48,570 nt of DNA from Lenisia limosa. Taxonomy: Eukaryota > Protista > Breviatea. Both the position numbers and the translations under genes were made by a program. The notes under the pieces were generated by a model. The model worked only from the letters and a program-made list of their open reading frames with translations. It did no database searches and had not been told where the DNA came from. Numbering within the stretch: the stretch's first letter is position 1; each line of letters begins with the position of its first letter. The stretch covers positions 1 through 48,570 of the forward strand of contig LPNZ01009078.1 in NCBI GenBank assembly GCA_001655205.1, read 5' to 3'. Shown here piece after piece: positions 1 through 48,570 of this stretch.

Positions 1-247
1 AAATAAAAAATAAAGTTGTATCCGGCCGAAGCCGTCCACATCATCACGCTTATAAGAGATATTGCATTATAATACTATTAATTCACCCAATCATTTGCCT
101 TAAAACTCTGTGCACACAGCTTTCTGCCTGCCTCCCCAGCATACATAATATATGATATACTATATCACAATATGATATATAGATAGTATACTATACTGTC
201 TGATATTATACCTCTGAAACAGCCCGCTGTGTTATATCAGTCATAAA

Positions 248-1028
248 CTATGCTACATGTATGATATATTTGCAAACATCCCATACTATAGGCACTGAGC
301 AACCTTTGCTGTGAAGATAAAAGGATGTTCTTGAAATATTCAGAGTTAGGCGGCACCTCACATGTTTGTGGAGCATAAGTGCCAATACTGGAGCATGTTG
401 AATCTGCGCAGCTCTAAAGTAGAATTTTAGTGAACATATTATATTGTTTGCTGCAATGCAAATTCTGAGTAGTTGTACGCTCAGGTTCCAACCCCCTCCT
501 ACTCGGTACTCATAAGACGTTAAATACGACGGTCCTTGAATCACGGTTACCAAACGATCCGTTGGAAGGGATAAGAAATAGCTGGTCCATGGAAGAGTGC
601 CTGTTTCACGATACTATACTATTAAACGATCGTGGAGTTGATATTACCAAAAAAAAAAGAGTGGAACGACGGGCGAAAACCTTTCCAACCTGGATGGAGA
701 GGATATGCATCGCACACTGAACCAAAGCCGAAGTGTCGAATCTCATTGCACTGTCCACTGACAGGAGCAGGGCTTGATTTTCGGCCAGGCATACTGGAGG
801 GTGAGAATTCTCCTGGCTCTGGCCCACCCTTCGCAGTGAGGTTGTCAATTTGTGTTTGCATTTCAGCCATTTTCAGGAGAATGGAATTTCCTGGCTGTGA
901 GAAGCCATTCCAAGAGAAAAACACTCACCATTTAGCAATATATCATTCATTTCAACAACTCCATTACTGTTTAAACGGACGGAACTGCCAACGCAAAAGA
1001 GATAAAAGAGGAGCCAAAAAAGCATCAT
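248..1028 (-). CDS. Multi-exon small secreted or membrane protein with a short coiled-coil and a Cys-containing C-terminal part; boundaries uncertain (in-frame upstream ATG at 1226)
   Basis: Hydrophobic start MMLFWLLFYLFCVGSS, donor GTGAGT near 930, then GNSILLKMAEMQTQIDNLTAK...QCNEIRHFGFGSVCDAYPLHPGWK, and further exons GTLPWTSYFLSLPTDRLVTVIQGPSYLTSYEY and SCADSTCSSIGTYAPQT, all bounded by GT-AG. The last-exon frame is ambiguous. Confidence 0.45.
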
Positions 1029-1443
1029 CTCTTCTCTGTGTTTTCCTGCTGTGCGAGGAGGCTGCTGTGCTGTGCAGAGAGCCAAAAGAGAGCTGAAGCT
1101 GGAACACGAAGAGCCTGCGAAGAGCCGGAGAAGGGCAGAAGCCGCCAGAAGTCTGGGTGGTCTGGGGTGGTTCGGTTGTGAGCAAAGTTGGGCCGGCCGG
1201 CCGGGCGCCGGGGGAAATGGAAACACGGCGGCGGTAGTGCGTTTTAAGCGGCTCGACCTCGACAGTTTGGCTCAGTCTCCATGCGGGGGATATAAATCTA
1301 TACATTATAAAAATTAATTTTTTTGAAATGAAACTGAAAAACTGAAAAACTAAGCGGGTACTGCTTATCTTTCTTGATTATCTTAATATTTGTTATTTTT
1401 TTATATATTTTTGAAGAAACGAGAGCTTGATTATTAAAACAAA

Positions 1444-4400
1444 ATGAGGGTGCTTCTTTTTATCGCCCTTTGTCTGGTTCAGGCGGTATTCTCTGTGCCT
1501 GCAGTTACGAACTATGTTTTCCACTACGAAGATTTCGAGGTTGACGACTCGGCCATGAAGGGCTTCCGCATTGAGCTCACTTTCGACCAAGGTAGGTACT
1601 GTGGTTCCCTTTTATTACTCGGATTATCTTTAGTGGTGTTGTTTCACTTAATTCAGATATTGTTTACGACACTGTCAATCCTTCGACTCTTGAGATCACC
1701 AAGGATGGCTTCGAGGAACTCTGGATAGCAACAAATAACACCAACTTTGCCACTATTTCTGTAAGAATTGAGTTGTTTTTGTCTCACTTTTCAGTGCAAT
1801 GGTGCGGACATTTTCACCGACTTTGTCCCCAATCAAGGACCTCCCCTTAACGTCTTCCTGCTCCCTCCTACTGAAGACCCACTTTCCGACCTTCTTATTG
1901 GAATGGACGGTTTGCGGGCCTTTCTTCAATTTGTCTTTTAATTGGTTTGATTATACTTTATTATACGGTTTCGCGTGAGTTTCGCGATTCTTACAGTTTA
2001 GGAGTTTTCTTTGACAACGTGACAATCTCCGACAACAAGCTCGTTCTTATGGCAATTTTGGAGTTTTCTGAAGACAAGAAACGCGAATTTTCATGTAGGT
2101 TCCTTTTCTATTGTTTACTCTTTCAGGGCCTCCTTTCTCCGCTGATTCCGCCTTGGAATGCGCCAAGAACGGTACTCTCACCCTTACATGGAACCCTTCC
2201 TTCCCCTACATCAAGGCTGCTTCAGGTTGGTTGTTTTTGCTTTGCTGTTTTTGTTCTGACCCTTCAGACCTCTCTCTCCCGACTGGTGTGATCACATTTG
2301 ATCAAGCTCACGTCTATGATGCCCCTGCTATGTGTTCTGAAGCTGGTGTAAGTGGGGCGTTCTTCTATGCTCATCCCTGCTGTTGCTAATTGCTTTGCTG
2401 GGTGTTTAGCACTTATATTACAGCTTATGTTCCTTTTTTTTCTGTTTGATTTTGCTTTGAAATGTTTTTTTTTTATTTTGGCTCTTTTTGACTATTTAGC
2501 TGAACATTGCGATGAAACGTATTGATGATGCGATGAAGCGCCTTCGTTTCATGCGTTCCGAGAACTCGATGAGAGTTCTTGGAGGTGCTTTTAACGTAAG
2601 AGGGCCTCTCAGGGCATTACAACTCCTCTTGTACATGATTAACTTCTGTAGGGCCTTTTCCAGCAGCAATCATTCCGCGACTGTATGGAACTGACCAAGT
2701 CCCTGGCCATTCTCGAGGACAAGGAGTATGAAGTCTTTGATGACAGGTGCCATGCCGAAGAGGGAACTTCCATCTTCAACAACGACCCCTGCTGCAACCT
2801 TGGTTGGCTTCATGTGCTGATCCCTGCTCCAACCCTGCTCTGTGGATAGGGCTGACCTTGTAGAGCTTGCACGTTCCATGTGCTGCGCTGAGCGTGAGGC
2901 TAGCGTCATCGAAGAGGCCATTACTGGCAAGTCAGTATGAGGGGCTCTGGCGTCCGTTGGCTCATTCAACATTCCACTTACGATATTGTAGGCCGTGGTC
3001 GACACCTGCGAGTCTCCCACCAAGGTCGGCATCATTATCGACCACTTTAAGGAGTTCACTGAGAAGAACAACAAACAGGAGTCCGGCTGCGACTTCGACT
3101 TTGACGAGTGGGTTGCCTTATATTGCTTCTTGCCACACTTCCCGCTTGACTGACTCCTTAGCCTCGGATTTGACAGAGCTGGACAGTGCCTCCGTGGCCT
3201 TGGCGAATACAACTGGTGCAGAAGCGACGGTTTGCGGCTGAGGAACATTGTGATATATATACCCTGAGTGCCAAGCCTTCGCTTACCTTCCAGACGACTG
3301 CCCCATCTCCTGTGACCAGTCCATTCACCGCTGCACTGGTACTCCCCAAGCTCTTGCCGGGGCCGTCTTCGACTGCTTCATCGAGGAGACTGAGCCCGCC
3401 ATCGTTTTCAAGTTAGCATCGCCCCCCATAGATCCCATCTATCTCAAACCTCATCTTACACAACCCAATTTCTTGTCGCGGATCTACTGACCCTCCAGCA
3501 TGCTCCGCGCTCTCAACGCTCACGAAGGTCTCAGCAGCATGAAGGACAAGTTCGTCGGTGCTGTCATCGGCAACGACTGCCAATTCGGTGAAGAAGTGTA
3601 GGATGGCTTCTGTGCTGATTAGCCATTCCTTTTTGTATGAGATCTCTTACTTTCAAGCCTGTGCCACATTCCTTCTGCCAACCAGGATAGCTGCCAGCAT
3701 TACGGCTGGAGTGCCCGTTGGGTGTACTACCAAGGCGGCATGACTTGCATGTCAGTTGTAATGTTTTTTTTTTGTTAAATTGGCTGTTTTCTTCTTATTT
3801 ATTGCTTAGTGTCCCCACCCGCAAGGACCACTGCGAGCACTTTGAAAAGGAAGGCGCCACCATGCTCAACCCCAAGGCCCACCTCGATGATGTCATGCAG
3901 GCTGACGGCAAGGTCGTTCTCACCGTAAGCGATCGCTGCGTTGGTCTTCACACGTTTAATACTGCGTTGGTCTTCACACAGTTAATACCTTTAAGACATA
4001 ATAAATATACTGTGTTGTTTTGACCATCAGGTTGTTGAGGCCAACAGTGCCGTCTGTACCTCCATGCAGTCTTGCAACTACGACCACTCTCTCGACATGG
4101 GAAGCTGTGAAAGTGAGCAGAGGAGCACCGTTTGTCCGCGTGTGATGATTCTGACATTGCAGCCACTGGCAGCTTCTGCCGCACCGACGAGGAAGGTCGT
4201 CGTGTTGACGAACGCGTTGAATGTGTCGGCATGATGCAATACGATGATGCCTCTTGCTCTGCCGCTGGCGGAGTCATGAGACGCAAATGGGTTTGTGGGC
4301 TTTAAGTGCTGTCTTCTGCTGTGTTGAAGTTGGCAGTGGTGACACTTCTAGGACAATGACGACTCTTGCCTCTTCCCTGAGACCACTGTTGAGACCTGCT

Positions 4401-7400
4401 TTGCAAGAAACGTTGGCCTCTCGTTTTTTTTTTTTTTTTTTTTTTTNNNNNNNNNNNNNNNNNNNNNNNNNNNNNNNNNNNNNNNNNNNNNNNNNNNNNN
4501 NNNNNNNNNTTTCTTTGCTTTACCTCTGCAGCTAAAGTGCCAGCTTCCTTCTGAGCCTCTTGAGGAAGGCGACTACGCACATTGCTGGCAATCAAGCTGC
4601 TACACTGAGGCGGTGGGTCACTGTTTTGATCTTCTCTTCTGTTCCAATTGAGCTCACCGCTCAGAACGCAACTGTATGCGACACCCTCCCCAACCGCGAG
4701 TACCACCAAGTCATTAACGGCAAGGATGTTTGCTTCATCAGTCTCGACCATGAGGAGTGCCCTCTTGCTGGCTACACCTTCCAAGATGGCGTTTACTTCA
4801 CAGCTGGAAAGTTGGCAAGTTTGGGTTGTTTTTTCCTCACTCACCAAACGGTTCTGAGTGTCACACTGTAGCTTCATTTCCAAGGAGACTTGTGAGAACA
4901 ATGTCTGCACTGTCGGAGGCCAAGGCCCCTGCAACGAGGTAACGGGACTCTCTTTATTCAAGAGCAAAAGTTTGTTGATGATCTCTGATCTCTATAGCGC
5001 TCCCACTGCGAAGGCCCCAGCTGCCACTACTGCCGCCCCGGATTCAACGACCAAAGTGACAGCTATGGTGTCTGTGTTCTTCCTGTGAGAGGAGGGGATA
5101 TGAAGTGCTTAAAAGGCTTCATTTGCAAGCCACTGACGAACCAGGGCACTACTGAGACCTGCAATGGCGACAGCAAGAAGTGGGACTACACTGACAACAT
5201 CTGCTACAAGGAGACAACTGAAACCGTAAGCTCCTCAACTGACCTCAAAAACCGTACTTGTTGCCAATGTTGTTCTCATCCCTCAGGATTGTGACCTTCT
5301 TGGTGGTATTATGTACATGTGTACCTACGATCTTGCCGGAGAGTGCAAGTCTGACACTCGTGCCCATCTTCTCAACTGGTTGGTGATGTGACCTCTTTAC
5401 TAAACACAATAATGGTCGAAGTACAATCCTCATTTGAACAGCAAGGAAATTGAACGCTCCTGTGAAAACGAGGAAGACTGCCATGCTTCCCACTCCTGTT
5501 CTGACGACTACATGTTCCACGACGGAGGACTCTGCTTCTTTGACGTATGTTTCAGTGTTGTTGAAATGTTCACCTTGTAGTGATCTGCATTACTTTTTGG
5601 CTTTTCTGTTTATTACGTGTACTGTATCTCACATTGTAGGCTGTGATGAAGGAGGATGCTCATGAGCTCAGAGACACCAGGGAACCCACCCATGACGTAA
5701 GTTTTGTGATATCTATCTGGGGTTATGGTTTGTTTCATTATTTAGGAAATTTTCCACAACGGAGATTCCTCTTCTCTAGACCATTGGGAATATGGCTACG
5801 TGGTCAAGCATGACTACAGAGCCAACATGACCATGTCCATGTGCACAAACAGTAAGCGACTGGTCCCCTGAGTTTCCCGTTGCACCAATGACTGAGCTGA
5901 CCCTCTAGACGGTGGCAAGTGGTTGACTAGGGCCACCAACGAGGAGGAATGTTTGAGCCACATCTTCTGCCGTGAAGACGGCGACACCTTGACCAAGATG
6001 AGCCTTGACGAGTGTGACGCCTGCGGCTATGACGACTACCGCGAAGCTGAGTGGCAGTCCGGCTACTGGCGCAATGGCGAGAGCGTTGCTGCTACCTGGA
6101 CCCCTAAGGAGGTATGTTGCTGGTTTGATTGCGTCTGTTTTATTGTAACCACCAATTTGACACTTCAGTTTGCCCCCACCTATACCTTTGAGGAGTCTGT
6201 CAGGGTCAACCTCATCCAGCAAGCTTTCATGTCTGCCATGTTCCAGAAGATCGGATCCGTATGATGGAAGCTGCTACTCCTATTGTGCGAAACTGTCATA
6301 ATCGTGCGTGACCCTTTCAGTTGTACGAAGTCACCCTCCGTTGCCACTTCGGAATCCAGATGGCCTACATGCCCCGCCTTGCCTGCGATTGTGCTGAAAA
6401 CAAGGAAGGCTGCTTCGGTACTGTTGTCAAGAAGCGCGTTGCCACCCAGGCCGTCAAGGCCCACGTCGCTGCTAAGATTGAACTTCCCTCTGCTTCCGTA
6501 AGCTCTCGCTGTTCTGATAGGCTCTTGTTATACCCTCACATTCTTCTCACGACTTAGGTTGATATCCCCGCCGCCGTGTTCCCCGAGGACGCTGGAGAGG
6601 TTGAGATTACTTTCGACGAGGTCACTGCTGTGAGTGGAGTTATATTTTTGCACCGTCTTTTCTTTGTTATTATACCATTCTTCCAGTTCTTTGCATTCCT
6701 CACCCCTTCCAGCTTGACGTGATCGGCGCTCTTCGTCGTCGTGGCGCTGGCGTATACGCCATCATCAAGGACGGCGAGGGCACTCTTGTCGGCCAACTCT
6801 GTGGGGGGATCTTTTAGGATTTTTTGAGTGGAGGTGTGTGGGAACTTACAATGCCCTAACCCTACAGATGGTGATGGACTTGAGATTGAGTCTTCTGTTG
6901 CCCCCACTGCTGACTTCCAAGTCTGTCTCAAACCTGACACGTGAGTTATTAGGGCGCTACTTAACTCTCTCGTACCGTGTTCCATGCTCACAACGTAGTT
7001 CCATCCCCACTGACGCTGCCTATGTCATCAAGGACTTCTCCAAGGGTGATGCCAATGACAAGCCCGGAGCCCCTCTTGGTGTAAGCGTTCTCTCACTTCT
7101 GTTTTCTCTTCTGATGCATTTCTCACCATTCAGCTTACCATCACTATTGATGGCGACAAGTGGTGCGCTGACGTTGACTCCATGGGTCTCTACTTCCCCA
7201 TTCTCCGCTTGGACGAGTTCGTTCCTGGTTGGTGGTCTACGCAACCTTTGTATTTCCAACCCCCAACTCGTTTTTTTTTGTTTCAATTTTCCATTTTCAC
7301 CCCCCCCCCCCNNNNNNNNNNNNNNNNNNNNNNNNNNNNNNNNNNNNNNNNNNNNNNNNNNNNNNNNNNNNNNNNNNNNNNNNNNNNNNNNNNNNNNNNN

Positions 7401-7449
7401 NNNNNNNNNNGGCGCCTGCCTCGTTGCCCTTCTGGCCCTTCTCTTCTAA
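1444..7449 (+). CDS. Large multi-exon cysteine-rich cell-surface protein with signal peptide and probable GPI-anchor tail
   Basis: Signal peptide MRVLLFIALCLVQAVFS. Dozens of codon-biased exons separated by short T-rich GT-AG introns (e.g. DIVYDTVNPSTLEITK, FNNDPCCNL, ETCNGDSKKWDYTDNICYKETTE, DGDKWCADVDSMGLYFPILRLDEF). Ends in hydrophobic GACLVALLALLF-TAA with no cytoplasmic tail. Two N-gaps inside. Confidence 0.75.
3936..3987. repeat. Intronic tandem duplication, 2 x 26 bp
   Basis: CTGCGTTGGTCTTCACACGTTTAATA followed directly by CTGCGTTGGTCTTCACACAGTTAATA. Confidence 0.85.
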
Positions 7450-7594
7450 TCTCTTCTTTTTGACTATGATACGTGTCCACTTTTGATAACTATACTTTTT
7501 GATTTTGGTGCTTATATATATTTAGTTTTTTGATGGACAACTTGACGGTCAGGGGTTAAGTAATTAATAATATCAGATATGGTGAACGAATATG

Positions 7595-10388
7595 CTACTC
7601 GGCCTCCATTGTGGGGTACTCCAGCTTGATGCTCATAGTATCTGTGTCTTTCGCTGTCAACACTAGCTGGGGAGGGCGTAAAATTGGGGGAAAGAAAACA
7701 ACAAATCAACACACAAGGGTTCAGAAAAACTAAGCCCAATAGCACAAATGTGAAGCAGATGAAAAACTTTGAAAATTGTGAAAATGCCGGGTGCACCCCT
7801 TTTTAACCTCCTCCCTGAATTTATAATTTCACACTCCCCGTTTTCATCATAGCATAGGTACTTTTCCAGCCGACATCACTGGCTTAATTTCTCGTCTTCC
7901 TTCTTCCTTCTAATATCTCTAATATCTCAAGAGGTAAGGAGGAAACAGCGCGGCGGCGGTTGGTTCGTTTGCAAAAAAAAGGGGGCAAATAAAGTTCGCA
8001 ATTAAAATAGTCCCTTCAGTCCCTACAATTGCAATATTGCATTACATCTCACCTCATCTCCAGGCTTGACACCCAGCACTGACATTCGCATAGATAAGTT
8101 CTAGGAGGTGACCAAAGAAAAGTACTGAGTAAAATGAGAGAGTTTGCAATTGTGAATGTGCTGTGACATGCTAATTTCTGATTTGCACAAACCTTCTTTG
8201 TGGCCATTTTGAGAAATGGCGGATTTGACATATAGAGGGTTTTCCCAAGTGATGATATTGCAGGCATTTCAAGATACTTAACTGGGAGGGAGTGAAATAA
8301 AACAATTACCGTAAATGAAATGAGCTCTTTGAAAATAAAGCCTACACTCATCTGTATCTAGGACTTCTTGAAGAGTTGGGTCGTGGTCAAACTTCAGGTT
8401 TTTCTCTTTCAAGCCGCACGTGAGGCAGCCTGGTAAATGTCAGCCGGAACTGAAACCTTCGTGGTAGCAAATTCAAATGTATTTTGGAGCACTAAGCACA
8501 TCACTCTGACCTTCCATCACATCTGTTGAAAGAGTGCAGGAGTAGCCACCATCTGTTCCGTTCCACATACAGAAGTTGTCTAAAAGGGGCATGCCCTGAA
8601 GGGTAATACCTAACCCATCCTCATTAATATGGCAGTATTTTCAGTTCGGCTGAGGGCCTACCATGCAGTACTTGAAAGCTTCAAGGGAAGACTGTGCAGA
8701 CACAATTGAATTGGTCGAGGCTACAGCCGGAATAATGTTACCCGCAACACCCGCTACCATTGCCCTATTCACTCCTGGAAGAGTTACGAAATTTGATCGG
8801 GAGTCGAGTTGTAATTCTATAGTATAATACGCAGACCATGGATTCCATGTTCATTTGCCCGTGCAATTGCGTAGGAAGTCAATAAGTCCACGTGGTCATT
8901 GTTGTCCTTGTCGTATTCTTCATCTACGAGGTAAATTAATATTGCGTAGCGTTAATATGACCTTACCATTGCATTGCTTCCATTTGATCAAAAGGGCCCA
9001 TATCACACAGTGCTGGGGCTGGAACAGTGAGAAAGTGAAGGGATAGAGGAACAAAATATGATAAAAGTCCAAGAAATGCAATATTTTTAGCTTAAGATGC
9101 CAGCAATATCATTTTCCGCAATTGAGGTAGACACACACCTGTCTTGGAGTGGAGGCAACCGTACAGACCGGGACGGTTTCTTTTGCACCAAAGAGATCCG
9201 TTCCGCATTCGAAACAGGGTGTTTCAAAGGGCGAAATGCGGCGACAATGGCCTTGAAACCCTGTCGAAAAGTGAAAATGCTCTATTATTAGTTTTTTTGT
9301 TTGGGGACGGGCAAAATAGACATAATATGATGTAGTGTTAGTATGTGATGTTCACCCGTTGGTTTGGTCATTCCAACTTCCAAACCTTCACTGCCTGCAT
9401 CAATCATCAGGTAAGGGTCCTCTTGTGAGTGCAGCGTGTGGACCAAGGAGTTCACATAACGCCGAGCCTCTACGTTATCCAAGCCTAAGATATTACAGCA
9501 AGGTTTCAAATAGGAAAATTGTCTCGGATAGCAGATTAATTATCGAAGAATAGGCCTTCCTTGGAGCGATTTAGGTATATTATTCCATTTTGTATTGATA
9601 ATGATTCTTAAGTGATTTTGAGAATGGCAAAAGTGGCGTGATTCACGCTTAATATGACACACAATTAATAACAGTGTGTTTCGAATATCCAGAAATATGA
9701 GTAAAAGAGAGAATATGAGATGTACACACCGCACCCACCGCTCAGCATGATTTTAGTTTGTTGCGTCACAGAAGAAGGCTAAAAGGTAAGAGTCAAGGTA
9801 AGCATTAGTTATTGTCCCCCCTATTAATCGAAGCCTACAAGCTGTTCGACTCTTGAAGAGTGACACGTGATTTTAACCCCGGGGTAACGACTTCGAATTG
9901 TTTCAGCCGCGCTCTCAGCCTTCAGCTTTCCAACATGGTGTGGTCTTAGCAGGTTGGAAATTGAAGTAAATAGACAAAGCATGAAATTTATCTGTTTAAT
10001 AAAACCATGTATGAGTAACAAAAACCAAATCAAGGTTGCGTCCATAAAGAGATATATGACACTATTATTGTCCAATAATACTGTCAATATCTTTGTACAC
10101 GCTATTTATAGGACTCTTCAAAAAAGACGTGTCAATTTTCTGAGTTACCTGAAAAGGAACTGCCTATTGAGGTTGGAAGACGAAATCGTGTCCATATCAA
10201 CAATGTGAATGTTTTTGTGCCCTACTCAATCAGAGACAAGGAAGGCAAGAATGTGAAATTTATCCAGAACACAAACAAAAGATACAAGTGTATAAATTTC
10301 TATTCCACCCACCAGCTAAAACGACATTCTTCAAAAGTTCACAGCCGATTCCACCTGCACCAACAAGAAGCAGAGGGGTATCTATCAT
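7595..10388 (-). CDS. UBA3: NEDD8-activating enzyme E1 catalytic subunit (multi-exon)
   Basis: MIDTPLLLVGAGGIGCELLKNVV, DTISSSNLNRQFLF, IDAGSEG, PCFECGTDLFGAKETVPVCTVASTPR with the catalytic Cys, PQHCVIW, GNIIPAVASTNS, LDNFCMWNG, KTLYMSNPP, and last exon LVLTAKDTDTMSIKLEYPTMEAE-TAG. These match UBA3 motifs better than SAE2 or UBA1. Confidence 0.88.
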
Positions 10389-10734
10389 AGTCAACACTTT
10401 GATAAATATCTTTATAAATTTGAGTTTTGGAAATAAGTCTATCCATTTATTATAAAAAGTTGTGGTATTAGACTCATACCTAGAGAAGCAGGACTCGGAT
10501 TGCTGAAGGGGGAAGCCCTTGAAAGCTAGGATATGTCAGACATGAATGTTAAAGGCAAAAACACTTTGCCCAAAATCTCCCCCTATTACATATCTAGGCG
10601 TATAAGCCATCTTTATAGCAGTCAATCAGTGAGTCAGTGAGCGCAATGTTGAATTTTTTTTGGTTTTATAGAGAAGAGATCTTTCGATCTAGTTTCACTA
10701 TAGCCAGATGAAATAAATGAACGTCCCTCTCAGT
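10389..10734. promoter_or_regulatory. Probable bidirectional promoter, UBA3/ADPGK (346 bp between start codons)
   Basis: Head-to-head genes with a short non-coding spacer. Promoter status is inferred from geometry only. Confidence 0.5.
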
Positions 10735-13700
10735 ATGACAACCATTAAGCAAGTTTATGATGATCTTCTCACGGCTTCAGCCCCCATTCGTGAAGAAAAA
10801 CGAGTTCACAAACTCGCTGTTGGGTGAGTTGAAATGTTCCGTATCCGTCTTATCCTCTAGATACAACGCCAATCTTGATATGGTTGTCAATGGCGTGAAA
10901 GTCCTGAAGAATTTGGGCATTTCTGAAAATTCAATTGAACCCAAGGAGCTTGCGCAGATTGATTCAGTTGAAGAATTTGCTGCAGTCTTCCTCTATTGGA
11001 TGCAAAACGCCTCAGCTGCCGAGCGCTACGTCACTTCTAAGGAGATCTTCCAAAAGGCATGATGGGGTTCGAGAATCTTGTCTCCCTATTTGCTCTTATT
11101 ATTTTGCTTTCTCTTTAAAGGTTGGTTATTATAGTATTGTTTTTAAAGGAGGAGGGGGTCATTTTGTGAAGAAGATTTCTGAAAAGACAATTACTCGAAG
11201 TCCTGACGTGTGACGCTCATGTCTTAGATTGTTGACGCTGCCCGCGCCATTCCCGAACATGGCGTGCATATTGGAGGCAACGCCGCACTCATGGCTAATA
11301 AACAGGCCACCAACGGCCACGACGTTCTCCTTGGCGGTCACATCAGTGGGTCCTTCTTGGTCCATCTCCAACCCGTTGATTGCGAAGTGGTTTTTTTTAG
11401 TGTACTTGATTTCCTTTGTTATTTTCAAGGTGGTGAGCTTAAGGCTCTCCTGCACCCCAGCATGAAACTGGCGTCTTCTGCCGGTATGTCGATAGAGTAT
11501 TCATGAGATGATATACAAGAAGAACTTATCAAACCCACATTTTCAACGTGGAATTGTAATTTCCCTTTCTTGCACTGGCATATTCCTGAATTATTTTAAC
11601 CAGTCTTAACGCTTTCAGGTGACGTTGCCGATGAGGTGCACTTGATTCTTGAGTACGGTATGTGGGACTGAGATGAAGGCAAAGAGAAAAAAATCGGATT
11701 ATCTCGTTACAAAGGGTCTTTGTTTTGGTCTGACTTACTGTCCGAAGGAAAAGGTGAAACCTTTGGAACAGTTGGGCCTTGCCACCGTGCCAACCGCTTC
11801 ATTATCCACTCCGATACCGCGTGGGGGGCTTTTGTTTCATTTTATCAGATTTATTAAAAAAAAAAAAAAAAAAACANNNNNNNNNNNNNNNNNNNNNNNN
11901 NNNNNNNNNNNNNNNNNNNNACTACCATTTTAAAAAATCTTCTCTTTTTGTTGATTTTTTCATCCATCTAGCAACGCTGGTTTCGACGGTGTTGCCCCTC
12001 TTCAAGTAGGGGGAGACTTTTTTTACAATTGAGCAGTAGACCAGTCGATTGGGTGAATTTGTATTATTATACTATAACCAGAATTTCATGTAGACGACTT
12101 CGTCCAGATTTATGATCTGTAATTCGAAATACCATGGTCAGTATCTGATCCCCACAGGCATCACTTGAGTCCTTCGGCCCTTCAGGTTACCTTATTTCGG
12201 GCTTCCATCTGCTCGAGTCTCTTGTAAGCTTCTACATTTAACCTTAGTATCCACTGTCCTACCCTATTGTTATCACCTATATCAGCCTTCCGTCACTCGC
12301 ACTGCCACCATCGATAGATGGCAAAACGCTGCAGTCCAAGTTCCCACAAACGTAGGAATGATGGTCACGATCAATGATCTTGAACCCCATTGATTGTCTC
12401 CAGATTGCAATGCATGTTGAGCTCGCGTCCGTAGCCGAAGTCGCCTTCTATGGTCAGCTGTTCAACTCCATTTCCTACGCTGTCGACTCTCTTGGACTCA
12501 ATGAGCAAGGTGGGCCTATGGTATTGGCTGAAGTGCGCGGAACACAATCGAATGCTGATGTTGATGTAATCATCTTCATCCTGATCAGTCAGATCACTAT
12601 CTGGTCAATATCAACTTGGCCAATTTCTTGATTATTTGTTTGGAAAGTTTATTTTTAACTGAAAATGATTCGCTTTTTTTACCTGGTATCAGAGCTTGCC
12701 CTTCTCTGTGAGGCCCGCGGCCTTGAAGTTGACATCACCAAGCCGGCTTCAGTTGCCAAGGTTCTCAAGATCCTTATCACTGACGCCCGCAAGCAGGTCT
12801 GAATCATGTCAATGTTGCCTTGTTTTGCGGTGCTGAAGAAGCGACTCTGGGCTTGATTTGTTTTGTTGTTATCAACCCTCTTATATTTCATAAATATTCC
12901 AATTTTACTCCCCNNNNNNNNNNNNNNNNNNNNNNNNNNNNNNNNNNNNNNNNNNNNNNNNNNNNNNNNNNNNNNNNNNNNNNNNNNNNNNNNNNNNNNN
13001 NNNNNNNTCCTTCGTTTTACTCCCCCCCCTCCCCCAGGACTTCAAGCGTAATGGTCTGACCCGCATTCACTTCCACAGCCTTCCTTTCCACCTTCTTGTC
13101 CAAGTTTGAGGCTGGGACTTTGCGTTCGTTGCTGCTCCTTTTCCTGTTCTTCTATTGCGCCTGTTTCTCTCCTAATTTGGTTGCTTTTCGATTTGCCTTC
13201 GACTTTGTGGTCAGTCCGGCCCGTCTGACCTACCTCAGATTCCCTCACCCCTCTGGCGTGAAACCCTTGTTGCTGCCTCAGCTGCTTCCGTTGCTGCCAC
13301 CCGTCAAGCTTCTGGAACCGAAACTGTGAGCAAGGGGTGGTTATCTCAGGATAAATATTCGTTTTTGTTCTGCGAATGAAGTACTTATCGCCATAGTCTG
13401 ACTTCCCGATTGATGGAGTTGACCTCCTTGTCTCCCTCGACTCATATGATGGCCTTGGCTGGTATGGGATCAAAGCACTGTCTGGCGTTAACATTCATTG
13501 CCACTCTGTTGCCCCTGCTTAACCCAGCAGCAAGTCCCTTGTCCACTCCTGGAAGATGGATGACCTGGAGGCGGCTGTGGTCCCGGTTCTTGTGGCACAG
13601 GTGTGGTGGGTACAATGATCCAATGTGATGTTAGACTTTTGACATCAGTTACAATAAGTAAGGTTTTTTTTTGTTATGTTTTACACAGCAGAAAATTGTC

Positions 13701-13760
13701 CGAACTGTTGGTCTTGGAGACTGCATCAGTTCATCAGGCTTTGTTGCTGGCCTCAAGTAA
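10735..13760 (+). CDS. ADPGK: ADP-dependent glucokinase (ADP-specific PFK/GK family, multi-exon)
   Basis: LAVGYNANLDMVVNG, NASAAERY, HIGGNAALMA, DEVHLILEY, LISGFHLLE, MHVELAS, DSLGLNEQEL, LTRIHFHSL, VPVLV, RTVGLGDCISSSG-TAA. The motif order matches metazoan ADPGK, including the GxGD catalytic motif. Confidence 0.9.
11057..11227 (+). other. Non-canonical GC-AG intron in ADPGK
   Basis: Exon ends CAA AAG|GCATGA, and read-through hits TGA. The next exon after TTAG starts ATT GTT GAC in phase 0, giving KEIFQK|IVDAARAIPEHGVHIGGNAA, collinear with ADPGK. No in-phase GT donor at this position. Confidence 0.7.
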
Positions 13761-13926
13761 CTCTTCTCTTCTTCTGATTTCATTATATCTTATATTTCTC
13801 TTCTTTGTGGCTACTTGGAATGGTAGTAGTTTTACGCTTTAGAGTATATTGAAGGAAGCAGTAGTAATAAATGTATTATCTGAATTCACCTCAGAAAAAT
13901 TAAGACCTGATTGGACGGAGATCGAT

Positions 13927-16900
13927 TTATTCGAATTTATTGGCAGTGAAGAATTGCTTGATGGTCTCAGCAGAGATCTCGCCCCTCCGTTGCTGCGAGT
14001 GTCAATGATAGATGTTGTGTAATGTTTAAGCAAAAAAACAAAGCAAAGAGTTGCTAAAAGAACGTGAAAGTTGGACAATATTCTGAGATAGATAGTTACC
14101 TGGTGCGATGAAGTGATTTCAACCAAAAGGTCAATGAGAATCTTCTTGAGCTCGCCGGTGAGCATCCTGCCGGATTTGTACTCATCATAAATCCTACAGT
14201 GTCAGCTGCCGACGTAGAAGCATGGTAATTTGTTTATGGTGTCCCTTCATATTAATTTGTAATTATTTCTCTTGTTTTTTTTTAAAAGAAATCAAGAAGC
14301 AGAAACATACCGTTTGAGTTCTTCGTCATCGTCAAGGAAGAAGGTCAGGTACTGGTAGGAAACATCAATATCAGGGTTACCTTGAAGATTAGTGATGAAA
14401 GCGAGCATCAACAAAACAACGGCACCACACATACCGCCATATTTACGATGGTCCTCAACGGTTTCTCTTCCCCCACTGAAGGAATATTTGTTGATCTAAA
14501 CGATTAAAAGATGAACAATTAAAGATAATAAGGGTCACACAAAGAAATGCCAATCAACCTTGTTTTTAATTTGCTTGGGAGTGTCAGTTACGAAGATGGC
14601 TCCTTCTGTCTTCGACGCCGACATTTTGCCTGCCGCGCCCTACTTAGTCAAAACAGCACGGGATTTGAGGGTCACAGATCTTGGAAAGATTCGGTAATGA
14701 TCATAATGTCCGAAGCCTACTTGAAGAGGGGGGAAGAACTTGGAATGGATGAGAGCGGGCTTGAGGAACTTGAGACGGGGGGCAACATCACGTGCCACAC
14801 TGGGGGGGGGGGNNNNNNNNNNNNNNNNNNNNNNNNNNNNNNNNNNNNNNNNNNNNNNNNNNNNNNNNNNNNNNNNNNNNNNNNNNNNNNNNNNNNNNNN
14901 NNNNNNNNNNNNNTTGTAACAGAAAAAAACAACAGTGCACAAAGATTTTTTTTTATGAAAAAAGGCGAAAATAGTATATATTATATATCATATATTATAT
15001 GTATCAAATATATTTTTTTAAAAAAAGAGAAGCAAAATGAATTACGAACCAAATAAGAATGGGGGCAAAGTAACTGAGACAAAAAAGAGGGTAAGACAAT
15101 CAAATTAAATCTATCAAAGTAATAAAACGGTTCAGCATCAATGTCACCAGTGGCCCGTCTTTCGTACCGGAAATAGTTGTCTTGGTCGATTCCACAGGGG
15201 ATGAGACACGGCACACGGGGGTTGTTGTTGAAGACTGCGGGGAAAGCTTCACTGAAAGCAGGGGCAATCTAAGAGGTGAAGACCGTGCAAATCTGGTCCA
15301 GCCAAAGTCCAGAGTACAAATTAAATGAAACTATAGTTTTCATCTGATCCAAAAAGCTCTATCATAGATTAACACGTAATTCTGTTCTATTGGCAGGGGC
15401 TTCCTATTATATACTATATATATGAAAGAGCCCACGAACCTGAATAGCTGGGAAGGCCCATTGTCCAATATTCGATTCATTGTTGAAACCGAACACCTGG
15501 GGGGGGGGGGGTCAAAGNNNNNNNNNNNNNNNNNNNNNNNNNNNNNNNNNNNNNNNNNTTATGATGGATAATACCATACCCAAACCAACCTTGGAAGCTG
15601 TAGTGCCAGACACACGTCTTTGGATCTGAACAACAGTTTTGTACATTGTACTGAAAAGTGAAAAGAGAACATCGATATATGAGCCACCTAAATGAACCAG
15701 CTACCAAATCCCCTGCTTTTTACAAAAAAGCACATATTATATTGATCTTCACACATAATTATCATAGTATTTGGTATAATAAACACTACGCGAAATACTC
15801 ACTGCTTACCCCATGTAATCGAAGTTGCTGAACATAAAGGTCTTCTCAGGGTCAAAGCCGCAGGCAATAATGTCCTGAAGTAGTCAAAAGAGTTCTAATT
15901 TGCAATTACAGAAGTTCATTCATTGGATACCTTGGCATTTTCTTCAAGGAATCTCTGTGACTCTTCCAGAGTAAGTCCCTTCCACAGGTACTTTTCATCA
16001 TCAGTAAGTTGGACCACCAGATAGCAACCAAAAACACGCTGGAGGTATCTGTCAAAATGAGATTATGGTCGTAAAGCGGGAAATGGAAATATGAGGCATA
16101 CTGGGTAAAGATGAAGGGCATCATATGTCCAAGATGGAGAGAGTCTGAGGAAGGTCCTGAAAATGTCAGAGTGTTACCTCAACTGAATCCCCGCCAAAAT
16201 CTCGACTTACCTCTTCCAGTGTAGAGATAGAACGGTTTTCCTTGCTCGTAAAGGTCAAGAATGTTCTCAAGGTCTCTGAATTGTTAAGTGTGAACCAACT
16301 AGCATTTGATAGTAACGCAGAAAGAAAATTTAACACACGGGTGGAAAACAGTCCATAAATAGTTGTAGGATTTTGATTGAATAAACACCGATTCGATATG
16401 ATATACAAAAGAGCTCTAAAGGTCAAACCCCACCTGTGAGAATAGAAAAGACCGCGTCTGAGGTAAAGATGTGGTCTTTCACCGGTCACTCTCTGTAAGT
16501 TTAATAATAGGACTATACAAAGAGTTTTGAAAGATTAGAAAATGTATATTACTTGCCATATTATATGTTATATCATCATATTACGGGTAGACACAGAAAC
16601 GTAGATATGGTATGCTGCCACCAGGCTGGGCCAAGGGCCTGAATTGCCATCTCAACATTACCCCATCCAACCTCAAATCGCTCCAAAAGCTCAGGGGTAA
16701 TCGAAGATGCTCCAAATTCTCTGCGAAGTTTGTCATAATCCACAACATCATCATCCCCCACATCCCAAGGGGTGACCTGTGAGTCGCCTTCCAATACTGC
16801 AAGCGTTATTGCTGGAACCTATATGTTCGTACCTTCAGCCTTCTCTTCCTTAGAGACAGGGGAGGCGGTGGGAGTAGCTTCAGATGCAGGTGATTCTCCC

Positions 16901-17188
16901 TTGGCGGCGAGCTTACGGGCTCTCTTCTCCTCAATAGACATCTTCTCAACCTTTTTTTTCCCCTGATGATAAGGTCAACACGATAGGAAGCAAAGACCTA
17001 CGAATTTCTCATTTTTCTCGGCGATGAGAACGTCTTTTTTGTCATTAAGTACCTTAATCTAATGATAAATAACGTTTTTCATCAAAAAAAAGACTCACCT
17101 CCTCCTCAGGGCCCTTAGCCTTCTTTAAAGCTGACAGTTGCGAGATGATATCGCGAATAGCGAGACTGTAGTCCTTTTCACTTTCCAT
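13927..17188 (-). CDS. WARS1: Cytosolic tryptophanyl-tRNA synthetase with N-terminal helical (WHEP-like) extension (multi-exon)
   Basis: QVTPWDV...[34 protein letters not shown] (HIGH motif), [52 protein letters not shown] (KMSKS motif), [18 protein letters not shown]; ends FTANKFE-TAA. Confidence 0.95.
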
Positions 17189-17563
17189 ATTTGATTACGA
17201 AAACACCAGAAAAAGGGTGTTTTAGAAAAATTGAATTGTGGAAAAACTCCACATGATCATAATGATCTAAATGAGTCTCAAAACACCTTTGAAACACCAC
17301 ACAGCAAACACTGTCAAGTCATCTAACTTATTGATCATGATTAATCATCACAGTATCAGCATTTAACATTGGTAGAGCATTGGAACTTTGGAATACAAAA
17401 ACAAAAAAACAGGATACATTCTAATATGAAATGCACATGGACATGCTCATAATACAACACAGCTCTCACAAAAATACAAACCTCATATAACAATCAATAA
17501 AACAGAAAAAGAAAAATTTATAACTAATAGAGTACAAGATAAGACCTCCTTCAGAAACCCAGG

Positions 17564-20500
17564 TCACTGGACCGCACATTCGGGGGATAAGTCATCCGCC
17601 ATTGCTACGGATGCCGCCTTGAGAATGAGAAAACAATGTGAAAAATGATACAATAATCATATAATCCAAACTGATATACATAATAATACATACATGTATA
17701 TATATCATATATATATTCATAAAGCTACTGCTGCTACAAATACACCAATATATCGTGCTAAGGTGGGCGGGGGTGATATTGAGTATTGAGTGGTGAGTTT
17801 TCACAGTCACATAAACGTAACCTGCCACGCCTCACATTCCTTAGCAGCTCAACAGCCGCTTCCAGTCGCTCAGTTCCTTCTAATGTACCAAGGTTCTGAC
17901 CTGCATCGTAAGACTCATTTTTGTTTCCATTGTTCAAAGGGAGCTAATCCTTTCACCATTGTCTTCTACATTATGACTGGCCAAAACAGTCTGTGCTATG
18001 TCCACAATCGAATCTGTAGAGTAATTATCTGGTAAGAAGATAATGACATGATCTTAGTGAGGGAGAACAAAATAGCAGTAATCTCATAGAACTACAGGAC
18101 AGTCCCTCACCAGTGAGATGAGAGTACTGCTGATCATTATCTGCCAATGCCTACGAAGTCAATTTTTTTTTGGTTTGATTTCCGGACTGGCATGGAAATA
18201 AGACCAGTTTACGGATCATAATCGTAAGCTCCACTCACTGTGGTTGCAGCTCTAATTGCCTCTAATGACTCCTCCAAATCAGATCTCATAATCACATTCT
18301 GGTTGGGTTAACAAATGTGCCAGAGAAGGAACTGAATGTCATAGACCTATCAGACATATGAGCCCCAACAACAAAAGCCCCGTACCGACTCAGCGGTGTC
18401 ATTGAACTTCTTCTTCAAGTCCTCCAGCTCCTAGAGAATAATCATTTGAGTATCTAAACTAACCTCTTGAAGCTCAATTTTTGTTTGTACTTCACGGCTC
18501 AAATGATCTTGGCACTCATCAAGGGTTCCCTGGAGCTGAGCCTGGGCCTCTGCTGACTGGGAGAATGAGATTTATTGAAGGGTTTTTTCTGGTCAAGTAA
18601 GAGTCTCTGGCAGGTTTACGACAAATAATATTCAGAAAGGTCGAAATGATTCCCCCTTCCCACATTGAGCGCAGCGCCTTCAGATCGTTCCAAACTTAAA
18701 GTTAAGGCCTCCACCTCAGCTGTCAACAATTGCTCCCTCTGTAACCATAAGACAAGCTTCTCAGCACCGCCATAACCACTACTATCACTCAATTCCGGCT
18801 CGAACCTGAGACGCGAGACCCAGTTGCTCTTGTTGCTGCGAAATCACGGTTTGACTAATTCGTGCCTCCTAAATAGTAAAACTCCAAATCCCAGAGTTAG
18901 TAAAAGATGTGGAAGCTCATTTAGTGTTATAAAGCAAAACCTTAATTTCACTCGGTCCCTTTATACTTCAACAATGGTCGCAAAAGACTCATTTTGCTCT
19001 TCCGACTGTTGGAAAGAAGCTTCATTGAAATACTGGTCAAGAGGGCTCGGTCTGCATTGTGAATCATCATTTTATATTTGTAAAGTAGTTTGCATACTAG
19101 ATTTTTAAATTTCAAATTTCAAATAACTATGAAATTTTTTAAATTTTCACATTTACTCTTCTATTTTCAGTTGAATCTGAAATCTTGAATTTTCAAAATA
19201 ATTACGAAATTATTTGAAAATTGAAATTAGAAAACCCGGTGAAGTAACTGAAGATGAACCATATCACTATGATATTAATGCCATTATATGGCAATGGGAA
19301 ATAGCTGAATTGGCCCAGCCAAACACCCGGTTCCCCCCACTCTCCATCAAACACCCGGCTCCCCCCACTCTCCATCTTGGGTTCGGCTCATGAAGTTGTC
19401 TCTATCACTTTCAAACTTTCGAAGCTGTTCTGCCATACGACTGTTCGCTTCCTTAACAGTAAGGACTGGTAGTCCAAGATCATCCTTGATAAAAGAGGCA
19501 GGAACTCACTTCAAGCTCTCTGATATAACCCTCTTGGTTTTGGATTACTCCGCGAAGTTGTGCGACAGTGGACTAAAGAAGTGAGTAATTGAGCAGAGTT
19601 TCTCCTGTAACCAACCACTTGGGTCTGAGTCTGTTGGGCCTCGTCCCTCTCCTCCTGAACAATGGGAGATGTTGAGCTGTCAATCATTTCTTCCGTCCTA
19701 CAGCGTCACATTACTAATTCGCTTCGTATTTTGAAGTAGATCAGACTCGCACTTTTGAGTGGAAGCCGTAACGGATTGACTGAGCATCTGTCTTTGTTGG
19801 AGGGCATTCAATCTGAACAGTTAAGAAAAGAGGGAATTTCAAGAGTGACATTCTATTTCTCAACAGCCAAATAAATTAGTGTGGTACCTTTCTCCACCCA
19901 CAGATCTATTCCAGACTGCATCTCAACAAGCTGTCCCTTTAGTAGCTCTCCTCTCTTTTCTGGGGATGGGATTACCTTATCAAAAACAAACTGAGAAATA
20001 ATATGAGTATTCTATTCAAACCAATACAATATAAGCAATCCATGTGCATACCGAGCTGATTGTTATGATTCTTCAATGCGTCCGCCATCTAATGGTTAAT
20101 GGAGTGTTCAAAAGGCCAAGGGGAATTATATCCTGTTCGTGTAATCTACAGTCCAATATACATGCATACCTCAGTCACGGAGTCGGCCCGGGCTGATGAT
20201 TCTTTGAGAAGCTGTTCTGTGCTGTCCAACTGGCTTTCAAGTTCAATATTACGGCCGCTGGCTTCTGAGAGTTGGGCCTTGGGTGTAAAGATCAAGAAAT
20301 CGAGGATTCTTTGTTGGCGAAACCCGTCATGTCTGGGACAAACTCTTATCATTTTTACGCTGGACCAGGAACAGATTAAATTACATCTCGAAAATGGGTG
20401 ATGGAGTACTGTGAAGTCAGAGCTTTGTTAACGCCCTCCCCACCCCCACAGCTTATTGAGAGACAAATAATGACACGATTTCCAAGTCCAATTCATACCA

Positions 20501-22351
20501 AAAGAGCATTTTTGGTCATGTTGCTTGCTTCAAGAGCTCTTCTACTCTCACTCTAAAAGGTGAATATCAAACTCACACGCCACGATCATTATCATTCATT
20601 ACTCTGCATACAAGTTCCCTTTCAACGTCTAAACGGGAGGCGTTGAAGCTTTCTAAACTGTCAAAGAAAGTGTCTCAGTTGTTTCATGGAAGGTGGGGTA
20701 TTTATACATCTGTACATATGAACAAAACACTAGTGATCGTTATTCACTTTGTCAACTCACTTGCAAGAGCATCTGATTCTTTGACTTTCATTTCAGACTG
20801 TGAGAGGTCTTCAACTCTTTGAGATAGTTCAGCATTCTGAAAGGATGAACTTTTATGATGTTAAGACAGTGACACCGCGGCAGCGCCCTAGTACCCTTGT
20901 TTTGAGTATGTTTATTGCCTCATCCTGGGCAATTCGAGTGCGGGCTGCGGCTGCTGCCGCTCTTCGGCCATTATTTTGCTGATGAGTTAGGGCGGCACTT
21001 CGCAATGTCGATATCACTCCATATCTCAAATGGGTTTCAAACATTTAAAGAGATATGTATTATTTTTAACCCCCCCCCCCCNNNNNNNNNNNNNNNNNNN
21101 NNNNNNNNNNNNNNNNNNNNNNNNNNNNNNNNNNNNNNNNNNNNNNNNNNNNNNNNNNNNNNNNNCTGTAAGGACTGGCTTGCCTCGAATGCCGAGCTTA
21201 TGGAGGCGTCAGCAGGATGGTTTGGCTTAGTTGGCTCAAGGTCCGCAGTTGTCAAATGCGGCGTTGTCTGGGGCAATCAGCTCAATTACAACAGAAATAC
21301 ACTTCCAAATAATTGAACTGTTCCAGCATCCCCCCATACTTCAGGACTACCTAAGGCAGCAGATATTTTAGACACCCGAGAAGGGGTGAAAGAATTCTCG
21401 GAATGGTCATGCATTGTGGGGCGAATAGGGGTGGAGAACTGTGAGCTTGGAGCTGAGGTAGGGGCGCTATCCACAATGTCGCCCTTGGATGACTTCTCCA
21501 TATTCATTATTTGTAAAGTGAGCCGTCGATTCGTTGCGTCCAGCGAGGTGTTTTGTCGCTGCAGTGCGGAGAGCCGCGAGGATATATCGGGTATGGGTGT
21601 CTGGAAGAGTGAACGTGTGATTTGCCATGGCATACGGTTGCCTATTTTTACCTGTTGCTTGTATGGCGAAGTGGGCGGAACTACATAGGCATTTGAGGAG
21701 TACGAAAAGCGGTGGGGGGTTCTAAATTCCGTCATGATCAAAGACAACGTGAAAGAACTAAAGCAAAAATGCCAAACTCAAAAATGTACGAATCTTGAAA
21801 AAATGTTGCAGGTGCTTCGCTCACTGGGTATGAGAAAGTGTGGAGGTAGCGCAGTGGCCGGCCAAAGATGGTGTCTACGCTTATAAAAGTTGCAAATATG
21901 AGCAGCAATACAAAGCGTAAACGTTTGTTTTTTTTCAAAAAAGAAAAAGAAAGTAAGACACAGTCAAAAAAAATTTGAATGAAGAGGTTTATACTGAATT
22001 CCTGGGGCATCTTGTCTGTAAATAGTATAGTATATGTCAACATACCATATCATACGAAAAAACAACAACAAGAAAAAAACATACAGTAATGAATGTAGTT
22101 TCATTCAACTCGGACAACACAAACCTGAAGGCTCTGGGTTCCCATTAAGTATGATGATGCCATGGATGGGTGAGCCTGTCATATGTAAACAGAATGTCCA
22201 GATTTTTACAACTAACCAAATGGGCGCCATGTGAATGTGAAGATGTGGAGGAAACCTCTTGGACGCCAGCATTACGATTAGGAGAGCTATGTAAGCCCTT
22301 TTCTGGTATTTTAAACCCAGGCGGGAGAGCAGAACCAGGAGGGGATTGCAT
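17564..22351 (-). CDS. Multi-exon coiled-coil protein of unknown family (could be two tandem genes split near 19100-19350)
   Basis: Ser/Pro-rich N-terminal exons (MQSPPGSALPPGFKIPEK, SRLSALQRQNTSLDATNRRL) followed by heptad-like exons (AQLSEASGRNIELESQLDSTEQLLKE, KEANSRMAEQLRKFESDRD, REQLLTAEVEALTLSLE, ELEDLKKKFND) with GT-AG borders. No family motif recognised. Confidence 0.5.
19321..19376. repeat. Tandem duplication, 2 x 28 bp, at a probable exon/intron junction
   Basis: AAACACCCGG(T/C)TCCCCCCACTCTCCATC twice, one mismatch. Confidence 0.9.
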
Positions 22352-22574
22352 GTTTGGGATTTTCCAGTTACACAACTATCAATTTCGCTTTATTTCTCAA
22401 TATTTTTTAAAATTTAACTATATTTCTATATTTTAGCACAAACAAAAGGGGCAGACAGGGGATCAAAAAGTAGACAATTGCGCCACGTGTGAAGTGTCCC
22501 TTAACATTTTTTCTCACTGCACAAATGGCACAAAACTGCAGTTCACGGACAGTTCACGGACAAGCAGAAAAAAG

Positions 22575-25500
22575 ATGATGAATGAGTGCATTGTATTTAT
22601 TTTAGTTGCACTTTTGTCCTTCGGATCAGCTAAGACTATCATTGTGAGGTGGTATTGAATCGTTGGGTGCTATCTGTGTTTGTATCTATGTCTATTATGT
22701 ACGAAGAGGTGATGAGGAGTAATTGCAACAAAATATTTTTGAACAGCCTTTGAAAGATATCAAAGAGATTATTCATATCCATCGATATCGTTCGGCTACA
22801 TCTCCTCACCCTTACGCTCTAGAATGTGGGGGATGGTGTGTCACTTGAGTCAGCTTTTGCCATGGTGATGAACCACACCGAGGAGGTAAGCAGTTACGAT
22901 TATTATCTGTAATCATTTTTTAATATTGTCCAAAAAAAGAACAGTCCTTGACTTCTATCATTCAACAATAATAATGTTCCTAATCAAGATGATCAGGTAA
23001 TAATAACAACAACAACTATTTGTTAAAAGGGAGTAATTGAAAGACAAAGATCTATGTACTCCACGGTTCGCATAAAGTTCAGAGCATAAATGTGACCCAG
23101 GTCAAAGCAAATGGCACGTTCGTGTATCTCACCATGGGGAGGGATTACACTCTACTTTTTAGGATCCTCCTCCCCATTGCGTCTTTCATGTTTCCTTTTT
23201 CGATTCAATCTGAAAAATTTAGGTTGTTGTCCGTATCCCAGGTGGTAAATATCAGTGGGTTGGGAGTTGAGCTTTTTTCAAAGTAATGATACATCTCTCT
23301 CTCTCTCTCTCTCTCTCTCNNNNNNNNNNNNNNNNNNNNNNNNNNNNNNNNNNNNNNNNNNNNNNNNNNNNNNNNNNNNNNNNNNNNNNNNNNNNNNNNN
23401 NNNNNNNNNNNNNNNNNNNNNNCTTTTCTGTTAACTCTTAGGTTTGCGGCTGCCCTTCACACCAGTGTTGCCAATGTGGTGGAAATTGAGGGAGACGCCA
23501 AGGATGTGCCCATTCTGGAGTGGGTGGGAAAAAGGGGGGAAAAATTTGACAAAAAATATTGGCATAGATGTACTAATCACGAATCGAAAGAGTGGGGGTA
23601 AAGATTTACCAGATATGCAGAAAGAGAAATAGTTTTGTACAGAGTGGTGGCGATGATTGTGACTTTTGAGATGGGATTTTTGGTTTTGATTCGCGAAGGT
23701 ACATTGGAAGCCCCAATGCAGTACCAATGCACTTCAAAGGCAAGACAAAGATGCAAAATGTGGCGCTGGATCTCCCAACCTCAGACCGGGCTTTTGTTGT
23801 CGAATCTCTGGGTGCCTTTAAGGTGAGAATGTTATGCTCAATTTGGTTGGGACTCTTCTGTCAAAATAAAACAAAATGAAAAAAAATGAATTTCTCAATA
23901 AATCCAAGTTAAATTTCCATATTTTACTTTTATGCCCAAATGATTCCGCATGTCGATAACCCCCAGGACGTTAACATTCGCACCAATGCTGTTGTCGGTG
24001 TGGACACCTCCTCCTCAAATGTCAAATTCCAGGGAACTGTAGGTAGTTTCTCAGTTGTGCTCATATTAACACCTTAGGTTATGGGTGCTTCTGTCAACTC
24101 TTTCCGTGCCCACACTTCTTCTCTTGATGATTTGGTAAGCTTCACCACTTTGTGAATATTAGAGATTTATTATATTGATTGAAGGGTTAGCTATCAAAGT
24201 GATAGTGAAACCCTTTATCTCATATATTCGTTCTATCTGCCATTAGTGGCCTCCTTATTAGGGGGGTGTTACTGCATATACATCACGTAGTATATGAAAA
24301 CATGTACTATATATGTATCATAATATCATACATTATACAGTGAGTTACATAAATATTGGCAAAAAGTTGTTCCTAATAACTTGTCGCAAAATAGGTCTTA
24401 TTCTCTGAAAAGTTCATTTTATTGGGATTTGAACAATATTTTATTTTTTGCACACAATGTTGTTGTAAATTTATTTTATGATGTTTTTAACGAAATATAT
24501 TAACAATACCACTTGTAATACCATAAAAAATCAGTGCACCAAAACGCTGAAAAATTCTAGTACTTAAGTTGGCCCGCCCCCCTTGGTGGCGATGACAGCC
24601 GAAAAAACATCATGGTATTGTGACAATCACCATTTTTTATTTAGTGAACCCAAATTACCTTCCATGTTTAAATTGGGTGAATGAAAAAAAATCAAAATAT
24701 CTGCCAAAAATACGAATTTTGGTGGATTCACATATTTGGCGAAAAGTTATAAGAAATAACTTTTTGCCATTATTTATGTAACACACTGTATGTGACCCTC
24801 CATACTGCTACACCAGATACAGCAACATAATTCATTTGGAAATCGGTTTCCACCTGTATGGTAACTGTTTAAAAGAACTTCTACCCCTAGTTGTTATATC
24901 TTAGTTACATTTGAGTATTGTTTTTTTGTTCACCCTGGTCCGCGCTCTGTCCATCCAGCTTTGATCCCCTCGGGGGTCGTATGCTTGGGACGGCTCTAAG
25001 CGTTATGAAATAAGTCGGATTTTTTAACATTTCCCTTACTTTTTTAACGCCTTACAGGTACGTTTGGGTGATCGAGCGGTGGTGGGACTCTTCAAAGGCT
25101 GGCTCGGGCTTGTTTTTGTTTTTGTGTTTTTGTCATCTGGCTTTTGTCTAGTTTTAGCGTTGGTTACTCACGTTTGTTATTGCTTGTTTTTTGTTTTTGT
25201 TTGTTTGGAGTTTCAGATTATTTGGTTCGTGATTAGTACCTTTACGCCGATATTCCTCATCGAAATTTCCTTCGTTTTACTCCCCCCCCCCCTCTCCAGC
25301 AACTTCGTACTGATGCACCAGTATCCGTAAATACGACTAAAGCGAACAACGTCATCATTTCAGTTCATTTGATGCGGTCGTTCAAGGCCCCTGGAGTGAG
25401 GTGAGACCAGATATTCTACTTATTGAATATTTTATTACAGTTTTTTTGGGCCACAAGACGTTTTGACATTTTAGTCTTGATATGATGTCGGAGATGAGTG

Positions 25501-26700
25501 GAGAGTTCCACATTGAAATGGCGAGCGATGAAGAGGGTGTGGCAGCTCTAAGGGTACAAAATGTAGGAATGTCCTTCCCAAAAGAAGAAACCTTATCTAG
25601 ACGAAGCGTCTCCATAGCCACATTTATCAATTGAAGTCCAACAGTATTTCACGTAATCAACTTCATCAGTTGATATTGTATCATAAATCAAGCTCTGATT
25701 CCTACATCATAAAAAGGCTCCACATTTACTGCAATATTCATCTTCACTTCTTTGTTAATTGTCTTAGGAAGGAAACCTTGACGTTATTGACAGCACTCTG
25801 ACAAACGGCTTCTTGTTCGCAACCAAAAGGTAGGCTCTCACCTGGTACGTGTGTTATATTGAATATTAAATCAAACCAACAAAAGGACTGAAGGATTATT
25901 GGTATAAGTCAGTAGCGGAAAAAGAATTTGAAGGATTTTATGCAAACACAAATATGAAATCTAATAATGGATGTGAGGTATCATATCAATGCGTTGAAAA
26001 TGGCTCAAAAAGTGATATGGTATACTATTATTATTATGAAAAACATTTTTCCTCAAAACAACATATTCCACTCACCTAATGTCACCTCTAGGTTATCACC
26101 TTTCTAGTTCTATTGCTCGCATTTCCGGGTCTCTGCATATTCGCAACACTGGAGCATACTATTCTCCTCTTTCTATTGAGAACACTGCAGTTCTGAAGGT
26201 TTGTGCATTTCAAGGGATCTGACCCTTTAGATGGCTCATGGTTCAAGTGCTGTATTGACAAACCCCTCAGACGGCGCCGGTTTGCTTGCTTCTTACTGAT
26301 AAAGGATAACTGATTTCCACCATTCGGGAAATGACTTTTCTCCTATTTGCACCAACTTTTTAGCTTGTGCCTACGTTACAAACATGGCTTCCTGCACAGT
26401 GTCTCATGTCACTTTCAATTGTCCCATCGGGTTTGCTGTTGGGATTTTTTGAAGGGGAGCTACGACCTCCTGGTTTTATTATTCTTTGCCTTGTTATTTG
26501 TTGTCATATCCTTGTGGCATTATTTCACTTTACGACGCCAGAGCCGAGGTGAAATCCATGGCACACTTCGAGTCCAAGCACGCCGATAAAGTGGGCGTCG
26601 GGCTCTATGTTTCACGTGGATTGGAATGCTCTTACCGTTCCAGGAACCCGCAGAGAAGTGTAAGACGGACGGCTTCACTTCCGTATGCAGGTTTAACTAA
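22575..26700 (+). CDS. Multi-exon secreted protein of unknown function (beta-strand-rich)
   Basis: Signal peptide MMNECIVFILVALLSFGSAKTIIV. GT-AG exons include FAAALHTSVANVVEIEGDAKDVPIL, DVNIRTNAVVGVDTSSSNVKFQGT, EGNLDVIDSTLTNGFLFATK, ARISGSLHIRNTGAYYSPLSIENTAVLK; ends EPAEKCKTDGFTSVCRFN-TAA. Continuity across 24200-24950 is uncertain. Confidence 0.5.
23295..23319. repeat. (TC)n microsatellite running into an N-gap
   Basis: TCTCTCTC... run directly before the gap. Confidence 0.9.
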
Positions 26701-26818
26701 TTTCTAAAACATAGTTTGTTTCCTTGTTTCCCCATTGTTTCCATTAATACAAACTTTATTTATGAGAAAAAAAAGAAGCAGAAACATGAATAAAATACCA
26801 TAAAACACCCCATTTCGT

Positions 26819-29327
26819 CTAAGCAGACTTCGCTGCCATCTTATTCCGCTGTCTCCTTGACACCAGTGGGTGATAACTGTTCCACCTGGAGGAGTAACAG
26901 ACCAAAATCTCAAGTCAAGAGGATGTGATTCATTAAAAGTAACAAACCAAAATCTCAAGTCAAGAGGATATGATTCATTAAAAGCTATTCAGGAATTAAT
27001 GAGTAAACTTTGCTACCAAACCTGCCACCCTTCTTGGAGTAGTTGTCGATAGGATACTTATCAGTCCACTGTTCTGTCTGAAAGCATGAGTATGAACCAT
27101 GAAGGATGAAATGGTAAAAGAAAGAGAAGAGCAGACCCCGAGAGCCACAAGAGCCTCGTGTGGTGTCAGGAGCGGCTTGAAGAACGCGTAGCCCCAATCA
27201 ATCGCCAAACGGGGGCATGCAGCCTCGACCCAACTATCATTGTGAACTCATTGGTGTTTGTCCAAAATGACACATACGACACTCATGATACTTTCAAATA
27301 AAAAGAGGGACAGTCCCAACTCACGCATCCACTTCTTCAAAAAGTGAGAGTTTAGCAGGGAAGATTTCACTCAACAGGCAAATGGTGTACTTCAAGCCAG
27401 CTGCATCTAAGGCTTCAACTACCGCCTAAAGAGGTCAGACTTACCATGACAACCACCAGCCCAATCACGTCTTTTATAGAAAAAAAAAACAGCCATTCCA
27501 GATCTCACCTGTACTGCCCTGGGATGGCCTTGACGCCCCAAAGTACCCAAAACAATTCCCCAATGTTTGGCTGGTCGTGCCTGCTCAATCACAGCTCTGA
27601 GGTTGATTATATATGATATATACTAGTAATATAATAAATATCTAACAACAGAGAAAGGTCCATCAAATGATTATTGTAACTTGAAATATTGGAAGTGCCC
27701 TTGTGCTCACTGTCTCTTCTCCAACATCTTTTCCATATCATGGTATTCTTGAGTAAGCTTCTTCGAGTATGGATCGTATCTGAGAACATGATGATATTAA
27801 TAAAGAAGAAAAAAAACATATGAATATTGTTGGTGATAACTAGCTTTCAATTCCAAGCCTTATCATACCTGAAAGCTCTCATTTCGGGATTAGCCATCAT
27901 TGCCGCTTCGAAATGGAACCGCCCATCGCCAAGGAATCTTAAAGTTAATTCTGTTGTAGCTTGAAAATATGTGCATTACGCCCCCTTACATCATGCAAGA
28001 AGGTGGATTCTCATCCCCTATATGTGGTAAGAAATGGACAACAGCGAAAGCACAATGAGCTACATCACGCCGCCCTCCAACCGTCGTTTGAAAACCTGGG
28101 AGCTGTGCAGCCTAAAACTTCTCCTTTGGACAGAGGAAGCTCCTGGGGCAAAATAACATCACTGAAGTACTCATTCAATGGAGGCATCAGGCTCTATAGG
28201 GTCAGTTGAAACCAGCTAGCATAACCCACCTGCAGTGTGGATGTAAATTGGATGGTTGCAAAAACAGCAGGGTTCTCCTTCCGGTCGAAATTGGCTTTCA
28301 AAGTTGACAGGAAGTGACTTGGGTCAAACTGCCGAAGTTATAATGAATCTATCCAATACAATAGTATTGTAACCTTCCTGGGTGAAGTGCCTCGTAAAAA
28401 TACCCCTCCCCCAATATACTACATACGAAATGTTCTAATCCCACCTTGATGTCTACGAAAACATAGAGGACGTCAGTGACACACTCTGGTACGGGAACTG
28501 AAGAAAATGAAAGAGGGTAAGGGGGAAGGCATAGCGCTTCCAAATAATACCCCAGCAACATAAGACATATACCATTGAAAACACAGCACCATACCAAGAC
28601 AAGAGTGACCGTAATGAACGACTAGATCGCAGTCCAGCGCACGTGCTACATGAGAATAAAAAAGAATAAAATAAAAGTAAGCTATATTATATCGAATAAA
28701 CACAGGTGATCATAAGGTCATGAGAAACCACAACTGAAAATCTAAACCAATACTATTCAAAAGGAAATCCTTTCCATCCCAACCTGACAAATCATCAATG
28801 CAGCAAGCTCCATAAGTAACGTCACCGAGAATCATTGCCATTGCGTCAGTAAATCTGGCAATAATGAACATGGAATTATCTCACGTTTCCAATTTATATC
28901 AAATCGTTATGCGCATTAGTCCAACCCAGATCGCAGCCCCGGCTACTCTTCAATGATATCCACCAATGTCGTGGCGTACACCAGAAGTCCTTCGGGGAGT
29001 TGAAGTGCAATGGTCTCGGCCTTGGTTCTTTGGATTCTCCTTGACAATGACCAAGTAAGAGAAAAACTAAGATTGGAATGTTGATTTACTCCTACCAAAT
29101 AGTCTTTTGAACTTCAAAATTGTAATTCTTGGGGAGCCTAGATTGTTTTAGCGACAAAGCAATATATCTCTATTGTCTTTACCAGCAAACCTTTCGATGG
29201 CAGCATCCAAAAGCTTGTTTTCTGTAATGCTTGATGGAATTGTGGCCATTGGAGAAAACACAGTTTTGTTTGGCTTGGACTGATAAACCTTCGGTTGAGG
29301 CTTGGCCAAGACCACGGATGTGTTCAT
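26819..29327 (-). CDS. DPH1: 2-(3-amino-3-carboxypropyl)histidine synthase subunit 1 (diphthamide biosynthesis); exact start uncertain (29249 or 29327)
   Basis: [99 protein letters not shown]. Confidence 0.92.
26894..26983. repeat. Tandem duplication, 2 x 45 bp, in the last DPH1 intron
   Basis: GTAACA(G/A)ACCAAAATCTCAAGTCAAGAGGAT(G/A)TGATTCATTAAAA twice. Confidence 0.9.
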
Positions 29328-31404
<2,077 letters not shown>

Positions 31405-31784
31405 ATCGTTTGATCGTTTTAGTGATAGTTTTCTTTCTCCCTTTAGGGTTGATTGATAGATTTTTTTTCTAGTACCACCCCGATGTGTAAATGGTGAAGA
31501 AAAGGTAGGAAGTGAAAAGGTAAATAGTTTCTCCTGACTCATGGGAGGTGAAAATGGCATTTCAGATTACCAGATATCATGAACTGGCAAACGGTTTGCA
31601 ATTAGATTTTGTGTTATTTCAAAAGTTAAGAAAAGACCTCAGTTACAGGGTAAATAATATATCTACCATAAATGATAGAAAAAAGTTAACTCTGTCACTT
31701 GGTGGTTTTGTTCTTGGCACTTCACGTAAAGTTGGTGGTACTACCAGAGGTGCAAATATAAGTGCTAGGATGACTGATGCGAAG

Positions 31785-33541
31785 TCATATTGGCGCATTG
31801 GCACAGGATGGTTGTAAATCAACTGTGCAGCTTAAAGTCGTCAAAGCAATACAGAGCCATATTCGTAAGAAGTCCTTGGGGGAATCTGAATAAGAAAAAA
31901 AAGAAAAAACTTGAAATGCTCCCCATGAAATCTTTGGTTCGGCAAGGATGGAGAAAATGAAATAAGTGGCCCGTATGTGGGTGGTCCTTGGGGGTTAGAA
32001 ATGCAAAATCACTATTGCTCTAAAATCAATAAAACATCATGACAGGTTAAATGCACATCTATCCATATGATGTATCTTTCGGTAATATCTAGTATATCTA
32101 CTTATGCTGGAGCCCGTAACATTTAAGCCAGAACATAGCGGTATTTGGCTCATTTTGTACTGTGTTTTGGAGCTAAATACAAATCTGAAGCTGTTTTAAA
32201 ACGTTACGTACTGTATTTAAGCTTTGTATTAAGAGATAAAGAGAGGTAAAAGCCTCTTAGATGAAGGAAGAAAAAAAAAAAAAAAAANNNNNNNNNNNNN
32301 NNNNNNNNNNNNNNNNNNNNNNNNNNNNNNNNNNAATTAATTCGAAATTAACTTCAATTATTTGTTTTTGGACCAATAATGTCTCGAAATTAATTGCAAA
32401 TTAATTTTAAATAAATTATGAAATAATTCTTAATTAATTCTTAATTAATTGCGAAAGATAAAAGTTCTGTATTTTTGCTTTTTTGACTAGATTTTTTTTA
32501 TTACCTCAAAATAAAAGAGGGGACAAATGATGAAAGTTAACCAATAACAACTATAATGTTGAAAATAAAGTAATTATGAATGCTAAGAACAAAATGAGCT
32601 AAATATAAGTACTGAAATGTTACGGGCTCCTGGTCGCCCAAATTCAAACCTGCACAAATAGACTGTTTTCAGGCTCCAAAAAAGGAGATGGTCGTAATAT
32701 TCCGCTCTCTTCAGGCTTCATAATAACTAATACTGTCAAGAAATGTTGACATTTACACATAATAACTCGTTGAAAATAGCACCATTATACATATTTTTTA
32801 CATTTGAAGCTGAAATGGTGTGATGATGTTCTTCTAAGTAGGCCGGTGCTGTGAAATAGGAATTGAAAGCGCCTTGTAAGGAACAAAAAGAGATTGTTTA
32901 AATATAGAGACCAGCAAACCGCCATTTATTGTGACTCTGAAGTACAGAACAGGAACTTCAAACACAGGAGAAAAAACGACATGCTCCTCAATTAAGACCT
33001 CTTCCTCTTCTAATATGTCAGAACTCAGAGACACCTACGTACCGTCATCTGTATCATCATCAGAACATTCGTCTGAAACAACAGCATCTGGAAGATAACG
33101 TTAAAGAGAAATGAACCATAGAAGTAAAAACGCATAAAAGCTAGTTCTTAATATGGTGACATGAGTGATAAAAGTGGAAAACTGTCAGTAACCATACCTA
33201 AACAGTTCTTTTCAAGCTTGAGTGGAGCGTTCTGATGGTTGCTAAAACACTCAGAAAAGTCCAACTCATCTAAAACAAACCTAATAGCTGTGTTTGCTCG
33301 GAATAGCCTCCGTGTTCGTCTTAAATAGCCCTTTTTCAACTGGAGAATAAACAAAACTAAGGTTTTCAAGGGGTATAAAAATAATCATCATGTAATAACC
33401 TTGAACTGGATTTGAAATCAAAGAGTGACTTAAAGCTATGCCCCAACAAACATGTTCCGTGACTGTCCAGGTAAACGGTGGCTTCAATTGGGTTTCGTGG
33501 AGAATGGCAGAAGCCTGGCTTTCAAAATCATTGTAAAGCAT
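31785..33541 (-). CDS. ATG10: Ubiquitin-like-conjugating enzyme ATG10 (multi-exon)
   Basis: MLYNDFESQASAIL...FTW, KGYLRR, EEHVVFSPVFEVPVLYFRV, DHPHTGHLFHFLHPCRTKDFM (catalytic HPC), DFLRIWL. The start codon is tentative. Confidence 0.82.
32109..32630. mobile_element. Candidate degenerate MITE / non-autonomous DNA transposon inside an ATG10 intron
   Basis: GGAGCCCGTAACATTT (32109-32124) has a perfect inverted copy at 32615-32630. TATTTGGCTCATTTTGT (32142-32158) has a one-mismatch inverted copy at 32589-32605. The interior is AT-rich and non-coding; the host intron is about 670 nt. No clear TSD. Confidence 0.45.
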
Positions 33542-34578
33542 CGGAAGCCAGTTGAGACTAAGGGTATAAGTATCGGTTGAGAGTACCTGGTATATTCCAC
33601 TTTTCTTCAAACACTTCACTTCCGCTTTCTGACTTTCTGGTTCCAAGTTGTATGGCTGTTTTTGTTGCTGTTTATGAAGTACATACATTGTACATAATGT
33701 GCGGTAATGGGGGGGGGGGGGNNNNNNNNNNNNNNNNNNNNNNNNNNNNNNNNNNNNNNNNNNNNNNNNNNNNNNNNNNNNNNNNNNNNNNNNNNNNNNN
33801 NNNNNNNNNNNNNNNNGCAGTTGGGCACAGAGGCTGGGTGAGGAACTTTGAACTTTGAACTATAATGCATCAGGAGAGAGGTGCTGCTAAACTTTCCCGG
33901 GCATAATTCCCCCGCTTTCTTGGTCGAAGTGGCGTGGAGTTTGCGGGTGGCAAACCTTTTAGGATGGAGAGCCCACCCCGCGCCCGCGCCCTTTGCAGAA
34001 ATTTTTGAAACTGTATTTGTATTATTACGTTATTATCGTTACGTATATTACGTTTATTTTATTAATTTATAAAGTTAAGAGACTTAGAAGTGAATTTGAA
34101 GTTAGTTTTCTGTACGGTATGTCTGGTAGCTCTAGCCTATGCTTCCTCCTCTCCATTTCTCACATTTAAAGCCAAATTGGATTCATAGCTTATCAGTTTA
34201 ACGATAGAAACTCCATATTTGAGTTTACACCTTTTCTGATAATGACTACTATTTCCCCTTTTCTATCTTCCCCTGTAAAGTTTAATTGTTTGCCTTATTT
34301 GTTGATTTGCTGATGATAGATGATAATCAATTGCAATTCAATCCCTCCAATTCATCCTTCTTAGTTTATCGAGCTTGAGTCTGCTGCCCTTTTCTTCCTT
34401 TCAGGTTGGTCAAAGAGTTGGTATTTTTTCTTATTTTTTTTTCTGTGGCTATCTTTTTTGGCTTGGTTTTATATTGATTTGCTTTGAGTTCAAACACTTG
34501 GCTGATTTGTTGATGAGTATACCAAGTACATATGTCTTCTTCCTATGTGCATGTGGTTACACGCTCTTACACAACAGA

Positions 34579-36148
34579 ATGCTAAATCGAAGGCGACATA
34601 GAGCGCTTGCAGCCGAAGAGGAGAGAAGAGCCATCCCGGTTTGTCAGCATTAATGTCACCTAATACTACCATCCTGTCTTTGGGTAATGGAACCTGGATA
34701 ATGATGCGATATACGCTCTCCTTTTAATGTGAAGGCTTCGGTTAGGCAGTCAACAGTATTTTTCATTTCCATCTGACATGACACCCTCTTATGATCTTAG
34801 GCTAGTGCTGCAGGGTCTAATATTGTGACGTATCTGACTGGAACATGGAAGGTGGGATAGGGATGTAGATAGTGACATCTTCATTTCTTGTTATCACCCA
34901 GCTCAAAATGTCTTTGATGACATTCAACATCTTTACCATCCAGAGGAATCTGGAATGGAGGGAGTTTGGCGGCCGTTTCGATTTCATTCGCACAACCAAC
35001 ACGGTTTTGACAATTGAAGAAATCTTGAAGCCTCATACAACCGACTCAACAACCAGGTGTGTGAGTGTGGAGGGAGGATAGGGTACAATCAACAGACAAG
35101 AGAGAGAAACAAAACTCTGAGATAACCATACAGTAAACGGTTAAGAATCAGTGAGAGGAGGGTGGTAGTAGGAAGGGTGGAGGAATCCCTGAGCCAGGGG
35201 GCGTGGGCTCCGTAATCGGATGCACATGTAGGGTGTTAGTAATAATAAGGGAGATGTAAAATAATCCGATTAAGGAAACCTGGTATCATTAAGGTAGACA
35301 CTACAGGTACAAACGAAGTGACATGTACATGCAACTTGTTCTAGCCAGTATGACGTTGAGGGTAAGAGTTTATGAGATACAACCAAGTTAGAAGGGGAAG
35401 AGAGTAGTTGACATCATCACAAGAAACAATGGGAACAGTAACAAAAGGGCAATGAACAGCTTAAACTGTATGTGTGTGTGTGTGTGGGGGGGGGGGGTNN
35501 NNNNNNNNNNNNNNNNNNNNNNNNNNNNNNNNNNNNNNNNNNNNNNNNNNNNNNNNNNNNNNNNNNNNNNNNNNNNNNNNNNNNNNNNNNNNNNNNNNNN
35601 NNNNNNNNNNNTCCTTCCCCTAATTTACCAGGGAGATGAAATGGTCCTACTCTACATGGCCGGAGCTGACTCCAAGCAACTTGGCCTATGTCATTTTAGC
35701 CCACCAAGTACAGGATGATGGAACTACTAATTTCGAATTCAAATGCAGCGGAATAACTTGCACTGGTGGGGGAAGGTCTTCTGTTTAGGAATTGAAAATG
35801 AAGCTCACAAATTTAGGGCAATATCTTCCACTTTCAGGGTGTTTTGTGCTGACATATCCGCTGAACACTAGCACTATTACTGCGTCGTATAGGGTCATTT
35901 CTTATGATGGTGGGAGGGTACTTTATAAGTGAGTTGAACGGTTTGAATTCCTTTTACTCGGGAATGAATTGAAGCTGTTTGGATGTGTTTCTCAAATGTT
36001 TAACCAACATGTTAACTTTATCCATTTTTACCATCTTCCAGAGATGGCAGTGTGTGTGGCGGAGTGTGACAGAGGTGGTGGATCCGCCAGCATTCAAATA
36101 GGCAACATGTACAGGATTGACCCGTCTAAATATAAACGAAGTAAATAG
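34579..36148 (+). CDS. Hypothetical multi-exon protein (possible beta-barrel, LTGTWK motif); boundaries uncertain
   Basis: Phase-compatible exons MLNRRRHRALAAEEERRAIP | ASAAGSNIVTYLTGTWK | RNLEWREFGGRFDFIRTTNTVLTIEE, then GDEMVLLYMAGADSKQLG and DDGTTNFEFKCSGITCTGGG with GT-AG borders. Confidence 0.4.
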
Positions 36149-36281
36149 GTCAACACTGGGCTCTGGAGTTATATGATCATACATACTGTTGGGCAAACAA
36201 CTTCCGTTGAGATACTGGTCAGGTTTAACAGAAACAGAATAAGAAACTACATTGTACAAGTGAGTAAAGTATACCATTCAA

Positions 36282-39200
36282 CTAGAACGAAAAGAAGTCT
36301 CCTCCCATACCGCCCATACCACCACCACCCATTCCACCCATACCACCCATTCCTCCCATCATAGAGGCGAAGATATGGGCCATTTCAGGGGGGATTCCTC
36401 CTCCACCGCCGAATCCTCCACCGCCAAATTCTGAAGAGATCAATTGATTCAGCTTTTTTAGCCAACCCAAGGAATGGTTATTACCTACCAGGTCCATCAA
36501 TATCGTCACCATCGTCGTATCGCTGGCGTTTAGAGTGGTCCATGAGGATAGTGTAGGCTTCGTTAATCTGAATAGTTACTCGAAAGATCAAATAATATTC
36601 TTTGATTCAACACCATCATCATAAGGCTGATACTGAAAACTGCCTTTATTGCTTCCAATGGCTTACATCCTTGAACTTGGCCTCAGCCTCTTCTCTGTCA
36701 TCTGTTTGGTGTTTGTCGGGATGCCATTGCATGGCCAATCTAAAAGGTCAATGCAGTTGTCATAGTTACGGTGGAAAGTCTTGACCAACATAATCAGTGC
36801 GATACTCATTTCTCATTTCTACTGGGTATGAATGTAATATAACGTGTTGACTCTGATAAAACAAGGGTTTCTGACCGCTGTACCACTGCACCCACTTTCT
36901 ATATGCCTTTTTGATTTCGGGGTCAAGAGCAGTCTTTGAAACACCTATCAGGTTAAGGTTTGAATAATAATAATGATAATCATACGAGAGATAAAAACCA
37001 AAAAGATCAGATGACGAGTTCTCATGAGCCTACCCAAGATGCCGTAGTAGTCCTTACGAGCAGCTAACTTAACCTCCCTCTCAATCTCTCTCTTTTCCTG
37101 TTGGAGTTCCTAAACGCATTAGAAGGTGCATTATTCGGTGGACCCCTAGAAAGTCAAATCATACCCTGCTGTTTTCCATGCGGATACAGGCGTCAATGTC
37201 TCTTTCAGCTTCCTCGAATCGCTTCAGCTCTCGGAGGATGCGTGACCTTAAAGGTGAACCTTCAGATGGTTTGCAGTGCTTTACTATGCGTACTTTCTCT
37301 CACAATCCAAAACAAAATCTTTGACAGTGGCTCTCCCCACACACCTTCTTTGGTAAGGCTTCATCCACTCAGGGCGAAGCTCAATCGAGAAAGTGGCTTG
37401 GTCGTACGCCTCCTCGTATTCTGAAATGTTAAACATCTGTCCCACTATAACTAAGGCTTGTCCCAACCTGAAGTACAATGTGGCTGCTTTACCCCNNNNN
37501 NNNNNNNNNNNNNNNNNNNNNNNNNNNNNNNNNNNNNNNNNNNNNNNNNNNNNNNNNNNNNNNNNNNNNNNNNNNNNNNNNNNNNNAGGAACTCATTTTC
37601 TAGAATCTCAACGTAGAGCTAAACAGTCAGTTGGGGGGAAACGGCCAAAATATAGGTAAGAAAATCATATTCAGTCTTTTGCGATTTTTGTTTTTCTCTC
37701 ATACTCATCTTGAGATACATGTACAGCCTCACGCTCACCTCATAAGCCTTTTCACTACCAGTCTTGATGAGCTCAGCAGCCTGTGCCTTCTGTCTTTCAA
37801 TCTTCTTCACCATCTACCAGGTTAATAATTAATCAAATACAAGACACTCAATGGAAAGATGGCCATGTCTCCCAAGCTACCTTAAAGACAACCTTGATCT
37901 CAGCGGAATCAGGGTCTCTTTGGAGGGCATTCTGCAGGGACGACACACATACGTCGATCTTATTGAGTTTCAACTACAGTCTGTCAGGATTGCTACAGTT
38001 TTATACAGGATAGCTTCCATAAAGACCGCTAATGATACTGTAAGCTGGTTCCTTGCTCACCTGAGTCTTTGCTCTCAGGATCCAGGCATCAGTATGACCC
38101 TTGTTGTCCTACTTGGTGACAATTGATACTCAACAAAACTGTCAAGATGGAACCCGGGCAATATCATCTGATTGAGCATCGACAGTTCTTCAGGAAGCTT
38201 AGCAATACCCCGCCCACGTTGAGCACAGTGATACAGTGTTGAGAGGCCTCAGTGAGACGATTGGTGTGGTAGCAAGCCATGCCGAGTTTGAAGATAAGTG
38301 ACAAGTCGCAGTTGTTGGTACGGTGCTCGAGGACTATGGGGTCAAATTATAGCATATTCACAACAGCATGTTACCCCAAGGGACGACCACACCAGACACC
38401 ATACGTTTGTTACAAGAGCGGAACACCATTGCCCAGTTCTCGGTTTTAATGCCTTGCTCAACCTGTTGCTCGGCTCTGACGTAGATCTCAACTCGACTCA
38501 TCTATAGTGTCACAAATAAAGTGAGCACGTTTAAAACCCTGACCAGTTTGTCACAAGGTCACATACCTCTTCTCTGATTGAGGCATTCATCGGCTCCATA
38601 ACCTTGCCCCTCTTAATCACCTAAGAGCATCAATGGTGACTCACCACGAAATACATATTAATTGTTTGAAATAAATCTGTTATACTTTTAACATCGCAAA
38701 TCCAAATTCTTATCTTATGAACCTTGCCGACCTCAAGTGCCTTGGTGTAGTTTCCGCCAGCAACGAGAGCGGTGGAAAGGCGAAGGTATCCCTAGAATGT
38801 TGTCATCTCTGCAATCGTTTTTCACTGTTGTCCGAAAGGAAAAAAGAGGCCGGCGTAAAGGGGTATCAAAGAATGAAATCACCCACCTTGATGAAGTGCT
38901 TATCAGCCTCAATACAGCTTTCACCATCTCTGACTGCATCTTGCAAACGCTCAATCTTCATGTTGCTAGGTGGGAATGGTGATATAAACAGAATCATTTT
39001 ACGCTCTCCTTGGAATCAAAGAGCAACTTGACATATAATACTTCACAAAAGGCCTTGGAGTTTTATCAATTTAATTTGTCATATTCTTGAGATTCATGGA
39101 GCAAGAAATGATGATATTTGGTGAACAGAAAAACATCACTCACCAAAGTGATCTGTTGGAGTAGCATGCGGCATTCTTGGGATCCTCCTCTAAACGTTCG

Positions 39201-39391
39201 TTATTTTAAATACTATTGTGGTTCATACCAAGGGCCTTGGAGTATGCTTGAATTGCCTCAGTGTAGTCCCCTTCTTTGAAATGACCATTGCCTTTGGCCT
39301 AAATCCTCGTTAAACCATATATAAATTTAGAATAAAGTTGAAAAAAACCCACACCAACCTTCCATTCGTCAAAAGCAGAGTTTGCGGTCAT
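36282..39391 (-). CDS. DNAJC7: TPR-repeat J-domain co-chaperone (multi-exon)
   Basis: MTANSAFDEWK|AKGNGHFKEGDYTEAIQAYSKAL followed by several TPR-like exons, then a J-domain with AMQWHPDKH and KFKDVSEA-like sequence, and a Gly/Met-rich tail GGMGGMGG...DFFSF-TAG. Confidence 0.88.
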
Positions 39392-39908
39392 ATTGTATGA
39401 GTGTTTACGCTGAGTATCTCCAATAAAACAAGTTACAATACAACAACTGAGACACTTCAAGCAGTAGCTATCTCTAAAAGGTCTTTTTAGTACAAATTGT
39501 GTTACTCAAAATGACTGATAATACCTACCACAGAAACGAGCTTTATACATCAGCAGATTTCCGTCTAAACGCCATATTCAACTTTATTGCAAGGTTAAAC
39601 AATAATTAATTTAATAATACATGAATTTAAATAATAAATCTAGTAGTGAAAGGTTTGCTTCTATCTCTAGCTGGATGGAAAGATATTTAAATTGAATTGC
39701 ATAATTTAAAATTTCTTTTTTTTGCATAAAAACTCTCTCTGTGCATGTAACTGAGTTGGCTACTGCATTGCTGTTTGATAGAGCCTTGTTACTTAACTTC
39801 CAGTGATAGTTGATTTTGTGAATCAGTTGACCCGTTTCAAATAGCAAGAGTAAGCCATCTGATCATTTTAATATTGGAAATTAATGAGAAATAACCCAAA
39901 AAAGCTGA

Positions 39909-42900
39909 AGTTTGCTGACACAGGAATTGTTCCCCTAATATTTTCTTTCCCCCATTCATTCCCTTCCGCTCTTCCTATGACTTGTACTTATTTATAAAGT
40001 GGCTAAGTCCCGTTCCAAGGCCAACCGTGGGGGAGCCAAGCCCAAGCCCCAAAAGCCTGAGGTTGTCGTTCCCAAAGAAGCTGCCCCCGAGTCAGCCGGA
40101 AGCCCCGTAACCCCTGACGACAGAATTGACCCTGAAACTCGTGAATTTGCTGTTTGAGGGTTTCTTAAGGGAATAATTTAGATACCCCTCCAATTAGGCC
40201 TATTTCAATTCACATTTCAATTAGATGTCAGAAAGTGCAAGTGATAGAAATGTAATCTTCGGAAAAAACTGTTTCCAGAAAATTCACTGTATTTTTCCAG
40301 GAAAACTACAGAAAAAGTGGAAAAATCCCGACTCAAGTGTTTTCCAATCGAATTCCCCCTCGTTTTTTTTTGCTTGTTGTTGTCTTCCTTTTGTTACTCG
40401 GAGATTTCCTTCGCAAACTCGTGTTTTCCGGCCAGAAAACTCCTTGTAAAAAATCGGAAAACCACTTCCAGGAAAAAAAAACTCGGGGTTTTCACATTGG
40501 AAAAAACTGTTTCCAGAAAATTTACAAGTGTTTTCCATTCGAATTCCCCTTCGTTTTTTGCTCGTGGTTGGAAATTTGGTTACTAGTGTGTTTATAGCCA
40601 TGAAATTTGACTATTTTTTATACCGTAGAAAAACTCAGTGAAGACTCTCCTTTGGCTCGGTGCTGTCACCGGAAAAAAGGTAAGAGGAGCAGCTTTGATC
40701 CTCCCTATGCTCAGACGTATCTTCATCATCCACCTACATTCAGTCCTCTGAAGCCTTCCAGGTTCCGCACAACCAGGGACTTCTGACGTCCCTCTTTGAC
40801 GGCACCGTTTTGCTCAGCGTCGCCATGATCTTTGACCCTCTCGAAACGAGGAAAGACGCCAATGTATCAAAGTATGCATGGCATTGAGGGTACCTGAATG
40901 TGGTGGAGGTAACAGCCGGATACTCACAGTTTAGGGAGTCACGTGTGGAGTACTACACCTCAGTCATGGCCGAGGCTCAGCCGACCCTCCCTTTATTCAA
41001 ACCTGAGTAAGGCTGTGGATAGAAATTGTTGAGATTGCCCTATTTGCAGTCTTGTGACGATCTAGGGATCTTTTAAAGGGCACCAACCTGTGTGCCGTCC
41101 TGGCCCACTTCAAGGCTCTCAAGGACGTCTATAAGACCGAAGACTGGGGACTGGTATGTCTTCTAGCAATATGCATCTATTGAAACCATTTAATGTTGTC
41201 AATTACACGGAGTCAATTCCCTCGTCCTTCAATAACAGTTTAGAACAATTCCGTTCTCCCTCGTCCTTGTTTAGAACTACTCCGTTCTCCCTCGTCCTTC
41301 AATAACAATTTAGAACTACGACGTTGAACTCATCACCCCCCTTGTTCTCTGGCACGCACGTGAGGCTCTCTCAGGCTCACCCCCTCTCCCCAAGGTTTCA
41401 ACCAGGTGAGAGTTTGGCAATTGCCCCCGGGTCAGGATCCCTTTGTGAGGGAGTTTTTCTTTGTTTTTTCCCAAATCATATAGTACATGTATTTCCGAGA
41501 AACTACGTCAATTGGGTTGAAGTACTGCCCCCTCTCTGACACAGTAGCGCTGCTGCAGCCCCGGTTCAGAGCCCTTTCATTGCCGAAGAGAAATTGAAAA
41601 TAAAAAAGATGGCTGAAGCAAAGGAGAAGGTTGAGAAGAAGGAAGAGAAGAAGGTTGAAAAGAAGGAAGAGAAAAAGGTTGAGAAGAAGGAAGAGAAGAA
41701 GGTTGAGAAGAAGGAAGAGCCCAAGAAAACCAAAAAGAACAACGTATCCTTTGGAGCTCCCCAGGTTAGTGCATTAGACTAAATTGTCATTCAAAAAGCT
41801 TAAATTTATGTTTCAATTGACCCCCCCCCAGGTTCTCACAGCTGCCGGCCCCCGTGGTGCCCCCTTTATCCATGCCACCTTCCAGGTCTGTGAATTTTAC
41901 ATTGAATAAACACAATTGTGGTTCTAAGCTCCTTTTTGAAGGTCTCAATTGTTTTGCGAATGTACTTGTTTTTGGAGGGGTTTTTTTTGTTCATACAGTC
42001 GCCTTTACCCCCCAACAGATTTGATTTGGTCTTTTTTTGTTTCATAAATGTCCCAATTTTACCCCCCAGGTTGAATTCAAGTCAGCGCCCGGACAGAACC
42101 TGATTGTGACCGGCGCATGCCCGGTGCTGGGCACGTGGAACACGTCTCTTGGCGTTGCTATGTACTACCAGTTGGGTGTTGGCTGTACTGTAGTAGTTGT
42201 GTTGTTCAATACTGTCTTTGTTTATCAGCAGTTCAATACAGCCTTAACAATCTGCAGACCCTCAGGTATTTGGACCGCTTCTGTCAACATTGCTCCTGAG
42301 GACCTCAAGAAGACCAGCAGAGGTGAGCTGTAACCAAACAATATTCGTTCCACTGCATTTTGAAAGTTAGTCGTTTTTTTAGCTGTCTAAGGGGCTTCCC
42401 TACTCTCCCAAAAACACTTACCGGTTATTCCGTAGGGAATCCCTACGGTATTCAAACATACGTAATTACATAAATAAAGGAAACCAGTGGACCTCTTAAA
42501 AGACTATTTTGGCGCCATTTTTTATTCATTTTCTCGAAACCTCCAATCTATATCTTTCATGTTTAACATGGAGTTACTATTTGGTTTTGACGATGTTAGA
42601 TTCCACTTTCACATGACAGTTCATTTGAGCTTTTTGTTTCATAAATTTCCCATTTTACCCCCCCCCCCCTCAGGACTGGAGTTGGAGTACAAATACGTCG
42701 TCGTCGGCTCCGNNNNNNNNNNNNNNNNNNNNNNNNNNNNNNNNNNNNNNNNNNNNTCCGTGGTTCTCGATTGGGAGAGCCGCAGCAACCATGTCGCCAT
42801 TTTCGACCAGAGCTGCACTAAAACCGCCGCCGCCGTCCTTATCCGTGACGCCTGGAAGGTTCACGGGAGAGAATTCATTAAGCAAACCGAGATTCAACTC

Positions 42901-45900
42901 AAAACATCCCTCGCCCTTGGGCTTAACCTTGCCATTGTAACGCACATTGACTTTGTAGCCTGTGATGTCCTCCACTGATGTGATTGAGGAGAGTGACCTG
43001 TTCCATAGAGTTCTCTATCCCAGGTGAGTCCGTCTTCTTTGTACAGCGTTTCTACTCACAATAGCAACTGCAATTTGCATTGTTTTGTGTCTCTCATGGC
43101 TGACCCTTCAGACCTTACGCCGAGGAAGTTATTTGCCCCATCAAGGCTCGGACTGGTGAGTGTGGTTGCCTCAGTGGTATTATCTAATGGAGCTTGGAAG
43201 TAATGGTATAGAGAGTTCCGCCACTATGTTTTCCCTCTTTTTTATTGAAACAAGAAATAGTATATCGATATATATTTTTTATATCATATCTCATACATTA
43301 CATTTCCTCATCTACTCAGACGACAGAATTACGGTTCTCTTCATCTGTAACGCCATTCGCGTTGAGCGCAGCGCCCACGTGGCCCTTGTCGGCGCCTGCC
43401 CTGAGCTCGGTGTGTTGTCGTTATTTGTGTTTGTTCTTTTGAAACAAGGGAAACACGGTGACCTTGCAGGTGCATGGGACGACACGCATGCCCTCAAACT
43501 TGCTCCTTCTGACAACAAGTGGAGCGCTTCCGTTGACCTCCCTCGCTCCGCCTTTCCCCTCCAGTAAGCTCCTGATCATACCTACTGTTTGTCTGGCGTG
43601 ATTAAGCACATGTACATTCAGAAAGGACAGCACAGCAAACTCCCATGATTTCTCCTTTGCTTCACTCCCCCCTCCCCCCCCCCCTCTCTTTTTTCTGTCT
43701 CTGTATTCGTATTGACCCCCAGGTTCAAGTTCCTGAAGGCTGGATTTGGTGACACCGTGTGGGAGGCTGGGCCAAACAGAGTCCTCACCCCTGCTTTCAA
43801 TATCCAGGTACTGCAATAGTAGATCGATTTCATATAATGAAGCTATATGACATGTAGTATGTACCGCCTAACTCCGCAGTTTATCCGGGCCCATTTGGGC
43901 GGCTTCCGAACATCCGAAGGCCCCTGGAGAGGTGCCGGCTGTGTGGCTCCGGTTTTTGCACTCAAGTGGGGGGGGGGGGGGCTTGGNNNNNNNNNNNNNN
44001 NNNNNNNNNNNNNNNNNNNNNNNNNNNNNNNNNNNNNNNNNNNNNNNNNNNNNNNNNNNNNNNNNNNNNNNNNNNNNNNNNNNNNTAACAATGCAGGTCT
44101 AAGAAGTCACATGGCATTGGAGAGTACGCAGACATCAAGCCTCTTTGCAGCTGGGCCGCCAACGCTGGCCTCTGTGTCTTCCAAGTATGGGGATGAAGAT
44201 CTGGACAGAATGTGGCGCGGAAATGATAGCTATCATATCTGTAAAGTGGACTGTAGCGTTTTAACCTTCAGACACTTCCCATCAACGATACCATCAGTAC
44301 CTCAGATTGGCCTGATAGCTACCCCTACGAGTGAGGGGTATTGGTAGTGTTTTGTTCTTCAGCAGTTTTTCAGCCTAATTTTTTTTTTTTTTTTTGCATA
44401 TATTCGCATTACTCCCAGACCCATCTCGTCTTTTGCCTTGCACCCCNNNNNNNNNNNNNNNNNNNNNNNNNNNNNNNNNNNNNNNNNNNNNNNNNNNNNN
44501 NNNNNNNNNNNNNNNNNNNNNNNNNNNNNNNNNNNNNGAGCTGACCAAGGAAATCGAGGAGTCCCGCAAGCATCTCAACTCTCTTGAAAAGGTGAGGTGT
44601 TTGAATTCACTGATGGCCGAAAGCGGTGAATGGATAATTTTTGTGACATTGACACACCAATTGGAGACCCAAGGCATCTGACCTTTTAGATTGACTTCCA
44701 TGGAGTGTTGACAGCCAAGCTCGGCTTCTTACGTCGTCTCTGTGACCTGAATGCCCAGGTTTGCTGTAGACATAGCATAATATATCTTATAAGCGTGATG
44801 GTGCGGAGGGTTTTGGCCAAATAAATCCTTGTTTTATTTCTGATCTCTGAATACGACTCAAGTGGCGTGTTGATATACACTGACCGCGATACGTCTTGAC
44901 ACGATTGATTAGAGATTTCCTCAATATCCGTGTCATGACGTATCGCGGGCAGCGGGCAATGACAGGTAAGTCTTGACCGATTTTCCTGATGACAATTTTA
45001 TTCATATCGGTCAAGACTTACAGTGGTCATACCCAGAAGTGGTGTGTTGTTTTATCAGCAAGGATATATCACATCTGCGAGACCTCATCAGTCTTGTGTT
45101 TGCTCGGGTTGATCTGATGTTATTCATTCAATGACCTTTGTAGGACTTGAATAAGAACAGCGACTTCCTCACTTTCTGCAAGGACAATGAGGTTGGTGTC
45201 GTTTAATCCTTGTCCTATATAAAGGGTGCGGATTGATATTCCGGCTGTTAATTCTATTTACCCCCCCCTCCTCCCCAGTCTTGGCTTCTCCCCTACGCCA
45301 TTTACTGCCACTTCCGCGACCGCTTTGGCACGGCACACCACCTGGACTGGCCCAAGACGTTCCACCATCCCTCTATGGACTCCATCAAGGCCTGGGCCAC
45401 CGAGACCAACGCCGCCGTCAAGGTAGGCGCTTCAGGGGGCTTTGTTGTTCTTTTCGCAATCAATATGAACAGGGGGAATGGGCTGATAAATTGTTAACAA
45501 ACCAGGATGTGTTCTTCTGGCAGTTTGTGCAGTACCAGTGCCACGTGCAGCTGCTTGACGCCTCGCAACACGCGCAGAGCGTCGGCGTTGCAATCAAGGG
45601 TGGGTTATGGGGGACATGGAGTATTTTTGGCCGAATCTTTCACCATCATCACGATTAATAGAGGGGGGGGGGTGAATAATGGGTTAAACGGTTCATCTTT
45701 CAACGAGAATAGAGAAGTGAGCTTACTGTTTCCAGGAGATATCCCCATTGGCGTTGGTGAATCATCGGTTGAAAGCTGGTTGCAACCTCACCTCTTCCAC
45801 ATGGACAAATCCGCAGGTGTGTAAAGGGCACCCTGGTATTTCACAGAAAGTAGCTACCACGATGGCATTTGAGCCAAGCATCCCAGTTTGACACTCCAGG

Positions 45901-48570
45901 AGCCCCCCCTGACGACTTCTCTCCTGTCGGACAGAACTGGTCCTTCCCGACGTACAACTGGGACGCCATGGCCGCCGAGGACTACGCCTGGTGGACCACG
46001 CGTCTTGCCAATATGGCCAAGTGGGAAGGGGGTCTTTTGAAAAACGTGTGTATTCCCGTCTTACCACCCCAGGTACTTCCATGCCTTCCGCATTGACCAC
46101 ATCCTCGGGTTCCTTCGCATTTGGGAGGCGGACAGGCGCGAAATTGGCTCCGTTCGTGGCCACTTCAGACCCGCCATCCCCATCCACAGGTCCGCTGGCA
46201 ATCATCATCTGTTGCAAGAGTCACAAATATTATGTACTATAGCATATCATATATATATACAAGTTGCTATTGTTGCCACTTACATTGTAGACACGAGCTT
46301 GAGCGTGTCGGCATTTGGGACATCCGTCGACTGACTGAGCCTTTTGTTCTGCAGGAGGACATCATCGAGCATTTTGGCACTGGGCTTGGTGCAACTGAGC
46401 TTCTGGTGGGCATTGGAACGGATTTTCTTCATACCCGAAACTCTCTGACACACATGCAAGATTCTCTGTTGGTCTCGTCGTCTTGGTACTTCTGAGATAA
46501 TCTAATTTCCGGCTTTCTGTCCGCATTAGGCCTTAATTCAATAGTCACACTTCTTTGACGTTGTCGGCGACCGCCTCCTTTTCAAGCCGCACATTAAGGG
46601 CGAGAAGCAGATCAAGGCCATGCTCGACAGCCTCCCCACTTACTGCAGCAACTTGAAACATGTAGGGGTTACTTTGTATAACCAAGCATTGTGTAAGATG
46701 GCAGTATATTTCACCTTACCCATGACGACAAAGGCTTCACTTCGGTTGAGTCGATATTTTTCGAGTATTTATCGAGATATTCAGTCTTTTTTCGAACCGA
46801 AGTGAAGCCCTACCATTGACGCAGTATTGACGATTCAGTGGTACGTCAATGACCCGAACTACCACGACCCTAAAGAGCGTCTTGCTGAGCCCCAGGCCAA
46901 TGGCCCTCCCCACGTCCTTTCTTCCCTGGTAGGCTGTGTTGTGTTACGTTCTTTCTTCCCTTACATTGCTTCAAGAATGTCGTCTTTTTTGTTTCCCAAG
47001 TGAAGCCGTATATTCACAGTGCTAACCCGCAGATGTTCCTCTGGAATAATGTCATAATGGTGCGCGACAGTGAGGATCCGGACAACCTCTTCCACCCCCG
47101 TTACGACAACCACAAGACCAAGAGCTTTGAATGTTTGTTTGGGCCAACAGAGAGCTTTGAATGTTAAAATTGGAATACTACCCCCCCCCCCCAATGGGAT
47201 NNNNNNNNNNNNNNNNNNNNNNNNNNNNNNNNNNNNNNNNNNNNNNNNNNNNNNNNNNNNNNNNNNNNNNNNNNNNNNNNNNNNNNNNNNNNNCACCTTC
47301 GTTTGTTGCTTGATGTTGAGCAATGCGAACTGATTAATACCATCTCTGGACACTCCTGATATCACAGACCTTGACTGGAGTTGGCAAAACAGCCTGAAGG
47401 AGCTGACCCTCAACTACTTCCATGTTAGACAAGATGACTTCTGGACCCACAACTGGTGGGCTTCTTGAGCTAAGGCAAATGCTGCTTATGTGTGCAGCTC
47501 ACCCTATAAAACCACTTCCCATTGTATTTTCTACTGTATCATATAGCTACATTACCAGACCCCAAGCTTAACCAATCAGCAACCCCAAGCTCCGTGCACT
47601 CACCGCCGCCTCCAACATGCTTGTCTGTGGTGAGGACCTGGGTATGGTTCCCGACTGCTGCAAGCACATTATGGCCGACTTCAAGATGCTTCGACTTTGC
47701 ATCCCTCGCTTCGTGGGGGGGGGGGGGAGGCAGTGNNNNNNNNNNNNNNNNNNNNNNNNNNNNNNNNNNNNNNNNNNNNNNNNNNNNNNNNNNNNNNNNN
47801 NNNNNNNNNNNNNNNNNNNNNNNNNNNNNNNNNNNNNNNNNTGGGACTCAAAACGATTATACAAAAATATTTTATATTTTCACAGTAATGCATGGGATAT
47901 AGAAATGCCTACTTTAGAATTTTGACTTACTATTTGTTTCTTTGTAGCCTTCAAAATCTGAACAGAAAAATATACATATAAAAAGCTTGTCCGGAGTTTT
48001 AATGTGCTCGGTTCATTTTGAATGTANNNNNNNNNNNNNNNNNNNNNNNNNNNNNNNNNNNNNNNNNNNNNNNNNNNNNNNNNNNNNNNNNNNNNNNNNN
48101 NNNNNNNNNNNNNNNNNNNNNNNNNNNNNNNNNNNNNNNNNNNNNNNNNNNNNNNNNNNNNNNNNNNNNNNNNNNNNNNNNNNNNNNNNNNNNNNNNNNN
48201 NNNNNNNNNNNNNNNNNNNNNNNNNNNNNNNNNNNNNTCCCCTATTTGTCCGTCAGTGCTCCCTCATGTCACGACAGCTCTTCTCTCAGAGGTAAAGATC
48301 CGCCATATTTGCGATTCATTTGACCATCAAGGCTGGTGGGAAGAAGACCGCGAAGTTGTGCAGTCGTTCTGGAACCATGCGCTCAACCAGCATGGCGCCG
48401 CTCCTGATACCTGCACTACCGAGGTTCGTCTTGTGTCATTGATATAGGCCATCTTAGCTTACACCCCACGTGCCCATTACTATTTCTCTTTTATTCGTCT
48501 AGGTGGCCAAGCTGGTAGTCGAGCGTCTCCTCAATGCTGGAAACATGCTGTCAATGTTCCCTCTCCAGGT
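39909..48570 (+). CDS. DPE2: DPE2-type 4-alpha-glucanotransferase (2x CBM20 + GH77), apparently fused to an N-terminal calponin-homology domain; 3'-truncated by the window end
   Basis: CBM20-1: GQNLIVTGACPVLGTW..LEYKYVV..WE. CBM20-2: VALVGACPELGAWD..FKFL..WEAGPNR. GH77: WRGAG..PVFALK, LPINDT, DSYPY, KGDIPIGV, GAPPDDFS..GQNWSFPTYNW, FRIDHILG, GEDLG, SCHDSSSLRGWWEED. DPE2 identity is high confidence; the CH fusion is about 0.65. Confidence 0.9.
40260..40560. repeat. Degenerate direct repeats inside a 477-nt intron
   Basis: GGAAAAAACTGTTTCCAGAAAATT near 40261 and near 40499; CAAGTGTTTTCCA(A/T)TCGAATTCCCC..CGTTTTTT near 40334 and near 40526. Confidence 0.75.
40629..41153 (+). other. Calponin-homology (CH) domain coding exons
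   Basis: Spliced exons give KTLLWLGAVTGKK..LLTSLFDGTVLLSVAMIFDP..FRESRVEYY..PLFKPEDLLKGTNLCAVLAHFKALK, matching the calponin-type pattern W..VTG / L.DG..L / F...DL..G.N...V...L.AL. Confidence 0.72.
41217..41320 (+). repeat. Three imperfect 31-39 bp tandem units, each ending in TTTAG|AAC
   Basis: Units of CCGTTCTCCCTCGTCCTT(CAATAACA)..TTTAGAAC(T/A)A, with AG ending at 41243, 41274 and 41313. Confidence 0.85.
41627..41720 (+). repeat. Coding 21-bp tandem repeat, about 4 copies, encoding (KVEKKEE)n
   Basis: AAGGTTGAGAAGAAGGAAGAG units; translation KEKVEKKEEKKVEKKEEKKVEKKEEKKVEKKEEPKK. Confidence 0.9.

Follow-up and report, generated by a model that had tools for sequence, protein, structure and literature searches.

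The DNA analysed here, referred to as the window, is a 48,570-nt stretch of Lenisia limosa contig LPNZ01009078.1 (positions 1 to 48,570, forward strand). It has approximately 42% GC content and belongs to a eukaryotic contig, and its introns are of the ordinary GT-AG type, ranging from 40 to 477 nt in length. Transcript evidence was taken from the assembled contigs of one RNA run (X1) and genomic evidence from one DNA run (X2). An enolase gene is located at approximately 29541-31404 (Pfam Enolase_C, E 4.7e-45), upstream of the exons described below and, like them, on the plus strand, and a DnaJ/TPR-like gene at approximately 36285-38800 on the minus strand. Coding-potential scans gave intergenic spacings of 0.9 to 5 kb, and the contig is gene-poor. 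Beyond these genes the plus strand carries a group of short exons encoding a putative calponin-homology (CH) module, followed by a gene of the DPE2 type that leaves the window at its end.

The first DPE2 exon (41548-41764) contains 13 coding-like codons, an A-rich stretch, the ATG at 41609 and a Lys/Glu-rich linker, which lies downstream of that ATG and in which a 24-nt repeat unit encoding KVEKKEEK occurs four times (41625-41719). The repeat makes part of a contig-free stretch of the RNA assembly, described below, hard to assemble. Fourteen GT-AG junctions of the gene were verified with mRNA contigs: 41764/41832, 41885/42070 and 42170/42258 at the 5' end, and eleven from 45191/45279 to 47455/47580 within a single 1714-nt contig that extends 210 nt past the window end (48570). 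Coverage by spliced mRNA contigs extends over 41685-42322 and again from 45144 past position 48570, with low-depth contigs between these two parts, and a loose end in the mRNA links 43155 to 43320. A protein model of 942 aa, starting at ATG 41609, was built from the mRNA junctions and from alignments with homologues.

The first CBM20 domain is encoded by exons 41832-41885, 42070-42170, 42258-42322 and 42674-42858, as determined from mRNA junctions, gap bridging and a Pfam match; a 33-aa exon piece matches PF00686 with an E of 9.5e-5 and 22.6 bits, against a cut-off of 23.3 bits. The linker between the CBM20 domains and the second CBM20 were placed by homologue alignment on exons 42959-43023, 43112-43155, 43320-43409, 43470-43563 and 43723-43807, the exon pieces of this second domain being too short to give a Pfam match singly. 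The GH77 domain occupies 43880-48569 and matches PF02446 on four exons (E 2.7e-15 to 6.5e-5). The catalytic motifs of GH77 enzymes supply the nucleophile Asp (RIDH), the acid/base Glu (GEDLG) and a further Asp (HD), and these were located at 46090-46101, 47631-47645 and approximately 48270, respectively; RIDH, GEDLG and SCHD stand at model residues 610, 830 and 880 and are aligned with those of the homologues. A long insertion within the GH77 barrel separates DPE2 from DPE1/MalQ, and the 220 residues between RIDH and GEDLG correspond to this DPE2-type insertion, the same region aligning in DPE2 homologues.

From residues 65-69 to its end, the model aligns as one segment with full-length homologues in which Pfam identifies two CBM20 domains and GH77. 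The preliminary description of this DNA had assigned two CBM20 domains, a GH77 domain and all three catalytic motifs to the gene, and this identification is borne out by the Pfam matches, the motifs and the homologue alignment. As in the DPE2 proteins of plants, Amoebozoa and many Bacteroidota, two N-terminal CBM20 domains precede a GH77 barrel with RIDH, GEDLG and HD, and homologues of approximately 900 aa can be aligned with the model from end to end. The predicted protein differs from known DPE2 in having a 64-aa Lys/Glu-rich extension ahead of the first CBM20, to which a CH domain would be added if the splice considered below is real. Identity to the homologues is only 33-38%, and none closer than 38% was found in the searched libraries. 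The DPE2 gene is thus divergent, expressed, spliced and intact over its readable length.

Six assembly gaps fall within this gene, and all six were bridged using the DNA contigs and the mRNA contigs; five of them are harmless, being intronic or read through in frame. The gap at 42713-42756 has a true length of 5 nt (ACAAG) and keeps the frame (VVGS-DK-SVVLDW). Those at 43987-44085 (42 nt) and 47736-47841 (40 nt) lie inside introns, as does that at 47201-47293 (39 nt), which is skipped by the mRNA. The gap at 44447-44537 is exonic and approximately 39 nt long, or 13 codons, and was judged to be in frame from its length alone, its letters being unread. That at 48027-48237 (110 nt) contains the start of an exon, for which the mRNA restores the 39-40 absent letters and keeps the frame (RFANDPNSDFIHPDTF/PYLSVSAPSCHD). 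The proposed fusion junction is untouched by any gap.

Upstream of the DPE2 gene, the preliminary description had joined exons 40000-40151 (exon 1), 40629-40679 (exon 2), 40762-40863 (exon 3), 40930-41006 (exon 4), 41066-41153 (exon 5), 41314-41405 (exon 6) and 41545 onward (exon 7), and these were found to form a single frame with zero stops, as proposed. An alternative acceptor for exon 3 at 40744 likewise leaves the frame open. All of the proposed CH-side junctions have a GT donor and an AG acceptor. Exon 1, which was delimited by its open frame and its coding score, would encode a basic, Pro-rich N-terminus (MAKSRSK...) followed by the lead-in to the CH-like domain. That domain, of approximately 106 aa (residues 52-157), is placed on exons 2 to 5 by the in-frame joins, a Pfam match and a held-out coding score; exon 6 (NYDVELITPLVLWHAREAL...PKVST) is the last on the CH side. 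Held-out codon scoring with a model trained on the DPE2 body marked the CH exons as coding, with a mean of +10.6 per 21 codons versus -16 for introns, and exons 1, 3, 5 and 6 were also recovered by a blind coding scan. Splice sites were scored with a matrix built from 26 supported introns, and scores were poor at several CH-side sites, including the donors at 40864 (-6.3) and 40152 (0.5).

No in-frame ATG is present in exon 1, and an in-frame TGA is located just upstream at 39978-39980. The exon opens with TG GCT directly after an AG. A donor at 39849/39850 (CAAGA/gtaagc) could supply the A of A/TG GCT at 40000, in which case an upstream 5' non-coding exon would end at 39849 and the first intron (39850-39999, plus strand) would split the start codon. 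The start context obtained by joining 39849 to 40000 is AAGATGGCT, matching those of the enolase and DPE2 starts; the sites of the proposed intron are weak (donor 2.5, acceptor -5.5). We infer that the CH start codon may be assembled by splicing out this intron. A spliced leader was also considered as the source of the missing A and was set aside, the upstream exon ending at 39849 being preferred.

When the 51-aa peptide of exons 2 and 3 was compared with Pfam, the sole match was CH (PF00307), with 15.2 bits and an E of 0.025; this match covers profile positions 7-47 of 109 and falls under the 26-bit cut-off. The same peptide gave no match to PDB sequences, and the individual CH exons, which at 17-34 aa are too short to score, gave none in Pfam, PDB sequences or the Atlas. 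By eye, the region carries what we take to be the calponin/transgelin pattern LLxWLxxVTG...LxDGxVL followed by LFxPxDLxxGxN, its second half reading LF.P.DL..G.N...VL. The CH domain of the preliminary description thus receives weak support, from a sub-threshold match to the N-terminal half of the profile and from the residue pattern recognized by eye. From these features, the N-terminal module is probably CH-like. The single-CH proteins of the calponin/transgelin/Scp1 group similarly have one CH-like domain near the N-terminus, and a stand-alone CH product of this locus would be approximately 188 aa in length. They differ from the present sequence in that no calponin-like repeat follows the CH-like domain here, and in that the ORF here may run on into an enzyme.

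Whether it does so depends on the region between exon 6 and ATG 41609. Exon 6 ends at 41405 with a donor (CAG/gtgaga) whose score of 9.6 exceeds that of 81% of true donors and places it among the best 1% of all GT sites of the window. Without splicing at this position the CH ORF comprises 188 aa and ends at the TGA at 41406-41408, so that the donor overlaps the stop codon of the unspliced frame (AGG TGA); for a true gene end, a donor placed exactly at the stop is an unlikely coincidence. Two acceptors, at 41544 (cacag/, score -0.4) and 41547 (cacagtag/, score 5.6, near the mean of true sites), are both in phase, and there are no others before ATG 41609. The candidate fusion intron (41406-41544/41547, plus strand) would therefore be 139 or 142 nt long. 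Its interior is strongly non-coding by codon score, and the region is single copy in the DNA run.

An in-frame TGA at 41537-41539 lies 5-8 nt before the two acceptors, leaving the open frame ahead of ATG 41609 without a start of its own. The 13 Ser/Ala/Pro-rich codons at 41546-41584 score +9.4 with the DPE2-trained model, a value that none of 2861 intron windows reaches and that lies above 99.85% of the windows from intergenic sequence. A table trained on enolase gives a weaker signal: compared with intron windows these codons rank within the top 3%, and their frame is the best of the three.

These signals would be explained if the intron at 41406-41544/41547 were removed, joining the CH exons and the DPE2 gene in one transcription unit. 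The locus could also consist of two neighbouring genes, a transgelin-like 188-aa single-CH protein ending at the TGA at 41406-41408 and an ordinary DPE2 that begins at ATG 41609 and has a promoter of its own within the 200-nt spacer, with the in-frame join as a coincidence. We regard this arrangement as quite possible. A stand-alone single-CH protein of 188 aa is an ordinary type of gene, the CH call below the Pfam threshold counts against a fusion, and by our own estimate the chance of a phase match together with 21 stop-free codons is approximately 1 in 8. Two separate genes would nevertheless require that a top-1% donor overlap a stop codon by chance, that an acceptor of the right phase lie ahead of ATG 41609, and that 13 frame-specific, coding-like codons occur within a 5'UTR. 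A 3'UTR, poly(A) site, promoter and second 5'UTR would also have to be squeezed into the just 200 nt between the unspliced CH-side stop and ATG 41609, on a gene-poor contig, and there is no AATAAA in 41409-41544.

The sequence around ATG 41609 bears on the same choice. This ATG sits in AAGATGGCT, the same 9-mer as at the putative CH start, and the enolase start is AAAATGGCT. The eight codons before it are A-rich and include rare codons (AAA three times, ATA once). Both the local start context and the A-rich leader with its rare codons favour two genes. Pointing towards a fusion, a DPE2-only protein would open with a 64-aa charged spacer that has no domain ahead of it to hold apart, and most homologues start within approximately 25 residues of the first CBM20. 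Under the reading with a joined transcript, ATG 41609 would probably also yield a DPE2-only product from shorter transcripts.

It is also conceivable that the donor at 41405 is used but that no CH-enzyme protein results, either because the product is a CH domain with a Lys/Glu tail that stops in a retained intron from 41765 onward, or because the CH exons, as an ORF that is decaying or has been joined wrongly, act only as a 5' leader. Read-through into the intron at 41765 does reach a stop after 5 codons, and the poor splice scores at donors 40864 and 40152 also count in favour of such an outcome. The CH exons, however, still score clearly as coding, and their CH-like pattern is intact, and nothing suggests a poly(A) site within the DPE2 exon, so we consider such an outcome very improbable.

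The RNA run was examined for transcripts joining the CH exons to the enzyme. Its contigs cover nearly every DPE2 exon from 41685 on, with a depth of 1.4-5 in the 5' half of the gene. No contig was found on 39900-41684, which includes the CH exons and 41545-41684, and words sampled from 40629-41620 were all absent from the run. Had the unique sequence 41545-41620 and the CH exons been covered like the neighbouring exons, they should have appeared. This pattern, with DPE2 covered from 41685, no CH exon represented and nothing on 41545-41684, is a point in favour of two genes. An exact-match scan of JGI metagenome contigs found neither the spliced junction nor the 5' end of exon 7. The RNA run neither shows nor excludes the junction 41405/41545, and fits a DPE2-only transcript slightly better. 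Support for the single CH-linker-DPE2 polypeptide that had been described consists of sequence signals, namely the splice strength, the phase, the coding-like codons before the ATG and the tight spacing; a transcript across 41405/41545 was not seen among the contigs of this run.

Relatives of the enzyme were searched for a similar arrangement. Approximately 390 DPE2 homologues were collected, comprising 150 representatives found with a GH77 exon and 237 word-index matches whose Pfam records were already available, and phmmer was also run locally; the first of two homologue-seeded word-index searches had a poor seed and returned mostly Bacteroidota proteins. None of these homologues has a CH domain or a similar N-terminus. 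Their N-terminal extras consist of additional CBM20 domains or unassigned sequence, never CH. Homologue P0055 has an N-terminal extension that looked PUB-like on visual inspection; Pfam did not bear this out, and the idea was rejected. A literature search revealed no CH domain on any glycoside hydrolase or transferase and no pairing of CH with DPE2. The earlier statement that no CH-DPE2 fusion is known thus agrees with both the homologues and the searched literature. The absence of this architecture among the homologues is a further argument for two genes, and lineage-specific domain fusions are common in protists. If real, the CH module would be an accessory domain new to the DPE2 enzyme family, and the system as such would be of a familiar kind.

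Fully separate genes would not readily account for the splice-site and coding-frame signals, nor would a fusion as the only product readily account for the start context and RNA coverage; a locus making both products fits all of these observations. On the strength of the sequence signals, we lean towards the view that a fusion product is made at this locus. The single transcription unit would then encode, at least as one isoform, a protein of three parts: an N-terminal single calponin-type CH domain of approximately 106 aa; a low-complexity spacer of approximately 120 aa that is Ser/Pro/Ala-rich and then carries the four KVEKKEEK repeats; and a complete DPE2 with two CBM20 domains and a GH77 domain containing the long DPE2 insertion. 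Of the proposed protein, over 1150 aa would fall inside the window.

In the cytosol, DPE2 takes a glucosyl unit from maltose or maltodextrin and passes it to a glycogen-like acceptor. The predicted protein has every residue required for this transglucosylation, and by analogy with DPE2 elsewhere the enzyme would be expected to carry out cytosolic disproportionation between maltose or maltodextrin and glycogen. The CH module might conceivably bring the enzyme to actin or to a partner in the cytoskeleton or a scaffold, where it could supply glucose locally, as the preliminary description suggested. By themselves, single CH domains of the calponin type often fail to bind F-actin. There are enzymes with a CH module for placement: MICAL combines a monooxygenase with CH, and Vav combines CH with a GEF. 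These resemble the predicted protein, as a working analogy only, in having a catalytic domain and one CH domain connected through flexible linkers, whereas their catalytic domains are unrelated to DPE2 and their domain order is different. That the fusion is real and that its CH module, set off by a charged helical spacer, anchors glycogen or maltodextrin remodelling to a cytoskeletal scaffold such as the actin cortex is, taken together, a rather unlikely proposition.

Without a real splice, the locus would hold an ordinary divergent DPE2 beside an ordinary small CH protein, and would illustrate how neighbouring genes in the same frame may look like a fusion. With a real splice, the product would be a storage-carbohydrate enzyme with a cytoskeleton-type address tag, and spatial control of glycogen use would become testable in a protist. 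Should the anchoring also be true, the protein would be the first member of a glycoside hydrolase family to carry a CH domain for targeting, and the turnover of storage glucan would be positioned where a motile, probably anaerobic, protist spends its energy.

The introns of the window are 40-477 nt in length and of the GT-AG class. Apart from the gene with the calponin-homology-like domain (the CH gene) and the downstream 4-alpha-glucanotransferase gene (DPE2), the window carries an enolase gene on the + strand (29541-31404; Pfam E 4.7e-45), with introns of approximately 50-110 nt, and a DnaJ/TPR-like gene on the - strand (36285-38800), which has a weak DnaJ match (E 0.004) and a Gly/Met-rich C-terminus. 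The start codon of the CH gene appears to be split A|TG by a 150-nt intron (39849/40000), and the context AA[A/G]ATGGCT is common to all three starts seen on the contig, namely those of enolase, the CH gene and DPE2. At position 47675 the window has a C, while the contigs from the DNA and RNA sequencing runs both have an A, a change that turns Ala into Asp within ..KHIMADF... The discrepancy reflects either an error in the assembly or allelic variation, and not editing.

Repeated sequence was found within the introns of both the CH gene and DPE2. In intron 1 of the CH gene, the region 40260-40570 contains a repeat of approximately 100 nt in two direct copies, 191-238 nt apart. DNA-run depth in this region was approximately 2,200, compared to a baseline of 35, indicating that a dispersed repeat has enlarged this 477-nt intron. 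The CH-gene intron at 41154-41313 is marked by a tandem duplication (41218-41325), made up of a 31-nt unit present twice and a 38-nt repeat, 70 nt apart. Since the duplication reproduces the acceptor region, caataaca[g/a]tttag, a second acceptor-like site is located upstream, at approximately 41243.

Within DPE2, a MITE-like element with terminal inverted repeats, GGCTTCACTTCGGTT ... AACCGAAGTGAAGCC, was identified at 46700-46815, and DNA-run depth over this element was approximately 37,000, against a baseline of approximately 30. The element is enclosed in its entirety by the intron at 46662-46838, which the mRNA shows to be cleanly removed.

In two other DPE2 introns, the final 40 nt or so of each consists of a copy of one and the same repeat (42030-42069 and 42630-42673), reading TTTTTGTTTCATAAAT.TCCCA.TTTTACCCCCC..ag. 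DNA-run depth reached approximately 45,000 at the first copy and approximately 15,000 at the second, compared to a baseline of approximately 35. The 3' ends of these introns are thus provided by an element of very high copy number.
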